From contig WARW01000001.1 in NCBI GenBank assembly GCA_013387215.1, forward strand, positions 12,735-76,734: a stretch of 64,000 nucleotides of DNA. Direction: 5' to 3'. The DNA comes from Patescibacteria group bacterium. Lineage in GTDB: Bacteria; Patescibacteriota; Microgenomatia; UBA12405. The notes beneath the pieces are model-generated. The model searched no databases, was not told the DNA's origin, and saw only the letters and a program-made list of their open reading frames with translations. Within the stretch, counting starts at the first letter, position 1. Each line of letters begins with the position of its first letter. Below, piece after piece: positions 1 to 64,000 of the stretch. The translations under genes were made by a program, and so were the position numbers.

Positions 1-77
1 AAAAGGTCAAAGTTCTGTTTTACATCATTGCTATTCCCTCGTTTTTGTTTGGGTTACTTTGTCTTTTAGTAAGATAA

Positions 78-593
78 ATGAAAAACAAAAAACATCAAAA
101 CAAAGCCGTTTGGACCTGTGACTTTTGTGAGCAAGAGTTTGGAACTAAAAATGAGGCCGATAAACATGAGTTAGGTTGCAAGAACAACTCTGCAAATCGA
201 GGGTCAAAATGGAATTTAGTCATGATTATTGGGAGTGTTATTTTAATTCTGATTATGGTGGGATTCTTTTTTTCCAGTGCCAATGAAAGTGGTAATGATA
301 AAATTTCTCCCACCCCCACTATTGACCCAGATCCAATTGTTAAATGTTCTTGGAAAAATGATCAAAATCCCAACCAGCCCAATTGTGCCGATAAAATGAT
401 GAAAAGTTCAGAATGTTTCGATTCCGTCTGTTGTAATTTGTTAAACGGTTCCTGGACTCCGCTTTCTAAAATTGAATGTGCTAAATTTCAAGCGCAAGTA
501 AGAGGAAGTAAACCTGCAATTTCTGTACCTTTACCTCAAACTACTCACTGTTATCCAGATTTACTGGGAGGAGTTACCTGTACTACTCAGTAA
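78..593 (+). CDS. Hypothetical membrane-anchored Cys-rich protein. N-terminal C2H2-like zinc-finger motif, one TM helix, Cys-rich C-terminal domain.
   Basis: ORF track. Motif CDFCEQEF...HELGC. Hydrophobic stretch LVMIIGSVILILIMVGFFF. 12 Cys in the C-terminal part. Confidence 0.4.
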   Translation: MKNKKHQNKAVWTCDFCEQEFGTKNEADKHELGCKNNSANRGSKWNLVMIIGSVILILIMVGFFFSSANESGNDKISPTPTIDPDPIVKCSWKNDQNPNQPNCADKMMKSSECFDSVCCNLLNGSWTPLSKIECAKFQAQVRGSKPAISVPLPQTTHCYPDLLGGVTCTTQ

Positions 594-596
594 TAT

Positions 597-1163
597 ATGA
601 AGTTTAAAATAATCTGCTTAATCTTAATCGTTGCCATTATTTTCGTTTTGAGACATGGTATCCCTTATTACCCGCCAGAAGATCAAACGGTTAATATCAA
701 GCCAGAAACCTTACCTTCCGACAGGGTTGAAAAGGATCTAAATGGTGATGAGGTCAAGGAAATCCTTATAGCTGATAACAGCCTAAAACTGGACCATTTA
801 TTTGATAAATCCTTTAATCCTGTTCACAGTAAGATCTTAACTTTAAAAGATGGAAAATATGTTGACGCCAGTGGTGATTTTAAGTCTTACTATCAAGACG
901 AAATTAAATTTTTTGAAGGTTATTTGGACACGCTAAAAAACAAACTCGATAATCCTCGACCTCAAGAAATCTTGGCTATTTCGGTTATGAGTTATCTAGA
1001 TTATGCTGAAATCGGCCAAAAGGATATTGGCTTTGATAAGTTTTGGCGTCAAACCGATATTAAAAATTGGCCGTCAAGAATCGTGGTTGATGAGGCTGAT
1101 AGGCAAATGGTTGATAAAGTTCGACAGAGAGTCAAAGAAATTTGTCTAACCCCTATTCATTAA
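597..1163 (+). CDS. Hypothetical secreted or membrane-anchored protein
   Basis: ORF begins 3 nt after the previous stop. N-terminal signal/TM (KIICLILIVAIIFVL). No recognisable domain. Confidence 0.4.
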   Translation: MKFKIICLILIVAIIFVLRHGIPYYPPEDQTVNIKPETLPSDRVEKDLNGDEVKEILIADNSLKLDHLFDKSFNPVHSKILTLKDGKYVDASGDFKSYYQDEIKFFEGYLDTLKNKLDNPRPQEILAISVMSYLDYAEIGQKDIGFDKFWRQTDIKNWPSRIVVDEADRQMVDKVRQRVKEICLTPIH

Positions 1164-1802
1164 AAAGAATGAACACCAATCACCATTAAACGATTCTAAA
1201 AGATTAAAACTTGTTCATCTTTCAAAGAAAATATGTTAAATAATTTCCTAATTTTACTGATAAATCAACTAAATGCTATTAAGTTAATCAGGACTTAAAA
1301 GGTTCATCAATGGCGTCAAATTGGAGGATAGTTTTATTATCTAAAATTAATAAATTTGATTAAAATTATTTGGAATTTAGTTAAAATTAATGTATTATTG
1401 AATAATATTATTGTACTTTTTATTATTAGTGTTCATGATAATAAAATAATTTAGTAGACGGCACTCCTAACTTGGGAATCATGCCTGTTTCTTCCAATAA
1501 AACAGAGACACAAATCATAATCGCTGTAGCTCTTTTGGGTTCCCATAAAGCGGGTGTCTGTTGTCGTGAAGTGATAAAAGTTAATGACGCCATGAAGTTT
1601 TGTTCTCAACGACACTAGTGTTTAGGTATAAATTGCCTCTTGACAAGAAATGCACAACCTTAGGGAATAATTATAAACTGAGTACTTGACTTTTATACCC
1701 CGTCTAATTTATCACTGAGGTAGACAGGTAAAGTTTCGAAATAGCACTAGAATCAAATCCTATCCAGTCATTGCCGGACTTTAGTGCGGCTAAAAACTAA
1801 AA

Positions 1803-2258
1803 ATGAAATCTACATTCGTAAAATTTATTCGCAATTCAGAAAGCTACTTTAAGCTAATTAAAAAGAGGCCAAGCGCTTTTGTCCTACTAAGTTTAATTGC
1901 TATCCGAGCTAGACGAACTAGTGAAAAGAATTTACCAATCGATTTAGAAATTGGAGGAGCCTTAATTGGGGACCATGATACTTATAAAGTCACCGAGGCG
2001 GTTTATCGGACTGATAAAAAATATCTTGAAAAAAATGGTTTTATTGTAACGACCAAAACGAATAGAAGGGGAACAATAGTTAAGCTCATAAACAAGGATA
2101 TATTTGATATCTGTCCTGAAACGATTCCATCAGACAACACGAGTAACAAAAGAAATATATCACTTGAGAAAACAAATAACACTATAGAACATTTCACCGG
2201 CGATCAAATTAAAACTTATTTACCTCATGAGGAAGATAACAAGGAGGGTAAAAGGTGA
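1803..2258 (+). CDS. Hypothetical protein, first gene of a putative mobile element
   Basis: 4-nt overlap with the downstream primase gene indicates an operon. No recognised domain. Confidence 0.4.
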   Translation: MKSTFVKFIRNSESYFKLIKKRPSAFVLLSLIAIRARRTSEKNLPIDLEIGGALIGDHDTYKVTEAVYRTDKKYLEKNGFIVTTKTNRRGTIVKLINKDIFDICPETIPSDNTSNKRNISLEKTNNTIEHFTGDQIKTYLPHEEDNKEGKR

Positions 2259-3169
2259 CTTCAGATCAAATTAAAGAATTAAAAAACAGAAATAAGATTT
2301 TCGTAGTAGCTAATAGGTTAGGTTTATTTAAAAGAAGTATTAGTGAAAATTATCAATCAACTTATTGTGTTAGCTGTCCAAATGTAAGTGTTCACAAAAA
2401 TAATGATCGTTCGCCCTCTCTAGCTTTATTACCCAGAATAAATAAATTCAAATGTTACACCTGTGGTATTGAGGGTGATGTCATTGAGTTGGTGCGAAAG
2501 GTCAGGAATTGCAGCTTTCAGGAAGCCATTCTTTGGCTTGATCCAAACGCAATTCTATCATCAGTCAAAAACCCTAAGGCTAAAGCCTATTTGAATAAAA
2601 AAGGTTTGTCTGTTGAAACCATAAAAAAGTTTTCAGTCTTTACTGGGGAATATTGGCATGATGGTCAAAAGTATGAGTGTGTTTATTTTCCCATCAAAAC
2701 AGGATTAAAGTATCGATTAATTGATTGTCCAGATTGTAAATACAAAAATGGTGTTAACGCCTTTCATTGTTTATTTAAAACAATTGAAGACTCGCCATAT
2801 GACTTAGTAGTTTTATGCGAAGGCGAGCTTGATAGTATGGTAGGTTGGCAAAACACCGGTTATCCATTTTGGAGTTCAACTGGTGGAACTAATACCTTTG
2901 ATCCTAGTTGGGTTAACGAACTTAAGAGATTCCATCAAATAATTATTGGTTATGACAATGACGATGCTGGAAAAGAAGGGGCTCAAAATACAATTAAAAC
3001 CCTTATAGATGGAGGGATTAATCGAGAAAACATTATTCAGATAGAAGTTCCCGAACTATTGGGCAAAGATTGGTCTGATTTTTTTACGGCAGGAATGAAG
3101 AAAGCGGATTTTGATGAATTAATTGAGATTGAACTAAATAAGAGAGGTAATCATGAATTTGTCAGATAA
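2255..3169 (+). CDS. DNA primase, phage/plasmid type (CHC2 zinc finger plus TOPRIM)
   Basis: CHC2 zinc-finger pattern YCVSCPNVSVH...KFKCYTCGIEGDVIELV. TOPRIM-like acidic motifs VVLCEGELDSM and GYDNDDAGKEG. Confidence 0.65.
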   Translation: MTSDQIKELKNRNKIFVVANRLGLFKRSISENYQSTYCVSCPNVSVHKNNDRSPSLALLPRINKFKCYTCGIEGDVIELVRKVRNCSFQEAILWLDPNAILSSVKNPKAKAYLNKKGLSVETIKKFSVFTGEYWHDGQKYECVYFPIKTGLKYRLIDCPDCKYKNGVNAFHCLFKTIEDSPYDLVVLCEGELDSMVGWQNTGYPFWSSTGGTNTFDPSWVNELKRFHQIIIGYDNDDAGKEGAQNTIKTLIDGGINRENIIQIEVPELLGKDWSDFFTAGMKKADFDELIEIELNKRGNHEFVR

Positions 3170-3402
3170 GACCGTAACCGATTTTCAAGAATTGTACTTT
3201 CGTAAAACAGGCCAAAAAATTTCTGATGAGGAAGCCAATGAAAAAGCATTAAATTTACTAACCTTTATGAAGTTAATTTATAAACCAATAAAATTCGACA
3301 AACAAAATTAGAAAAATAAATTATGTTAGTATTTAATTGCAACCAGAAAAATTCGTTGAAGTTTTTTAATGCCCTCATTGGACAGGACTTCAACGGTTCT
3401 GG

Positions 3403-5319
3403 TTGCACCAGTGGGGGCATTTAAGTATGGATAATACAAGCAAAATTGAAACAGGATCAAGATATTTTATTTATTGCCGCAAGTCATCAGACTCCGAAGA
3501 TAAACAAATAGCTTCATTGCCCGACCAAATAAAAGTGATGACTGAGTTGGCACACAAACTAAAATTAAAAATAGTTGATTCTCTCCAAGAGAAAAAATCT
3601 GCCTTTAAAATAGGAAGACCAGTATTTAATCAAATGATTGAAAGAATAAGTAGAGGTGAGGCCGACGCTGTTTTATGTTGGGATCCATCAAGAATTGCTC
3701 GCAATAGTAAAGATAGTGGCAACTTTATTTATCTTATGGATGAAGGAAAACTAAAAGAACTTAGAACTCCAAACAAGACTTTTTACAACACCGCTGATGA
3801 TAAGATGATGCTTAACGTTGAATTTACTATGACTAAAAAATATTCGGATGATTTAAGTGTTAATGTGCACCGCGGTAATCGCCATAAATTTTTTGATCTT
3901 AAGGAATGGGGTGGAGTCGCAAAACCAGGATACCTTAATTACACTGATCCATTGACCAAAGAAAATCATATAAAAACAGACCCTGATAGATTCGAGATGA
4001 TTCAAAAAGCAATCCTTCGGATTTTAGATGGAACTCATACCCCCATGGAATCACTGCGTGAACTTAATAACAAAGGGTATACAACCAGAAAAACAAAGAG
4101 TCTGGGTGGTAGACATTTAAGTAGGGCATCATTTTACAGAATATTAGCTGATAGTTTTTATTGTGGAGTTATGAAAAGAAAAGTAGGTGATAATCGTGAG
4201 GTAGGGAAAGGTTCCCATGAACCAATGATTTCAGAAGCTCAATTTGATTTATTGCAGATAAGACTCGGTAAAAAAGGTAAGCCTAGATATGGTAAAAATA
4301 ATTTTCCATATAAAAATTTATTGAAATGTGGTGAATGTGGTGGATCCGTTACCTGCGAAGAAAAATATCAGATTATCTGTCCTACTTGTAAAACTAAATT
4401 CCATAAAGGCAAAAAAACGGATGAATGTCCGAATTGTCATATGAAGATAGAGGAAATGAAGGATCCAAAACTACTACATTATATTTTTTATCACTGTACA
4501 AAGAGGGTTCATAAAGATTGTAGTCAAGGGAGTATAACTTTGGAAAATATGGAAAAAGAAATCGACTACAAACTGCAAAAGTTTGAGATTGATCAAGATT
4601 ATCGCGATTTTGCCATCGACCATCTGAAGGAATTGAACACCGCCGAGGAACAAGAACAGGAGACTTTAAGGGACAGGCTGAATAAGAGACTGGAAGAAAC
4701 CAACTGGAGCATCAATAACTTGATTAGATTGAGAACCAGAAGAGAAAATGTAAATGACTATGAAAACGAGGACAAACAAAAAGCCTACGATGAAGAAGAA
4801 GATAGATTATTGGCTGAAAAGAAATTACTTAAAAAACAAATAGATGAGGTGGACGGTCAACAGATCGAAAGACTTGAAATGGCGAAAGAAACTTTCGATT
4901 TTGCTTACTATGCCCGCCACTACTTTGCTACTGGAGACGTCCTTACTAAAACCAAAATTCTGGCGAGACTTGGTTCGAACCTAACTATTAAAGATAAAGA
5001 ATTCCATATAGAAGGGGAAAATGCGTTTTTCTTAATCGAGAAAGGTAAGAAGGAGATTGCCGATATCATAAATTCGTTAGAACCTGAAGAAATACCGAAT
5101 AATTCCAAGGGATTATTAGCACTCGAACCAGTTTGTCAATCTTGGCGGAGGAGGTGGGATTCGAACCCACGAGTCCTTTCGAACACACGCTTTCCAGGCG
5201 TGCGCCATAAACCACTAGGCGACTCCTCCTTAGGTGAGAGTATTATATCTTATTACTCTATTTCTTCCAAAGACTCAAAAGAATTTACTGTTTTATTAGG
5301 GCTTCAAGCTGGTTTTTAG
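3403..5319 (+). CDS. Large serine recombinase (resolvase/invertase N-terminal domain, recombinase domain, Cys-rich zinc ribbon, coiled-coil C-terminus).
   Basis: N-terminal YFIYCRKSSDSEDKQ...SLPDQ (catalytic Ser context) and GEADAVLCWDPSRIARN. Central recombinase domain. CGECGG...CPTCKTK...CPNCH zinc-ribbon cluster. Lys/Glu-rich coiled coil. The last ~60 codons run antisense through a tRNA and are probably not real. The true start is probably M at 3427. Confidence 0.7.
   Translation: MHQWGHLSMDNTSKIETGSRYFIYCRKSSDSEDKQIASLPDQIKVMTELAHKLKLKIVDSLQEKKSAFKIGRPVFNQMIERISRGEADAVLCWDPSRIARNSKDSGNFIYLMDEGKLKELRTPNKTFYNTADDKMMLNVEFTMTKKYSDDLSVNVHRGNRHKFFDLKEWGGVAKPGYLNYTDPLTKENHIKTDPDRFEMIQKAILRILDGTHTPMESLRELNNKGYTTRKTKSLGGRHLSRASFYRILADSFYCGVMKRKVGDNREVGKGSHEPMISEAQFDLLQIRLGKKGKPRYGKNNFPYKNLLKCGECGGSVTCEEKYQIICPTCKTKFHKGKKTDECPNCHMKIEEMKDPKLLHYIFYHCTKRVHKDCSQGSITLENMEKEIDYKLQKFEIDQDYRDFAIDHLKELNTAEEQEQETLRDRLNKRLEETNWSINNLIRLRTRRENVNDYENEDKQKAYDEEEDRLLAEKKLLKKQIDEVDGQQIERLEMAKETFDFAYYARHYFATGDVLTKTKILARLGSNLTIKDKEFHIEGENAFFLIEKGKKEIADIINSLEPEEIPNNSKGLLALEPVCQSWRRRWDSNPRVLSNTRFPGVRHKPLGDSSLGESIISYYSISSKDSKEFTVLLGLQAGF
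5143..5229 (-). tRNA. tRNA-Ser (anticodon GGA) with long variable arm; CCA encoded
   Basis: Reverse complement reads GGAGGAGTCGCCTAGTGG...CTGGAAAG...GGGTTCGAATCCCACCTCCTCCGCCA. 7-bp acceptor stem, T-loop TTCGAATCC, anticodon loop CTGGAAA. Confidence 0.8.
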
Positions 5320-5803
5320 CTTTTTTCAGCAATATTTTTTCAGAATCGTAAGCCAATTTTTGGTTGGCTTCATCAAACGTAAACCAATCTCTTTCCAACA
5401 CCAGTTCCTTGTCGTAATATTTCAAATTGCTTGGCTCCAAATATTCCATCAAAAAGAAAGTTACTTTTTTGACAATTTTTTTTCTCAATTCTTTATCCCA
5501 GATAATATAATTGTTTGATCCCAATTTAATTACCACTTTAGCTTTTACTCGGCCTTCTTCTTCCACTTCTCTCAAAGCGGCTTGTTTTAAAAATTCATTT
5601 TTTTGCAAATGGCCTTTGGGAAATTTGTACACCGACTTTAATTCTTTACCTGTCATTCGGCCAATATTCTCCGTCCGGTTGTTGGTTGAAGTTTTAATTA
5701 AAAGCCAATATACTTTTCCGTTCTCAATTTTATAGACCAGTCCACCCGCGGATCGTTCATCGAAGTTCACTTCGTCATTGGTTTTAATTATTTCGGGTTT
5801 CAT
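5285..5803 (-). CDS. NUDIX hydrolase
   Basis: Nudix box GHLQKNEFLKQAALREVEEEGRV matches GX5EX7REUXEEXGU. Confidence 0.7.
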   Translation of the reverse strand: MKPEIIKTNDEVNFDERSAGGLVYKIENGKVYWLLIKTSTNNRTENIGRMTGKELKSVYKFPKGHLQKNEFLKQAALREVEEEGRVKAKVVIKLGSNNYIIWDKELRKKIVKKVTFFLMEYLEPSNLKYYDKELVLERDWFTFDEANQKLAYDSEKILLKKAKNQLEALIKQ

Positions 5804-5844
5804 TTTTATAAATAGTTTCTGATTTTACCAGGTTTATTGCAATG

Positions 5845-5918
5845 TGTGTTCGAGAGGATTTGAACCTCCAATCACTCCCTTCGGAGGGGAGTACTCTATC
5901 CAGTTGAGCTACGAACAC
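5845..5918 (-). tRNA. tRNA-Arg (anticodon CCG)
   Basis: Reverse complement reads GTGTTCGTAGCTCAACTGGATAGAGTACTCCCCTCCGAAGGGAG...GGAGGTTCAAATCCTCTCGAACACA. Anticodon loop CTCCGAA. Confidence 0.8.
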
Positions 5919-5935
5919 AAATACTGTATTTTACC

Positions 5936-8536
5936 TTAATCCATCAGATTAACTTCCAGCTTGTTGCCTTTTTCATCTACCACCACTCCAGTCACATCAT
6001 CAGCATTTTCTTCTTTATCTAATAATATTAAGGCTAATTTATCTAGTATTTCTGTTTGGATTAACCTCTTAAGCGGTCTGACTCCAAAAATAGGATCATA
6101 AGCTTTCTTGGCTAAATATTTTTTAGCTTTTTCGCTCACTGTCATCACTACATTTTGATCTTTAAGTTGATTAATAATTCTTCCGAGCTGTATATCAACA
6201 ATCTTAGTTAATTCGTCTGGTGTCAATTTTTTAAATATTATGACTTGATCCAAACGGTTTAAAAATTCTGGTTTGAAACCGCGTCTTAAAATTTCCCAAA
6301 CTTCCAGCTCCAAAAGATCTTCTTTTTTCTTCGACACATTATCTTGAATTATTCCCGACGCAATATTGGAAGTCATAATAATAACCGTGTTGGTGAAATC
6401 AACAGTTCTACCCTTACCATCGGTTAATCTTCCTTCATCCAGTACTTGTAAAAACAAACTGAATATTTGTGGATTTGCTTTCTCGATTTCATCTAAAAGT
6501 ACCACTGTGTATGGTCTTCTCCTGACCGCCTCTGTTAATTGTCCGCCTTCTTCAAAACCGACATAACCTGGAGGCGCCCCAATTAATCTGGCGACCGTAT
6601 GAGGTTCGCTGTATTCACTCATATCGATTCTTACCAATGCTTTTTCATCATTGAATAATTGTTCTGCCAACGCTTTTGCTGTTTCGGTTTTACCAACTCC
6701 TGTGGGTCCTAAAAATAAGAATGTGGCAATTGGTCTGGTCTGTTCACCCAAATGTAATCGTGATCTTCTGACTGCATTTGCCACTGCCGAGATTGCCTCA
6801 TCTTGTCCTACCACTCTTAATTTTAAAATTGCTTCTAGTTTCTTTAATTTTTCTGATTCTGATTTCAACATTCTGTTGGCTGGAATTCCGGTCCATTTAG
6901 CGACTATTTTTGCAATATCGTCTACATCAACTTCTTGTTTAATTAACTTTTCTTCTATCGGAATTTCATTCCATTTCTTTTCTGCCTTTTCCAATTTTTT
7001 TTGATTTTCAGGAATTAATCCATATTTAATTTCTGCTGCCTTATCTAGTTCCAAATTTCTTTCGGCAACCCCTAAATCATATTTTAATTTATCTAAATTT
7101 TCTTTTAAGCTTTGAACCTCATTTAAAGTGGCTTTTTGTTGTTTCCATTTTAAGTTCATTCCTTGCATTTTTTCCCTATATTCGGCTAATTCTTTTCTGA
7201 CTTCATCCAATCTTTTCTCTGTGTTTGGATTATTTTCTTTGGATAATGCTTTTTCTTCTATTTCTAGCTGTCGGACTTTTCGGTTCAAGTTATCAATAAT
7301 TGCTGGTGCCGATTCCATTTCAATTCTTAAACCAGATGCTGCCTCATCAATTAAATCTATTGCCTTGTCTGGCAAAAATCTGTCCCTAATATATCGATCG
7401 GACAGTTTGGCTGCTGCCACCAAAGCCGCATCAGTTATTTTTATTCCATGATGAATTTCATATTTTTCTTTTAAACCTCTTAAAATTGAAATTGTGCTTT
7501 CTACATTTGGTTCATTCACCATCACCGGTTGAAATCTTCTTTCCAATGCTGCATCTCTTTCAATATATTTTCGATATTCATTTAAAGTAGTGGCTCCAAT
7601 TACTCTCAAAACTCCTCGGGCCAGTCCAGGTTTCAGCATATTTGAGGCATCGACTGCGCCCTCTGCTCCGCCAGCCCCAACGATTGTATGTAATTCATCA
7701 ATAAATAAAATTACCTGACCTTCGCTTTTAATTACTTCATCAATCACACTTTTCAATCTTTCTTCAAACTCTCCTCTAAATTTAGCACCAGCCAAAATTG
7801 TGGAAATTTCCAAAGTTAAAAGTTTTTTATTTTTTAAAGATTCAGGCACATCGCCGCTGACAATTCTTGAGGCCAGTCCTTCCACGATGGCAGTTTTACC
7901 AACTCCAGGATCTCCCACTAAAACCGGATTATTTTTGGTCCGGCGCGACAACACTTGCATCACCCTTCTGATTTCTTCTTCGCGGCCAATTACTGGATCT
8001 AATTTTCCTGATTTAGCCAAGCTTGTTAGATCGATTGTGTATTTTTGCAACGCTTTATACGTTGTTTCTTTTGTTTCTGTATCCACGGTTTTTCCTTGTC
8101 TTAAATCAATAATTGCTTCATTTATTTTATTATCATTTACTTCATTGTCTTCTAAAATTCGTCTGACTTCATAAGCACCCCGGTTGCTCACTGCTTTTAA
8201 AAGCATTTCTTGTGGCACAAAACTATCCCCAAATTTTCGGCTTTCATTAATAGCGGTTTGAAGGGTTTCTTGGAGTTTCCTGGAAATTTGAGGTTCTGGT
8301 GTTGGACCCTCAAAAACCGGCATTCTGTTTAAGGCATAGGCAATATCTTCTTTTAATTTATTAAAGCTCAAAGCTTCCTGTTTTAAAATTTCCCGGCTGA
8401 TTCCTTCGCCTTCCGATAATGCCCAAAGTAGGTGCAATTCATCTACTTCTGGGTTTCTTCTGGCAGCAGCTTCTGTAACTGCTTTTTGAAGAGTCTCAAG
8501 TGACAGTTGAGTGAATTGAGTCTGATCCATATTCAA
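5936..8536 (-). CDS. clpB: ATP-dependent chaperone ClpB (Clp N-domain, two AAA+ modules, middle coiled coil).
   Basis: Two Walker A motifs ([16 protein letters not shown]). Clp_N repeats. Long coiled-coil insert. 866 aa. Confidence 0.9.
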
Positions 8537-8601
8537 ATTTTAATCCATTTAGCACTAAAATGCAACGAGTGCTAAATGCTAAAAAATAATCAAAATTAAA
8601 C

Positions 8602-9504
8602 CTATTTTTTCCGGGCTATTATCAATTGAAGGGGAATCAAAAGGAAATTATTGGCGATAGTGTACAAAATGGCTGGCAGGGCTGTTAACGGATTAAAAAG
8701 TGATAATGCCACTAAAGTTGCCAATGTGTAATTTTTATAGCTCGAAGAAATTGCAAAAGTAATTTTTTCTGAATATTTTTTCCCCAATAAAAAACCCAAT
8801 GAAAAATCAAAAACTATCAAAAAAACAACAAACATTGCTAACCCGATTGATCTTGATAAATCAGCCAATACCACATTTCTGATTGGCGACACGATTCCCA
8901 TAATTATTAAAAATAATATACCCACCGAAAGACTTGGACTGTATTTGCTCAATGGTTTGCCGATTCCAATCCATCTGGCGATAATAGCCGCAATAATTGG
9001 CACCACTACCAGCCATAAAATAGTCGATCCCATTTCAATTGGATTCATTTCGATTGTTGTTCTGGCAAACACCCAGGCCACCAATGGCACAATCACTGGA
9101 CTGATAATATTTGAAATTGAAGTCACGACTAAGGCTTTGGTTGGTTCGCCGCCATAAATATTACATAAAAAAACGGCGCTTCTTCCAGCAGGAATTGTGG
9201 ATGCTAATATTAATCCTAAAAATATTTCTGGAGAAAAATAATCTTTTAAAAACAAGACGATTAATGGAGATGCAAAGTGGACAATTAAAAGGACAATTAT
9301 TTGTTTATTAAATCCAGTCAAGCTTTCGAGTACTTCTTTTGCATTAATATCCAAGCAGCTCAAAAACATCATTGCCATCAAAAGATAGCTTAAAATTGGT
9401 TTCAAATTTAATCCTAAAAACGGAAAACAAAAACTGACTGCAATCGCAATAAAAATTATTAGCCAAGTGTATTGCTTAACCATATAAACCGCTCCTTTTA
9501 GCAT
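8602..9504 (-). CDS. Polytopic membrane transporter, BASS/AEC-like (bile acid:Na+ symporter superfamily)
   Basis: About 9 predicted TM helices. Motif ASTIPAGRSAVFLCNIYGGEPTKAL resembles the SBF-family signature. Confidence 0.4.
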   Translation of the reverse strand: MLKGAVYMVKQYTWLIIFIAIAVSFCFPFLGLNLKPILSYLLMAMMFLSCLDINAKEVLESLTGFNKQIIVLLIVHFASPLIVLFLKDYFSPEIFLGLILASTIPAGRSAVFLCNIYGGEPTKALVVTSISNIISPVIVPLVAWVFARTTIEMNPIEMGSTILWLVVVPIIAAIIARWIGIGKPLSKYSPSLSVGILFLIIMGIVSPIRNVVLADLSRSIGLAMFVVFLIVFDFSLGFLLGKKYSEKITFAISSSYKNYTLATLVALSLFNPLTALPAILYTIANNFLLIPLQLIIARKK

Positions 9505-9585
9505 GATTATATTTTTTCATAAAAATCAATCCAATAACACCCCAAAATATGTGTTACTATTATTACAGAGAGGTTAGAAATCAAA

Positions 9586-9894
9586 ATGACTTTTAACGAA
9601 ATTAAAGAAAAAATTAAATCTTTATTTCCTGGAGTTTATTCTGAAGTCGGTATCAGTGCTATTTTGCAGGAATTAATTTCTATGGATAAGGAAATCAGAA
9701 ATGAGTTTGAAAATTATCTTTCTGGCAAGCCGGTAAAAGATTTAAAATTTGCCGGCTACACTCTTAAAAAATTAGAACTTGAACATGGCATGAATCCCAT
9801 TGCTGGATTTTTAACCTTAGATTGGATCAAAAGAAGTCCAAAAGATGCCACCGAATCCCTCAAAAGAGGTCACGACACATTTAAATTTCGCTAA
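9586..9894 (+). CDS. Hypothetical protein
   Basis: ORF with no recognised motif. Confidence 0.4.
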   Translation: MTFNEIKEKIKSLFPGVYSEVGISAILQELISMDKEIRNEFENYLSGKPVKDLKFAGYTLKKLELEHGMNPIAGFLTLDWIKRSPKDATESLKRGHDTFKFR

Positions 9895-11090
9895 AGATTG
9901 TTGATATAAGGAAATTCTTCCAAAAGCTCGCCTGAATAATAAAATTCATACGAAAGTCTGCCAAAACTATATTGGTTTTGTCCGATTTTAACCGAAGACC
10001 CACCCACCTTTGGATTCGCATTTGGTCTAGATTGGGGAAATCCCACATTAAAAAGCGTTCCCACAATTTCCGGTCTGTCTGTAATATCAAATCCTGCATC
10101 CTTCCATTGTTTCATCATTTGCTTCAAATAAAGCCCCGCATACAAATAACTGTAATAATGAGTATTTTCCGTTAATCGCTTATATCTTTCGGCTGCTACA
10201 TCTTCGCCTTCTTTGTAATCTAAAATATTTTCATATTCTGGCCCCAAATAATACGGTGAACTTTTGTCTTTTAAATGATTTTCAATTTGAATGGCTGTGT
10301 CTTCTTTTATTGCCATTACTCCTAAAGAAATTTTATTTGAATTAGATAATATTTTTAATGGCTCGAAATATTGTTTATAAAGTTCTCGGGCTGAATAAAA
10401 TATTCTCAATTGTTCCACCATTAAATCTGAAACAATCAACCGTGGTTCAATATTAGCCGCAATAGCCGCATTATTAATTACTTTTTGATCTTTTTTGATT
10501 GATTCTGAGACTGCTTTCCATTCTTCCTGATCAGGCCACACAAATATATTTTGTCCCGTAGTGCTTTTAACTCTGTTTTCAATCTGCTCTTCAGAAATAT
10601 TTTTTGCAGAAAAATTATTCATACAACCCATCACGTTTTTGTCGTAGTCATCTTTATTGGTCAAATATGTTTCCACCGCAAAAATCATTTGCGCCACAAT
10701 TGAATCTGATTTTATATTCTTTTTAGCCATCAAAATTCTGTCTACATTTTTTGGAGCCGTATAGCTTAATTCTTCCAGTTTGCATAAATTTTGGGTTTTT
10801 AAATTTCTTTCGGCCGTTAATTTATTTATTTCTGTTTCAATGTTTGCCACTTCACCATTATTCTCTTTTATTTGAGCGCTGGTGCTGGCACCTAAAACCT
10901 GGCTTTGGTTAATTTGGCTTTGAAATGAATCGCTTAAATTATCGATACTGCCTTTAACATTGGTAAGTTTAAGTCTAATGGCAAAAAACACTCCCACAAA
11001 AATTATCCCGATAATTGCAAAAACGTGAATTCCAATTAAATACCCGATTTTCACTGGCTTACAAATTTTAGGCCGCTTAAACCGCAACAT
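9891..11090 (-). CDS. Hypothetical membrane-anchored protein (N-terminal TM, coiled coil, extracytoplasmic domain)
   Basis: TM helix IGYLIGIHVFAIIGIIFVGVFFAI near the N-terminus. No catalytic motif recognised. Confidence 0.4.
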   Translation of the reverse strand: MLRFKRPKICKPVKIGYLIGIHVFAIIGIIFVGVFFAIRLKLTNVKGSIDNLSDSFQSQINQSQVLGASTSAQIKENNGEVANIETEINKLTAERNLKTQNLCKLEELSYTAPKNVDRILMAKKNIKSDSIVAQMIFAVETYLTNKDDYDKNVMGCMNNFSAKNISEEQIENRVKSTTGQNIFVWPDQEEWKAVSESIKKDQKVINNAAIAANIEPRLIVSDLMVEQLRIFYSARELYKQYFEPLKILSNSNKISLGVMAIKEDTAIQIENHLKDKSSPYYLGPEYENILDYKEGEDVAAERYKRLTENTHYYSYLYAGLYLKQMMKQWKDAGFDITDRPEIVGTLFNVGFPQSRPNANPKVGGSSVKIGQNQYSFGRLSYEFYYSGELLEEFPYINNL

Positions 11091-11120
11091 ATTTTCCAGT
11101 ATAGCAAGGGATTCTTTATT

Positions 11121-11678
11121 TTATCTCACCAAACCGATTGGCATATACCATCCCATTGGTTTTTTGCATAAAGGACAAACTTGTGGTGGTTGTTTGCCCT
11201 TATGAATATAGCCGCAGTTGACGCATTTCCACTCAAGCTCCACGTCTTGATTATAAAGTGTGTTGCTGTCCATACATTTGGAGATGATAATATACCTTTC
11301 TTCGTGGTCAGCTTCGACTTCTTTTAGTTTCGAAAATAATCTTTCTGCATCTGTTTCTCCATCAATTTTTGCTTGTTCTTCAAAATTTGGATACATTGTG
11401 GTCCATTCAAATTTTTCTCCAGCTGCTGCCATTCTTAAATTTTCCAAAGTAGATTTAAATGGTCCTATTTCCAAATCTCCAGTCGTAACCACAGGTTCAG
11501 AAATTAATTCGAAAAGTTCCTGAGCATGTATCTTTTCATTTTCAGCCGTTTCTTCAAAAACTCTAGCAACCCATTCCAAATTTTCTTTTCTGGCAATTTT
11601 AGCGAATACTGAATATTTATTTCTGGCTTGGCTTTCACCCGCAAACGCTTTCAAAAGATTCTCTTGTGTTTTTGTCAT
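11121..11678 (-). CDS. Rubrerythrin (ferritin-like diiron domain plus C-terminal rubredoxin-like CxxC...CxxC)
   Basis: EExxH-type ferritin-like motifs. C-terminal WKCVNCGYIH...VCPLCKKP. Confidence 0.85.
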   Translation of the reverse strand: MTKTQENLLKAFAGESQARNKYSVFAKIARKENLEWVARVFEETAENEKIHAQELFELISEPVVTTGDLEIGPFKSTLENLRMAAAGEKFEWTTMYPNFEEQAKIDGETDAERLFSKLKEVEADHEERYIIISKCMDSNTLYNQDVELEWKCVNCGYIHKGKQPPQVCPLCKKPMGWYMPIGLVR

Positions 11679-11744
11679 AACTAATATTACACTATTTAAA
11701 TTTCTCAGTTATTTCTCAGTTGTGAGCTATAATATGGAAAGCAA

Positions 11745-12431
11745 ATGAAAGTACTTGTGGTTGAAGATGAACATAAAATAGCCAATTCCATCAAAAAAGG
11801 ACTCGAGCAAGAATCTTATGCCGTCGATGTGGCCTATGATGGCAATGATGGCTATGATTTGGCTTCCTCTGAAAGTTATGACTTAATGATTTTGGATTTA
11901 ATGTTGCCTGGTCTGAGTGGAATTGAAATCTGCAAAAAACTTCGTACCAATAGTATTCATACCCCAATTTTAATTCTTACTGCCAAAGGTCAATTAAAAG
12001 ACAAAGTCGATGGGCTTGATTCAGGTGCCGATGATTACTTAACAAAACCTTTTGCTTTTGAAGAACTTTTAGCCAGATCTCGGGCATTAATTAGACGCCC
12101 CCATGCCACTTCCGGCACTGTTTTGTGCTTAGATGATTTAAGTCTTAACACCCTTACTTATGAAGTCAAAAGGGGAGCCAAATCCATCCAGCTTTCCAGC
12201 AAAGAGTACGCTCTTTTGGAATATTTATTGCGCCATATTGGTAAAACTATTACTAAAGAACAAATTATTAATCATGTTTGGAATTATGATTCTGACGTTT
12301 TACCCAACACTGTTGAAGTCTATGTGGGTTATTTAAGAAATAAGATTGATAAGCCTTTTCCTGAAAAAACCAATTTAATCCACACCATCAGAGGATTTGG
12401 ATATAAATTAGAAAAGAAACTAAATGTTTAA
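11745..12431 (+). CDS. Two-component response regulator, OmpR/PhoB family (receiver plus winged helix)
   Basis: KVLVVEDE..., phospho-acceptor context ILDLMLPGLSGIE, ILILTAKG. C-terminal winged-helix motif VYVGYLRNKID. Confidence 0.85.
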   Translation: MKVLVVEDEHKIANSIKKGLEQESYAVDVAYDGNDGYDLASSESYDLMILDLMLPGLSGIEICKKLRTNSIHTPILILTAKGQLKDKVDGLDSGADDYLTKPFAFEELLARSRALIRRPHATSGTVLCLDDLSLNTLTYEVKRGAKSIQLSSKEYALLEYLLRHIGKTITKEQIINHVWNYDSDVLPNTVEVYVGYLRNKIDKPFPEKTNLIHTIRGFGYKLEKKLNV

Positions 12432-13482
12432 GCAAGCTCGGATCAAATTAACTGTCCAATACCTCATGATCATTATGATCATTAGTATTTTTTTTAGTTT
12501 AGTTATTTATCGGGCCTTAACTTTCGAATTAACTCGAATCGAAAACGCTCAAAGACTGAGAATTGAGCTTGGTTTGCCTTTCGGTATCAGTCTTCCGCCT
12601 GCATCAGGAACTGATTTTCCTCGTCGCTTATACATCGATCCTGAACTAATTCAGGACACCAAAAACAGAATCGGTTTATTGTTGCTCATAATAAATGTTG
12701 TTATATTAAGTGGTTCTTCGGCCGCAGCTTATTATTTGGCTGGAATTACTCTTAAGCCAATTAAAGACATGCTTGATGAACAAAATCGCTTTATTACTGA
12801 CGCCTCTCACGAACTCAGAACTCCAATTACGGCTTTAAAATCTGAAATTGAAGTTAATTTAAGGGATAAAAATTTAAAGCTTTCCGATGCCAAAGCGCTT
12901 CTCAAAAGTAATTTGGAAGAAACCAATCATCTGCAGTCTCTAACGGATGAATTGATAAAATTAACCCAATATCAAGGCAAAAACGATGAACACAAAATTG
13001 TCATGTCTAGTGTTTCTTTAGGATTAATTTTAGATGAATCGATTAATCAGGTTAAAAGTATGGCTAAAAATAAAAAAATTACTTTAACTAATACAGCCGC
13101 CGACTTTAATATTGAAGCCAACGCTCCATTATTATCCGAACTTTTTATTATTTTTCTTGATAATGCCATTAAATATAGTCCCAAAAATAGCGAAATAAAA
13201 ATAAGCGACAAAAAAACCGATGGTCATGTTATTGTTTCTATTGCTGACTCTGGTATGGGGATTTCCAAAGAAGACATCTCCCATATTTTTGATCGTTTTT
13301 ATCGAACTGATAAATCACGTTCTAAAACTAACACCTCTGGCTATGGTTTAGGTTTATCAATCGCCAAACAAATCATCGATAAACACCACGGGTTTATAAA
13401 AGTTCAAAGTCAGGTAGACAAAGGCACTACTTTTTTAATCGAACTTCCCCTAAAACAACCTAAGAAAATAATTAATATTTAA
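12424..13482 (+). CDS. Sensor histidine kinase (HisKA plus HATPase_c). Overlaps the response regulator by 8 nt.
   Basis: H-box ASHELRTPIT. N/G boxes (LDNAIKYS, DSGMGIS, GYGLGLSIAK). Two N-terminal TM helices. Confidence 0.8.
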   Translation: MFKQARIKLTVQYLMIIMIISIFFSLVIYRALTFELTRIENAQRLRIELGLPFGISLPPASGTDFPRRLYIDPELIQDTKNRIGLLLLIINVVILSGSSAAAYYLAGITLKPIKDMLDEQNRFITDASHELRTPITALKSEIEVNLRDKNLKLSDAKALLKSNLEETNHLQSLTDELIKLTQYQGKNDEHKIVMSSVSLGLILDESINQVKSMAKNKKITLTNTAADFNIEANAPLLSELFIIFLDNAIKYSPKNSEIKISDKKTDGHVIVSIADSGMGISKEDISHIFDRFYRTDKSRSKTNTSGYGLGLSIAKQIIDKHHGFIKVQSQVDKGTTFLIELPLKQPKKIINI

Positions 13483-13510
13483 GCTTCTTCTCAGTTGCCT
13501 TTTGTAAATT

Positions 13511-14794
13511 ATGGCCATGACCAATCAAAATAGTGCAAAAAAAGGCAATAACTTTTTTAAAGGTCGCGAAATAATCATCTTTGCCCTTGTTATTATTGCC
13601 CTCGGTTTTGGGGCTTTCAAATTATTTTTTCCTAAAAAAGCCGCTGTTCAATATCAAACTTCTACTGCTGAAAAGGGAACTTTAATTTCCAGTGTTTCTT
13701 CCTCAGGAAGTATTTCTTCTGGTAATAATCTTTCTATTTCCACGGCCGCTACCGGGGTTATTGATAAAGTTTTTGTTAAGAATGGCGACAAGGTCAGACA
13801 AGGCCAAACTATCGCTACTATTTTGCCAGATCAAGATTCCAAACAAAAACAAATAGCCGCCTGGGGAGCTGTTGTCTCTGCTCAAAATCAATTAAGCTCA
13901 GCTCAAACTGCTATGTATCAACTCCAGTCCACCGCAGCTAAGGCCGATCAAGTCTTTCATGATCAAGCTCAGTCTCAAAATCTTTCTCCTGACGATATCA
14001 CTTATATTACCCAAAAAGCCAACAAAGATCAGGCTGATGCTCAATTAGCTAACCAGCCAAGCGTTATTAATGCCGCTCAAATTTCTCTTACCAACGCCCA
14101 GCTTTCATATCAAAAATTATCAAATAGTATTATTGCTCCTTCTGCTGGCACTGTTTCCAATTTAATTATTGCTCCTGGTACTATTATCAGCCAGCAGTCC
14201 AGTTCTAATTCAAATTCCAGCGGAACTCAGCAAATTGGAACAATAACCAGGCAGCAAAATAACCTTCAAGCCGCTGTCAATCTAAGTGAAATGGATGTCA
14301 CTAAAGTAAAAGTAGGCCAAAAAGTAACAATTTCTCTTGATGCTTTTCCCAATAAAACATTTACTGGCAAAGTGCTTTTAGTCAATACTAACGGCCAGGT
14401 TAGTTCCGGCGTTACCAATTATCCGACTATTATTGGTTTTGACACTGATCCAGGTAATATTTATCCCAATATGGGTGTTAGTACCGATATTATTACTAAT
14501 ATTAAAAACGATGTTGTTTTAGTTCCTTCAACTGCAGTCAAAACCTCAAATGGTCAATCAATGGTTCAAGTTATGAAAAATGGTCAAGTAAGTTCTGTTC
14601 CAGTTGAAATAGGTGATTCCAATGATACTCAAACAGAAATCACTTCCGGTATTAATGAAGGCGACGTTGTTGTTACTAACACCTCTAATTCTTCGGCCGC
14701 CAAAGCTTCAACTAGCACCAGTTCTGTTTTTAGCAATATTGGCCGTGGTGGCGGTGGAAATGCAGTTAGAATTCAAGGCGGATTTGGCCGTTAA
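13511..14794 (+). CDS. Periplasmic adaptor subunit (HlyD/MacA family) of a tripartite or ABC efflux system
   Basis: N-terminal TM anchor, biotinyl/lipoyl-like motif, long coiled-coil region, beta-barrel C-terminus. Immediately upstream of the ABC ATPase and permease. Confidence 0.65.
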   Translation: MAMTNQNSAKKGNNFFKGREIIIFALVIIALGFGAFKLFFPKKAAVQYQTSTAEKGTLISSVSSSGSISSGNNLSISTAATGVIDKVFVKNGDKVRQGQTIATILPDQDSKQKQIAAWGAVVSAQNQLSSAQTAMYQLQSTAAKADQVFHDQAQSQNLSPDDITYITQKANKDQADAQLANQPSVINAAQISLTNAQLSYQKLSNSIIAPSAGTVSNLIIAPGTIISQQSSSNSNSSGTQQIGTITRQQNNLQAAVNLSEMDVTKVKVGQKVTISLDAFPNKTFTGKVLLVNTNGQVSSGVTNYPTIIGFDTDPGNIYPNMGVSTDIITNIKNDVVLVPSTAVKTSNGQSMVQVMKNGQVSSVPVEIGDSNDTQTEITSGINEGDVVVTNTSNSSAAKASTSTSSVFSNIGRGGGGNAVRIQGGFGR

Positions 14795-14798
14795 AGCT

Positions 14799-15518
14799 AT
14801 GACAGATAAAGCAATTATTAAAGCTAGTCATTTAACTAAAGTTTACAAAACAGATCTTTTGGAAACTGTTGCCTTGTCTGACGTTTCATTTACCATCAAT
14901 AAAGGGGAATTTGTGGCTATTATGGGGCCATCTGGCTCTGGCAAATCAACTCTAATGCATATCTTGGGAGCCCTAGATAAACCTACTTCTGGGGAATATA
15001 TTCTTGATGGCGAAAATGTTGAAAATCTTTCCGATGACGAACTTGCCGACATTCGTAATCGTAAAATCGGTTTTGTTTTTCAGGCTTTTAATTTATTGCC
15101 TCGTACCAGTACTTTAAAAAATGTCATATTACCAATGACATATGCCGGTATTCCCAAAGATGAAGCCGAAAAAACCGCAATTAAATATTTAAAAATGGTT
15201 GGCCTCAACGATCGTTTAAACCACACTTCCAATCAAATTTCAGGTGGTCAGCAGCAGCGTGTGGCCATAGCTAGAGCTTTAGTTCTGAATCCTGCCATTA
15301 TTCTTGCAGATGAACCGACTGGAAATATTGCCTCTGCCCAGGCCAATGAAATTATGGCCATATTTCAGGACTTAAATAACAAAGGCCATACCATTGTCAT
15401 GATTACCCACGAACCGGATATCGCCGAACATGCCAAAAGAATTATTCACATTCGCGATGGCAAGATAGCCCAGGATTCTAATGGGCACAAACAACTCTTA
15501 GTTAAAAAAAATAAATAA
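14799..15518 (+). CDS. ABC transporter ATP-binding protein (MacB/LolD-like)
   Basis: Walker A GPSGSGKST, signature LSGGQQQRVAIARAL, Walker B ILADEPTG, H-loop. The listed ORF starts at 14613. The biologically plausible start is ATG 14799, 4 nt after the upstream stop. Confidence 0.85.
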   Translation: MTDKAIIKASHLTKVYKTDLLETVALSDVSFTINKGEFVAIMGPSGSGKSTLMHILGALDKPTSGEYILDGENVENLSDDELADIRNRKIGFVFQAFNLLPRTSTLKNVILPMTYAGIPKDEAEKTAIKYLKMVGLNDRLNHTSNQISGGQQQRVAIARALVLNPAIILADEPTGNIASAQANEIMAIFQDLNNKGHTIVMITHEPDIAEHAKRIIHIRDGKIAQDSNGHKQLLVKKNK

Positions 15519-15519
15519 T

Positions 15520-16740
15520 ATGAACCTAATTAATTTATTTTTAGAAAGCCTCAGCACACTGACTTTAAACAAAACCAGAACTGGCTTGGCTATCTTGGGT
15601 ATTATTATTGGCATCGGCAGCGTTATTGCTCTTGTTTCTCTGGGTCAAGCCACTCAAAAATCAATCCAAAATCAAATTCAATCTCTTGGTTCTAACCTGT
15701 TAACCGTATCGCCTGGTGCTGTCAATCAGGGTGGAGTTAGAGGTGCTTCGGGTGGCGGTACCACTCTAACTCTTGAAGATGCTAAAACTATTGAGTCTTC
15801 ACCTCAAATCACTACCATTCAAACTGTTTCCCCTGAACTGTCAAAACGTACCCAAATTACCACTGGCGCCAGTAATACCAATGTTCAAGTCATCGGTGTT
15901 ACTCCGGCTTATTCAGATGTTCACAAAATTGCCGTAGATTCAGGTAATTTTATAACCCAACACGATGTTGATGCTATGACTAAAGTAGCTGTAATTGGTC
16001 CTCAAGTTGCCACTGATTTATTTGGCACTTCATCTCCTATCGGTCAAAAAATTAGGGCTGGCGGTCAAACATTAACTGTTGTTGGTGTCACCGTTTCAAA
16101 AGGAGGAACTGGATTTCAAAATCAAGACGACATTGTTTTTGTGCCCCTATCTACCGCTCAAAAACAAATGTTTGGTTCGGATTATTTAAGTTCCATCGCG
16201 CTTGAAGCCAAAAGTTCCGATCAGATGCTTGCTGCCCAAGATGAAGTTGGCTATTTTCTTCTAGCTCGCCATAAAATTACCGATCCGACCTTGGCCGATT
16301 TTTCCATATTTTCTCAACAGGATATTTTAAACACCGCCTCGTCAGTCACTGGCACTTTCACCACTCTTCTTTCTGGTGTAGCCGCTATTTCACTTTTAGT
16401 CGGTGGTATTGGCATTATGAATATCATGCTGGTTACTGTCACCGAAAGAACTCGCGAAATTGGTTTAAGAAAAGCCTTGGGCGCCAAGAAAAAAATCATT
16501 ATCACCCAATTTTTAAGTGAATCCATTATTCTGACTTTTACTGGTGGATTATTTGGTATTGTCCTAGGTATCTTAGCTTCTTTTATAATTTCTAAAATTT
16601 CTAATTCACTTTTTGTTGTTTCACCATCATCCATTCTTTTGGCTTTTGCAGTTTCAGCTGCGATTGGTATTATTTTTGGCTGGTATCCGGCCCAGCGCGC
16701 TTCCAATCTTCAGCCGATTGAAGCTCTCCGTTATGAATAA
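15520..16740 (+). CDS. ABC transporter permease, MacB/FtsX-like (MacB periplasmic domain plus 4 TM)
   Basis: N-terminal TM, large periplasmic domain, C-terminal FtsX-like TM bundle. Starts 1 nt after the ATPase stop. Confidence 0.8.
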   Translation: MNLINLFLESLSTLTLNKTRTGLAILGIIIGIGSVIALVSLGQATQKSIQNQIQSLGSNLLTVSPGAVNQGGVRGASGGGTTLTLEDAKTIESSPQITTIQTVSPELSKRTQITTGASNTNVQVIGVTPAYSDVHKIAVDSGNFITQHDVDAMTKVAVIGPQVATDLFGTSSPIGQKIRAGGQTLTVVGVTVSKGGTGFQNQDDIVFVPLSTAQKQMFGSDYLSSIALEAKSSDQMLAAQDEVGYFLLARHKITDPTLADFSIFSQQDILNTASSVTGTFTTLLSGVAAISLLVGGIGIMNIMLVTVTERTREIGLRKALGAKKKIIITQFLSESIILTFTGGLFGIVLGILASFIISKISNSLFVVSPSSILLAFAVSAAIGIIFGWYPAQRASNLQPIEALRYE

Positions 16741-16782
16741 ACAATTTACTCAATTTATTAATTTATATAAAAGGAAAAAAGT

Positions 16783-17271
16783 ATGTTGAACGAAGAGAAA
16801 TCCAGCTCTGCTGGAAAAAATAATTCAATAATAATCACCGTTGTTCTAGTTTTAGCAGTTGGTGCCAGTGCTTTCTTTGGCGGCATGAAATATCAGCAAA
16901 GCAAAGCTCCCAGTTTTACATCGTTCAATGGTCAAGGTGGCGCTAGAATGCAGGGTGGCCAGGGTAGAGGAACTCAAGGAGGTGGAAACCGTGCCAATGG
17001 TGGATTCCGCCCCATATTAGGTGAAATAGTTAGCTCTGATGATAAATCAATTACTGTTAAACTCCAAGACGGTTCGAGTAAGATAGTTATTCTTTCTACT
17101 TCCACCAATATCAATAAAGCCTCAACTGCCGCAAAAACTGATTTAACCACTGGTCAAACAGTTTCTGTTTTTGGTCAAGCCAATCAAGATGGAAGCGTTA
17201 CTGCTCAAAATATCCAGCTTAATCCCATCATCAGAAACAATCCTTCAGTTTCACCAGCTCCGCAGCAATAA
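16783..17271 (+). CDS. Hypothetical secreted protein with a Gly/Gln/Asn-rich repeat region
   Basis: Signal/TM at the N-terminus followed by NGQGGARMQGGQGRGTQGGGNRANGG. Confidence 0.4.
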   Translation: MLNEEKSSSAGKNNSIIITVVLVLAVGASAFFGGMKYQQSKAPSFTSFNGQGGARMQGGQGRGTQGGGNRANGGFRPILGEIVSSDDKSITVKLQDGSSKIVILSTSTNINKASTAAKTDLTTGQTVSVFGQANQDGSVTAQNIQLNPIIRNNPSVSPAPQQ

Positions 17272-17324
17272 ACTATTTAGCCAACTGCACACTCTGGGCA
17301 ATTTGCCATAAAGTAATTTTTATC

Positions 17325-18464
17325 TTATTTTTTATACAAATAGAAAAAATCTTTATTATATTTCGATAAATACTGTTTAGATCCGTCTTGAAGACTTTTG
17401 TTTAGGGTTGTACTTTTATATCGTCCATTTCCGATCGAGTCGAAAAAATTGAATCGTACCCAATATGGATTAATATCTAATTGAATTGCGTCCTGGGCTC
17501 CGGCCATTTTCAAAGCCTTTGCTAAAGTTGCAGGTGTTAAATTATTTCCAACGGCAAACAATAAATTACCATTTTTGTTTAAACCTAAACCTGACCTCCA
17601 GGTATAAGTATCTGATGTCAAAGTTCTGCCCCATAAATTTTTATTTCTTGAATCCAGAACTGCCATACTTCCGTTTTCAATAAGTATTGGACAGTTTTGT
17701 CGCACAAAAATCATGTCACTTCCAATTTCTTGACCAGTATAATTTACAATTCTGAGTGTTCCGTTTTTAAATCCCACCAAAGTTCCTGTGTCATTTTTAA
17801 GCGGCAAGTAGCTGACATTATCCACAATCATTCCATATTCTCCATCCCGATATTGAAATCCTCCGTCAAATGCCGCCACTAATTTTCCGCTCTCTATAAT
17901 ATCTTTTGGTATTGATCCTGGACCTGGTTTACCCACTGCCCCTCCGGGTTCTTTGGTTCCAGCCACTAATCCCAAACGTAATGCTTTCATATCTATTTGG
18001 ACTACACTGACCACTGCAAACGGTCTTGCCGGATCTGGCCTTACAAAAGTATACGCAGCTACTTCTTCATCAGGAAACAAGCTAATTGGTTTATTTTTCC
18101 AAGCCCCTTCATTATTTACCGGCGTTAAATTTTTATCTACTGGTATTGTTTTCAAATCTAATCTAGTTTTTATATTAATACTGCTAAACTGTAAACCTTG
18201 ATCTTCAAATTGGGGATCAGAGGCGATTTTGTTATTGTAAGTTAGTCTTTCCACATTATCCGAAAAATTATAAAATACCTTTTCTAGCCATACAATCGTT
18301 TTAGCCCCAAATATCGGTCTTAAATAATTATCTGTTATTTCTGCTGCATCAGCTGCATCTACTTTAATAAATATTCCTAGGCCAATAACCAGAAAAACCG
18401 GCACTAATAATATCCACCAAAACTTTTTTATAATTTTTAACCCTCTCTTCTGTTTAAAATGCAT
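17325..18464 (-). CDS. Membrane-anchored extracytoplasmic protein, possibly phosphodiester-glycosidase-like (DUF2233 family)
   Basis: N-terminal TM. Weak resemblance of the motif AAFDGGFQYRDGEYGMIV. Low confidence. Confidence 0.3.
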   Translation of the reverse strand: MHFKQKRGLKIIKKFWWILLVPVFLVIGLGIFIKVDAADAAEITDNYLRPIFGAKTIVWLEKVFYNFSDNVERLTYNNKIASDPQFEDQGLQFSSINIKTRLDLKTIPVDKNLTPVNNEGAWKNKPISLFPDEEVAAYTFVRPDPARPFAVVSVVQIDMKALRLGLVAGTKEPGGAVGKPGPGSIPKDIIESGKLVAAFDGGFQYRDGEYGMIVDNVSYLPLKNDTGTLVGFKNGTLRIVNYTGQEIGSDMIFVRQNCPILIENGSMAVLDSRNKNLWGRTLTSDTYTWRSGLGLNKNGNLLFAVGNNLTPATLAKALKMAGAQDAIQLDINPYWVRFNFFDSIGNGRYKSTTLNKSLQDGSKQYLSKYNKDFFYLYKK

Positions 18465-18518
18465 AGAAAATTAATAATTGATACTTTATTATATAGTTAG
18501 TAATAAACTAATTCCAGA

Positions 18519-19394
18519 TTATTGATTATTGTTCGCTTCCAATATCTTTGCTTTTTTATGAAGCTCAAAAGTTTTATTGATAGCTAAAATATCTTTATTA
18601 ATTACCGCCTTAATTGTCTTGGCAGTAGCTTGACTGGCAGTTAAATCAGTCGAAGTTTCTAATTTTTGTATTCGGTCGGATTGTAAGTTTAGATCATCCA
18701 AAATTCTTTGAGCGGCCGTTGTGTCATAACCTTTTGTTTTTTGATCATTTATTCTTTTGGAAAAATTCAAAATTTTTATATTTAAATCATTGTTTGCTGT
18801 TTTAAGGCTGTTTTTAAATGCTATATTTTTGTAAGCCTGTTCAATTGCCTTGTTGGCTTCAACAAAGTCCTTTTGCACAATAGTTTTTACCGAATTTATG
18901 CTTTTTCGAATCGCATTAATATTTTCAGTATTCGATTCTGCTGGAACTTTTATATTTTTTAAAATTTCAATTTGATTTTCCAAATCATTGATTATTGTTT
19001 TAATATTCTCAGACTCGGTTCCTTTTATCTTAGATAATTTTTTGCTTAATACTAAATTCTTATTTTGGGCATCTTTAATTGCATTTTCTATTTCTAATTT
19101 AACTTGGGTATTTTTAACTTTTGGTGGATTTGTTTTATTTGTAGTTGCTGCTTTTTTTGTTGTTGTTTCTGCATTTGCAATTAAACCGCTGCAGGCGCAA
19201 GTTTGGCTGTCAGTGCCATCAAAACATTTCAGTCTATTTGTTGCTTTGTTGCAAACCACAATTCCGCCGTGTCCGCCGCAGCATTTATCAGCTGCTTGTG
19301 CCGGCATTGGCATTATAAAAACAAAGGCTGACAAAACTGCTACGCTCAAAATTTTTTTGATTTTCATACGTGTAATTATTATTTTATTATGCAA
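18519..19394 (-). CDS. Hypothetical secreted protein: Cys-rich N-terminal module plus long coiled coil
   Basis: Signal peptide, CCGGHGGIVVCNKATNRLKCFDGTDSQTCAC, then Lys/Asn/Glu-rich heptad-like sequence. Confidence 0.4.
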   Translation of the reverse strand: MHNKIIITRMKIKKILSVAVLSAFVFIMPMPAQAADKCCGGHGGIVVCNKATNRLKCFDGTDSQTCACSGLIANAETTTKKAATTNKTNPPKVKNTQVKLEIENAIKDAQNKNLVLSKKLSKIKGTESENIKTIINDLENQIEILKNIKVPAESNTENINAIRKSINSVKTIVQKDFVEANKAIEQAYKNIAFKNSLKTANNDLNIKILNFSKRINDQKTKGYDTTAAQRILDDLNLQSDRIQKLETSTDLTASQATAKTIKAVINKDILAINKTFELHKKAKILEANNNQ

Positions 19395-19397
19395 TCT

Positions 19398-19982
19398 CTA
19401 ATAAGTCGATATCCTCTCGCCTAAACTTTGAGCTTTAATTTCCCACATCTTTTTTTTGGCTTCATCTGCTTTTCTGACTGGCGTAAAGTAGTTGAATTTG
19501 ACCGGTTTTACCCCGCAAAATCCTAAAATTGATTTTCTCATTAACAACTCCAAAGGTCGGCCCATAAAAACTTTGTAATAAACCAAAGGGGAGTCCATAG
19601 TCGCCAAAACTTCAGCACTTTTATTTTTCATTAATTGAATAGGCAGTGGAGAACCGCTTTGATATTTATACATTATCCCCGATAAAAAGGTTCTATCAAT
19701 AAACCCTTTCAATAAAGCTGGCATTGCTCCCCACCATATTGGCGTCACAAAAAGCCAATGGTCTGCCCACAATAAATCATCCACTGCCATTTTTAAGTCA
19801 GGCTCCCATTTTTGTTCTTGCCGATAACCGTTTTTCAAAATCGGATCGAATTTTAAATCTCCCAAATATAAAATTCTAACTTCTGCTCCCTTCATTTCTG
19901 CACCCTTTTTGTAGGCTTCAGCCAACATTCCTGATGTGCTGTCTTTTAAAGGATGGCCAACAATAATGCTTATCTTTTTCAT
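19398..19982 (-). CDS. NAD(P)H dehydrogenase (quinone), flavodoxin-like fold (Flavodoxin_2 / NQO1-like)
   Basis: ISIIVGHP...SGMLAEAY..., FVTPIWWGAMPALLKGFIDR, typical of FMN-dependent NAD(P)H:quinone oxidoreductases. Confidence 0.7.
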   Translation of the reverse strand: MKKISIIVGHPLKDSTSGMLAEAYKKGAEMKGAEVRILYLGDLKFDPILKNGYRQEQKWEPDLKMAVDDLLWADHWLFVTPIWWGAMPALLKGFIDRTFLSGIMYKYQSGSPLPIQLMKNKSAEVLATMDSPLVYYKVFMGRPLELLMRKSILGFCGVKPVKFNYFTPVRKADEAKKKMWEIKAQSLGERISTY

Positions 19983-20722
19983 TACTTAATTCTACTCGTT
20001 ATTTGGCAATTATTAGTAAAACAGCCATAACCAATCTCATCACATTTCACTTTTATTCTTTTCCAATCTTCATCTTTATTTATTAAAGCTAAAACACTTG
20101 GATAAATTAAATTATTTTCCTTATATATGTGATAGCTCATTTTTTTAACGATTTGATCGGTTAAAATTCCAAAATTTTTCTTAAACTTATCAAACTCTTG
20201 GCTGATATTAGATTCGATTAATTCCAAAAGTTTATCCTTGTTTTCCCTCATTTTTTTATGCTCCTCTTCCATGATTTTCAATTTGTAGAAAGTGGCGATT
20301 TGTTTAAATTCCTCAAAAATAACCAATTCTTCTCTTAAATCATGAGTATTTGTTTCTTTTAATTTCATAACCACATTATTTAAAGTCGTCTTAAGGCCTT
20401 TGCTCATATTCTCATAAGTTTTTGTGTTTTGGACTTTTTCATTTACCAATTCAAGTTCATCCAAAAGATACATCATTTCTTCGTGTTCCAGGGCTAAAGT
20501 TTTGATCGGATGTTCTTCTGGCAGATCGGTAAATATTTCATTCATCCTGTCGCTTAAAGTGTTGATGTGGGCTGCATGCAGACTGTCCAGATCATCTTCT
20601 CCCAGTTTCCCCAAATCCGCTTCAATTTTCTTTAAAAGTTTTGAGTCCAGCTTCTGTTTGCTGGTAAATTTATTTAATTTGTCTACTAATTTTTTTAAGT
20701 CGTTTAAATTTAGTTTTATCAT
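19982..20722 (-). CDS. Hypothetical protein, possibly a hemerythrin-like/RIC-type metal-binding protein
   Basis: His/Glu-rich helical segments (HAAHIN, EHEEMMYLLDE, EEEHKKM). C-terminal Cys cluster. Sits downstream of the Rrf2 regulator. Low confidence. Confidence 0.3.
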   Translation of the reverse strand: MIKLNLNDLKKLVDKLNKFTSKQKLDSKLLKKIEADLGKLGEDDLDSLHAAHINTLSDRMNEIFTDLPEEHPIKTLALEHEEMMYLLDELELVNEKVQNTKTYENMSKGLKTTLNNVVMKLKETNTHDLREELVIFEEFKQIATFYKLKIMEEEHKKMRENKDKLLELIESNISQEFDKFKKNFGILTDQIVKKMSYHIYKENNLIYPSVLALINKDEDWKRIKVKCDEIGYGCFTNNCQITSRIK

Positions 20723-20726
20723 AATT

Positions 20727-21125
20727 TTATTGGTTCATCATTCTTTCTAATGTTGTATTTTTAAGCGTCACGTCGATTTCGTTTTCCAAAGTTTTAATTA
20801 TATTTTTCATATAACATTTCTTTGGGTTGCAGTAGAGTGCCTTGCCGTTAAAGCACTTCATCAATTTGGTTTCTCCCTGAATTGAATCCATGATTTGAAA
20901 TAAAGTCACTTCTTGGGGCTGCTTTATCAACTTAAATCCGCCAGTTGGTCCAAACTTGGAGTCAATAATTTTATCCTTCGCTAATTTTTGAAAAATCTTT
21001 GACAAGAGACTAATTGATAATCCCAATTTATTGGCTAAATTCTTGACATCAGTATATTCTTCTTTTTGATTAGCCAACCCAATTAATCCCAAAACAGCGT
21101 ACTCAGTTTCTTTCGTTATGATCAT
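20727..21125 (-). CDS. Rrf2-family transcriptional regulator (IscR/NsrR-like)
   Basis: N-terminal wHTH YAVLGLIGLA...LANKLGLSISLLSKIFQKLAK. Three C-terminal Cys (C..C..C) typical of the FeS-binding Rrf2 family. Confidence 0.75.
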   Translation of the reverse strand: MIITKETEYAVLGLIGLANQKEEYTDVKNLANKLGLSISLLSKIFQKLAKDKIIDSKFGPTGGFKLIKQPQEVTLFQIMDSIQGETKLMKCFNGKALYCNPKKCYMKNIIKTLENEIDVTLKNTTLERMMNQ

Positions 21126-21205
21126 ATATTTTTTAAATAAATAATCTAAGAGTAATTTACTCCTAGATTATTAACGAGTCAAGAGCTTAGTTATCTTTAA
21201 AACAA

Positions 21206-22351
21206 TTACTCTCTAATCGCTTGGGCAATCACACTAACCACACCTCGATCCAAAGGACTTGGCAAAATAAAATCGACTGTTAGTTCATTTTCTTTAACGT
21301 AATTTGCCAAAGCCACAGCGGCCGCTAGTTTCATTTTATCCGTTATCTTTCTGACCTTGTTGTCCAAAGCACCTCGAAAAACTCCCGGGAAAGCCAAGAC
21401 ATTGTTAATTTGATTTGGATGATCGCTTCTGCCCGTGCCCACAATAAAAGCTCCCGCTGACTTTGCCATTACTGGATCAATTTCAGGAATCGGATTTGCC
21501 ATGGCAAAAATAATTGGCTTTTCCGCCATCGAATTAACCATTTCCTCAGTGGCCACATTTGGCCCGCTGACCCCAATAAAAACATTTCGATTTTTCATTG
21601 CCGTTGCCAAATCTCCGCTCAAATTTTCCTTATTAGTAAATTCCAAAAATTCTTTTTTCTCGTTATTCAAATCAGTTCTGTCTTTGCTGATTATTCCTTT
21701 TGAATCGACCACAATTAAATCTTCAAAACCATACGCACACAAAAGTTTTGTGATTGCCGTTCCGGCTGCTCCCGCTCCGCACACCACAATTTTTGTATCT
21801 TTTGGTATCTTATTTGCCAATTTACAGGCATTAATCAATGCCGCTAAAACTACAATTGCCGTCCCGTGTTGATCGTCATGCATGACAGGGATATTCAAAA
21901 TTTCTTTTAATTTATTTTCAATATAAAAACATTTTGGTGCCGAAAAATCTTCCAAATTAATTCCGCCCAACCCTGGCGCAATATTTTTGACAATATTAAT
22001 AATTTCATCTGGGTCTTGAGTGTCCAAAACAATAGGGAAGGCGTCAACATTTCCAAACTCTTTAAACAATAAAGCTTTTCCTTCCATAACAGGAAGCGCT
22101 CCGTATGGCCCGATATTCCCGAGTCCCAAAACCGCCGATCCGTCCGAAACCACCGCTACCGTGTTACTTTTAATTGAATATTCGGAAGCTAGTTCTGGGT
22201 GTTGTCCCAAAAGTGTCGACACTGCCGCCACCCCAGGGGTGTATGCCACGCTCAAATCTTCTTTTGTTTTCAGTTCTTCAAATTTGCTTGCGATTGCAAT
22301 TTTACCTTTAAATTGTTTGTGTTTTTCGAGTGAAGTTTGAGAGTAATCCAT
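21206..22351 (-). CDS. NAD(P)-dependent malic enzyme (small-form malate dehydrogenase, decarboxylating)
   Basis: AYTPGVA, VVSDGSAVLGLGNIGP, Rossmann motif VVCGAGAAG. About 380 aa small-type malic enzyme. Confidence 0.85.
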   Translation of the reverse strand: MDYSQTSLEKHKQFKGKIAIASKFEELKTKEDLSVAYTPGVAAVSTLLGQHPELASEYSIKSNTVAVVSDGSAVLGLGNIGPYGALPVMEGKALLFKEFGNVDAFPIVLDTQDPDEIINIVKNIAPGLGGINLEDFSAPKCFYIENKLKEILNIPVMHDDQHGTAIVVLAALINACKLANKIPKDTKIVVCGAGAAGTAITKLLCAYGFEDLIVVDSKGIISKDRTDLNNEKKEFLEFTNKENLSGDLATAMKNRNVFIGVSGPNVATEEMVNSMAEKPIIFAMANPIPEIDPVMAKSAGAFIVGTGRSDHPNQINNVLAFPGVFRGALDNKVRKITDKMKLAAAVALANYVKENELTVDFILPSPLDRGVVSVIAQAIRE

Positions 22352-22380
22352 AATTGATTATACCTATTATTAATATTGCT

Positions 22381-24714
22381 TCATGGGTGAATTGGAACTG
22401 TACTAGAACCATTATTTTCAGTTTTTAATGGTTCCTCTAAAATTTTGTAATGTTCAGGGAATGTTACTTCTATCATTTCAAGAAGATATTTTATAATTTT
22501 CTGAGATTCAGGTATTAAACAAGGGTCAAATCCTTTACCTGTTATATGAGATTGGTCATTTACAAATTTATAAATAGCAGTAAGTTTGTTTTCGTCATTA
22601 AATTTATCTTTTAATGTTTCAAGTTTTTTGTACATATTATCATTGTTTGGAACTCTAAACATTAAAAAAGTATCAAGTAGTTTTCTTGCTATATTTGGTA
22701 AGTTATAAACAGAGGCGATCGTCCCATCTGATTTAAAAGTGTAAAGAGTTTTAAACAAATAAGTATATTCTGTCTCATGATCCTTTAAATCCTTATCTAA
22801 AATTGAAATGTAAGCAACCCGTCCCAGAGTAGAATCAGAATTATTAACCATATAATAACTCTTTGACCCTTGAACATTTGAGTTTTTCAACCAGTTTAAT
22901 AACAATCTCAAAAAATCAAAATTATGAGTTAATAAAAATACTTGGTGTGCATCTTTTACTGCATTTTTAAGGAAAGAAAAAGCTTGAAACAAAGAATTGG
23001 AATCTAGACTGGAAATTGGATCATCTATAACCACAATTCCATTTGATACATCAAAACTTTGATCTTTTAAATGAATTATAAAATAAACAAAAGCTATAGC
23101 GGTTTTTTCACCTTCACTTAAATATTTTGCAATTTGTCCATTTCTTTTAATTAAATATCCATCGTCAATTTCTTTTTGAATTCCGTTTTCTATTATTTTT
23201 CTAGTGCTCGGTTCAAATATTAGCTCATTTCTACCTAAATATATTTCTAGAAATTTATTGATTTCGTTACAAGCCTTATAAGAAGATGATATTAGGTTTC
23301 TATTGGTATCAATTCTTTCTTTTAGCTTTAAAACACCTATGTTATTTGGAATATTTTCATCACCATTGTTTAATATTGTTATCTCTGCATAGTAATCATT
23401 TATTTTGGAAGATATCTTATTAATATCATTATAGATAGAACTTAAATAATGAGTTTCTAATAATTTCTGTGCAGATTCTTTATTTAGCTTAAAGTTTTTA
23501 GTTTTATCATTGTGTTTGTTTATCTCGTCGTTTATTTTTTTTATCGACTCTGTATATTCAACAGTATTAATATCCATTTCAAATTTAATTAATTCTGCAG
23601 TCTTAGTTTTTTTACTTTTTAAAATTTCAATAATTTTATCTAAGTTATCTAATAAATTTTGTTTTTCAGTTTCATATAATTTTACTGATGACTGATAAGA
23701 AACTTGTAGTTCATCATATAAATTAGCCTTATCAATAGCCCTGATTTGATTTAATGAGTACTGAATATTAAGGATACGTTCTATTAAACCGTCTATCTTA
23801 CTTTTAAGTTCTAAATCTGCCTCATTAAAATATTTTGACAATTCTTTTACTCGTTCTTCCAATAAAGGTTGAGAACAAAACTCACACACTTTTGAATGGT
23901 GAATTTTGTGTAGCTCTATTCCTTTTTCAACCCATACTGACAAATCATTATTGATTCTTAGTCTTTCGATAATGATAGTATCAATTTTTGTTAAACATAT
24001 TTTTTTTGCATCTTCAAATATTTCTTTTAAAACATTTGCTAGTGTGATAGGTTTATTTTCTAGGTCGATCCATTTTATTTCCTTTAATTCTTCTAGGCAA
24101 TTTTTTTCTAGTTGTTTTAAAGTTAACAAATGAATTTTCAACTCTTTTTCAGTTAAAATTTTTGGTTCTTTTATTAATTCAAAGGATTTTTCCGCATCAG
24201 GTTTTCTATAGTTTCTACTTAATAGTCCTCCAGTATTTATACTAATTAAAGACGCAATGTCAGTAAACATTTTTCCTTTTTGTTTTTCTAAATCCAATAT
24301 TTTAGTATTATCTTCATTAATCTTTGCAGATTTTTCATTTAGTAATTTTTCATCAATATCAATTTGTTCAGCAATTAATTTATTTTCTTCACCAAGTATA
24401 TATATTGATTTAGCCCTTCCTGTAAGAACTTGGATGTTATTAGTTATATAGTCTTGATTAAAAACTCTAACTAATTGAGGAAATTTAGAACCATTCTTAA
24501 AAGTACCAATATCTGTTTCAATCTCATATTCTAAGTTAGGAAATTTTTGAGAGTATCCATTTTCTAAAGACTCAAAAAGGTTGGTTAATGTAGTTTTTCC
24601 GCTGCCATTCCATCCATAAAATAAATTGTATTTACTAAATTCTGGTAATGTTGAATTAACCAGATAGTCAGAAAATATTCCTAAGCCTTTTATCTTTTTT
24701 ATTTTTTTAATCAC
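22381..24714 (-). CDS. RloC/PrrC-like AAA_13 family ATPase. ABC-like ATPase head with coiled-coil insertion carrying a CxxC zinc hook. Putative defence or anticodon-nuclease-like protein.
   Basis: N-terminal IKKIKGLGIFSDY...FYGWNGSGKTTL (Walker A). Coiled coil with HHSKVCEFCSQPL hook. C-terminal signature-like LSEGEKTAIAFVYF, Walker B VVIDDPISSLD, H-loop LLTHNFDF. Confidence 0.6.
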   Translation of the reverse strand: MIKKIKKIKGLGIFSDYLVNSTLPEFSKYNLFYGWNGSGKTTLTNLFESLENGYSQKFPNLEYEIETDIGTFKNGSKFPQLVRVFNQDYITNNIQVLTGRAKSIYILGEENKLIAEQIDIDEKLLNEKSAKINEDNTKILDLEKQKGKMFTDIASLISINTGGLLSRNYRKPDAEKSFELIKEPKILTEKELKIHLLTLKQLEKNCLEELKEIKWIDLENKPITLANVLKEIFEDAKKICLTKIDTIIIERLRINNDLSVWVEKGIELHKIHHSKVCEFCSQPLLEERVKELSKYFNEADLELKSKIDGLIERILNIQYSLNQIRAIDKANLYDELQVSYQSSVKLYETEKQNLLDNLDKIIEILKSKKTKTAELIKFEMDINTVEYTESIKKINDEINKHNDKTKNFKLNKESAQKLLETHYLSSIYNDINKISSKINDYYAEITILNNGDENIPNNIGVLKLKERIDTNRNLISSSYKACNEINKFLEIYLGRNELIFEPSTRKIIENGIQKEIDDGYLIKRNGQIAKYLSEGEKTAIAFVYFIIHLKDQSFDVSNGIVVIDDPISSLDSNSLFQAFSFLKNAVKDAHQVFLLTHNFDFLRLLLNWLKNSNVQGSKSYYMVNNSDSTLGRVAYISILDKDLKDHETEYTYLFKTLYTFKSDGTIASVYNLPNIARKLLDTFLMFRVPNNDNMYKKLETLKDKFNDENKLTAIYKFVNDQSHITGKGFDPCLIPESQKIIKYLLEMIEVTFPEHYKILEEPLKTENNGSSTVPIHP

Positions 24715-24854
24715 AGTAATTCAATAATAATTATTTTTCACAAAAGTATCTCATATTTAAAAATAATAAATACAAGGAAAAATACGCCAAAGTTGTTCAT
24801 TTTTTGTTCATAATTCAGTGATATACAAAATATAAATTACAAATTAAATATACT

Positions 24855-25175
24855 GTGGTTAATATAAAAAAGTTTAAATGTGATCTGTGTGATAAAGAGA
24901 TAGAAATAAATTTCCTCGGAGATATGGAAAATTTTAATAAAGACCCAAAACTTTTAGAAGAATTAATAGATAAAGGAAAACATTATCATTGGATTTATAA
25001 TCATAGAAGATGTGCAATTTGTGGAAAATTAATAGAGTCTGAAGATTTAGATTTAATCAAAAATCAGCATGGAATTCGGATAAGTGAGAATTATATAAAA
25101 GAGACATTGCCAAAAGAAAGTAATGGTGAATTGCTCATTATACATAAAAAATGCTTTAAAAATCGGTCTAAATAA
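24855..25175 (+). CDS. Small zinc-ribbon protein (two CxxC pairs)
   Basis: CDLCDKEIE...CAICGKLIE...HKKCF. Confidence 0.4.
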   Translation: MVNIKKFKCDLCDKEIEINFLGDMENFNKDPKLLEELIDKGKHYHWIYNHRRCAICGKLIESEDLDLIKNQHGIRISENYIKETLPKESNGELLIIHKKCFKNRSK

Positions 25176-25203
25176 TAAAGTTAAAAAATAACTTTAATAA
25201 GAT

Positions 25204-25539
25204 TTACATTCTTCTCCACACCACCAACGCCAATCCAATCACAAAAATAATCGAAAAAATCGTTTTATTATTTCTAGCCACAAATTTTGGCAGGAAAATA
25301 TCAAATCCATCCTCATGATTTTTCGTATATTTATAAGCCACCAAAGTCAGAGGGCAGTGCCATTTGAAAAACAGCAAAACTAAAGATTCTCCTAAAATTG
25401 TCGCAATTGAAATATAAACCAAAAGATTTTGAATATTAAAAATTCCGGCGATCAAAATATAAACAATCATTGAAGCCATCACTGCCCAAATAGAAGTGTG
25501 CAGAATTTTTATTAACAACAGCTTTGTTTTAATATTCAT
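25204..25539 (-). CDS. Small integral membrane protein (3 TM)
   Basis: Hydrophobic helices. No other motif. Confidence 0.4.
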   Translation of the reverse strand: MNIKTKLLLIKILHTSIWAVMASMIVYILIAGIFNIQNLLVYISIATILGESLVLLFFKWHCPLTLVAYKYTKNHEDGFDIFLPKFVARNNKTIFSIIFVIGLALVVWRRM

Positions 25540-25578
25540 TTTTCTGAAAAATTAAATAAATAATTTAATAATTCGATA

Positions 25579-26442
25579 TTAAATTTCGTATTCTAGGGCC
25601 AATATCTTGAAACAAGTACCATATCTGGTCCCAACTCCAAATTGTTTTTTTACCGTACTATCGCCCATTTCCACAATAGGCATTATTACACCAAACTCTT
25701 CTTGTGAATTAAAATCTTTTTGACCGTCTGAATTTTCAATGGCATATTTTATAGAAGGATTTAATATAACTTTTCTACCCTTTGGGTCAGGAACTCTTGG
25801 AGCAATAGAAATTGTCATTTCTGTTTTTAAATCTGGTGTGTCACTCAACCAATCTTGTACTTGGCTTTTATTATCTTTATTGTATAAACGAATTGTCTTT
25901 AAATCACTATCAAAAACACTTAATCGATAATATGGTTGTGGGGCTAAACCAAATTTATATGACCCATATGTTAAGGCTAATGTAGGTGGTTTTTTGTTGT
26001 CAGGTTTAATTTGTACGCGAATTTTTAAGTTTGTTAATTGGGCAGGAAATTCTTCTTTTGTCCACATACTCCAAAATTCAAAGTTTTTTACAGTCGGACA
26101 ATAAAAGCCATCATTATCCATTCTAAAATTATCAATTATCCAATTCTTTTCATTAAAACTAGCCTTTACACCTTCTAAATTTTTTGGACCAGGTGTTTCT
26201 GGCGTACCAAGCACTTGGGGATTATTTGGACAAAATTGTTGTATTATCTGAGTTTGGTTTGAAACGAAAGCAGTAAATTTTTTTTCCAAATCTTTACTAT
26301 TCCAGTAATGAGCTAATATTATTAATCCAATAATAGGTATGTAATAAACAAAAATATAAAATAAAATCGTTTTAACCCAACCATACTTTTTTATGGAATT
26401 TTGAACCTCCTCTATTTTTGGCATTTGTAAATTGTCCACCAT
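25579..26442 (-). CDS. Hypothetical membrane-anchored extracytoplasmic protein
   Basis: N-terminal TM (ILFYIFVYYIPIIGLIILAHYW), then a soluble domain. Confidence 0.4.
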   Translation of the reverse strand: MVDNLQMPKIEEVQNSIKKYGWVKTILFYIFVYYIPIIGLIILAHYWNSKDLEKKFTAFVSNQTQIIQQFCPNNPQVLGTPETPGPKNLEGVKASFNEKNWIIDNFRMDNDGFYCPTVKNFEFWSMWTKEEFPAQLTNLKIRVQIKPDNKKPPTLALTYGSYKFGLAPQPYYRLSVFDSDLKTIRLYNKDNKSQVQDWLSDTPDLKTEMTISIAPRVPDPKGRKVILNPSIKYAIENSDGQKDFNSQEEFGVIMPIVEMGDSTVKKQFGVGTRYGTCFKILALEYEI

Positions 26443-26796
26443 TAATATAACTATATCTTATAAAATATTCTATTAACACCGACTGTTCATAATTGATACA
26501 ATAAATATCATTTAAATATATTACAAGTTATATTTTATTAAACACCAAAAAAATCCCCTCAATATAATTCCTGTCTTACGATACAAAATACCAAAGGACA
26601 ACAGAAATAGAATCAATAATATTTTGCGATTTAATCGATATTCAGTTTCTCAATGATTTCTATAACTTTATTAACAACAACTTTATCAATTTATTCATTA
26701 AATTATTGTAAATTATATATTTTTAAATTTTTCCAAAAAAATACCCGTCAAATATTTTGTCCGAAGACAAAACACCCAAACGGGTTTTCAAAAATT

Positions 26797-27279
26797 TCAA
26801 GAGTTTTCAATTTTCAGTTTTTTGATGGTTCTTTCCACCGCATCGGCCACCTTATCAACGTAAGAGAAAAACTTCTCATTTTCATTGAAAGTTGCATCCT
26901 GCAATCCTTCATCCACATATTGTCTTAATAATGGATTGGAAGTTGTTTTATCAAGCAATATTGGTCCACCGATCATGGCGATTGGATAAACATCAATTAA
27001 AGCTGTTTTTGTTGTCACCCAGGAATGTCTGTATGGTCCATAAACAAAATGTCCATCATGGACGGTCACTGGAAAAAATCTGGCAATGGCTCGGGCCAGC
27101 ATATGGCAGGAGACCAAAACTGGAATATTTCTGGCATCCAACCCTAAATTAACTTCCGGCATTTCCCAGATTACCTTTTGGATATTTGCAAAAAGTTTCT
27201 GGTCTTCTTGGTTAACCAATTTACATGCGTATGGTTTCATCGCATCTACCTCCTCAAATTTTTGATTATCAAAGTACAA
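26797..27279 (-). CDS. Hypothetical protein. The ORF begins with TTG.
   Basis: The reverse-complement start reads TTG TAC TTT GAT, so the true start is TTG or the internal Met. No domain recognised. Confidence 0.4.
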   Translation of the reverse strand: MYFDNQKFEEVDAMKPYACKLVNQEDQKLFANIQKVIWEMPEVNLGLDARNIPVLVSCHMLARAIARFFPVTVHDGHFVYGPYRHSWVTTKTALIDVYPIAMIGGPILLDKTTSNPLLRQYVDEGLQDATFNENEKFFSYVDKVADAVERTIKKLKIENS

Positions 27280-27295
27280 TCTTGTTTAAAATTAT

Positions 27296-27343
27296 TTTTA
27301 GAGATTTTTCTAAAACCTTCTTAAACAGGAATGCCGTATTATA
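27296..27343 (-). promoter_or_regulatory. Promoter (-10 TATAAT at 27338-27343 on the minus strand; -35-like TTGATC) plus palindromic operator TTTTAGA-N6-TCTAAAA (27296-27315). Copy 1 of 3.
   Basis: The reverse complement of ggaatgccgtattatacacc gives gGTGTATAATacggcattcc. A perfect 7-bp inverted repeat with 6-bp spacer lies between the -10 and the start codon. Confidence 0.5.
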
Positions 27344-27440
27344 CACCAAATTAAAAATAATGATCAAAAAAAAGCCCCGATTTGTATTTATTGTTTTTTA
27401 CAATAAAACCGCGATCGGAGCAGTCAATTTTAAAAGAGAT

Positions 27441-28235
27441 CTAAATGAATTCCTGATTCTGCAAACTTCCTAAAAGTTTATATACTGCCTCCTCGTACAG
27501 GGGATGATCATCACCCAACGTCTTCATTCTGGTAATAAATTCTTGGGTTTCTTCCTCAGTCGGAATTTCACATTTTGTCACATTCCTGTCATATGGAAAA
27601 TAAATTCTATTGGCTGAATCTTCGGTAAGCTTCAAAGCATTTTCCGGGCAGCCCTCAAACTCGACAAGAAATTGTCCCAAAAGTTTGGTTGTTCCTTCAA
27701 CAGGGCCGGGTATTAAAGACTTAATGTAATACAATTCCTGTTGTCCTTCTTGGGCGTTTTTAATATACCCGTAAGCATTTGTGCCTCTGGCGCTCAAAGT
27801 TACTTTAATAATTGCATTGTCTTTTGGTAATTTGACCTCTTCAATCTCTAAACTTTCCTCTGGAGCGCTTCTTTGTTTGTCTACGTCTAAAAGTATTTTT
27901 TCGATTAATTCCTTATACTGGGGATTATATTCTTCCATTGTTTCCATATGGCTCACAAATTCGCCGATTTCCTTTTTTGTTGGTTGGCTGTAAAACTTTA
28001 CTCTGGAATCTCCGGGGAAATAAACTCGATTTGTGCTGCCTGGTGCCAGCTTTAAAGCTAGCTCTGGGCACTCAATAAACTCGTGTAAAAACTGTCCTAA
28101 AAGCATGGTTTCTTGGGTAATCGAACCCTCACGTACTTGGTCAATAAAATAAGCTTCTTTCCGATCCCTCATTGTTAAAACCACCAATGTTCTTTGCTTT
28201 GGTATAAACGGATTTTTCCTTACCATTTTATCCAT
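27441..28235 (-). CDS. Hypothetical protein composed of two tandem homologous domains
   Basis: Internal duplication: FLHEFIECPELALKLAPGSTNRVYFPGDSRVKFY...KKEIGEFVSHMETMEEYNPQYKELIEKIL is echoed by FLVEFEGCPENALKLTEDSANRIYFPYDRNVTKC...EEETQEFITRMKTLGDDHPLYEEAVYKLL. Confidence 0.45.
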   Translation of the reverse strand: MDKMVRKNPFIPKQRTLVVLTMRDRKEAYFIDQVREGSITQETMLLGQFLHEFIECPELALKLAPGSTNRVYFPGDSRVKFYSQPTKKEIGEFVSHMETMEEYNPQYKELIEKILLDVDKQRSAPEESLEIEEVKLPKDNAIIKVTLSARGTNAYGYIKNAQEGQQELYYIKSLIPGPVEGTTKLLGQFLVEFEGCPENALKLTEDSANRIYFPYDRNVTKCEIPTEEETQEFITRMKTLGDDHPLYEEAVYKLLGSLQNQEFI

Positions 28236-28313
28236 TCAAATATCTCCTTTCATTTTAAAAGTGCTGACCTCAATTTTTGCTTTCAAAAATCGTTTCCTTT
28301 TAAGGAATGCCGT

Positions 28314-28385
28314 ATTATACATCAAAAAAAAGCCCCAAAAACTAATTGTAAAAATACAATTAATTGTTCAGGGCTAATGCTGCAA
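28314..28385 (-). promoter_or_regulatory. Terminator hairpin (GC clamp plus T-run) of the downstream phosphatase gene, followed by copy 2 of the conserved -10 element (ggaatgccgtattatacatc).
   Basis: The minus strand reads agccc...ggggcttttttttgat. The same 20-nt promoter block appears as in copies 1 and 3. Confidence 0.4.
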
Positions 28386-28406
28386 TTAAAAAGAGAAACC
28401 GTTCAA

Positions 28407-28895
28407 TTAAATTAATGACAAAGTTTTATTTTCGCAGTCAATAAGCCAGGCTCTGCCTTTATCAATCATATGCGATTGTAAACCGATGCCGAATTCTTCT
28501 TTGGAAAAATAATAGGGAAATCCTTCCGCAAGTCCGCAATGAGTCACCAACACCAGCACTTCAGTTTCGTTGGCATATTCTCTGACCAGTTTCAGTGTAC
28601 TTGGGAAATCATCTTCAGGGCTTAAGTCCGCCAATAAAGTACTTTTCTCTTCAATATCACATCCGGTAAATAGACCGATAATTAAAGCAGTTTCTTTGGT
28701 TCGGATAGACGGTGAGCAGAGTATCGTTATTTTTTTATCCTGTTCGAGCGCTAATATTTTATCTGCCAGTGCCATAACTTTAAGTTTTCCATCATTGCTC
28801 AAATGTCCATTTTCTTGAAAATCACCATGTCTCGCAACTATTAAATACTTCATAACCCATTCTCCTTTCAGTTTTGCCTCTCTTTTTATTGTCAA
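28407..28895 (-). CDS. Histidine phosphatase family protein (phosphoglycerate-mutase-like / SixA-like)
   Basis: RHG catalytic motif LIVARHGDF. SPSIRTKETA. The likely true start is MKYLIV (about 28853). Confidence 0.6.
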   Translation of the reverse strand: MTIKREAKLKGEWVMKYLIVARHGDFQENGHLSNDGKLKVMALADKILALEQDKKITILCSPSIRTKETALIIGLFTGCDIEEKSTLLADLSPEDDFPSTLKLVREYANETEVLVLVTHCGLAEGFPYYFSKEEFGIGLQSHMIDKGRAWLIDCENKTLSLI

Positions 28896-28923
28896 AGATC
28901 TCTTTCTAATCTAAAAATAATAT

Positions 28924-28971
28924 TTTAGAGTTTTTTCTAAAACTATCTTTAAAAAGATTATCGGTATTATA
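28924..28971 (-). promoter_or_regulatory. Promoter (-10 TATAAT at 28966-28971 on the minus strand) plus palindromic operator TTTTAGA-N6-TCTAAAA (28924-28943). Copy 3 of 3.
   Basis: Same motif block as copy 1: ttttagagttttttctaaaa ... ttatcggtattatacacc. Confidence 0.5.
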
Positions 28972-29041
28972 CACCAAATTGTTTGATATTGCCGAGATTA
29001 TAGGATATAATAACGAACTTAAATAAGCTTACACAGCATTT

Positions 29042-30853
29042 ATGTCAAGAAACATTGAGAGTCCAAGTTTCGTACAAATCAAAGAAGCTTTGGCTTGTCC
29101 GCATATTCAAAAAACCGCTCGCCCTATTGGTGTCGACTTGTTTTATTCGGATCTGGAAAGTGCTAAGGAAAGAAGACAGCTTTTGGAAAAAATGAGCCAT
29201 CTTTTTGATCAGATTCCAGACCTAAACATGGATGTCGATACCGCTTTAAAAAATAATTTAATTAGCTCTGAAAACTTATCTAATGTTTATCAGGATTTAT
29301 CTGATTTCATCAGCTCAGATTCCAATCATTCTCGTTTAGCTTTATATCTGCCTTTCCAAATTATTCCCAATTTAAATCCAGACAATTCAAAAAATATAAC
29401 CGAATCTCAGGTTAAATTTGCTAACGTCTATAAAAATGCTTGGATGCAATTGTTGTTTGAAAGTGATATTCGGGCGGATTTTTTAAACGGAGACACATTA
29501 GAACCAGGCCTAGGCGAACCAGCTCGAGTCAGAAAAGCAGCCCATTTAATACCGGAAATTTTAAAAAAGGGAATTATTGATAAAGAAGATATTGACTTAA
29601 TATTAGAAATAAATAAATCAGATGATGAATTATGCCATTCAATTAACGAAGGAGTAATTGCCTACGAGAAATTAAATAAATCAGAAAAATCTGAGGAAAC
29701 TTCAGAAATTTTTGATTTAGATAATTTAAAAAAAGAACTGGCTCTTATTGATAAAAATTACGGACCAAATTCAGAAAATATTTCCAAATTAAGTCTAAAG
29801 GAAAAATACGATTCGCCCAATCTGCTTGATTCAAAAATCAGCCAAGAAAGAGCTGCTTGGATAAGAAGAACTAAATATGGAGAAACTTTAAATAAATATG
29901 CCCAAAAAATTCATAATTTTAATACCATTGATTCTTTATTAGAAGCAGATGAACCAGTCTATAAAATACTTGGCTTAAAAGCGATTTTTAATCAAAATCA
30001 ACCGACTGATATCTTTGATAAATTAATTGAGGAACAGTGGTTGACTGGTAATAATCAAATCAAGGAAGCAATAATTACCGGCCTAAGTTATTGGCAAAAA
30101 AATAATCTAATTTCTTCACATTACCTAGATCGATTCGGAATTAAAATTCCTGATTTATCACAACCGTTTTCAGTTGATTTAGATAAATTAATTTTGTCCG
30201 ACCTTAAAAATATGACAGAGGCTGTAGAAGGAATTAAAAATGAATCAATTCTTTCTGAAAATATTTATCCAACCATATTAGTATTTGGATCAAGAGTCAA
30301 AGGATATTCTGGTCTTGATTCTGATTATGATATCGCTGTCTTTTTTAAACCAAACGCCTTAATTGATAACCGGAATTCAATTCTTCAATCAATCAAAGCG
30401 ATTCCTTCATTAAAAGAAGTAGGGAAGATATGTGAATTTTGGACAACCGAAAATGATGGAAAAATAGGTCTTAGACCAATCTCAGAAAAAGTTTGGGGCA
30501 TGATTGGACCGGAACAAATTCACTTTTTATTTGGAGGTGCTTGGATTGGTGATAAAACCGATATAAATAAAATACAGCAGGATCTTTTGGAAAAATATTG
30601 TGATTTATCAAGATTTGACCATCAAAAAGATTTGGTACGATCTCGCTTGCTGGGTAATTTAGAATACGATATTCTTCAATGCCGTCTTATGCATAAGGGG
30701 TATCGAAAATTTTATCCTGATAAAATTGATCCGAAAATTAAAAGTATAAACGCTATTGATGGAAATAGTGCCTTTTGGGATCCTGGGTTTAGACGAGTGG
30801 CAACGCAACTTTTTTTGAGTAGAGTATTTTTACCTGATTTATCGGGTAAATAA
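29042..30853 (+). CDS. Large protein with a C-terminal Pol-beta-superfamily nucleotidyltransferase domain. The N-terminal ~400 aa are unknown.
   Basis: GS-x9-DxD motif ILVFGSRVKGYSGLDSDYDIAVFF (MNT/KNTase-like). Convergent with the PurA-like operon, with a 15-nt overlap. Confidence 0.55.
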   Translation: MSRNIESPSFVQIKEALACPHIQKTARPIGVDLFYSDLESAKERRQLLEKMSHLFDQIPDLNMDVDTALKNNLISSENLSNVYQDLSDFISSDSNHSRLALYLPFQIIPNLNPDNSKNITESQVKFANVYKNAWMQLLFESDIRADFLNGDTLEPGLGEPARVRKAAHLIPEILKKGIIDKEDIDLILEINKSDDELCHSINEGVIAYEKLNKSEKSEETSEIFDLDNLKKELALIDKNYGPNSENISKLSLKEKYDSPNLLDSKISQERAAWIRRTKYGETLNKYAQKIHNFNTIDSLLEADEPVYKILGLKAIFNQNQPTDIFDKLIEEQWLTGNNQIKEAIITGLSYWQKNNLISSHYLDRFGIKIPDLSQPFSVDLDKLILSDLKNMTEAVEGIKNESILSENIYPTILVFGSRVKGYSGLDSDYDIAVFFKPNALIDNRNSILQSIKAIPSLKEVGKICEFWTTENDGKIGLRPISEKVWGMIGPEQIHFLFGGAWIGDKTDINKIQQDLLEKYCDLSRFDHQKDLVRSRLLGNLEYDILQCRLMHKGYRKFYPDKIDPKIKSINAIDGNSAFWDPGFRRVATQLFLSRVFLPDLSGK

Positions 30854-32290
30854 GTATTCGTATCCTGATCTTATTTTTCTATCTTTTGCTTTTGGTCCCC
30901 ATCCTTCAGCCACTACTGGAATTTGGATCTTTTCTTCAACATAATCCAAAAAAGTATCGACCATTGTTTTGTTATTTTCGGGTTTAAGGGTAGATAAAAT
31001 TGGCTGGCATTGATTAAGTAATTTAGTCAATTGCAGTTGGTGTTTATAATGAGCTTCGTCTTGAGTATTAGGATAAATTTTAATTCCAGTAATGATATCG
31101 TTTTCCATTTCAAAGTAGTCTTCCAAATTAGTATTTTCTCCATTAAATTTATAGCCCTCACAAATCTGCCACTCATTTTTTTGAGATAAAACATCAAGAT
31201 AACTGATCATTAGACCGTCAAAAGATTTCTTTCCGCCGCTAATTTCAACAGCATATTTCATGGCCACAATATCATAATTACCATTTCTAAATTCTCCCAG
31301 CCATTCAGTCCAATTATTGTGAGTTTCCTGAATTGAATCAGTCATTTCTCGATTAAAACTAACCAGTGGGCCGGCTCCATGGCGGGTCATATAGCATCGG
31401 CTAACACCAATTCGGACTATCTCCCCTGAATAATTTTGTTTTTGAAGAGTGCCAAGAATATCTTGAGAAGTTGGATCGATTTGAGTAGTGTGAGGAATAA
31501 AGCCGTACCATGGGTGTAAAAGTGCACCATGAGAAGTTTCGCAGACCACTAAACCTTCTTGTGACAGCATTTCATTTAAATAATTATCGTCAACAATTTT
31601 GAACAAATCGGCAGTGTATTTGAATGATTTGGCAGTTGATCCAACAAAACTTTGATCATAAAGTATTTCCAATTGTTCATATGCTTCTTCCGGCAATTGA
31701 TCTAATCCAAGAATTAGTTTTTGAGCTTGTTGAATTTTATTTTGCCGGATATTTTCTATTTTTTGGCACAAAGTTTCTTCATCATCGCTAAAATCGCCGG
31801 CTCTGATTGTTAGTTGTGGATCTTTTGAATCTTTTATGGCTTCGCCAACCCCCATACCAACTGTTCCTTTCTTGTCTTTACCTCGCATAATTTCGCGAAG
31901 TCGGCTTATAGCCCGGTGAAACGGAGTTATGGAAATACATTCTTTATCGATAGTTATTAAATCGAATGGATTTTTTACTCCCTTTTCTTCAACCTCAATA
32001 GCCTCATTAAAGAGATCAGTCGGGCAGATTACCATGTGTTTTAAGTGAGTTTTAGCGCCGTCAAAAGTACCAGCCCCAAAATGGCTAAACATTTGTTCTC
32101 GCCCATCTTCGGCTGTAATATGGTGTCCGGATTGGCAGCCTCCTGATCGCCAAACAGTATGAGCATTAAGCATTTTAGTAAAAGCTTCAACTGTGTTGCC
32201 TTTGGTTTCTTCGCCAATACCTAAACCAGTAACCACAATGACTTTATTTTTGGGCTTTTCAAAATTAATATTTGAAATTATTTCTTTCAT
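30839..32290 (-). CDS. Adenylosuccinate synthetase (PurA)-family protein, divergent paralog 1
   Basis: PurA-like P-loop GLGIGEETKGN (compare GDEGKGK), GGCQSGHH (compare GGHNAGHT), TVGMGVGEAI (compare TTGRGIGP), RHGAGPL (compare RVGAGPFP). The catalytic Asp is replaced by Glu in the P-loop. Confidence 0.65.
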   Translation of the reverse strand: MKEIISNINFEKPKNKVIVVTGLGIGEETKGNTVEAFTKMLNAHTVWRSGGCQSGHHITAEDGREQMFSHFGAGTFDGAKTHLKHMVICPTDLFNEAIEVEEKGVKNPFDLITIDKECISITPFHRAISRLREIMRGKDKKGTVGMGVGEAIKDSKDPQLTIRAGDFSDDEETLCQKIENIRQNKIQQAQKLILGLDQLPEEAYEQLEILYDQSFVGSTAKSFKYTADLFKIVDDNYLNEMLSQEGLVVCETSHGALLHPWYGFIPHTTQIDPTSQDILGTLQKQNYSGEIVRIGVSRCYMTRHGAGPLVSFNREMTDSIQETHNNWTEWLGEFRNGNYDIVAMKYAVEISGGKKSFDGLMISYLDVLSQKNEWQICEGYKFNGENTNLEDYFEMENDIITGIKIYPNTQDEAHYKHQLQLTKLLNQCQPILSTLKPENNKTMVDTFLDYVEEKIQIPVVAEGWGPKAKDRKIRSGYEYLFTR

Positions 32291-32291
32291 A

Positions 32292-32342
32292 AACCTTTCG
32301 TCCTTTTGGACTCATCAGTATCGATACGCATCGATAGAGGTT
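32292..32342 (-). ncRNA. Type III hammerhead ribozyme motif (copy A), immediately 5' of and overlapping the SD of the PurA-like gene
   Basis: The minus strand reads aaccUC | UAUCGAUgcguAUCGAUA CUGAUGA GUCC-AAAA-GGAC GAAA GGUU u AUG. The conserved CUGAUGA and GAAA cores are present. Stem I hairpin 7 bp, stem II 4 bp, stem III 4-5 bp. Cleavage site is UC. Confidence 0.6.
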
Positions 32343-32404
32343 GAATAGCTAAAAGCCAGTCTTTAAATTAATAAAGATAGCTTTCAGCTATTCTGTAAAG
32401 AGTG

Positions 32405-33556
32405 TTAGAACTTATTCCAATTGATTCCGCTTCCAGGCTGTTCATCCTTTATTGGTTGCTCTACAACAGTAGTTGCATCGTGCCCGATAGGCCAAATGTC
32501 GCGAAGATTGGCGAATTTGTCTCCAGGTTTGGGGATTTTATTATATCCGGGTAACTTCGCCTGGGCGCCAAAAAGCGGTTTTGCAACCTGCAGCCATCCC
32601 CATAGACGATTAACATCGCGTTGTGAAATATGATCATTGGAATTGCCAGCCAGCAAGAATTTGTTTAAACCGTCTTCGGTAGGTTGCAGAGTCTCTGTAA
32701 CATAAATTAGCCCTGCTTGAGCTTCGGCAAGTAGGTCAGGGTCAGGAATTGAAATAACTCTGTCTTCACCTAAATATTGCTGCCACCAGTAGATATTTGA
32801 ATTATTATGGCCAACATTAAGGTAAAACAAATGCCATTTTGATATCAGGCTTTCACAAACCTTTTTCAATGAAACCTTTTCGCTTTGCATGGTATGACCT
32901 AAATATCTTTCAACATCATGTTTGGTTACATACTCCCTGCAATCAGCATCAGCACCTAAGAAGAAATAACCTTTAAGACCGTAGTTTATAATGTCGACTT
33001 CTGTCTGATTATCGACATACCACAAACCAAGTTGATAATCTTCTGTCCAATCATCGCCATCTTTATCGGGAACCAATAACTCAACATGTTCAACGGCGCG
33101 ATTATCAGATTCAAATTCGGCCATTTGGAATGGAGGGTGGTCATCTTTTACATCCTGCAGAACGGCAACGGACAGATCTATTTGATATCTATCCTGTAAT
33201 TCTGACAGCATACAATAGACCTTCCCCATTGCCTTAAGAGCAAGTGCTACTTTTTCGCCCATTGAACCGGTTCCGTCTGTTCCTAAGATAGTCGGTAATT
33301 TAATACCTTTTGCCAATATATATATTTTTTTTCCAGCCTCATCCAACAGCACCATCGCGTTACGAGAAAGACGTTTAACACCAAAAATATTAACATTTTG
33401 ATGTAATTTGCCAGTTTTTTTGAAAACTTCATGACCTTTCTCATGAACAGTTTCGGTAAATCTCACCCCTTTCGTTGTTGCTCTTTCTTCCATTTTTCTA
33501 ACGGTTTCTACATGCTTCACTGCATTAAAAGTAGAGGTATCTTGCTTCCTTGCCAT
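32405..33556 (-). CDS. von Willebrand factor A (vWA) domain protein
   Basis: MIDAS motif ILGTDGTGSMG. Size and position are paralogous to the 38215-39762 vWA protein. Confidence 0.55.
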   Translation of the reverse strand: MARKQDTSTFNAVKHVETVRKMEERATTKGVRFTETVHEKGHEVFKKTGKLHQNVNIFGVKRLSRNAMVLLDEAGKKIYILAKGIKLPTILGTDGTGSMGEKVALALKAMGKVYCMLSELQDRYQIDLSVAVLQDVKDDHPPFQMAEFESDNRAVEHVELLVPDKDGDDWTEDYQLGLWYVDNQTEVDIINYGLKGYFFLGADADCREYVTKHDVERYLGHTMQSEKVSLKKVCESLISKWHLFYLNVGHNNSNIYWWQQYLGEDRVISIPDPDLLAEAQAGLIYVTETLQPTEDGLNKFLLAGNSNDHISQRDVNRLWGWLQVAKPLFGAQAKLPGYNKIPKPGDKFANLRDIWPIGHDATTVVEQPIKDEQPGSGINWNKF

Positions 33557-33587
33557 TTAAATCAACCCTTTCTTTTTTTAATTTTTT

Positions 33588-34553
33588 TTACCTTGGATAC
33601 GTCCGAAATTCATGAAATTGTCTTTTTAACCCTTTTCCATCCCAAGTCGGTTCTTTTGGCCAAATTTCATCAGATAGTTTGTAAAGATCATCAAACTCCT
33701 CCCCAGCAGCTTTAGCATCACCATCCATAATTCTTCGTAAGAAAGAAACATACTTATCGTAAGCATCTTTACTCATAATTTCCGAATCATAAGGCGGATT
33801 TGATTTTTCAGTGCCTCCGGCTGCTTCCCAGGCTATTTTTGCCGCTGCCACAACTTCTCGAATCTTATCGGCATAACTCGGATCTCCCTTAGTATTGGAA
33901 AAATCCAGTATAAATACTCCATGAAGTGCAGTTTCGACAAGTTCATTGTCGGCATTAACCAATCCAACCGTTAAATCAAAACTGTGGACAAAATACAGCA
34001 ACTTCAAAAGTTTTCCAAATATCCATTGGACACTTTTCAAATCAACCCTTTCCGTTGCTGTTATTACCGATAGTGGTGTTAATTGTTTATAAGAATTTAT
34101 ATTCTCGTGGTATCCCAAAAACAAAGCTGTTCTGTCTCCGGCGTCAATTTTTTCAATTAACTTCGGAAACATCGATCCGTAAAATGCTGGAGTTTCGTTT
34201 TTGCTTATCGCTTCCTGATCTAGTTCATGAGCAATTCGTTGAAGCTTTTTGAGCGTTAATGCTTCATTGTTAAGAACATTATTGCGCTCACTGCTGTTAA
34301 CGATTTTCATTAATCCGAATTGACTTGATGGTAATTTTGCTGCATAAACTCTAAATACGCTTGTTTGGGCTATTGGTAATGGATTTGGGTTATCTCCGGA
34401 TTTTAAACCGAAAATTTCATACTGGCCATTCAATCCATCGTAAAAACCCATGCTGATTAAATTAGATTCAGCTGGATTTTCACTTGGAACTAATAAGGCG
34501 ACATTTAACACTAAATCCGTTAGCCATCCTGTTGAAGAATCATTTTTTGGCAT
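33588..34553 (-). CDS. Protein-kinase-like protein (Hanks/APH-like fold) with the shared N-terminal WLTDLVL peptide
   Basis: HSFDL...N catalytic-loop-like segment and ILDFSN (DFG-like). N-terminal MPKNDSSTGWLTDLVLNVALLVPSE. Confidence 0.45.
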   Translation of the reverse strand: MPKNDSSTGWLTDLVLNVALLVPSENPAESNLISMGFYDGLNGQYEIFGLKSGDNPNPLPIAQTSVFRVYAAKLPSSQFGLMKIVNSSERNNVLNNEALTLKKLQRIAHELDQEAISKNETPAFYGSMFPKLIEKIDAGDRTALFLGYHENINSYKQLTPLSVITATERVDLKSVQWIFGKLLKLLYFVHSFDLTVGLVNADNELVETALHGVFILDFSNTKGDPSYADKIREVVAAAKIAWEAAGGTEKSNPPYDSEIMSKDAYDKYVSFLRRIMDGDAKAAGEEFDDLYKLSDEIWPKEPTWDGKGLKRQFHEFRTYPR

Positions 34554-34556
34554 TTT

Positions 34557-34754
34557 TCACACCCCTCTCATTAATTCATTCATAAAATATTTCTTAACGT
34601 TTTTTCGTTCTCTAAAGTATTCATGGATGTAGCTTCTTTCTTTAACTTTAAACTCCTTTCTCACCTGACTGATGTCTGACTCTTCAGAAACAGGTAATAA
34701 TGAAGCAAAACATAAAACTAATCCAGTCAGCCATTCCTCAGGTGTTTTTCTCAT
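34557..34754 (-). CDS. Small protein consisting of the shared N-terminal WLTGLVL peptide plus a basic tail
   Basis: MRKTPEEWLTGLVLCFASLLPVSEE matches the N-termini of the two kinase-like proteins. Confidence 0.4.
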   Translation of the reverse strand: MRKTPEEWLTGLVLCFASLLPVSEESDISQVRKEFKVKERSYIHEYFRERKNVKKYFMNELMRGV

Positions 34755-34851
34755 TCCGATTCACCCTTTCTATTACTAACACTTTATTGTTAAAGAACTT
34801 TTAATAAGATCATGACCGCTTTGACCAAGATCTTACCCAGATATCATCCCA

Positions 34852-34905
34852 AATTCCTTTCGTCCTTTTGGACTCATCAGTATCGATACACATCGACAGA
34901 GGATT
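34852..34905 (-). ncRNA. Type III hammerhead ribozyme motif (copy B)
   Basis: The minus strand reads aauccUC | UGUCGAUguguAUCGAUA CUGAUGA GUCC-AAAA-GGAC GAAA GGAAUU. 47/50 identity to copy A in the core. An a-to-g change in stem I makes a G-U wobble. Confidence 0.55.
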
Positions 34906-34975
34906 GGGGGAGTTTGTTTTTTTTATTGAGTATTGATACTCAAAACAAACTCCGCCCGGGACTATCATTTGATTT

Positions 34976-35476
34976 TTAGATTCTAATCCGTGAATCAGCA
35001 GGCCTGATGCCTTTTTGGTAAACCAATTGCATTAGTACCTTTAGTTGCGGACCAAAATCCTTTTTCAGATCTTCAGGCATAGTATTAAGAAACTGGTAGT
35101 CATCCTTGAAAAGAAAGCTAGATAAACTAGTCAATTCCGGATTTTTTTCAACCAGACTCAAATATGCCTCCCTGGTGGCGGTTGTAAACACTTCTTTGGG
35201 AGCACAGGCACGCAGGGTTAAGATGTGAACAGGTTTCATCGTATTCCAACCAGTCTTATGTTCGGAAAACATGTTGGCATCCATACGTTCTGCATTCTCA
35301 AATAACCAAGTGGCAACTTTGGAAACATCTTCCTCTTGAATTATCCTCAGATAATCCCTCAGGAAATCATTACTTGCGAAAGGAATTGCCTCCAGCGGGT
35401 CGGTCCTCCTTAGACAGTTTTTCCCATGGAATCGATGTACCGAGTTGTAACAGGGCAGCAAGATATGCATATTCAT
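34976..35476 (-). CDS. Hypothetical protein. Overlaps the upstream gene by 107 nt in a different frame, so it may be a frameshifted continuation or start at internal Met 35284.
   Basis: ORF track. Protein-like composition continues on both sides of the overlap. Confidence 0.3.
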   Translation of the reverse strand: MNMHILLPCYNSVHRFHGKNCLRRTDPLEAIPFASNDFLRDYLRIIQEEDVSKVATWLFENAERMDANMFSEHKTGWNTMKPVHILTLRACAPKEVFTTATREAYLSLVEKNPELTSLSSFLFKDDYQFLNTMPEDLKKDFGPQLKVLMQLVYQKGIRPADSRIRI

Positions 35477-36521
35477 ATTGGCCAGCTGTTACTTTCGGAT
35501 ATTCCATAATGGACAAAGCATACCTGGTGATACTACGCTCCATTCTGACATAATCAGCTGAAACATTCACATCAAGCATTTTGAGCATCTGTTCTTTGTT
35601 GGCGGCGCCAATTTGAGCTGGTAGGGCTGAATTTTCCAAAACCTCTTTGATTCTGTTGGCATCCAATGCTAAAGCCCTGGCAATCACGATACCTGTGCCG
35701 GCAAAAACCTTGTTGATCTTATCAATCACACCTTCAGCTCCATCGCGCAATGCGCTTGTATCGGGTGGCTGCTGCATCATACCTGCTGGCATTCCTGCTT
35801 GGCCTCCTGTTGCATAAATAGCAAGAGCCATCATTGCTGTAGGAGCTACTCCTTGCTGGTACGAATTAACCCATGACACAACCTGCTGGTTGTACTCGTA
35901 GAGTGCTGGCCAGAGATTCGTCCTGAGTTTATTGAGCAACGCGTCTTTCTTTCCCTGGGTTACGCTGGCACTGTCGATGTCGAGAGCCTGGAAGATTTCT
36001 GCATAATTACGTTTGGTAACCAGTTTCTGCAGCTTGTAGAAATCTTCTCCGCACGGTTCTTCCTGTTCTTCGGCAAATTTTTCCATCCGGTCCATAATGA
36101 TTTTGGGCAATTCGTAAAGACCGCTTTTGTCTGCCAATGTTGCCCTGATGGCTGCAATAATTTCAGTTATGCCGATTTTCAGCTCTCCACCTATTTTCAG
36201 CATGGCTAAAAATGAGGTATCGTCCGGAACCTGTGGCAGAACGTCCATTGACGGTTGAGCTGCTGCTGTTGCAGTTGCTTCAATTTTCGGTTTTTCCTCC
36301 TCTTTGGGTTTGAATGCTGCCGCAATTTTTTTTGCTACCACAGCACCGCATCCGGCATAAGATTTGATCTCGTCGGCTGACAATAAAACCATGTCCGCTT
36401 CAGTCATTACCCCTTCAGTTTCCAGTTTTGCAATTTGGTCTTCTTTAAGTCCGAGCTCGGTTAGCCTCAGTTTCAATGTTTCTTCCATAACAAAATCTCC
36501 CTTCATCTTTGAAATCACCAC
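35370..36521 (-). CDS. Hypothetical Ala/Gln-rich protein with N-terminal helix-hairpin-helix-like module. First gene of the second transcription unit.
   Basis: LTELGLKEDQIAKLETEGVMTEADMVLLSADEIKSYAGCGAVVAKKI (HhH-like). Local GC is noticeably higher than the surroundings. Confidence 0.4.
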   Translation of the reverse strand: MVISKMKGDFVMEETLKLRLTELGLKEDQIAKLETEGVMTEADMVLLSADEIKSYAGCGAVVAKKIAAAFKPKEEEKPKIEATATAAAQPSMDVLPQVPDDTSFLAMLKIGGELKIGITEIIAAIRATLADKSGLYELPKIIMDRMEKFAEEQEEPCGEDFYKLQKLVTKRNYAEIFQALDIDSASVTQGKKDALLNKLRTNLWPALYEYNQQVVSWVNSYQQGVAPTAMMALAIYATGGQAGMPAGMMQQPPDTSALRDGAEGVIDKINKVFAGTGIVIARALALDANRIKEVLENSALPAQIGAANKEQMLKMLDVNVSADYVRMERSITRYALSIMEYPKVTAGQYEYAYLAALLQLGTSIPWEKLSKEDRPAGGNSFRK

Positions 36522-36805
36522 TATACAGTCATATCCATATTTATGACTAATGGCTTGCTGGACACAAATTTTGTACCCAAAAAGCCACTAGTCATTTATA
36601 TTCAAATGATAGTCTTTGTAAAAATTTTTTTCTTTCACCAGCTTTTGGTGTAAATCAAAAAATCCTTACTTTGTTAAAGTGCAAATTTAGCCTATAGCTT
36701 AGCACAAGGGATTGCTGTAGTCAATCAAAAATTATTGATCATTACCGTAATATTTTTCGTAATCATAAAATATAATCATAAACTTATAATAATTAAAATT
36801 TTTAC

Positions 36806-36860
36806 CAAAAAAAACCTCAATTTAGAAATTAATTAGCATTCGCTAAAAAATTTCACCATT
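36806..36860 (-). terminator. Rho-independent terminator after PurA-like paralog 2
   Basis: The minus strand reads accucaaugg...(inner hairpin uagcgaaugcua)...auugaggu followed by UUUUUUUU. Confidence 0.45.
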
Positions 36861-36866
36861 GAGGTA

Positions 36867-38213
36867 TTAAATATCAATCGAAATCTTTTGATCTCGATCA
36901 GGGCCAACTGAAATTAAACCGATAGGAACGCCTAATTGTCCCTCGATATACTCCAGTAAGCTTCTAGTTTTAGAAGGTAAGTCTAAATAATTTTTGATAT
37001 TTGAAATATCATCTTCCCATCCTGGAAGGGTAGTGTAGACAGGCTGGCAGTTCCAAAGCAATTTCGACATTACTTCATCCTGCTTTTGCAGTTTCACTCC
37101 TACAATCTGATTATTGGGCCCGAAATCAAAGTATTTGTTTAAGGTTTCTTCGCTCTCTTTGCCGATATATCGGTAAGAATTTGCAAATTTGATTTCTTTT
37201 AAACCAGACATTTTGTCCAAGCAGGACACTACCAGTTTGTCGATTCTTTTGTTCACTTGAAGCGAATATCTAAGCAGTACAAAATCTAGCCAGCCTTGTC
37301 TGACAAATCTTTGCCAAGGAGTATAAACGTTATGAGTTTCTTCCAGATTTAAGTTTTCATCTACTGTTGGAAATGGTCCTGCCCCATGTCGGACACTGTA
37401 TGGTCTTAATAATCCTAGTATAACCGCTTCTTTTTCTCCAAGAAGTTCCAATGCATTAGCTATGGATGTCCTAGTCTGGGTGATATTTGGTTTAAAACCA
37501 TAATCGCAATCCAAAATTGTGCCCTGAGCTGCCTCAAAAATATTATTTTGAGTTTGGATTATCTTTTGTATTTCTTCATCACTTAAAATACCCACCCTTT
37601 TGGTAAGTTCCAAATAAATTTTAGCCAATCCTTTTGGTGAGTACATTTCAAACTCTTCTAAAAGTATTTTTGTTTCTTCGTTACTGGCTAGCTGTTCTAT
37701 CTGGTCAAGTTTTAACATCTTTAGTGTTTTTAGCTTGTATTCCAGATCAGGTCTCAACAGATCTTTCGCTCTAATACTAAATGCAGGATTTGTCCTTTCA
37801 TCTATAACCGTTTCTCCAACACCTCTTCCGCAAGTTCCTTTTTTGGTTGTTCTTAGTATTTCTTTTATCTTTCCGCAGATTATTTGGTAGGGGGTAATTA
37901 CTAAAGAGTTTTCTGATATCAATAATTTTTCAAATGGATCAGAAATACCCTTAGTTTCTAGTTTTTCTCCCTCTACCAAAATTCCGATTGGATCAATCAA
38001 AGTAAACTTTGAAATTATAGTTTTTAAACCAACAAAGGTTCCGGATCCGAATTGGGAAAAGGTGTGGTGGATCCCACTCGACACCACATTGTGAGCACAC
38101 TGAGATCCACCGCAATATCTGACCACATTTCCTCCATATTTTGAGGCTAAAAAATCAACCATTGATCCTTTACATTCGTCACCTTTATCTAGGCCCACAG
38201 TTATCCAATCCAT
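36867..38213 (-). CDS. Adenylosuccinate synthetase (PurA)-family protein, paralog 2 (closer to canonical)
   Basis: GLDKGDECKGSMVD (P-loop GDEGKGK), CGGSQCAHNV (GGHNAGHT), TCGRGVGETV (TTGRGIGP), VRHGAGPFPTVDE (RVGAGPFPTE). Confidence 0.7.
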   Translation of the reverse strand: MDWITVGLDKGDECKGSMVDFLASKYGGNVVRYCGGSQCAHNVVSSGIHHTFSQFGSGTFVGLKTIISKFTLIDPIGILVEGEKLETKGISDPFEKLLISENSLVITPYQIICGKIKEILRTTKKGTCGRGVGETVIDERTNPAFSIRAKDLLRPDLEYKLKTLKMLKLDQIEQLASNEETKILLEEFEMYSPKGLAKIYLELTKRVGILSDEEIQKIIQTQNNIFEAAQGTILDCDYGFKPNITQTRTSIANALELLGEKEAVILGLLRPYSVRHGAGPFPTVDENLNLEETHNVYTPWQRFVRQGWLDFVLLRYSLQVNKRIDKLVVSCLDKMSGLKEIKFANSYRYIGKESEETLNKYFDFGPNNQIVGVKLQKQDEVMSKLLWNCQPVYTTLPGWEDDISNIKNYLDLPSKTRSLLEYIEGQLGVPIGLISVGPDRDQKISIDI

Positions 38214-38214
38214 C

Positions 38215-39762
38215 TTAAAGTCTCCTTGTCTTTGACCCTGTTGTCTTGTTTACAGGTTTATTGTCGGGCATTTTCATATCGACTGTAATTTCTGGCACCA
38301 AACTATTGTCCAGTGGCCTTAAAGCAGTTTCGATGTCATTTTGCCGTTCTATGGTTTGATCTCTATCACGCATATCCTTGATGTAGTCTGACAATTCTCG
38401 GCCTCCGTATCTTGCCAAAACTCCGATAATCAAATCAACAATTCCTTTTGGATCTTTCAATCTTAAAACATGATCCTCGGGAATTACCGATGACCATTGC
38501 GCCACGATCACGTCGTCTTGGTAGTTAGCATATTTATCCTTTGTTTCCGTTATTCTTTGTTCTGGATCATAATCAAACTCCAGAATTAGTATATTACTGT
38601 TTTCCCTTGTCTTATAAGCTGGCATTACCTTTTCAAAATGCTGTATTTCACCATTGATTTCAACTTCCACAGTAAACTGTGTTTCTATACTTTCTGATTG
38701 GTGAAAAGCATAGTTTTGAACATACACTTTATAGTGTCCTTTTCTGGCTCTGCCTTTTTCCCATCTGATATTTTCCACAGGTTTTGTTGTTTCCCCGTGC
38801 ACATTCATATCTACATCCAAAAAACCTCCACACGGAGCCTTTTTGTTCTCACTTGGATAGTAAATATGAAAACCAGATGGGGTAATCACATGTAAGTCCA
38901 AGTCATTGGTGTTGTGCCAAATCAGTGAAACCCTAATATCGACTCCCTCATACAAGCCCCCGGCTCTTTCGACTCTCTTTTTGATCTCATTATCAATATC
39001 AGTTTTTCTTTTTTCCCATGTTTTTTGCGGGAAAATAAAGAATACTTCATATTTATCCTGAAGATCAGCAAAAACTTTCTTTGAGTCTAGGTCTTCGGGA
39101 ATATCATCGCCGATTATTCTTTTGACTTCATCTTTCGATACTTTGTCATAAAATCCTTCATCGCCAATGAAAAAAAGATAACCTTTTTCTCCGCGGTCAT
39201 TAGCCTCCAACGTTGAGTGATAAGCATAAAAATAACCCATCAATTCATAGGATTCTTGCCCGGTGCCGCCGCCGCCTTTTTCTGGCCACATGCATGAAAG
39301 CACTTCATCAATTTTGTCGTCATAATAAAATTTGCCGACTTGAATTGGTGCTTTGTCAAACTTAGCGTCGCCCAAACCAGCAAAACTAATCACTGGATTA
39401 AGAACGTAGCCCTTCATATTTATTTGGCCAATGAGCATTGGGACTTTTTTGTCGATTATTTCAATATCCTTTCCGCGTGAATCGGTAAAATCTGAAACCA
39501 CTACGATTGGTGTTACTTTTGCTGCTATGTTACGGATAAAATCCAAACACTGTCGAAATGCATTTTTTGGATCAAGACTAGCATGAACCACTCTTTCTTT
39601 TGTAGCATTTTTACCCACCACATCATATTGATATTCTGTATTCACACTGCTTGTTCCCACGCTTCTTTCGTAAAAAACCATATCAGATGGTCCATCGCCG
39701 TCTCCGCCTCCCATTAAAAATGGTGCCAAAAAAGCACAACGCAGTATTCTTAAAAATTTCAT
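38215..39762 (-). CDS. vWA domain protein with additional C-terminal beta-rich domain (possibly TerD-like, acidic Ca-binding-like motif)
   Basis: MIDAS-variant VVVSDFTDS and LFFIGDEGFYD (vWA beta4 hhhhTDG motif). The C-terminal segment DLDLHVITP...IYYP...GGFLDVDMN...PVENIRW resembles the TerD pattern. Uncertain. Confidence 0.5.
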   Translation of the reverse strand: MKFLRILRCAFLAPFLMGGGDGDGPSDMVFYERSVGTSSVNTEYQYDVVGKNATKERVVHASLDPKNAFRQCLDFIRNIAAKVTPIVVVSDFTDSRGKDIEIIDKKVPMLIGQINMKGYVLNPVISFAGLGDAKFDKAPIQVGKFYYDDKIDEVLSCMWPEKGGGGTGQESYELMGYFYAYHSTLEANDRGEKGYLFFIGDEGFYDKVSKDEVKRIIGDDIPEDLDSKKVFADLQDKYEVFFIFPQKTWEKRKTDIDNEIKKRVERAGGLYEGVDIRVSLIWHNTNDLDLHVITPSGFHIYYPSENKKAPCGGFLDVDMNVHGETTKPVENIRWEKGRARKGHYKVYVQNYAFHQSESIETQFTVEVEINGEIQHFEKVMPAYKTRENSNILILEFDYDPEQRITETKDKYANYQDDVIVAQWSSVIPEDHVLRLKDPKGIVDLIIGVLARYGGRELSDYIKDMRDRDQTIERQNDIETALRPLDNSLVPEITVDMKMPDNKPVNKTTGSKTRRL

Positions 39763-39785
39763 TTTAAAAACCCCTTTCCTTATTC

Positions 39786-40739
39786 TTAAAATTCAAACAC
39801 TTGGAATCCGATATCTCCCCATATTTCTTTCCTCAATTCGTACAGTTTTTTTGCCATATCCCATGCATCCCTAGCCCTTTGTATTGGACTGGAGATTAAA
39901 AAGTTTTCTATAAATCTTTGGAATCGGGGGTCAACAGTATCAGGAAGACTATTATCCTCAAGATTGCCACCCAAAAGGTAAATCATACATTTACCAATGG
40001 AATACATATCTGAAGATTCTTTTGGTTCGTCTTTTTTCTGCACCTCCGGAGCGCTGTAATCATCATTTACTGCCCTAAAACCAGCCTTATTTATTGAAGC
40101 ATAACTCCAATCAATCAAACAGGCATTATGGTCATCTTTATGATTAGTCAGCAAATCCACAGGTTTTATGAGAATGTGTGCCGGTTCAATATTGCAATGA
40201 AATATTCCTTTACTATGGGCATATCCCACTGCTGCTAAAATTCGGCACAGCATCCAGGCGGCATGATAATCGGGAACTCCCGACACATACAATGGATGTT
40301 CTCTGATTTGGTTAAGGTTGAAACCCTCAAACTTCTGAAGAATTATCCCCACCGTCTTTTCTTTTGTTTTAAATCTATCCAGGAATTTTGGCAAATGAAC
40401 TTGGTTTTGGTTTTCTTCTGCAAATAATGCATTTAAGATTTTTATCTCATTATTTGCAAACTTATTGTCGATTTCTTCTTTGATTACTTTAACAATGATG
40501 TTTATGCTTTCGCTTTCATTGGCAAAATAACCCTCATAAATCATCGACAAGTCGCCCTCACCAATAACTTTGTTGACGTGGTATTCACGATTTTTAATCG
40601 TTATTACCCAGTCCAGTTTCTCAGATTCATTTGTTGCATTTGAAGCCCCTAAAACTACACCAGTCAACCAGCTTTGAGGATTTTTTTCATCCATTTTTAT
40701 CACCCTTTCTTTATTAATCAGTTTCGATTTTGATATCAA
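39786..40739 (-). CDS. Hanks-type protein-kinase-like protein, probable pseudokinase
   Basis: Gly-rich loop VIGEGDLSMIYEG, VAIK-like IIVKVIK, catalytic-loop HCNIEPAHILI (HRD Asp replaced by Asn), DFG-like IDWSYA, APE motif YSAPEV. The likely start is M at 40694, giving N-terminus MDEKNPQSWLTGVVLG. Confidence 0.55.
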   Translation of the reverse strand: MISKSKLINKERVIKMDEKNPQSWLTGVVLGASNATNESEKLDWVITIKNREYHVNKVIGEGDLSMIYEGYFANESESINIIVKVIKEEIDNKFANNEIKILNALFAEENQNQVHLPKFLDRFKTKEKTVGIILQKFEGFNLNQIREHPLYVSGVPDYHAAWMLCRILAAVGYAHSKGIFHCNIEPAHILIKPVDLLTNHKDDHNACLIDWSYASINKAGFRAVNDDYSAPEVQKKDEPKESSDMYSIGKCMIYLLGGNLEDNSLPDTVDPRFQRFIENFLISSPIQRARDAWDMAKKLYELRKEIWGDIGFQVFEF

Positions 40740-41319
40740 ACTTTTGCTTTTCTATACACAGCTTTTGAGCAATTTCCACCTGGTCGTAAAAATTCTTTTT
40801 TATTATTTTTTCATTCATCCCAAATTCTTCTACATCCCTTTTAATCCTCCTTTCCAATCTCGTTTTTGAACTCGCCGACATAAAAATATTTACTTTTTGC
40901 TCAAGATTTCCAATAGCTTCGCTGATCATTGAAGCATATAATCCTTCAACGATAATGTATTTTTGGGAAACTATCGCTTTTGTACCTACTCTCATGTTTG
41001 TTCTAATATCGTAATCAGGAAACATAACTTCTTTTTCTACTGAAAGTTTTTTGATATAACCTTTCATTTCTTCAATATGATAAGAGCTTGGCATATCAAA
41101 CGATCGATAACCGCTTATTATTGGCAAAGAATTATCGTTTTTGTTTTTAAAGCAATCATCCATTTCTACAACCACACTCTCATCATTCAAAAACTCTTTA
41201 AGTAATTTAGCTAAATATGTTTTGCCTGAACAACTGCCGCCGCTGATAAAAATAAAATAGGGGAAAACTGAAGCCTCTTTAATTTTGCTTATTAACCAAT
41301 CTACATTCAAATCAATCAC
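40714..41319 (-). CDS. P-loop nucleoside/nucleotide kinase-like protein (uridine kinase / PRK family)
   Basis: Walker A FISGGSCSGKTYLAKLL resembles the uridine kinase motif GIAGGSGSGKTT. Confidence 0.55.
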   Translation of the reverse strand: MIDLNVDWLISKIKEASVFPYFIFISGGSCSGKTYLAKLLKEFLNDESVVVEMDDCFKNKNDNSLPIISGYRSFDMPSSYHIEEMKGYIKKLSVEKEVMFPDYDIRTNMRVGTKAIVSQKYIIVEGLYASMISEAIGNLEQKVNIFMSASSKTRLERRIKRDVEEFGMNEKIIKKNFYDQVEIAQKLCIEKQKFDIKIETD

Positions 41320-41468
41320 TTCCTTTCTAAAATTAGTTTTTAAAGTGCTGTCATCATAAAATCTTGCGATTTTTACAATGCGACCGATTGTAACATTTAC
41401 AAGCTAATTCCTCAAAGTTTTGGCTTATTTATCTTGGAAATTAAATTTAGTCTCACTCAAAGCTGGAT

Positions 41469-41939
41469 TTACTGTTTTATTCTCTTGCAAAAATTATCAA
41501 ACTTTTCTTGATAAATTTTTTTGTCTTTTAATTCTTTTGTATTCCACCCTTCAAAAATATCAATCTTTTTATCTACCAATTTTTGCAAGCTAGCCACTGT
41601 TTTCTCTGGTTTAGTATCGCCGGAAGTAATAAAAATTATTACTTTTTTAAATTGTTTTTTAAATTTATCAATATAAGTCCTTACTGCTGGAGTTGAATTC
41701 CAACCCCATACTGGTGTGCCGACAATAACGACATCATAATCTTTTGGATCTTTACAGGTTTTTATTTCAGTTAAATATTCTTTCATTCCATCTCTTCCGC
41801 TCAAAAGCCAGCCTTTTATTCCGCTTCTGTCTTTTAAATCGATTATTTCATCAACATCTGCTTTTAAATTTTCAGCCAAATCCAAAGCTACCCTTTTAGT
41901 ATTTCCTGTTTTTGAATAATAGGTGATTAAGTATTTCAT
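41469..41939 (-). CDS. Flavodoxin
   Basis: Signature MKYLITYYSKTGNTKRVA (T/SxTGxT FMN-phosphate loop). About 156 aa. Confidence 0.8.
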   Translation of the reverse strand: MKYLITYYSKTGNTKRVALDLAENLKADVDEIIDLKDRSGIKGWLLSGRDGMKEYLTEIKTCKDPKDYDVVIVGTPVWGWNSTPAVRTYIDKFKKQFKKVIIFITSGDTKPEKTVASLQKLVDKKIDIFEGWNTKELKDKKIYQEKFDNFCKRIKQ

Positions 41940-42061
41940 AACTTTATTTTACCTTAACTTTCTACGCATCTATCGACTCAATTGATCTGAATGATCATAT
42001 ATGATACATTACTTCACTCGCATGGTTGTGAGAATTTGCACCTTAAAAAGGAGAAAGACGC

Positions 42062-43120
42062 ATGAATAAATTGTTTGATTTTGAAGCGCATCCGCAAGCT
42101 GCTTGGCTAACCACCAACAGAGATTGTGATGCCAGGTGTCCACATTGTTATGCCCAAGGAACTCATTATGATCCTGCTGATGATATGACTATCGAAACTG
42201 CCAAATCACTTCTGGCTTTACTTGTTAGTATCGACATAAAGCTTGTCACTACTTTAGGAGGAGAGCCGCTGCTTTGGAAGCCGTTGTTGGAATTCAATCG
42301 GATTGCCAAAAGCTTGGGTATTACTACCAAAATGGCAACAAATGCATTTCGTTTTGGTGATAATGAATTTTGGCAAAGATATCTAAAAAATCCTTGTGAT
42401 TCCGTCGGTATCTCTATCAAAGGAGTCGGCGCCGAAATGCTCAAAAGATTGGCTAATGTCACAGATTATGAAAAAGCTGAAAAAGGTATTAAACGAGCCA
42501 TGAATTTTTACAAAAATGGCGTTGGTACGGTTTTTAGCAGCTTGATGACTCTCGACGACCTGTGGAAAATTGCCGAAACTACCCACGAATGGGGAGCAAA
42601 AACATTTTCCATTGGATTTGCCTGTGCCACTTTGGACTCAGAAGGTTGCCCTTCGAAGAAAAACTATATGATTAAGCTCGACAAAATCGAGGAGTTCATC
42701 CAAGTATACGAAAGAATCGATGAGCTTTTTGAAGGCAGTGTTGGTTTTGAACCCCAGCTTCCGTTTTGTTTATTCAGGGAAGATTTTATTGATAAGTTGA
42801 TTGATAAGGGTCAGCTGTCGAATGGTTGTTTTGTCAACAGCCGCGGCGGATTTACCTTCGATAAAGATGGTAATGTTTTGATCTGCAACTCGATTTATCA
42901 TGAACCTATCGGAAGAATCGGCAAAGATTTCACCGATGGCTCCACCCTGATTAATCATCTTAATAGTGAACCTATCAAAGATATTTTCAGGGAGCTTTTG
43001 CGTTATCCGTCCGATGTTTGCCTGGCCTGCCGCTACAACAAATACTGTCGTGGAGGCTGTGTTATCAATTGGACTGCTTTAACGCCAGACATATTACAGC
43101 CTGTTTTAAAGGAGGTGTAA
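42062..43120 (+). CDS. Radical SAM enzyme with C-terminal SPASM domain (peptide-modifying maturase)
   Basis: CxxxCxxC CDARCPHC. SPASM Cys cluster CFVNSRGG...ICNS...CLACRYNKYCRGGC. Confidence 0.85.
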   Translation: MNKLFDFEAHPQAAWLTTNRDCDARCPHCYAQGTHYDPADDMTIETAKSLLALLVSIDIKLVTTLGGEPLLWKPLLEFNRIAKSLGITTKMATNAFRFGDNEFWQRYLKNPCDSVGISIKGVGAEMLKRLANVTDYEKAEKGIKRAMNFYKNGVGTVFSSLMTLDDLWKIAETTHEWGAKTFSIGFACATLDSEGCPSKKNYMIKLDKIEEFIQVYERIDELFEGSVGFEPQLPFCLFREDFIDKLIDKGQLSNGCFVNSRGGFTFDKDGNVLICNSIYHEPIGRIGKDFTDGSTLINHLNSEPIKDIFRELLRYPSDVCLACRYNKYCRGGCVINWTALTPDILQPVLKEV

Positions 43121-43122
43121 TC

Positions 43123-43368
43123 ATGGATAAATTTTTAAACAGTTTAAACAAAATTGGTTCGAAAGAAACCGAACCTGTCCAACCCTTATCTCCAACCTGT
43201 GCCAAATCCCATTGCGCTTGTGAACATTGCGAATGTCAATGTCAGTGTCAATGCCAATGCAGCCCGAGTCAAAAAGATATCGAAGATATTGTCAAAAAAA
43301 CAGTCAAAGAAGTTAGTAAGGAACAGAAAAAAGACAATAATAACGATAACAACGATAACAACAAATGA
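43123..43368 (+). CDS. Cys-repeat precursor peptide (putative RiPP core, or metal-binding peptide). Starts 2 nt after the rSAM stop.
   Basis: MDKFLNSLNKIGSKETEPVQPLSPT leader-like N-terminus, then CAKSHCACEHCECQCQCQCQCS (9 Cys, CxC repeats), then a Lys/Asn/Asp-rich tail. Confidence 0.55.
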   Translation: MDKFLNSLNKIGSKETEPVQPLSPTCAKSHCACEHCECQCQCQCQCSPSQKDIEDIVKKTVKEVSKEQKKDNNNDNNDNNK

Positions 43369-43375
43369 ATTACGG

Positions 43376-43412
43376 GCCCACCCGCTGAATCTATGAGACC
43401 AGCGGGTTTTTT
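43376..43412 (+). terminator. Rho-independent terminator
   Basis: cccgctgaatctatgagaccagcggg followed by a T9 run. Confidence 0.7.
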
Positions 43413-43454
43413 TTTTGCCCAAAATCAGGAAATTTATTACAAAATGCAATTTTG

Positions 43455-43538
43455 CGGAGAGAGAGGGACTCGAACCCCCAAGCCCTTGCGGGCGGCAACT
43501 TTCGAGGTTGCTGCCTTACCAATTCGGCGCATCTCTCC
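43455..43538 (-). tRNA. tRNA-Ser (anticodon CGA), long variable arm
   Basis: Reverse complement reads GGAGAGATGCGCCGAATTGGTAAGGCAGCAACCTCGAAAGTTGC...GGGGTTCGAGTCCCTCTCTCTCCG. Anticodon loop CTCGAAA. Confidence 0.75.
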
Positions 43539-43563
43539 AAAGAAGATTACAGGGAAACTGCTG

Positions 43564-43635
43564 TGCGCCTACCAGGAATCGAACCTGGATCAACGGTTCC
43601 GCAAACCGCTATTCTATCCATTAAACTATAAGCGC
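43564..43635 (-). tRNA. tRNA-Arg (anticodon GCG)
   Basis: Reverse complement reads GCGCTTATAGTTTAATGGATAGAATAGCGGTTTGCGGAACCGTTGATCCAGGTTCGATTCCTGGTAGGCGCA. Anticodon loop TTGCGGA. Confidence 0.7.
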
Positions 43636-43671
43636 GAATAATCAGTGAATTATATCAGACAATCCTCTCTA

Positions 43672-44232
43672 TTACTTTTTCTCTTCTTTATTTTCCAAAG
43701 GCAACCTGTCGGCAAACCATTTGCTGACTTTATCAACGAAAGTAGGTGAACTTTCCAGCATTGGGATTCTTTTAACTATCAGAGTTTTAATCTTTTCTTT
43801 ATCTTTAGGATCAATCACTAAAGAAATTTGTCTTGGAAATCTTAAATTTGTTTCAAACTGCAAAAGTTCGCTGTTTAAGCTGCTTTTAAACCAAAATCTT
43901 AGCAATAATTCCCATTCATATCTTAATTCGCCAAAATAAACCGCCCTGTTGGTAATTTTATTTTTAATATTTCTTGGCGGAACAGTCGAAAGAACATAAT
44001 ACAAAAAAAGAACCGATATTAAGGCAATAATTAAGAAAAACTCTTTGATGAACATTAAAATAACAGCTGTTAAAACTAAAATTGCAATCACTGTAATCCA
44101 AAAATCCTTATCTCTGGTTTTGAACGATCTTTCGGCAGCTTCCCATTCAAACCATACTTTTTCTTCATTAAGGTCAATATCTCTCAGACTTTCATTTGGT
44201 GATATTTCTTGCGGATCATTTTTTACAGCCAT
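43672..44232 (-). CDS. Hypothetical membrane protein (2 TM)
   Basis: ORF with hydrophobic helices (FWITVIAILVLTAVILMFI...). Confidence 0.4.
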   Translation of the reverse strand: MAVKNDPQEISPNESLRDIDLNEEKVWFEWEAAERSFKTRDKDFWITVIAILVLTAVILMFIKEFFLIIALISVLFLYYVLSTVPPRNIKNKITNRAVYFGELRYEWELLLRFWFKSSLNSELLQFETNLRFPRQISLVIDPKDKEKIKTLIVKRIPMLESSPTFVDKVSKWFADRLPLENKEEKK

Positions 44233-44284
44233 TTATTATTATAATAAAGCATTTGAGAAAAATTTGATATACTAAAAAGCACTA

Positions 44285-44367
44285 GGAAGGATGCGGCGAA
44301 TGGTAAGCCACAGGTTTGCTAAACCTGCGCCCGAAAGGACATGAGGGTTCGACTCCCTCTCCTTCCG
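44285..44367 (+). tRNA. tRNA-Ser (anticodon GCU), long variable arm
   Basis: GGAAGGATGCGGCGAATGGTAAGCCACAGGTTTGCTAAACCTG...GAGGGTTCGACTCCCTCTCCTTCCG. Anticodon loop TTGCTAA. Confidence 0.7.
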
Positions 44368-44374
44368 CTCAAAA

Positions 44375-44400
44375 TTAATCCCCGTTTGGGGATTTTTTTA
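44375..44400 (+). terminator. Rho-independent terminator after tRNA-Ser
   Basis: tccccgtttgggga followed by a T7 run. Confidence 0.6.
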
Positions 44401-44419
44401 TTCCCTTTAAGATATCCTC

Positions 44420-44707
44420 TTATTCAGCCTGTTTGCTTTTTTTCAAAAAACTCCACACTAAAAACGCGGAAAATATCATCGCCATAACCACAATTGAAAG
44501 AATATTGCTCAAAATTCCTTGTGTAATTCTTGGAAAAAATGCATTCAAATCCAAAATCCCAAAATAATTTAAATCTTGAAGCCCTCGATCTTTAAAACTT
44601 TTTATTATTAAAATTCCAATATGAATCAAAGCCGTAATTAAAACGAACTTCAAAAAACTGGAATATACATTTTTGCTGATTTTTAAAAACATATTTGAGA
44701 ATAACAC
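44420..44707 (-). CDS. Small membrane protein
   Basis: ORF with 2-3 TM helices. Confidence 0.35.
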   Translation of the reverse strand: MLFSNMFLKISKNVYSSFLKFVLITALIHIGILIIKSFKDRGLQDLNYFGILDLNAFFPRITQGILSNILSIVVMAMIFSAFLVWSFLKKSKQAE

Positions 44708-44776
44708 AACTTTAAACTAATCTCTTGACAAAAAAGTTAAATAGATCTAACATACAGTTAGAAATAATTAACAATT

Positions 44777-44968
44777 ATGAAAACAAAAATTAAAGAATAT
44801 CGAGCCAAAAACAATCTGACTCAATTGGAGCTAGCCGATAAGGTTGGTGTTCGCCGGGAAACAATTGTTTTTCTGGAACAGGGGAAATACAACCCCTCTC
44901 TAAAACTAGCCTATGATGTGGCTAAAGTCCTTAAAACATCTATAGATGAATTATTTATATTTGAATAA
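44777..44968 (+). CDS. XRE-family helix-turn-helix transcriptional regulator
   Basis: [39 protein letters not shown] (Cro/C1-type HTH). Confidence 0.75.
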
Positions 44969-44992
44969 AAATTATTTATTGAATTAAAAAAT

Positions 44993-45415
44993 ATGTTTGC
45001 AAATCCAAATTGGTTTAACCAAAGAAAATATAGTGGTTGGGGATTAACTCCTAACTGTTGGCAAGGTTGGCTTTATATGGCCGTTGCTATTTCGCCCTTA
45101 GTTATTTTAAGCAATTTAAGCTTGCCAGGTATGCTTTCTCCAATATTTATGTCTGTTTGGGCTTTTATTTTTATCGCTGATTTCATTGATATCTTCAGAA
45201 AAATTAAAAAAGATGAACGCGATTTGGCTCATGAGGCCATTGCCGAAAGAAATGCTATGTGGGTCATGATTGCCGCTTTGGGTGCTGGCATTGCCTACCA
45301 AGTTGCTGTCGGCATGATTAATAAAACTAATCAAGTTGACCCGGTAATTTTAGTTGCTCTTGCTGGTGCTGTTATCACTAAAGCCATTACTCATTTTTTT
45401 CTGAGGAATAGATAA
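44993..45415 (+). CDS. Membrane protein paired with the XRE regulator (4 TM)
   Basis: Hydrophobic helices. Immediately downstream of the HTH gene. Confidence 0.4.
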   Translation: MFANPNWFNQRKYSGWGLTPNCWQGWLYMAVAISPLVILSNLSLPGMLSPIFMSVWAFIFIADFIDIFRKIKKDERDLAHEAIAERNAMWVMIAALGAGIAYQVAVGMINKTNQVDPVILVALAGAVITKAITHFFLRNR

Positions 45416-46634
45416 GGAAAACCTTATCGTTAACCCGGACTTTTTCTGAAACTTTAAAAGTGATAGAGTCGCCCTTAATGGCTCTATCACTTTTTTCGTC
45501 ATTAACCAACAAATCTTCAAATTTGCCCTTTAGCGTTCCTGTCGTTGGCCCGGTAATCATCAACTGATCTCCTTGTCTTATTTCAACATCATTATTTATT
45601 GTCATCAAAATAACTCCAATCTTGGGATAATAATGTTCAATTTGACCAATTAATTGTTTCTTTTCTGTGGCCATATTATTTTCCCCATTTGACCACTCTT
45701 CGATTTTCCTGCCCATATAATATCCGGTCGAAAAATTGCGGTTAAAAACTTTCTTTAAATTAAAAAGCCAAGTTGTAACTTTTTCCTGAGAATAATTTCC
45801 GTTTTCAATCGTCGTTAATGCTTCTTTGTAAGTTCTTATTACCGTATCAACATATTCAGGGCCACGGCCTCTGCCTTCAATTTTTAACACACTAATTCCG
45901 CTGGCAACTAATTTATCAAGCATTCCGATCGTACAAAGATCGCTTCGGCTCATCACAAAATTATTATCAATCACCAGTTCTTGATTTGTGTCCATATCAA
46001 TTACCTGATATTTTCTTCGGCAGACTTGGGTGCATTTGCCGCGGTTGGCCGACAAATTGTAATGATAAAGACTCATGGCGCATCGGCCGCTTTGAGCCAC
46101 ACACATCGCTCCATGTGCAAAAATTTCAATTTCTACCAACTTTCCGCTTGGTCCGCAAATATTTTCTTTCTTAATATCCTCAATAATTTTTTGGACTTGT
46201 TCTAAATCCAATTCGCGGGCTAAAACAATTCGGTCGGCAAACTTAGAAAAGAATCTGACCGATTCAGTGTTGGAAACAGACATTTGGGTGGAAATATGGA
46301 CTTCAACTCCAATTTTTCTAGCATATTCGATTACTGCCAAATCTGAAGCAATTATGGCGTCAATTCCATATAATTTGACTTGATCAATTATTTCTCTTAT
46401 CTTTTCTAGTTCCTGATTATAAACAACAGTATTTAAGGTAATGTAAGCTCTAATTTTATTTTCATGGCAAATATCAGCAATCTTTTTCAAATCGCTTATC
46501 TGAAAATTAATAGCCGCGCTTGCTCGCATATTCAAATCGCCTACGCCAAAATAAACCGCATCAGCACCGGCATTAATTGCCGTCATCAATGTTTCAAAAG
46601 AACCAGCAGGAGCTAATAATTCCACTTTTTTCAT
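45387..46634 (-). CDS. Peptidase U32 family protein (collagenase-like / RNA-modification-associated U32)
   Basis: N-terminal VELLAPAGSFETLMTAINAGADAVYFGV and Cys cluster CVAQSGRCAMS...C typical of U32. Confidence 0.7.
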   Translation of the reverse strand: MKKVELLAPAGSFETLMTAINAGADAVYFGVGDLNMRASAAINFQISDLKKIADICHENKIRAYITLNTVVYNQELEKIREIIDQVKLYGIDAIIASDLAVIEYARKIGVEVHISTQMSVSNTESVRFFSKFADRIVLARELDLEQVQKIIEDIKKENICGPSGKLVEIEIFAHGAMCVAQSGRCAMSLYHYNLSANRGKCTQVCRRKYQVIDMDTNQELVIDNNFVMSRSDLCTIGMLDKLVASGISVLKIEGRGRGPEYVDTVIRTYKEALTTIENGNYSQEKVTTWLFNLKKVFNRNFSTGYYMGRKIEEWSNGENNMATEKKQLIGQIEHYYPKIGVILMTINNDVEIRQGDQLMITGPTTGTLKGKFEDLLVNDEKSDRAIKGDSITFKVSEKVRVNDKVFLIYSSEKNE

Positions 46635-46652
46635 CCAAGGGATTATAGCAAA

Positions 46653-48185
46653 TTACTTCTCAATTAAACTTTCTCCTGTCATTTCTAATGGTTTTTCTAT
46701 TCCCATTAATTCCAAGATAGTGGGTGCTACATCTTTAAGTCCGCCGTTTGGCTTAAATTTAATTCCTTCCAAATCTTTACCCACCAAACTATAAATTACC
46801 GGGTTAAAGCCGTGGGAAGCATCAACTTCACCATTGGCATAAAGCATGTTTTCAGCATTGCCATGGTCTGCTCCAACAATAACATAATAATCATTTTCCA
46901 AAGCTTTACTGACAATTTTTCCAACCTGATTATCCACGACTTCACAGGCTTTTACTGCTGCTTCAAAAACACCGCTGTGACCAACTAAATCCGGATTGGC
47001 AAAGTTCACTAAAATAAAATCGTATTTACCCACATTCTCCAATACTTTTTCACACACTTCCGGTGCCGACATCTCAGGTTGCAAATCATAAGAAGGAACT
47101 TTAGGACTTGGCACCATAATTCTGTCTTCGCCCGAATACACTTTTTCCTGTTGTGAATTAAAGAAAAAAGTCACATGGGCATATTTTTCGGTTTCTGCCA
47201 CTCTTAAATCAGTTTTAAAATTATTTGCCAAAACTTCGGCTAAATTATTACTTATTTTTTCTTGTTCAAAAGCGACTGGCAAAGTCCATGATTCATCGTA
47301 ACGGCACATTCCTACATAATAAGGATTAATTTCACCCCAAAACTCTGCAGGGCACAGTTCAGTCTTTTCCATCATGGCTGTAATTTGTCTTGATCTGTCG
47401 GTTCTAAAATTAAACCACACAAATGAATCTTCATTTTTAATTAAAGCTACTGGCTTACCGTGTTCAACTATTACTGTCGGCTGCACATAATAATCAGTTT
47501 TATCGCCGCGCTCATACGCTTTTTCAATTGCTTCTTTAGCAGTTTGAGCAGTAAAACCAACACCTTTAGCCATTACCTCATAACCTTCTTTGGTTCTGTC
47601 CCAATTTGTATCTCTGTCCATTGTATAGTATCTACCTGCTACAGAGGCAATTTTTCCAACTCCGACTTCTTCGATTTTTTGATTTAATTTTTCCAAATAA
47701 TCAAGCGCACATTTTTCCGGAACATCTCTACCGTCTAAAACCAAATGAATAAAAACATTGTTCAGTTTATTTTCTTTAGCTAATTTCAAAAGAGAATACA
47801 AATGGTTTACGTCAGAATGAACGCCGGCATCAGAAAATAATCCGGCTAAGTGTAAAGAAGAATTGTTGCGTAAACAGTTATCAATTGCCGAAAGTAAAGC
47901 TCTATTTTCAAAAAAAGAACCGTTTTCAATTGCTTGATTAATTAGTTCTTGGGGTTGCCAAACCACTCTTCCAGCCCCCAAAGTTAAATGTCCAACTTCA
48001 CTGCCGCCTTGTGCTGATTCTGGATTACCAACCTCTCGACCGATACATTTTAAAAGGGAACTAGGGTAATTCTTAACATAATTTTCATGATTGGGAACGT
48101 GGGCGGCTTTAATTGCATTTCCTTTAACAATTGAACTCTCACCCCAGCCATCTCTAACAATTAGAATTACTCTTTTGTTTTTCAT
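46653..48185 (-). CDS. gpmI: 2,3-bisphosphoglycerate-independent phosphoglycerate mutase
   Basis: GGSEVGHLTLGAGR, LDGRDVPEK, VAETEKYAHVTFFF, NFANPDLVGHSG and ADHGNAE all match iPGM motifs. Confidence 0.85.
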   Translation of the reverse strand: MKNKRVILIVRDGWGESSIVKGNAIKAAHVPNHENYVKNYPSSLLKCIGREVGNPESAQGGSEVGHLTLGAGRVVWQPQELINQAIENGSFFENRALLSAIDNCLRNNSSLHLAGLFSDAGVHSDVNHLYSLLKLAKENKLNNVFIHLVLDGRDVPEKCALDYLEKLNQKIEEVGVGKIASVAGRYYTMDRDTNWDRTKEGYEVMAKGVGFTAQTAKEAIEKAYERGDKTDYYVQPTVIVEHGKPVALIKNEDSFVWFNFRTDRSRQITAMMEKTELCPAEFWGEINPYYVGMCRYDESWTLPVAFEQEKISNNLAEVLANNFKTDLRVAETEKYAHVTFFFNSQQEKVYSGEDRIMVPSPKVPSYDLQPEMSAPEVCEKVLENVGKYDFILVNFANPDLVGHSGVFEAAVKACEVVDNQVGKIVSKALENDYYVIVGADHGNAENMLYANGEVDASHGFNPVIYSLVGKDLEGIKFKPNGGLKDVAPTILELMGIEKPLEMTGESLIEK

Positions 48186-48507
48186 AGCTCTATTTTAGTC
48201 TGGCGCTTCATTTAAATCACTATTTTGATATTTAATATTATAAATGCTATACTCCGGCGTTCATTTATAATCGGACCTTAGGCAAAAAAAGAAAGGAAGT
48301 GAGTTTTATGATGCGTGATGATGAGAATCCAAGACCACCGTTGTTTTTGATTATCATATTTATCATTGTTATTGTCGGCATAATAATTAGCCCGTCGCCT
48401 TGGGGAAATTAGTAAAACATCAAAGCGATGTTAATTCGAAAGATAATCAACCGTTTATAAATATACGTACCTTGAAAAATGAAAATTATTTAATGGAGGT
48501 GATTTAA

Positions 48508-49068
48508 GTGGATAAATACATGGAAATGAAGGAACTAATATTATTGATTGATCCGCCTAACCGTTTTATTTGTTATCAAATTTTTCTTGATAACGAAACA
48601 CTTTTTAAACAGGCGCAAGGCTCTACTCATCTTCATCAAGCTTGGATGGGTGGCTATTATGATCATGTTTGCGAAGTTATGAACATCGCGGTGGTTCAAT
48701 ATGCCGGCTTATCAAGATTAAGACCTTTACCTTTTACCTTACCCGATGCACTTCTGGTGTTATTCTTTCACGATATCGAAAAACCATGGAAATATAAACT
48801 TGTCGACGGTCAAATTCAACAAGTCGAGGAACTAAAAGACAAAAAAGCTCAGCGCGAATATCGTGACAGAAAACTAAAAGAATATGGAATAATTTTGACT
48901 CCAGCACAGCTTAATGGTCTAGAATACACAGAAGGGGAACTTCATAACTATAGTAATACCCAAAGAACGATGAATGGGCTTGCCGCTTTTTGCCATACCT
49001 GCGATGTCATATCAGCACGTATTTGGTACGATTATCCTAAACGTGACTCTTGGCTTAACGCTAAATAA
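48508..49068 (+). CDS. HD-domain phosphohydrolase-like protein
   Basis: H...HD pattern (HLHQAWMGGYYDH..., LLVLFFHDIEKPW). Confidence 0.4.
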   Translation: MDKYMEMKELILLIDPPNRFICYQIFLDNETLFKQAQGSTHLHQAWMGGYYDHVCEVMNIAVVQYAGLSRLRPLPFTLPDALLVLFFHDIEKPWKYKLVDGQIQQVEELKDKKAQREYRDRKLKEYGIILTPAQLNGLEYTEGELHNYSNTQRTMNGLAAFCHTCDVISARIWYDYPKRDSWLNAK

Positions 49069-49159
49069 TTTTCGTTTTGTACTTTTACAATTCGGGGTCA
49101 TGAAATAGCTAAATTACATAACTACCGTCGACTTAGTTAGATTTGTCGAAAATGTATTA

Positions 49160-49564
49160 ATGAAAGGAAGAGATTTCATGATTAAATTTAAAATTTTTCT
49201 CAAAAAAATTTCCAGGATTTTACTCCAAACCCTAATTATTTTAATTGTAATTGGAGTTATTTGCGGCACTTATTATGTCGTCTTTCCACGTTGCTATGAA
49301 ACTCCAACGACAATCGTTGGGATAATTGATGATCGAGTCATCAACGAACCCAACAAAGACCTCATGATAATAATTTTTACGCCGGAAAATAATACTGTAG
49401 CTCTAAAAAACAACGATGCATCAGGACAAGATAAAAAATATCAGCAAAATAATTACAAAGAAATTTCTCAACTGGAAGTTGGTAAAACTTACGTTTTTAA
49501 AGTTTTCCGTTCTTTCAAAACTAAGGAGCTTCGCATCATTGATTATTCTTTAGCCTTTAAATAA
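49160..49564 (+). CDS. Hypothetical membrane-anchored protein
   Basis: N-terminal TM (LLQTLIILIVIGVICGTYYVVF). Confidence 0.35.
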   Translation: MKGRDFMIKFKIFLKKISRILLQTLIILIVIGVICGTYYVVFPRCYETPTTIVGIIDDRVINEPNKDLMIIIFTPENNTVALKNNDASGQDKKYQQNNYKEISQLEVGKTYVFKVFRSFKTKELRIIDYSLAFK

Positions 49565-49624
49565 ACCCCGGATTGTCGGCTCGTCATGAATGACAAAATC
49601 TTTCACGGCGAGCCTTTTTTTTGT

Positions 49625-50890
49625 TTAATTTTTTAATTCTTCTTCAATTCTCATCAATCGATTATATTTACAAACTCTTTCGCCTCTGGTTGGCCCGACT
49701 TTAATATATGCCGATCCTACGGCCACAGCTAAATCCACTAAAAATGTATCATTGGTTTCACCGCCGCCTCGATGGCTAGGCATGGTCATCAAATTATGTT
49801 CTCGGGCAAGTAAACAACAGTCAACAGTTTCAGTTAAAGTTCCAGCCTGATTTAATTTAATCAAAATTGCAGTGGCTGCCTTCATTTCAATCGCTTTTTT
49901 CCACAGATTAGTGTTTGTGACAGTCAAATCATCGGCAATTAATGGAAATTTTCCGCCGATTGCTTCAACAATTTTTGGCCAGTTGTCCCAATCAAATTCC
50001 GACAACATATCTTCCATGGTGGCAATTGGATATTTTTCAATCCATGGTTTGTAGTAGGCAATTAGTTCTTCAGATGTTAATTCTTTACCTTCCAATTTCA
50101 AATTATATTTTTTGGTTTCTTCACTGTAAAACTCAGAAGCAGCCGCATCAATACCAACACCTGCATCAACCCCTGGTTTATATCCTGCATTAGTAATAGC
50201 TTGGACTAAATATTCAATTGGTTTTTCGTTACTGGATATTCCATTTGGTGCAAAAGCGCCTTCATTGCCGACATTAGTTGATAATTTTTCAGCTTTTAAA
50301 ATTTTCTTTAAAGCGTCATAAATTTCCATTTCCATTCTTACGTTTTCTGCAGCCGATTTGTTGCCCATGGCACCAATCATAAATTCCTGTAAATCGGTAG
50401 TATCATCGGCATGTTTGCCGCCTTCGATCATCACAATCATTGGCTTAGGTAATACCCAGCCAATTTCGCCAATTCCGTAAACTTTTCTCAAATATTTATA
50501 AAGTGGCATGTTTTCCTCGCATGCCTCTGCTCTTGCTACTGCTAAAGAAACTCCTAACATGGCATTTCCGCCCAAGATTGCCTTATTAATAGTTCCGTCT
50601 AAATCAATCATTTTTTGATCAACAGTTCTCTGTTCTGCAGCTTCCATTCCAATTAAAGCCTCTTTGATTTTAGTATTGATATTCGCGATTGCATTTAACA
50701 TTCCTTTGCCGTTATAACGGGTTTTATCTCCATCCAATAAAACCGTAGCTTCTTTTGATCCGGCCGATGCTCCATATGAAACTGATGCTTCTCCTGTCAC
50801 TCCCGATTCCAAAGTTACTGTAACTTCCAAGCTTGGTGCTCCACCGCTGGCTAATATTTCTCGAGCAAAAATGTTTTTTATTTTTGACAT
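49625..50890 (-). CDS. eno: Enolase (phosphopyruvate hydratase)
   Basis: SHRGGGETNDTFLVDLAVA, metal-binding and active-site segments, 421 aa. Confidence 0.9.
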   Translation of the reverse strand: MSKIKNIFAREILASGGAPSLEVTVTLESGVTGEASVSYGASAGSKEATVLLDGDKTRYNGKGMLNAIANINTKIKEALIGMEAAEQRTVDQKMIDLDGTINKAILGGNAMLGVSLAVARAEACEENMPLYKYLRKVYGIGEIGWVLPKPMIVMIEGGKHADDTTDLQEFMIGAMGNKSAAENVRMEMEIYDALKKILKAEKLSTNVGNEGAFAPNGISSNEKPIEYLVQAITNAGYKPGVDAGVGIDAAASEFYSEETKKYNLKLEGKELTSEELIAYYKPWIEKYPIATMEDMLSEFDWDNWPKIVEAIGGKFPLIADDLTVTNTNLWKKAIEMKAATAILIKLNQAGTLTETVDCCLLAREHNLMTMPSHRGGGETNDTFLVDLAVAVGSAYIKVGPTRGERVCKYNRLMRIEEELKN

Positions 50891-50933
50891 TCTTATTTTT
50901 AATCAATAACTTGTCTATTGCCCTTTTATATTA

Positions 50934-51449
50934 TCACTTGATCACTTTATAGCGAAGCTGAACAATATTGTCTGTTAGCTTTTTTGTTTCCATAAATTCC
51001 AGTTTCAAATCAAAATCTTGCGGTGAAAATATTGGTAACCCTTTGCCGATTAGAACCGGTTCAATATTAAAAATAATTTCATCTATCAAATTATCTTTAG
51101 CAAAAGAACTATTATTAATTGCTCCTCCACACAAAATTACTTCTTTGTAACCCATCTTTTCTAAAATTTCCAAAGCTCCTTGGGGTGAGTTAGCTAATTC
51201 GCAGCCTGTATCCAATTCAAATTTTTGATTTGAAACAATGACTTTTCTAACTTCTTTAATTTGATCCAAATAATTTTTATCCCAAGTTTTTACCACTTCA
51301 AAAGTTTTCCTTCCCCAAATCAAACACCCTGTCTTTCGGGTTAATTTCACAAAAGTTTCCCAGCTGTCGTCGGAAATAAAATCTTCATCATTATTCTCTC
51401 TGGCAACAATCCCATTTAAAGACATTGCCATAAAAAGTGTAGTCTTCAT
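50934..51449 (-). CDS. Dihydrofolate-reductase-like protein (RibD C-terminal domain family)
   Basis: MSLNGIVAREN...WGRKTF...ILCGGAINN pattern of DHFR/RibD_C reductases. Confidence 0.55.
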   Translation of the reverse strand: MKTTLFMAMSLNGIVARENNDEDFISDDSWETFVKLTRKTGCLIWGRKTFEVVKTWDKNYLDQIKEVRKVIVSNQKFELDTGCELANSPQGALEILEKMGYKEVILCGGAINNSSFAKDNLIDEIIFNIEPVLIGKGLPIFSPQDFDLKLEFMETKKLTDNIVQLRYKVIK

Positions 51450-52297
51450 TTATTTATATTTAAAATTTTTTTAATAACCTTTTTAATTCTAATATCTTTG
51501 AATTGTTCAAGCATATCTTTTATAGACAATTTATTTTTTACAAACAAATCAGCATATCCAGTTTTATTTATAGAGCAGATTTTATCAATTTTATTTTTAC
51601 TTAAAGCCCGGTAAATATAAAACCAATCATTAATAAAAAAGATTTTTCCATATATTTTTTTAAGACAATCCATCATCTGTTTTGAATTCATTTTGGCTTG
51701 TTTATAAGCCTCAGGCCAATATTCAAAAAATATAATTGGTTTATGTTTTTTAATTATATTTTTGCCTCCGGCAATTACTCCTGGCTCATGTCCCTGAGTA
51801 TCAATTTTTATAAAATCCACCCTATCAGTTCCTAAAAATTGATCCAAGGTTTTACAATTGACTCTAATTTTTTTTCTATTTTTATTATCTGAAAATAATC
51901 GGTGATCGCCATAATTTTCTTCCGATATAAAAAAATCGACTCTGCCGGATTTGTTGCTCAAAGCCGCTTGAACCGCAGTTACATTTTTCAAATTATTTTC
52001 TTCGATATTTTTTTTCAAAATCGAAAAATTGGTTGGATCTGGTTCGAATGCAAATACTCGACCTTTTTCTCCGACTTTATCGGCAAAAAGAATAGTATTA
52101 AAACCGATGTTCGCCCCCACATCCACCACCACATTTCCTTTTTTTATATTTCTAAGCATCAATTCAGTCTCATATGGTTCATATTTTTCTAAAGCCACTC
52201 TTTGCCCCACATATTTATCGTCTTCAAGATAAAAGAAAGTAAACTTGCCCCCAAGCACTTTTGATTTTGTTAAAATACTATTAGTCATTATTTCCAA
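51446..52297 (-). CDS. FkbM-family SAM-dependent methyltransferase
   Basis: VVDVGANIGFNTILFA (SAM motif I), FAFEPDPTNF. Confidence 0.65.
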   Translation of the reverse strand: MEIMTNSILTKSKVLGGKFTFFYLEDDKYVGQRVALEKYEPYETELMLRNIKKGNVVVDVGANIGFNTILFADKVGEKGRVFAFEPDPTNFSILKKNIEENNLKNVTAVQAALSNKSGRVDFFISEENYGDHRLFSDNKNRKKIRVNCKTLDQFLGTDRVDFIKIDTQGHEPGVIAGGKNIIKKHKPIIFFEYWPEAYKQAKMNSKQMMDCLKKIYGKIFFINDWFYIYRALSKNKIDKICSINKTGYADLFVKNKLSIKDMLEQFKDIRIKKVIKKILNINK

Positions 52298-52409
52298 TAT
52301 TTTAACAGTTCTCTTGCCCCCATCGTTGACCTCTTGACGCCAACTTTACTATTGCTAAAATATTAGCAGTCTCACTCGTTGAGTGATAATTATTAATTAA
52401 GCTTAAGCC

Positions 52410-52712
52410 ATGTCAGACACACAAACCAAAATCCATCCCGCCCCAGGTTACATTTTAGTCAAACCTCAAAAGAAAGAAACTACCACAGCTTCGGGAATAG
52501 TTTTACCATCAACCCACGAAGAAAAACCTCAGCAAGGTGTAGTTTTAGCAGTTGGGGGAGAGATGATTACTGATTTTGGCACCAAAAAAGATTCACCATG
52601 CCAAAAAGGGGACATTGTTATTTACCGCGAATGGGGTGGCAAAGAATATAAGGAAAACGACGCTGAACTTTTAATCCTAAAGTTCGACGATATTATGGCA
52701 TTAGTTAAATAA
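52410..52712 (+). CDS. groES: Co-chaperonin GroES
   Basis: IHPAPGYILVKP...ASGIVLP...GVVLAVG pattern. 100 aa. Immediately upstream of groEL. Confidence 0.9.
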   Translation: MSDTQTKIHPAPGYILVKPQKKETTTASGIVLPSTHEEKPQQGVVLAVGGEMITDFGTKKDSPCQKGDIVIYREWGGKEYKENDAELLILKFDDIMALVK

Positions 52713-52715
52713 TAG

Positions 52716-54395
<1,680 letters not shown>

Positions 54396-54418
54396 ATCAC
54401 TCAAAAAAAATAATAAAA

Positions 54419-54447
54419 AACCCTTCGAGAAATCGGAGGGTTTTTGT
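54419..54447 (+). terminator. Rho-independent terminator after groEL (may act bidirectionally)
   Basis: cccttcgagaaatcggaggg followed by tttttgttt. Confidence 0.65.
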
Positions 54448-54957
54448 TTAATGTTTGTTAAACTCTGCTAAAATCACTTTAAACCAAAATGTGTATTTAT
54501 CAGGATTTTCTAAAACATCTTTATTAAGCTCAATCATCGAAATCCATTTCCAACTCTCAGCTTCTTCTTTATTAATTTTTGGTTCCAAATTGTAATTACC
54601 CACAAACACATGATCATGTTCATTTTCGGTCAAATCATGATCTAGTGGGGCTGTGTAATTGAATGAAAATTTTTCTCTTAACTCGCAGTCGAACCCCATT
54701 TCTTCTTGAAGTCTTCGGTGAGCTGCTGCTTCTGTTTCTTCGCCAGGTCGGGGATGGCTGCAGCAAGTATTTGTCCAAAGTCCGCCGCAATGATATTTAC
54801 TCAATGCTCTTTGCTGAAGCATTAATTCGTTTTTATCATTGAAAATTAAAATCGAAAAAGCTCGGTGCCTTTTACCGCCATTTTGGTGGGCCGCTATTTT
54901 TTCTTCAACTCCAATTTGATTATCATTGTCATCAACAAGAATTACGTTTTCTGTCAT
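54448..54957 (-). CDS. idi: Isopentenyl-diphosphate delta-isomerase type 1 (Nudix fold)
   Basis: HRAFSILIFNDKNELMLQQRALSK..GLWTNTCCSHPRPGE...E..AAHRRLQEEMG matches the E. coli Idi motifs (WTNSVCGHP, catalytic Cys/Glu). Confidence 0.75.
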   Translation of the reverse strand: MTENVILVDDNDNQIGVEEKIAAHQNGGKRHRAFSILIFNDKNELMLQQRALSKYHCGGLWTNTCCSHPRPGEETEAAAHRRLQEEMGFDCELREKFSFNYTAPLDHDLTENEHDHVFVGNYNLEPKINKEEAESWKWISMIELNKDVLENPDKYTFWFKVILAEFNKH

Positions 54958-55050
54958 GTTAATAAAGTCGTAAATGTTAAAAAATTCATTCCTTTTTTAA
55001 TTATATAATTAGCTTTAATATTTGATAAAATAAGCTTACTTTGAAAATCT

Positions 55051-55121
55051 GACGCGGTAGTCAAGCGGTTAGACAGCGGTCTGCAAAACCGTATAGATGG
55101 GTTCAACTCCCATCCGCGTCT
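55051..55121 (+). tRNA. tRNA-Cys (anticodon GCA)
   Basis: GACGCGGTAGTCAAGCGGTTAGACAGCGGTCTGCAAAACCGTATAGATGGGTTCAACTCCCATCCGCGTCT. Anticodon loop CTGCAAA. Confidence 0.7.
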
Positions 55122-55126
55122 CAAAT

Positions 55127-55516
55127 TTATTTAGTCCAAATTTCTCCGACCCTTCCATATTCTTTTCTGGCAGGCCACACCTTGCCCACTTCTTGCCTAA
55201 TAGCTCCTCCTAATACTCTTGCCTCTGGTTTAACTTCTGCCCTAGAAACAAGTTCAGAAAATATTTCAAAAAAATCTTTTTCTATTTTTTCGTTGATTTC
55301 CCAATTTTCTCCCGTAAAAAATTTAATGTCTCCAGTCGGATCAATCACTCCTCTTAATTCTTTTTCAATAAAATCTTTTGCTTTATTTTCAGAAAATCCG
55401 AAATCTAAAAGCCAATCAAAATGACAGCCGCCATAGCCGCGATCAGCTAATACCAACTTTTTATCAATCATAAAAAACATTCTTCTGGCTTGATGATATG
55501 CTTTTTCTTTATTCAT
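55127..55516 (-). CDS. Hypothetical protein
   Basis: ORF with no recognised domain. Confidence 0.35.
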   Translation of the reverse strand: MNKEKAYHQARRMFFMIDKKLVLADRGYGGCHFDWLLDFGFSENKAKDFIEKELRGVIDPTGDIKFFTGENWEINEKIEKDFFEIFSELVSRAEVKPEARVLGGAIRQEVGKVWPARKEYGRVGEIWTK

Positions 55517-55640
55517 TCGTTGCTAATTATACATTATAAAATCTATCTATTGATTTAATATACTTCTGTACTATAATCCCGATAGTTAGAGCAATTCAAC
55601 GCTGCGTTGATTTATTTGCACTTTCCAAATTTGAAAGGAG

Positions 55641-55877
55641 TTGTTCGTTGTGAACAAAGACATTTTATTGCCGTTATTCTTCAGAGGAAGAGCCAAAGTT
55701 TGGTTTTTAACAATACTGATTGAAGTCCTTCTGGGCATCACTTTATTTTTCCCTGAGCATACAGCTGACAAAATTATATGCATGTCGATATTTTTTATTG
55801 CTATGATGTCTTACCTTTTATTTTTCACTTCTGGTATTAAAAAGCTAAATCAGCTAAAAGATAAAAAATCTAGATAA
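55641..55877 (+). CDS. Small membrane protein (2 TM)
   Basis: ORF with two hydrophobic helices, followed by a hairpin/T-run at about 55899-55950. Confidence 0.35.
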   Translation: MFVVNKDILLPLFFRGRAKVWFLTILIEVLLGITLFFPEHTADKIICMSIFFIAMMSYLLFFTSGIKKLNQLKDKKSR

Positions 55878-56021
55878 ACAGAAGCCAAAACCAAAACCGT
55901 CAGGTCTATGTAAAATTTATTTTTACATTTATCTGCCGGTTTTTTTTATTGTTAAATTTCAAAAATTTGAGCCATTAACGCATATTTAGTTTGAATATTT
56001 TGAGATGTACAATGTTTCCAT

Positions 56022-56702
56022 ATGTCAAAACAGAGGCAGCCAATTGTTGGTTTTGTCGGTCCCATGAATGCCCGAAAAACTTTATTATTGCTTGACCATA
56101 TATTTGCTGCCGAAGCTGTGGGAGAAACTGTATTAGTCTATAAGCCTCAAGTCGACGATCGTTTTGGAGTTGGCATCGTCAGGTCTCGTTGTGGTGGCAC
56201 TCACGAAGCCATTCCTGTTCCAGAGTCACCTCAGGGTGAATTAAAAGCTCAATCCAGCTTTATTTTGGATGATATTTTAAAAAATAATAAAAAACCCACT
56301 TTGGTAGCCATCGATGAAGTTATGATGTTTGATGATGACATTGCTGAAGTAGTTGTCAGTCTTAGTGAGGCTGGAATTCAAGTTGCTTACGCCGGTTTAA
56401 ATATGAATTATCGTGGAGAACCATTTTCCAGTGGCATAAAAGAATTAATGTCGATTTCTACTCGATTAGAAGTATTATCTGCCAGATGCACTTATTCTCA
56501 TGATGGCATTCACAAATGTGGAGCTCCGGCAACAATGACTCAGCGTTTAAAAAATGGAGAACCAGATTCTTATGATAGCCCTTTAATTGTTATCGAAAAG
56601 TTTGCCACGGAAGATCAAAAACCAGTCTTTACTTATGAAGCTAGATGTTTAACTCATTGGTCAATTTCCGGAACTCGTCCCCAAAAAACTACTCTCCCAT
56701 AA
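56022..56702 (+). CDS. tdk: Thymidine kinase-like protein
   Basis: P-loop IVGFVGPMNARKT, DDRFG, Walker B LVAIDEVMMFDD, C-terminal Cys/His zinc-ribbon-like region. Confidence 0.55.
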   Translation: MSKQRQPIVGFVGPMNARKTLLLLDHIFAAEAVGETVLVYKPQVDDRFGVGIVRSRCGGTHEAIPVPESPQGELKAQSSFILDDILKNNKKPTLVAIDEVMMFDDDIAEVVVSLSEAGIQVAYAGLNMNYRGEPFSSGIKELMSISTRLEVLSARCTYSHDGIHKCGAPATMTQRLKNGEPDSYDSPLIVIEKFATEDQKPVFTYEARCLTHWSISGTRPQKTTLP

Positions 56703-57144
56703 CTTGGATAATTATTTTTCTTTGTCTTGAACAATCCAATTCAATGGCAAACACTCTTTGCCAAGTTCCAAGCATTAATTTTCCCTCGATTATCGGAATT
56801 GTTTCTGAGTTTCTCATCAAAAGGTGAGTACAGTGCGAATGTCCATTTAAGCAATCAGAAGCTCCCGACTGACAGACTAAATTTTCAGTTCTGATACTCA
56901 AATCGTTGTGACGATAATATGAATCTTTTGGAATTATTTTTTTAAGCAAATCTTTAAAATCTTCAAAAAATCCTTTTTCTTTTTCATTAATGCAAATTGC
57001 TTGAGTGGTATGCATTGAATAAATCAGCACTGATCCATTTTTAACTCCTGATTCTTTTACGGCTGTTTCCACTTCTGATGAAATATCTTTAAATTCTAAA
57101 AAATCATTGCTTTTAATCGACAGGGTTTTGTTATGAACTTTCAT
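56689..57144 (-). CDS. YjbQ/UPF0047 family protein
   Basis: SVLIYSMHTTQAICINE...DSYYRHND...GHSHCTHLL pattern of the YjbQ family. Confidence 0.55.
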   Translation of the reverse strand: MKVHNKTLSIKSNDFLEFKDISSEVETAVKESGVKNGSVLIYSMHTTQAICINEKEKGFFEDFKDLLKKIIPKDSYYRHNDLSIRTENLVCQSGASDCLNGHSHCTHLLMRNSETIPIIEGKLMLGTWQRVFAIELDCSRQRKIIIQVMGE

Positions 57145-57203
57145 AAATAAAATAAATATTTGGTACTAATTAAGTCGCCAAATACTCTTTTATCATGCTG
57201 ATT

Positions 57204-57545
57204 TTATTTTTTTTTGAAAGCCCGATAAGTCCAATATCCCAAATACAAAAATACCAAAGTTTCCATACCAATAACTACTGCAAAAACCATTCCTACCGAG
57301 TTAATCATAAATCCATACCTATGAATATCCCAAATTATTCTGGCGCTGATATATCCAAAAATGGGCATAAAAATTGTGCCGGATAATAAAAATATTTGAG
57401 ATTTATCTTTTTCTCTAGCTAGATTTTTTATAGTCAGTAATGGTTGATTTAAAAGATTATATATATTGCAGATTAATTTCCAGGTCTGTCTAAAAAAAAT
57501 TAAAATCGATAATTGAAAAATTTTTTCGATTCTTTTTTTAATCAT
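57204..57545 (-). CDS. Membrane protein, putative anti-sigma factor. Overlaps the ECF sigma gene by 8 nt.
   Basis: Two or three TM helices. Genetic coupling to the sigma factor. Confidence 0.35.
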   Translation of the reverse strand: MIKKRIEKIFQLSILIFFRQTWKLICNIYNLLNQPLLTIKNLAREKDKSQIFLLSGTIFMPIFGYISARIIWDIHRYGFMINSVGMVFAVVIGMETLVFLYLGYWTYRAFKKK

Positions 57546-58029
57546 AATTCCATACTTCCTTAAATTTTTTCTTAGCTCTAATTAACTTTGATTCCACCGC
57601 CTTAGCACTTATTTCCAAAACTTCAGCAATTTGTCTGATTTTCAGCCCTTCTATATATTTAAGTCGTAATATTTTTATATAACCTGTGTTTAAGTCTTTT
57701 AAGGTATTTTTAATTTCCTCTTTTAGTTCATTTTTTAAAACATCTCTTTCCGGAGTCAAAGCCTTATCGGCAATTTCTTCAAACACTGGGCAGGCAGAAA
57801 ATAAAATAGTTTTTATTTTTTTCTTCCGGTAATAATCAATTATTTTATGTTTAGCAATACTGCAAAGCCAGCTAAATTCACTGCTTTTGCCATTAAAGCT
57901 GGAAATTGAAGTTATCCCCGCCATCATTATATCGTTTGTTAATTCCTCAGCCACTCCTTCATCATCGATTCTTTGTCGGACAAAACTATGAATACTGAAA
58001 TAATATTTTTTATAAAAATCCTCCATCAA
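57538..58029 (-). CDS. ECF-type RNA polymerase sigma-70 family factor
   Basis: Region 2 (FSIHSFVRQRIDDEGVAEELTNDIMMAG...IIDYYRK). Region 4 HTH (IRQIAEVLEISAKAVESKLIRAKKKF). Confidence 0.75.
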   Translation of the reverse strand: MMEDFYKKYYFSIHSFVRQRIDDEGVAEELTNDIMMAGITSISSFNGKSSEFSWLCSIAKHKIIDYYRKKKIKTILFSACPVFEEIADKALTPERDVLKNELKEEIKNTLKDLNTGYIKILRLKYIEGLKIRQIAEVLEISAKAVESKLIRAKKKFKEVWNYD

Positions 58030-58068
58030 TGCCTACTTTAACATATTTTAAGCTATACTTTTATTATT

Positions 58069-58860
58069 ATGATATTTAGCCGATCTGCCTCTCCGCTAGA
58101 AAAAATATCTCAAGAACTCCGCATTGATTTGCTGGATATGATTTATCGTTCTGGTGGTGGCCATATTGGCGGTTCGCTTTCTTCTTTGGATCTAATTACT
58201 ACTGCCTATTTTTCGGATATTTTCAATTTCAAAAAAGATCATTTCATTCTTTCTGCTGGTCATTTATGTCCGAGCTTGTATGTTGTTCTGGCTCGTCTCG
58301 GATTTTTTCATAAAAAAACTTTGGCCACATACTCTTCTTTTGGTTCAATTCTTCAAGGCCATGTTTCCAGTGGTGTTCCTGGAGTTGAATATTCTTCCGG
58401 TTCACTTGGTCAAGGGTTGTCTTTTGCTTGTGGTCTAGCCCTAGGGGATAAGAACAATCGCACAATCTGTTTGACTTCCGACGGTGAACATCAGGAAGGC
58501 CAAATTTGGGAAGCTGTTTTATTTGCCAAAAAATACAAGCTTGGCAATTTAATCAACATTGTCGATTACAATGGCTATCAAATTGACGGAAAAACTTCCG
58601 ATATTATGCCTCTTGGAAATTTAGCTGCCAAATATGTTCAGTTTGGCTGGACGGTCACTGCTGTCGATGGCCATGATTTTAATCAACTCCAAAACGCCTA
58701 TAAAAAGGCTCAAAATTCAGATTACCCCAACTGTATTATTGCTAAAACAGTTCTTGGAAAAGGCATTTCTTTTATGGAAAATAATTGTCAGTATCACGAT
58801 GTCAAAAACTTGCCTGAAAATTTGTTTCATAAAGCTTTATTAGAATTAAAAACGACATGA
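58069..58860 (+). CDS. Transketolase, N-terminal (TPP-binding) subunit
   Basis: GGGHIGGSLS, SAGH, GSLGQGLSFACGLAL and DGEHQEG are split-transketolase N-subunit motifs. Confidence 0.85.
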   Translation: MIFSRSASPLEKISQELRIDLLDMIYRSGGGHIGGSLSSLDLITTAYFSDIFNFKKDHFILSAGHLCPSLYVVLARLGFFHKKTLATYSSFGSILQGHVSSGVPGVEYSSGSLGQGLSFACGLALGDKNNRTICLTSDGEHQEGQIWEAVLFAKKYKLGNLINIVDYNGYQIDGKTSDIMPLGNLAAKYVQFGWTVTAVDGHDFNQLQNAYKKAQNSDYPNCIIAKTVLGKGISFMENNCQYHDVKNLPENLFHKALLELKTT

Positions 58861-59807
58861 GCAACTCATTTTTTTCCATCCGGGAAACTTTCGGAAAAAC
58901 TATTACAGAGCTTGGAAAACAAAATAAAAATCTTTATGTCGTCAATGCCGATCTAAAAACACCTTTATTTTTAAATGAATTTGCCAGGCGCTATAAAAAT
59001 CGTTTTATTGAATGTGGCGTGGCTGAAGCCAATGCTGCCGCTGTTGCCGCTGGTCTTGCTAAAACTGGAAAAACTGTCTTTTTGGTTTCTTTTGCCTGTT
59101 TTTCCCCAAGTATTAATTGGAACACCATAAAACAATCGATTTGCTATAACCACGCCAATGTTAAAATTATCGGTTCTCACGCTGGTCTCTTAAGCACCGA
59201 TCTTGGTGCTACCCATCAAATGCTAGAAGATGTTGCCCTAATGACTTCCATGCCTGGTATGGATGTCTTTGCCCCGGTTGATGCTTTTGAAACTGAAAAA
59301 ATAATTAATACTGTTTTTCGCAGCCCAAAGCCTGCCTATGTTCGTCTAGTCAGGCCAGCAACCCCCAGTATTTACCCCAAAACTTTAGGATTCACTATTG
59401 GCAGTTCAAAAGTTATTAAACCCGGTAAAGATCTAACCATAATTTCTTATGGCCCAATCCTAAACCAGGCTCTCGAAGCTCAAGCCAAGCTTGTTCTTGA
59501 ACTTGGCAAAAAAGCCCCATCAATAGAAATCATTAATTGTTCTTCAATAAAACCGCTTGATTTTGAAACGATCAAAAAAAGTGTTCAAAAAACTAAAAGA
59601 TTAATTTGTATTGAAGATCATCAACAAAACGGAGGCTTAGGCCAAATTGTTGCCTCACTCTTGTTAACTAACGGAATTTCTCCTAAATTTATTCACCTTG
59701 CAGTTGATAATCAATTTGGCCAATCAGGCAAATTTTCAGAAGAGTTGTATGATTATTATGGTATTGGTATTTCTAATTTAATAAGTTCCATTAAAAAACT
59801 TTTATGA
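58857..59807 (+). CDS. Transketolase, C-terminal (pyrimidine-binding) subunit
   Basis: IECGVAEANAAAVAAGLA..., SHAGL..DLGATHQMLED. 4-nt overlap with the N-subunit gene. Confidence 0.85.
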   Translation: MSNSFFSIRETFGKTITELGKQNKNLYVVNADLKTPLFLNEFARRYKNRFIECGVAEANAAAVAAGLAKTGKTVFLVSFACFSPSINWNTIKQSICYNHANVKIIGSHAGLLSTDLGATHQMLEDVALMTSMPGMDVFAPVDAFETEKIINTVFRSPKPAYVRLVRPATPSIYPKTLGFTIGSSKVIKPGKDLTIISYGPILNQALEAQAKLVLELGKKAPSIEIINCSSIKPLDFETIKKSVQKTKRLICIEDHQQNGGLGQIVASLLLTNGISPKFIHLAVDNQFGQSGKFSEELYDYYGIGISNLISSIKKLL

Positions 59808-60649
59808 AAACCCTAAAAGAAATCTTTGTTGAATACAAATCGAAAGGTTTAGCACTGCCTGCCTTTAACATTGATTCTTTTGAAATTTATCAAGCAGTAG
59901 AGGATGCCGTCAGAGAAACCTATTTGCCCTGTATTGTTCAATTGTCTCCCAGCGAAGATCAGTTTATTCAGGCGGAAAGATTATTCTTATTAGTCAAAAA
60001 AGCCCAACTTGATGGTTTGCCGATCTATTTGAATATGGATCACAATAAAGACATGCTTCGTTTGGAAAAACTAGTTGGTCTTGGTTTTGATATGGTTCAT
60101 TTTGATGGTTCCAGTCTAGATTACGATATCAATCTCAATGTGGCCCAAAAATTTATCAAAGACATCAAGCTTAAATATCCTGAAATCATGGTGGAAGTTG
60201 AATTTAATAAAATAAATTTAGTCAACGACAGTCTTTCTCTAAACAGTCTTACCACCCCTGAAAAAGCTCAAGAATTCATGACTGCAACAAATGCCGATCT
60301 TCTGGCAGTATCGATTGGCAATCTTCATGGTGTCAGCACTACTATTCCTGAACATATCGATCTTGATCTGCTCCAAAAAATTTTTGACAAACTTTCATTG
60401 AATAACTTTATAACTCTTCATGGTGGTTCAGGTATTGGTGATGATCAAATATCCAATGCCATAAAATTCGGCATCGTAAAAATTAATATCAACACTGATT
60501 TAAGATTGAAATTCAAAGAATCCCTAGATCGAAATTTAAAATCAATTTCTACTGAAAAAATCTACGAAATTTTATCTCCCACTATTGAGGAAGTAAAACA
60601 AATTATTAAACATAAATTAACTTTATTCTCTAGTTCTAACTATGTATGA
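59804..60649 (+). CDS. fba: Class II fructose/tagatose-bisphosphate aldolase
   Basis: ALPAFNI, NMDHNKD, HFDGS, LHGVS..., LHGGSGIGDDQ are class II aldolase metal/phosphate-binding motifs. Confidence 0.75.
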   Translation: MKTLKEIFVEYKSKGLALPAFNIDSFEIYQAVEDAVRETYLPCIVQLSPSEDQFIQAERLFLLVKKAQLDGLPIYLNMDHNKDMLRLEKLVGLGFDMVHFDGSSLDYDINLNVAQKFIKDIKLKYPEIMVEVEFNKINLVNDSLSLNSLTTPEKAQEFMTATNADLLAVSIGNLHGVSTTIPEHIDLDLLQKIFDKLSLNNFITLHGGSGIGDDQISNAIKFGIVKININTDLRLKFKESLDRNLKSISTEKIYEILSPTIEEVKQIIKHKLTLFSSSNYV

Positions 60650-61556
60650 TGTAATTTCTTTTGGTGCCGCTACAGTTGATATTTTTGCTAAATCTTCTGA
60701 TTTTGTTGTCAAAAACAATCAGCTTTCGGTCGAATATTCTTCAAAAAACGAAATTACTAACAGCTTAATTTGTTCGGGTGGAGGAGCCACTAATTCCTCA
60801 GTATCTTTCTCTCGTTTGGGTCTAAAATCTGCCTGTGTTTCCCTAGTTGGCGATGATCATTTAAATAATTTTATTTTGGATGACTTAAAACTCGATCACG
60901 TTTCAACTAGTTTATTGGTAAAATCTAGTCAGGACACCACTGATTTTTCCATTATTTTAGTAGCCAAAGATGGCGGTCGTTCAATTTTAACCAACAGAGG
61001 TGTTTCTCGGCTGGAAGAAAAACATATTAAATGGGAAAAACTAAAATCTCGTTGGTTTTATATAAGTTCTTTGGAAGGTAATATTGGTCTTTTGGAAAAA
61101 ATAATTGGTTACGCTTGTGAAAACAACATCAAAATTGCTCTTAATCCTGGCAATCGTGAACTAAAACAAAAAAAACTCTTAATTCCTCTCCTAAAATATG
61201 TCGATTTTTTACTTCTAAATAAAACCGAATCAGAAATTATTACTGATTCGCTCATGGGCGAGCCAAAATTTAAAGCTAAAATCGATAAATTTGATTCAAA
61301 GTTGGTGGCTGTTACCAATGGTCATGAAGGTGCCCATATTTTCGATGGCAAAAATCAATATTATTCGCCTATAATCAATGTTAAACCTGTTGATGAAACT
61401 GGAGCCGGTGATGCTTTTGGTTCTGCTTTTGTAGCTGGTTTAATCTATAAGTTGACACCTCAAAAATCACTTTCCTGGGCAATAAAAAATTCTGCTTCTG
61501 CAGTTTCGGTTTTAGGCGCTAAACCAGGTCTTTTGACATTCAATAAAATTAAATAA
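60642..61556 (+). CDS. PfkB-family carbohydrate kinase (ribokinase/fructokinase-like)
   Basis: GGGATNSSVSFSRLG, C-terminal DETGAGDAFGSAFVAG (PfkB signature 2). Confidence 0.75.
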   Translation: MYDVISFGAATVDIFAKSSDFVVKNNQLSVEYSSKNEITNSLICSGGGATNSSVSFSRLGLKSACVSLVGDDHLNNFILDDLKLDHVSTSLLVKSSQDTTDFSIILVAKDGGRSILTNRGVSRLEEKHIKWEKLKSRWFYISSLEGNIGLLEKIIGYACENNIKIALNPGNRELKQKKLLIPLLKYVDFLLLNKTESEIITDSLMGEPKFKAKIDKFDSKLVAVTNGHEGAHIFDGKNQYYSPIINVKPVDETGAGDAFGSAFVAGLIYKLTPQKSLSWAIKNSASAVSVLGAKPGLLTFNKIK

Positions 61557-62206
61557 TGCTACCAAAACCAGAAAAAATCAGAAAATCTGCCAGCAATGCC
61601 GAACAACTTGATTTGGTTGATACTCTATCTCATGATAAAAAAGTAAAAAATAAACGCCGTTTTGTTTTACTGTTTTTAATTTTAACAGTTGGACTTAGTA
61701 TTGGTTTTTGGACCTACCATTTCTTTAAAACTTTCACTTTTAAAAATCCGATATCTAATTTTAGTTTCAGTCTTCCTCAAATTAATCTTAATAATACCAA
61801 AGCCAGTCAAACTGATTTTGATAAAAATATTCAATCCGTAATTTCCGCCGATCCAAACACTTGGTCAATTTTTATTTACAGTGTTAATCCAGGCAACAAG
61901 ACCTTTACTTATGAAAAGAATGCTTCTGAAATATCTTCAAATTATTCTTCAATCGTTAATAGTTTATCTGCTCAAAAATATTCTTCTCAAAGTTCACTCA
62001 TGAAAGCTTTGCCGCAAGGCACTAAAATTCAAGAAATTGTCGATAAACAAAAAGAATCAATCTCTCAAGAATCATTAATTACTATTCCTCATCAAAATAT
62101 TTTATTTTATTTCAAAATCTCTGGGTCTAATCTCGATCAATCTGAAAAATTAATCCCAACCCTTGTAGAAAAAATCTATTGGCAGCTGATGGACCTAAAC
62201 CAATAA
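61556..62206 (+). CDS. Hypothetical membrane-anchored protein
   Basis: TM helix FVLLFLILTVGLSIGFWTYHFF. Ser/Asn-rich extracytoplasmic part. Confidence 0.35.
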   Translation: MLPKPEKIRKSASNAEQLDLVDTLSHDKKVKNKRRFVLLFLILTVGLSIGFWTYHFFKTFTFKNPISNFSFSLPQINLNNTKASQTDFDKNIQSVISADPNTWSIFIYSVNPGNKTFTYEKNASEISSNYSSIVNSLSAQKYSSQSSLMKALPQGTKIQEIVDKQKESISQESLITIPHQNILFYFKISGSNLDQSEKLIPTLVEKIYWQLMDLNQ

Positions 62207-62632
62207 TTTATTACTTTTAAATTCATTTGTATCCTCAACTATACTGATTAGTTTTGATTTTTTATCTAATCCTTTGAGCTTAATCATTGCTTCCAAATAA
62301 TCGCCGATTAATCTTTTGTATATTTTTATTTTTTCATCTTCATCTTTTAATTCTGATCTAATAATAATCACTGCCAGTTTGTCTTTAAAATCGCTTCTAA
62401 AGATATATTGAATCATATTTTTCAGCAAACAATATTGATTTTCATTTTCAAAATAATCATCAATAACCAAGACATCAGTAGAGTTTATATATTTTTTACA
62501 ATCAGCTAAATTACGGCATAAATATACACGTTTTGGTTTTTCCCGTTCTAGATAATCCAAAACGGATTGACGGATGCTGATATTCATAACAAATTTACCG
62601 GTCAAAGAAAAATCGTCATAAGTTGCTAACAT
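62195..62632 (-). CDS. Hypothetical protein
   Basis: ORF with no recognised domain. Confidence 0.35.
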   Translation of the reverse strand: MLATYDDFSLTGKFVMNISIRQSVLDYLEREKPKRVYLCRNLADCKKYINSTDVLVIDDYFENENQYCLLKNMIQYIFRSDFKDKLAVIIIRSELKDEDEKIKIYKRLIGDYLEAMIKLKGLDKKSKLISIVEDTNEFKSNKLLV

Positions 62633-62699
62633 AGTGTGTTATATGTCACAATTAATAACTAATTAATTATATGAAAAATAAAAATCGCTTGTCCAGTAC

Positions 62700-64000
62700 T
62701 TAGTTTGGTTGATGATTGGCACATGGATTATTTATTGCCACACCTTTGGAATAAAACTGATCTTGGCCACATGTATTTTCTTTATATAAATCATCAGGAA
62801 CTTCCCATTTTTCATCATCTTTGTTTTTCAAAACCTCACTTATTATTTTGTTCCAAACAGGAGTTGCTCCAGTCACCCCAGACGCCACCCAGCTCATTGG
62901 TGTTCCGTCATTGTTTCCCACCCAAGTCGCCACTAAAACGCTAGGTGACCAGCCGATACACCAATTATCTTTTAAATTATTGGTTGTTCCGGTTTTCACT
63001 GCCACTGTTTTTCCTGGAATCACTAATTTTGAACTGGTTCCAAATATCGGTGCTCTGGCAAAATTATCGCTTAATGCATCATTAATCAAAAAAGCATCTT
63101 CTTTTTTAACCACTTCTTTTTCCTCATTATGTTTTTCATATATAGTTTCGCCCAAATAGTTTTGGATTTTTAAAATTGGATTGACTTCAATTTTTTTACC
63201 GGAATTGGCAAAAATCGAATACGCTTGAGCTAGATCAGTCATTTTTACCTCAGCGCTCCCTAATGCCAAAGAAAGACCATATCTTGATCGGTCTTTCCAT
63301 GTAGTTATTCCCATTGATTCAGCCAAATTTATCATATTATCTACTCCGTTTTGAGACAGCAATTTAACTGATGGGACATTTAATGAAGAAGCTAAAGCTG
63401 TTTTTAGAGTTACTCTTCCCATAAATTTTCCTGTGTAATCTTGCGGTGAATATGGTTTTTGTCCGGGGACATAATAAGTCACTGGTGTATCATCAATGGT
63501 TGACGCCAAACTATATCCATTTTCCAAAGCTAATAAATAATTTATCGGTTTTATAGATGAACCTGGCTGTCTTAAACCAGTCGTAACATTAAATTGGCCG
63601 TCAATATCCTTAGCGTTATAATCTTTTGACCCCACCATTGCCAAAATATCTCCGTTTTTGACATCCAAAACTAACGCGGCTCCGTTACTGATTTTCAAAT
63701 TTTTAATATTATCGACTTCATCTTTGACTATTTTTTCTGACATTTTTTGAGTGTTCAAATCCAAGCTGGTGGTGATTGTTAATCCCAATTTTCCAAAATT
63801 TTCATAACCATATTTTTGTTCCAAAATACTTTTTACATAAAAAACAAAATGAGGTGCTTGGATTTTTTGATTTTCTTTGGTAATTTCCACTTTTTCCTTC
63901 AAAATATTATCTGCTGTTTCCTGGTTAATAAATTTAGCATTAACCATTTCTTCAATTACATGTTTTTGCCGATAAAACCCGTAATCTGGGTTATTGCCAA
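62700..64000 (-). CDS. Penicillin-binding protein, transpeptidase domain (class A PBP-like). Truncated at the window edge; the 5' end lies beyond 64000.
   Basis: SxxK GSSIKP, SxN-like, KTG KTGTTNN. The frame stays open upstream of the listed Met to the window end. Confidence 0.75.
   Translation of the reverse strand, partial: GNNPDYGFYRQKHVIEEMVNAKFINQETADNILKEKVEITKENQKIQAPHFVFYVKSILEQKYGYENFGKLGLTITTSLDLNTQKMSEKIVKDEVDNIKNLKISNGAALVLDVKNGDILAMVGSKDYNAKDIDGQFNVTTGLRQPGSSIKPINYLLALENGYSLASTIDDTPVTYYVPGQKPYSPQDYTGKFMGRVTLKTALASSLNVPSVKLLSQNGVDNMINLAESMGITTWKDRSRYGLSLALGSAEVKMTDLAQAYSIFANSGKKIEVNPILKIQNYLGETIYEKHNEEKEVVKKEDAFLINDALSDNFARAPIFGTSSKLVIPGKTVAVKTGTTNNLKDNWCIGWSPSVLVATWVGNNDGTPMSWVASGVTGATPVWNKIISEVLKNKDDEKWEVPDDLYKENTCGQDQFYSKGVAINNPCANHQPN

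Follow-up and report, generated by a model that had tools for sequence, protein, structure and literature searches.

Genes and signals at the locus

The window (the whole 64 kb stretch of DNA that was analysed) contains a radical SAM (rSAM) gene that is closely followed by a small open reading frame. This open reading frame, at positions 43123–43368 of the + strand, encodes a chain of 81 amino acids: MDKFLNSLNKIGSKETEPVQPLSPTCAKSHCACEHCECQCQCQCQCSPSQKDIEDIVKKTVKEVSKEQKKDNNNDNNDNNK. The TAA stop codon of the rSAM gene (43118–43120) is separated by 2 nt (tc) from the ATG of the peptide gene at position 43123, and a GGAGG sequence inside the rSAM gene end is a perfect Shine-Dalgarno sequence located 7 nt upstream of this ATG. 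The rSAM gene and the peptide gene are translationally coupled. A first-pass annotation of this DNA had described a flavodoxin gene, a divergent rSAM gene, a 2-nt gap, an 81-aa peptide and a terminator; all are present where it placed them (Table 1).

Table 1. Features of the locus, in window coordinates.
Feature	Positions	Strand	Basis or remark
Flavodoxin gene, 156 aa	41469..41939	-	Pfam Flavodoxin_4; adjacent to and divergent from the rSAM gene
Upstream region of the cassette	41997..42061	+	Conserved by blastn; presumed promoter and ribosome-binding site (AAGGAG) of the rSAM gene
rSAM/SPASM-type peptide maturase, 352 aa, without N-terminal RRE domain	42062..43120	+	
CxxxCxxC motif (C22, C26, C29), putative site of the SAM-cleaving [4Fe-4S] cluster	42125..42148	+	
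SPASM-like auxiliary-cluster region: C236, C256-x13-G270-x4-C275, C320-x2-C323-x5-C329-x3-C333	42767..43060	+	
Shine-Dalgarno sequence GGAGG of the peptide gene, inside the rSAM gene end	43111..43115	+	
Leader region of the precursor, residues 1–25	43123..43197	+	Alignment of 27 precursors
Cys-x-Cys core, residues 26–46, 9 Cys, CAKSHCACEHCECQCQCQCQC	43198..43260	+	Selection counts; CxC cores family-wide
Lys/Glu/Asn-rich C-terminal tail (residues 47–81) and stop codon	43261..43368	+	Window's clade only
Intrinsic terminator, 8-bp stem and U10 run	43380..43417	+	Folding

The stem of the terminator consists of 8 G+C base pairs (43380–43387 with 43400–43407) and is followed by U10. Folding gives a free energy of -18.4 kcal/mol, with z = -3.1 relative to shuffled sequences, and the stem and T-run are also present in the related loci L008, L007 and L001. 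A pattern scan misses this terminator, the loop being longer than 8 nt; it is seen by folding. Rfam matches in the window are to tRNAs only; none is to a riboswitch or a leader RNA at the locus.

Alignments by blastn show that upstream similarity to the related loci L001, L006 and L007 starts at about positions 41997–42026. The genomic contexts differ among the window and these three loci, and the similarity ends at the ends of the two-gene unit. The best reading of these alignments is that positions ~41997–43417 form a self-contained cassette of two genes that would be horizontally mobile. Carriage by phages was considered and rejected, as a scan of viral contigs yielded no family member.

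The flavodoxin gene product is a clear match to Pfam Flavodoxin_4 (52 bits, cut-off 24) and had been counted as a member of the cluster. This assignment does not hold. The gene is absent beside the cassette in L001 and in L006, the rSAM sequence of the latter displaying 82% identity, and no flavodoxin cluster occurs among the neighbours of 34 family loci. DNA similarity to the relatives begins only at ~41997, past the flavodoxin gene, and its GC content is 30%–31% vs 41% for the cassette. The flavodoxin gene is a chance neighbour and is no genetic part of the cassette. Flavodoxins donate electrons to rSAM enzymes in general, and this one may do so in vivo.

The peptide gene and its family

About 40 related rSAM genes were found, with 25%–82% aa sequence identity, mostly in metagenome-assembled genomes of Patescibacteria. 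A metagenome scan contributed at least 10 of the family loci; among the matches listed, none is closer than 40% identity. Each rSAM gene lies beside a short open reading frame, and these share a leader and a C-terminal Cys-rich core, mostly of the CxC type. The first-pass annotation had allowed for the absence of the peptide gene in relatives, and the homologous open reading frame at these ~40 loci shows that it is present.

The peptide open reading frame has six overlapping CxC motifs, the maximum among all stop-to-stop segments in the window, while segments in 50 shuffles of the window have four or fewer. Core codons 23–47 differ from those of L008 by 11 synonymous and 0 non-synonymous changes (pS = 0.89, pN = 0), and from those of L007 by 9 synonymous and 1 non-synonymous. 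The comparison of the Cys core with three relatives gives a range of 9–11 synonymous and 0–1 non-synonymous changes. The codons of the CQ repeat themselves vary synonymously among relatives, and the 2-nt gap, the Shine-Dalgarno sequence and the ATG are kept in a four-way DNA alignment. As the core differences are nearly all synonymous, the peptide open reading frame is, judged by these comparisons, a real gene that is translated and under strong purifying selection.

It might be argued that the small open reading frame is unexpressed, the CxC frame arising by chance from a (TGY-CAR)n repeat next to a housekeeping flavodoxin/rSAM pair. The CQ repeat is indeed low-complexity DNA, and the peptide is not found in the public protein collection, where it was not called as a gene. 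However, the changes in the core and in its repeat codons are of the synonymous type, the start signals are conserved, homologous peptide open reading frames are found in ~40 loci, the flavodoxin linkage is not conserved, and shuffled windows never reach six CxC motifs. The comparative data effectively refute this explanation already, and it is regarded as extremely improbable.

An alignment of 27 precursors displays the leader motif M-x-x-(F/L)-L-x-x-L-N-K-(I/T)-G, and the pattern M-x-x-L-x-x-x-L-x-x-T/S-G is common to the short open reading frames at the ~40 loci. The residues between the core cysteines are Q, E, A and H in the window and D, Q, K, N and R in other members. Exactly one residue separates successive cysteines in 103 of the 179 spacings in the family cores. 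Cysteine is the sole core feature conserved family-wide. The L001 peptide has lost the CQ repeat and still keeps His30 and Cys26/31/33, and three other peptides (L010, L019 and L021) have only 3–4 Cys and no CxC motif. Two arrangements were tried and rejected: PapB-like C-x3-D/E and NxxC motifs as the principle by which the core is organised, and cyclophane (aromatic-x-x) motifs as a family-wide feature, aromatic residues not being conserved.

The C-terminal tail has 32–57 aa in the window, L008, L007 and L001, and 0–8 aa elsewhere. An AlphaFold model of the peptide alone (pLDDT 57) predicts a helix at residues 2–11 with low confidence and a helix at residues 50–71 of the tail, which is the only part with moderate support.

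A small protein with an HExxH motif is encoded in ~26 of the ~40 family loci as a separate gene of 123–294 aa, and ABC exporter genes are found near the cassette in some relatives. A search of the six-frame translation of the 64 kb window with three cluster profiles (hmmsearch) shows no HExxH gene; the best scores are 4–5.5 bits (E = 0.3–0.5). The scanned genes neighbouring the window cassette include no adjoining peptidase or exporter, and no sulfatase.

One alternative is that the small open reading frame encodes a metallothionein-like protein that binds metal or Fe-S and is not a substrate of the rSAM enzyme; it would act as a metal buffer or as a cluster or sulfur donor, with the enzyme acting elsewhere. 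The density of Cys-x-Cys and the polar interleaved residues are like those of metallothioneins, and in the window clade the tail is long and structured and the HExxH gene is missing. On the other hand, the leader is conserved while the cores vary in length and sequence, which is typical of RiPP precursors and not of a folded metal protein, and relatives have HExxH and ABC exporter genes alongside the pair. The neighbour survey gave no other conserved candidate substrate gene near the family loci, and the window peptide has no match in Pfam or NCBIfam, metallothionein families included. This alternative is considered improbable.

The genomic properties expected of a RiPP maturase and its precursor are found here: an adjacent short gene, a conserved leader, a variable core and co-inheritance. 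The proposal that rSAM enzyme and CxC peptide form a pair of the maturase/precursor type is borne out by the coupling of the two genes, by the shared leader, by the purifying selection on the core, and by co-conservation that extends to enzymes of only 25% identity. No account of this rSAM/CxC-peptide family came up in literature searches, and its sequences suggest new enzyme-modified peptides that are as yet unstudied.

The rSAM enzyme

The enzyme scores 63.3 bits against PF04055 (cut-off 29.5), which places it in the radical SAM superfamily. C22, C26 and C29 are invariant in 28 family members, and G66-G67-E68 (the GGE SAM-binding motif) is also invariant. The SPASM-region cysteines and G270 are invariant or nearly so across the family. 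The SPASM pattern used for comparison is the seven-Cys pattern C-x9-15-G-x4-C ... C-x2-C-x5-C-x3-C ... C, with two auxiliary [4Fe-4S] clusters. This pattern expects a further Cys after the position of C333, and the family alignment has no such eighth conserved Cys; ligation of one auxiliary cluster may therefore be incomplete or of a different kind.

The label of rSAM/SPASM enzyme given in the first-pass annotation stands in part. PF04055, the cysteine pattern and the predicted fold are in agreement with it, but the Pfam SPASM model (PF13186) does not match the window protein. What supports the SPASM label is instead the cysteine motif, the relatives (L009 scores 40.8 bits against TIGR04085, cut-off 27), and the predicted fold, which matches SPASM enzymes over 284–293 residues. 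The model fits ChlB, anSME, CteB, SuiB and SkfB equally well on superposition. These include enzymes of different chemistry, e.g. anSME (oxidation) and SuiB and ChlB (C-C cross-links); thus the fold cannot choose the reaction.

Neither the window enzyme nor any of 15 family relatives reaches the cut-off of a curated NCBIfam family. Four precursor peptides (NCBIfam) and six HExxH proteins (NCBIfam and Pfam) also have no curated family above cut-off. Membership among the SCIFF/ranthipeptide maturases, which had been suggested as a check, is not supported: the window enzyme scores 32.8 bits against the SCIFF maturase model TIGR03974 (cut-off 425) and 34 bits against the PapB family NF047865 (cut-off 340), with 41–72 bits for the latter in six relatives. 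Against the StsB family NF045574 it scores 49 bits vs 625, and the N-terminal rSAM core alone aligns. The anSME model TIGR03942 is outside the top 25 matches of the window enzyme, and L009 scores 64.7 bits against it (cut-off 349). The score against the GeoRSP rSAM model TIGR04303 is 36.6 bits (cut-off 400). One locus, L038, was dropped from the family as a GeoRSP rSAM (547.7 bits) with a PqqD-like gene upstream, and represents an outgroup. In the window, an N-terminal extension of the rSAM enzyme that could hold an RRE would not fit, and no PqqD-like gene is nearby. Judged by its scores below the curated cut-offs, the enzyme is not an ortholog of a housekeeping modifier.

Proposed modification and comparison with known systems

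The locus is probably a mobile two-gene RiPP cassette in which the SPASM maturase modifies the Cys core of the peptide, most likely by thioether cross-links. Both genes would be transcribed on one mRNA that ends at the terminator, and the 81-aa precursor would be translated from its own strong ribosome-binding site. As the enzyme has no RRE domain, the 352-aa protein is proposed to bind the conserved N-terminal leader directly. Cleavage of SAM at the CxxxCxxC [4Fe-4S] cluster would give a 5′-deoxyadenosyl radical, and this radical, with the SPASM-type auxiliary Fe-S clusters, would modify the Cys-x-Cys core. The most likely products would be intramolecular Cys-S-to-carbon thioether bridges of the sactionine or ranthionine type, with the polar residues interleaved with the cysteines as acceptors. 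The system would be completed by a small HExxH protein in most relatives, with an ABC exporter in addition in some. The window clade has no HExxH gene but a charged helical tail, and the window has no adjacent exporter, so its product may be retained as a small modified protein and not become a cleaved or exported peptide.

Among the characterised SPASM enzymes with Cys-rich precursors as substrates, most form thioethers, and the HExxH and ABC exporter genes of the relatives are typical of RiPP loci; both favour the thioether reading. Against it, the enzyme does not reach the curated thioether-maturase cut-offs, and the core does not have a separate acceptor half like the GxGxG of StsA. The few cysteines and missing CxC motif of L010, L019 and L021, the missing eighth Cys, the miss by the Pfam SPASM model, and the lack of a HExxH gene in the window and of a peptidase or exporter gene beside the cassette also count against the proposed scheme. 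The same maturase/substrate pair may carry out a different chemistry: anSME-like conversion of Cys to formylglycine or thioaldehyde, epimerisation, C-C cross-links at His or other side chains (cyclophane-type), or another tuning of a metal-binding or redox-active peptide. With its metallothionein-like core, the peptide could function through free thiols, and the retention of His30 together with Cys26/31/33 in L001 is also in line with a different chemistry. Nevertheless, the family-wide conservation of Cys and of no other core feature is unfavourable to it; the unconserved aromatic residues argue against cyclophanes, and inspection of the family peptides shows no sulfatase-type CxPxR/SxPxR target. 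With the record of characterised SPASM enzymes also against it, a non-thioether chemistry is regarded as fairly unlikely.

A bolder proposal is put forward tentatively: the family may make a structurally new class of RiPP, in which an RRE-less SPASM enzyme converts a metallothionein-like (Cys-x)n array into an unprecedented product, the window clade keeping a small tailed protein. Candidate products could be a contiguous ladder of tiny thioether rings between neighbouring residues, or a modified poly-thiolate chelator for metal or redox functions.

rSAM/SPASM peptide maturases are a main source of new peptide chemistry. The genomes of Patescibacteria are tiny and hold very few biosynthetic gene clusters, and hardly any characterised natural products are known from these bacteria. 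If the bolder proposal is correct, the product of this family would be the first characterised RiPP class from Patescibacteria/CPR. The cassette is only 1.4 kb, and its being kept and exchanged in such tiny genomes suggests a role in episymbiotic life, metal handling or competition. An alternating Cys-x-Cys substrate would also test how a SPASM enzyme copes with thiols at such a density. The two large published compendia of rSAM/SPASM maturases were assembled from enzymes with an associated RRE domain or with an ABC transporter encoded at the same locus (PMC10288494). Both are missing from the window cassette, and this may be the reason that the family has escaped curation.

CteB, SkfB, PapB and StsB form Cys thioethers, and StsB acts on a CxCxC motif (PMC10288494). 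The enzyme of freyrasin biosynthesis, PapB (NF047865), is similarly a compact SPASM rSAM enzyme of ~330–350 aa. It aligns weakly over the full length (window residues 17–344 with model positions 8–327 of 330), and its substrate has a Cys-rich repeat core with partner residues of the Asp/Glu/Asn type. In contrast, that core is C-x3-D and not C-x-C (the window core displays on inspection one C-x3-E, C33..E37), the leader is different, and the window family is mainly from Patescibacteria.

The SCIFF maturase CteB (TIGR03974; PDB 5wgg) also has an adjoining gene for a precursor with a Cys-rich C-terminal core, and it is the sole PDB sequence matched by a single-sequence search. However, its N-terminal RRE of ~100 aa is missing from the window enzyme, and the window peptide lacks the SCIFF motif and has no NCBIfam match (TIGR03973 included).

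CxCxC is also present in the core of StsA from Streptomyces sparsogenes, whose CxCxC cysteines are turned into thioethers by the rSAM/SPASM enzyme StsB (NF045574; PMC10288494). In StsA a hairpin brings CxCxC together with an acceptor half, GxGxG, whereas the window core has no GxGxG, and the RRE protein StsC is needed for full processing, whereas the window cassette has no RRE.

As is proposed for the window enzyme, anSME (TIGR03942; PDB 4k36) is an RRE-less SPASM enzyme (~370 aa) that acts on a peptide Cys, but the co-conserved neighbour here is a leader-plus-Cys-core peptide and not a sulfatase. The ChlBH/FxsB-type systems (PDB 9gm3; PMC12636437) combine an rSAM/SPASM enzyme with an HExxH partner, as do most relatives. 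ChlB, however, cross-links aromatic residues into cyclophanes, and the HExxH part of that system is an alpha-KG hydroxylase present as a fused domain, while the HExxH proteins of the family are separate, small, outside curated families, and missing in the window.

Metallothioneins differ in that they have neither a leader peptide nor a dedicated rSAM partner, and no sequence-family match connects them with the window peptide. They are similar to it in being short, with a core of ~40%–50% Cys in which the cysteines are spaced as C-x-C and C-x-x-C and have polar residues between them.

Layout of the cassette and its surroundings

The first-pass annotation described a flavodoxin gene divergent from a radical SAM (rSAM) gene, a peptide open reading frame 2 nt past the rSAM stop and a terminator; all were confirmed at their positions (see table). 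The first two tRNA genes lie directly past the terminator, on the strand opposite to the cassette (rSAM plus peptide genes). The peptide sequence is MDKFLNSLNKIGSKETEPVQPLSPT-CAKSHCACEHCECQCQCQCQC-SPSQKDIEDIVKKTVKEVSKEQKKDNNNDNNDNNK, i.e. a leader (aa positions 1–25), a core with nine Cys (26–46) and a tail (47–81). It displays 6 overlapping CxC motifs, the highest number among all stop-to-stop segments of the window, versus a maximum of 4 per segment in 50 shuffled windows.

Features of the cassette region in the window, and HExxH genes at related loci (numbering of each locus)
Feature	Position	Strand	Remarks
Flavodoxin, 156 aa	41469–41939	(−)	Pfam Flavodoxin_4
Radical SAM protein, 352 aa	42062–43120	(+)	PF04055, 63 bits
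GGAGG Shine-Dalgarno	43111–43115	(+)	within rSAM gene, 7 nt ahead of peptide ATG
Peptide open reading frame, 81 codons	ATG at 43123	(+)	from sequence; rSAM TAA ends at 43120
Terminator	3′ of peptide open reading frame		8-bp G+C stem, then ten U; −18.4 kcal/mol, z = −3.1
tRNA genes Ser(cga), Arg(gcg), Ser(gct)	43454–43635 and 44285–44368	(−) and (+)	downstream side of cassette
HExxH gene, L014	11276–11905
HExxH gene, L004	1544–2254
HExxH gene, L024	2376–2771
HExxH genes, about 23 further loci

Flavodoxins act as reductants of rSAM enzymes in general, and this one may do so in vivo; its gene had been counted as part of the cluster. Comparison of related loci indicates that it is a neighbour and not a member of the cassette. 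Upstream of the cassette there is an unrelated gene in locus L006 (82% identical), and a resolvase and a DNA methyltransferase in L001 (71% identical); no flavodoxin is among the conserved neighbours of 34 family loci. Nucleotide similarity to the window is confined to about positions 41997–43435. The cassette has 0.41 GC, compared with 0.30–0.31 for the flavodoxin gene and 0.30–0.35 downstream.

In L007 the cassette is beside a NUDIX gene (1982–2461(−)) that is 70% identical to the one at 5285–5803(−) of the window, which is next to a tRNA-Ser (5143–5229) and 37 kb from the cassette. Thus related genomes have the cassette at differing sites. The end of L008 also matches, over 29 nt, the tRNA-Ser on the downstream side of the window's cassette. 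Given the differing neighbours, the limits of similarity and the GC contrast, the cassette behaves as a mobile 1.4-kb unit, in the window lodged next to tRNA genes. In L001 (5147–9186) the genes just upstream of the cassette encode a large serine recombinase (Resolvase plus Zn_ribbon_recom) and a DNA methyltransferase of the N6/N4 type, which hints at a mobile-element context.

Elsewhere in the window, two divergent adenylosuccinate-synthetase (PF00709) paralogues are found 6 kb apart (30839–32290(−) and 36867–38213(−)). Proteins that match nothing in Pfam come after both paralogues, and a Pkinase gene (39786–40739) also follows the second; the arrangement looks like a duplicated module. A GC peak of 0.45–0.47 at 35200–36400 (about 0.35 around it) overlaps an open reading frame of 383 aa without a Pfam match (35370–36521(−)).

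The peptide gene and its conservation

Among 5.8 billion clustered proteins and their contigs, close peptide homologues are present only in L008, L007 and, truncated, L006; a fourth homologue, in L001, is more divergent. A DNA alignment of the window with its relatives shows conservation of the ATG, the Shine-Dalgarno sequence and the terminator-like stem with its T-run. Core codons 23–47 show 11 synonymous and no non-synonymous changes against L008 (pS 0.89, pN 0), and 9 and 1, respectively, against L007; evolution is faster in the leader, where pN is about 0.2. Synonymous variation is seen in the TGY-CAR repeat codons themselves, thus the CxC repeat did not arise by recent slippage. The exact peptide was not found in the public protein collection, and is therefore not called as a gene there. 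The substitution pattern identifies it as a real gene under constraint, and non-expression of the open reading frame is essentially excluded. Absence of the gene from relatives had been named as part of a case against the pairing; homologous open reading frames are present in L006–L008, L001 and the wider family.

The enzyme family and its accessory genes

A word-index search gave only four relatives of the enzyme at ≥45% identity. An exhaustive profile search over 1.84 billion representatives gave 218 clusters at E ≤ 1e-30, and pattern scans of species genomes and metagenomes at least about 40 full-length rSAM relatives with 25%–43% identity. About 22 of the 29 genome-scan relatives are from Patescibacteria/CPR MAGs (Saccharibacteria, CPR2, Vogelbacteria, Portnoybacteria, WWE3, Paceibacterota) and the remainder include a few from Clostridia or Oscillospiraceae, Myxococcales and Nitrospirae, a sample biased because the scan patterns derive from the window's own clade. 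In L027, L034, L035 and L037 the rSAM frame is interrupted under genetic code 11, for which loss of gene function, faulty assembly or use of another genetic code may account.

The rSAM protein cannot start before 42062 and has its cluster motif from residue 22 onwards, which leaves no room for an N-terminal RRE domain. Invariant residues in the family are C22/C26/C29, G66-G67-E68, N94, S118, C275, C320, C323, C329 and C333; C236, C256 and G270 are nearly so. The SPASM label given at first pass is suggested by the pattern C256-x13-G-x4-C275 plus C320-x2-C-x5-C-x3-C333 and by relative L009, which passes TIGR04085, but the Pfam SPASM model does not match the window protein. The family alignment shows no conserved eighth Cys past C333, so that in one of the auxiliary clusters a ligand position may be open or occupied by a residue other than Cys. 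AlphaFold gives a confident model of the enzyme (pLDDT 88.5), and the sequence profile also matches PqqE, SuiB, SkfB, CteB and anSME. The enzyme is most probably a SPASM-type peptide-modifying rSAM protein. The proposed assignment to SCIFF/ranthipeptide maturases was not upheld: the enzyme and 15 further relatives fall far under every curated NCBIfam cut-off (June 2026), with window scores against cut-offs of 33/425 (SCIFF maturase), 34/340 (PapB), 49/625 (StsB) and 37/400 (GeoRSP). L038 is a true GeoRSP enzyme by NCBIfam and was left out of the family.

A short open reading frame is directly 3′ of the enzyme gene in nearly all loci (in L032 it comes before, in L021 between two rSAM paralogues), mostly 37–99 aa in length (21 aa in L014). 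The precursors share an N-terminal leader, M-x-x-L-x-x-x-L-x-x-T/S-G, with a Cys-rich core at the C-terminus, e.g. DCKCRCANCKCNCYCSQCKNC (L028), KCRCQCDCRCKCRGDVHCRCAC (L022) and YCDCNGFCQCDCDCTYCPCSQNC (L015). In 30 peptides, 103 of 179 Cys-to-Cys spacings are of a single residue, most often D, Q, K, N, R, A or E. The L010, L019 and L021 peptides keep the leader and have just 3–4 Cys without a CxC motif. RiPP precursors are typified by a conserved leader joined to a hypervariable core, a signature which these peptides fit.

In approximately 26 of roughly 44 loci, a third gene directly past the peptide encodes a small HExxH protein (123–294 aa). These form three sequence clusters (A, B and C; A is related to C at 95% hhalign probability and linked weakly to B) without a match in Pfam or NCBIfam. 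They may be leader peptidases or else, like some HExxH proteins encoded in RiPP clusters (PMC12636437), hydroxylases dependent on alpha-KG or oxidative cleavers. ABC exporters adjoin the pair in L013 and L032, and tandem rSAM paralogues occur in L021 and L030. In a sister clade of the enzyme (460–514 aa; P0188, P0189, P0192–P0195, P0198, P0200) a GNAT acetyltransferase domain (PF13302/PF00583) is fused to the C-terminus. Two Patescibacteria loci (L014, 8635–9660; L016, 7220–8197) have an ATP-grasp gene resembling MvdD, a ligase of graspetide type, no more than a few kb from the cassette.

A charged tail of 32–57 residues past the core is found only in the window's clade (window, L006–L008, L001); in the window it is predicted to be helical at positions 50–71, with low overall model confidence. 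L004, with an enzyme 45% identical, lacks the tail and carries the HExxH gene. No HExxH homologue is present in the 64 kb of the window. With its long tail, and with neither an HExxH gene nor an adjacent peptidase or exporter, the product encoded in the window may persist as a modified protein of small size.

Proposed reaction and comparison with known systems

The enzyme and the peptide are very probably a maturase and its substrate. A protein of metallothionein type that binds metal or Fe-S and is no rSAM substrate would suit the Cys-x-Cys density; with a leader conserved across the family ahead of variable cores, and HExxH and exporter genes beside the pair in relatives, this is improbable. 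As a maturase, the enzyme would bind the leader directly and cross-link core Cys to carbons of the interleaved residues, giving sacti- or ranthionine-type thioethers. Related SPASM enzymes make thioethers, C–C cross-links or carbonyls, so the class does not fix the reaction; a radical reaction of another kind on this peptide is rather unlikely. Thioether formation is tentatively favoured by analogy because Cys is the sole core feature common to the whole family, because the characterised SPASM enzymes on Cys-rich precursors (CteB, SkfB, PapB, StsB) make such bonds, and because the acceptors suffice (12 non-Cys residues for 9 Cys in the window core). StsB forms thioethers on a CxCxC motif (PMC10288494).

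Full-text searching gave no description of the family, and curated HMM libraries cover neither enzyme, peptide nor HExxH partner. Published rSAM-RiPP compendia were assembled via RRE association or ABC-transporter co-localisation (PMC10288494), and the window cassette has neither. The cassette appears to represent an undescribed family among rSAM/SPASM RiPP systems; its probable substrate is unusual in its alternating Cys, its distribution is centred on CPR bacteria, and it is of relevance to peptide-natural-product and CPR biology. The nearest known item is the sactipeptide StsA (core CxCxCx4GxGxG), from which the window peptide differs in its acceptor half, RRE dependence and enzyme family.
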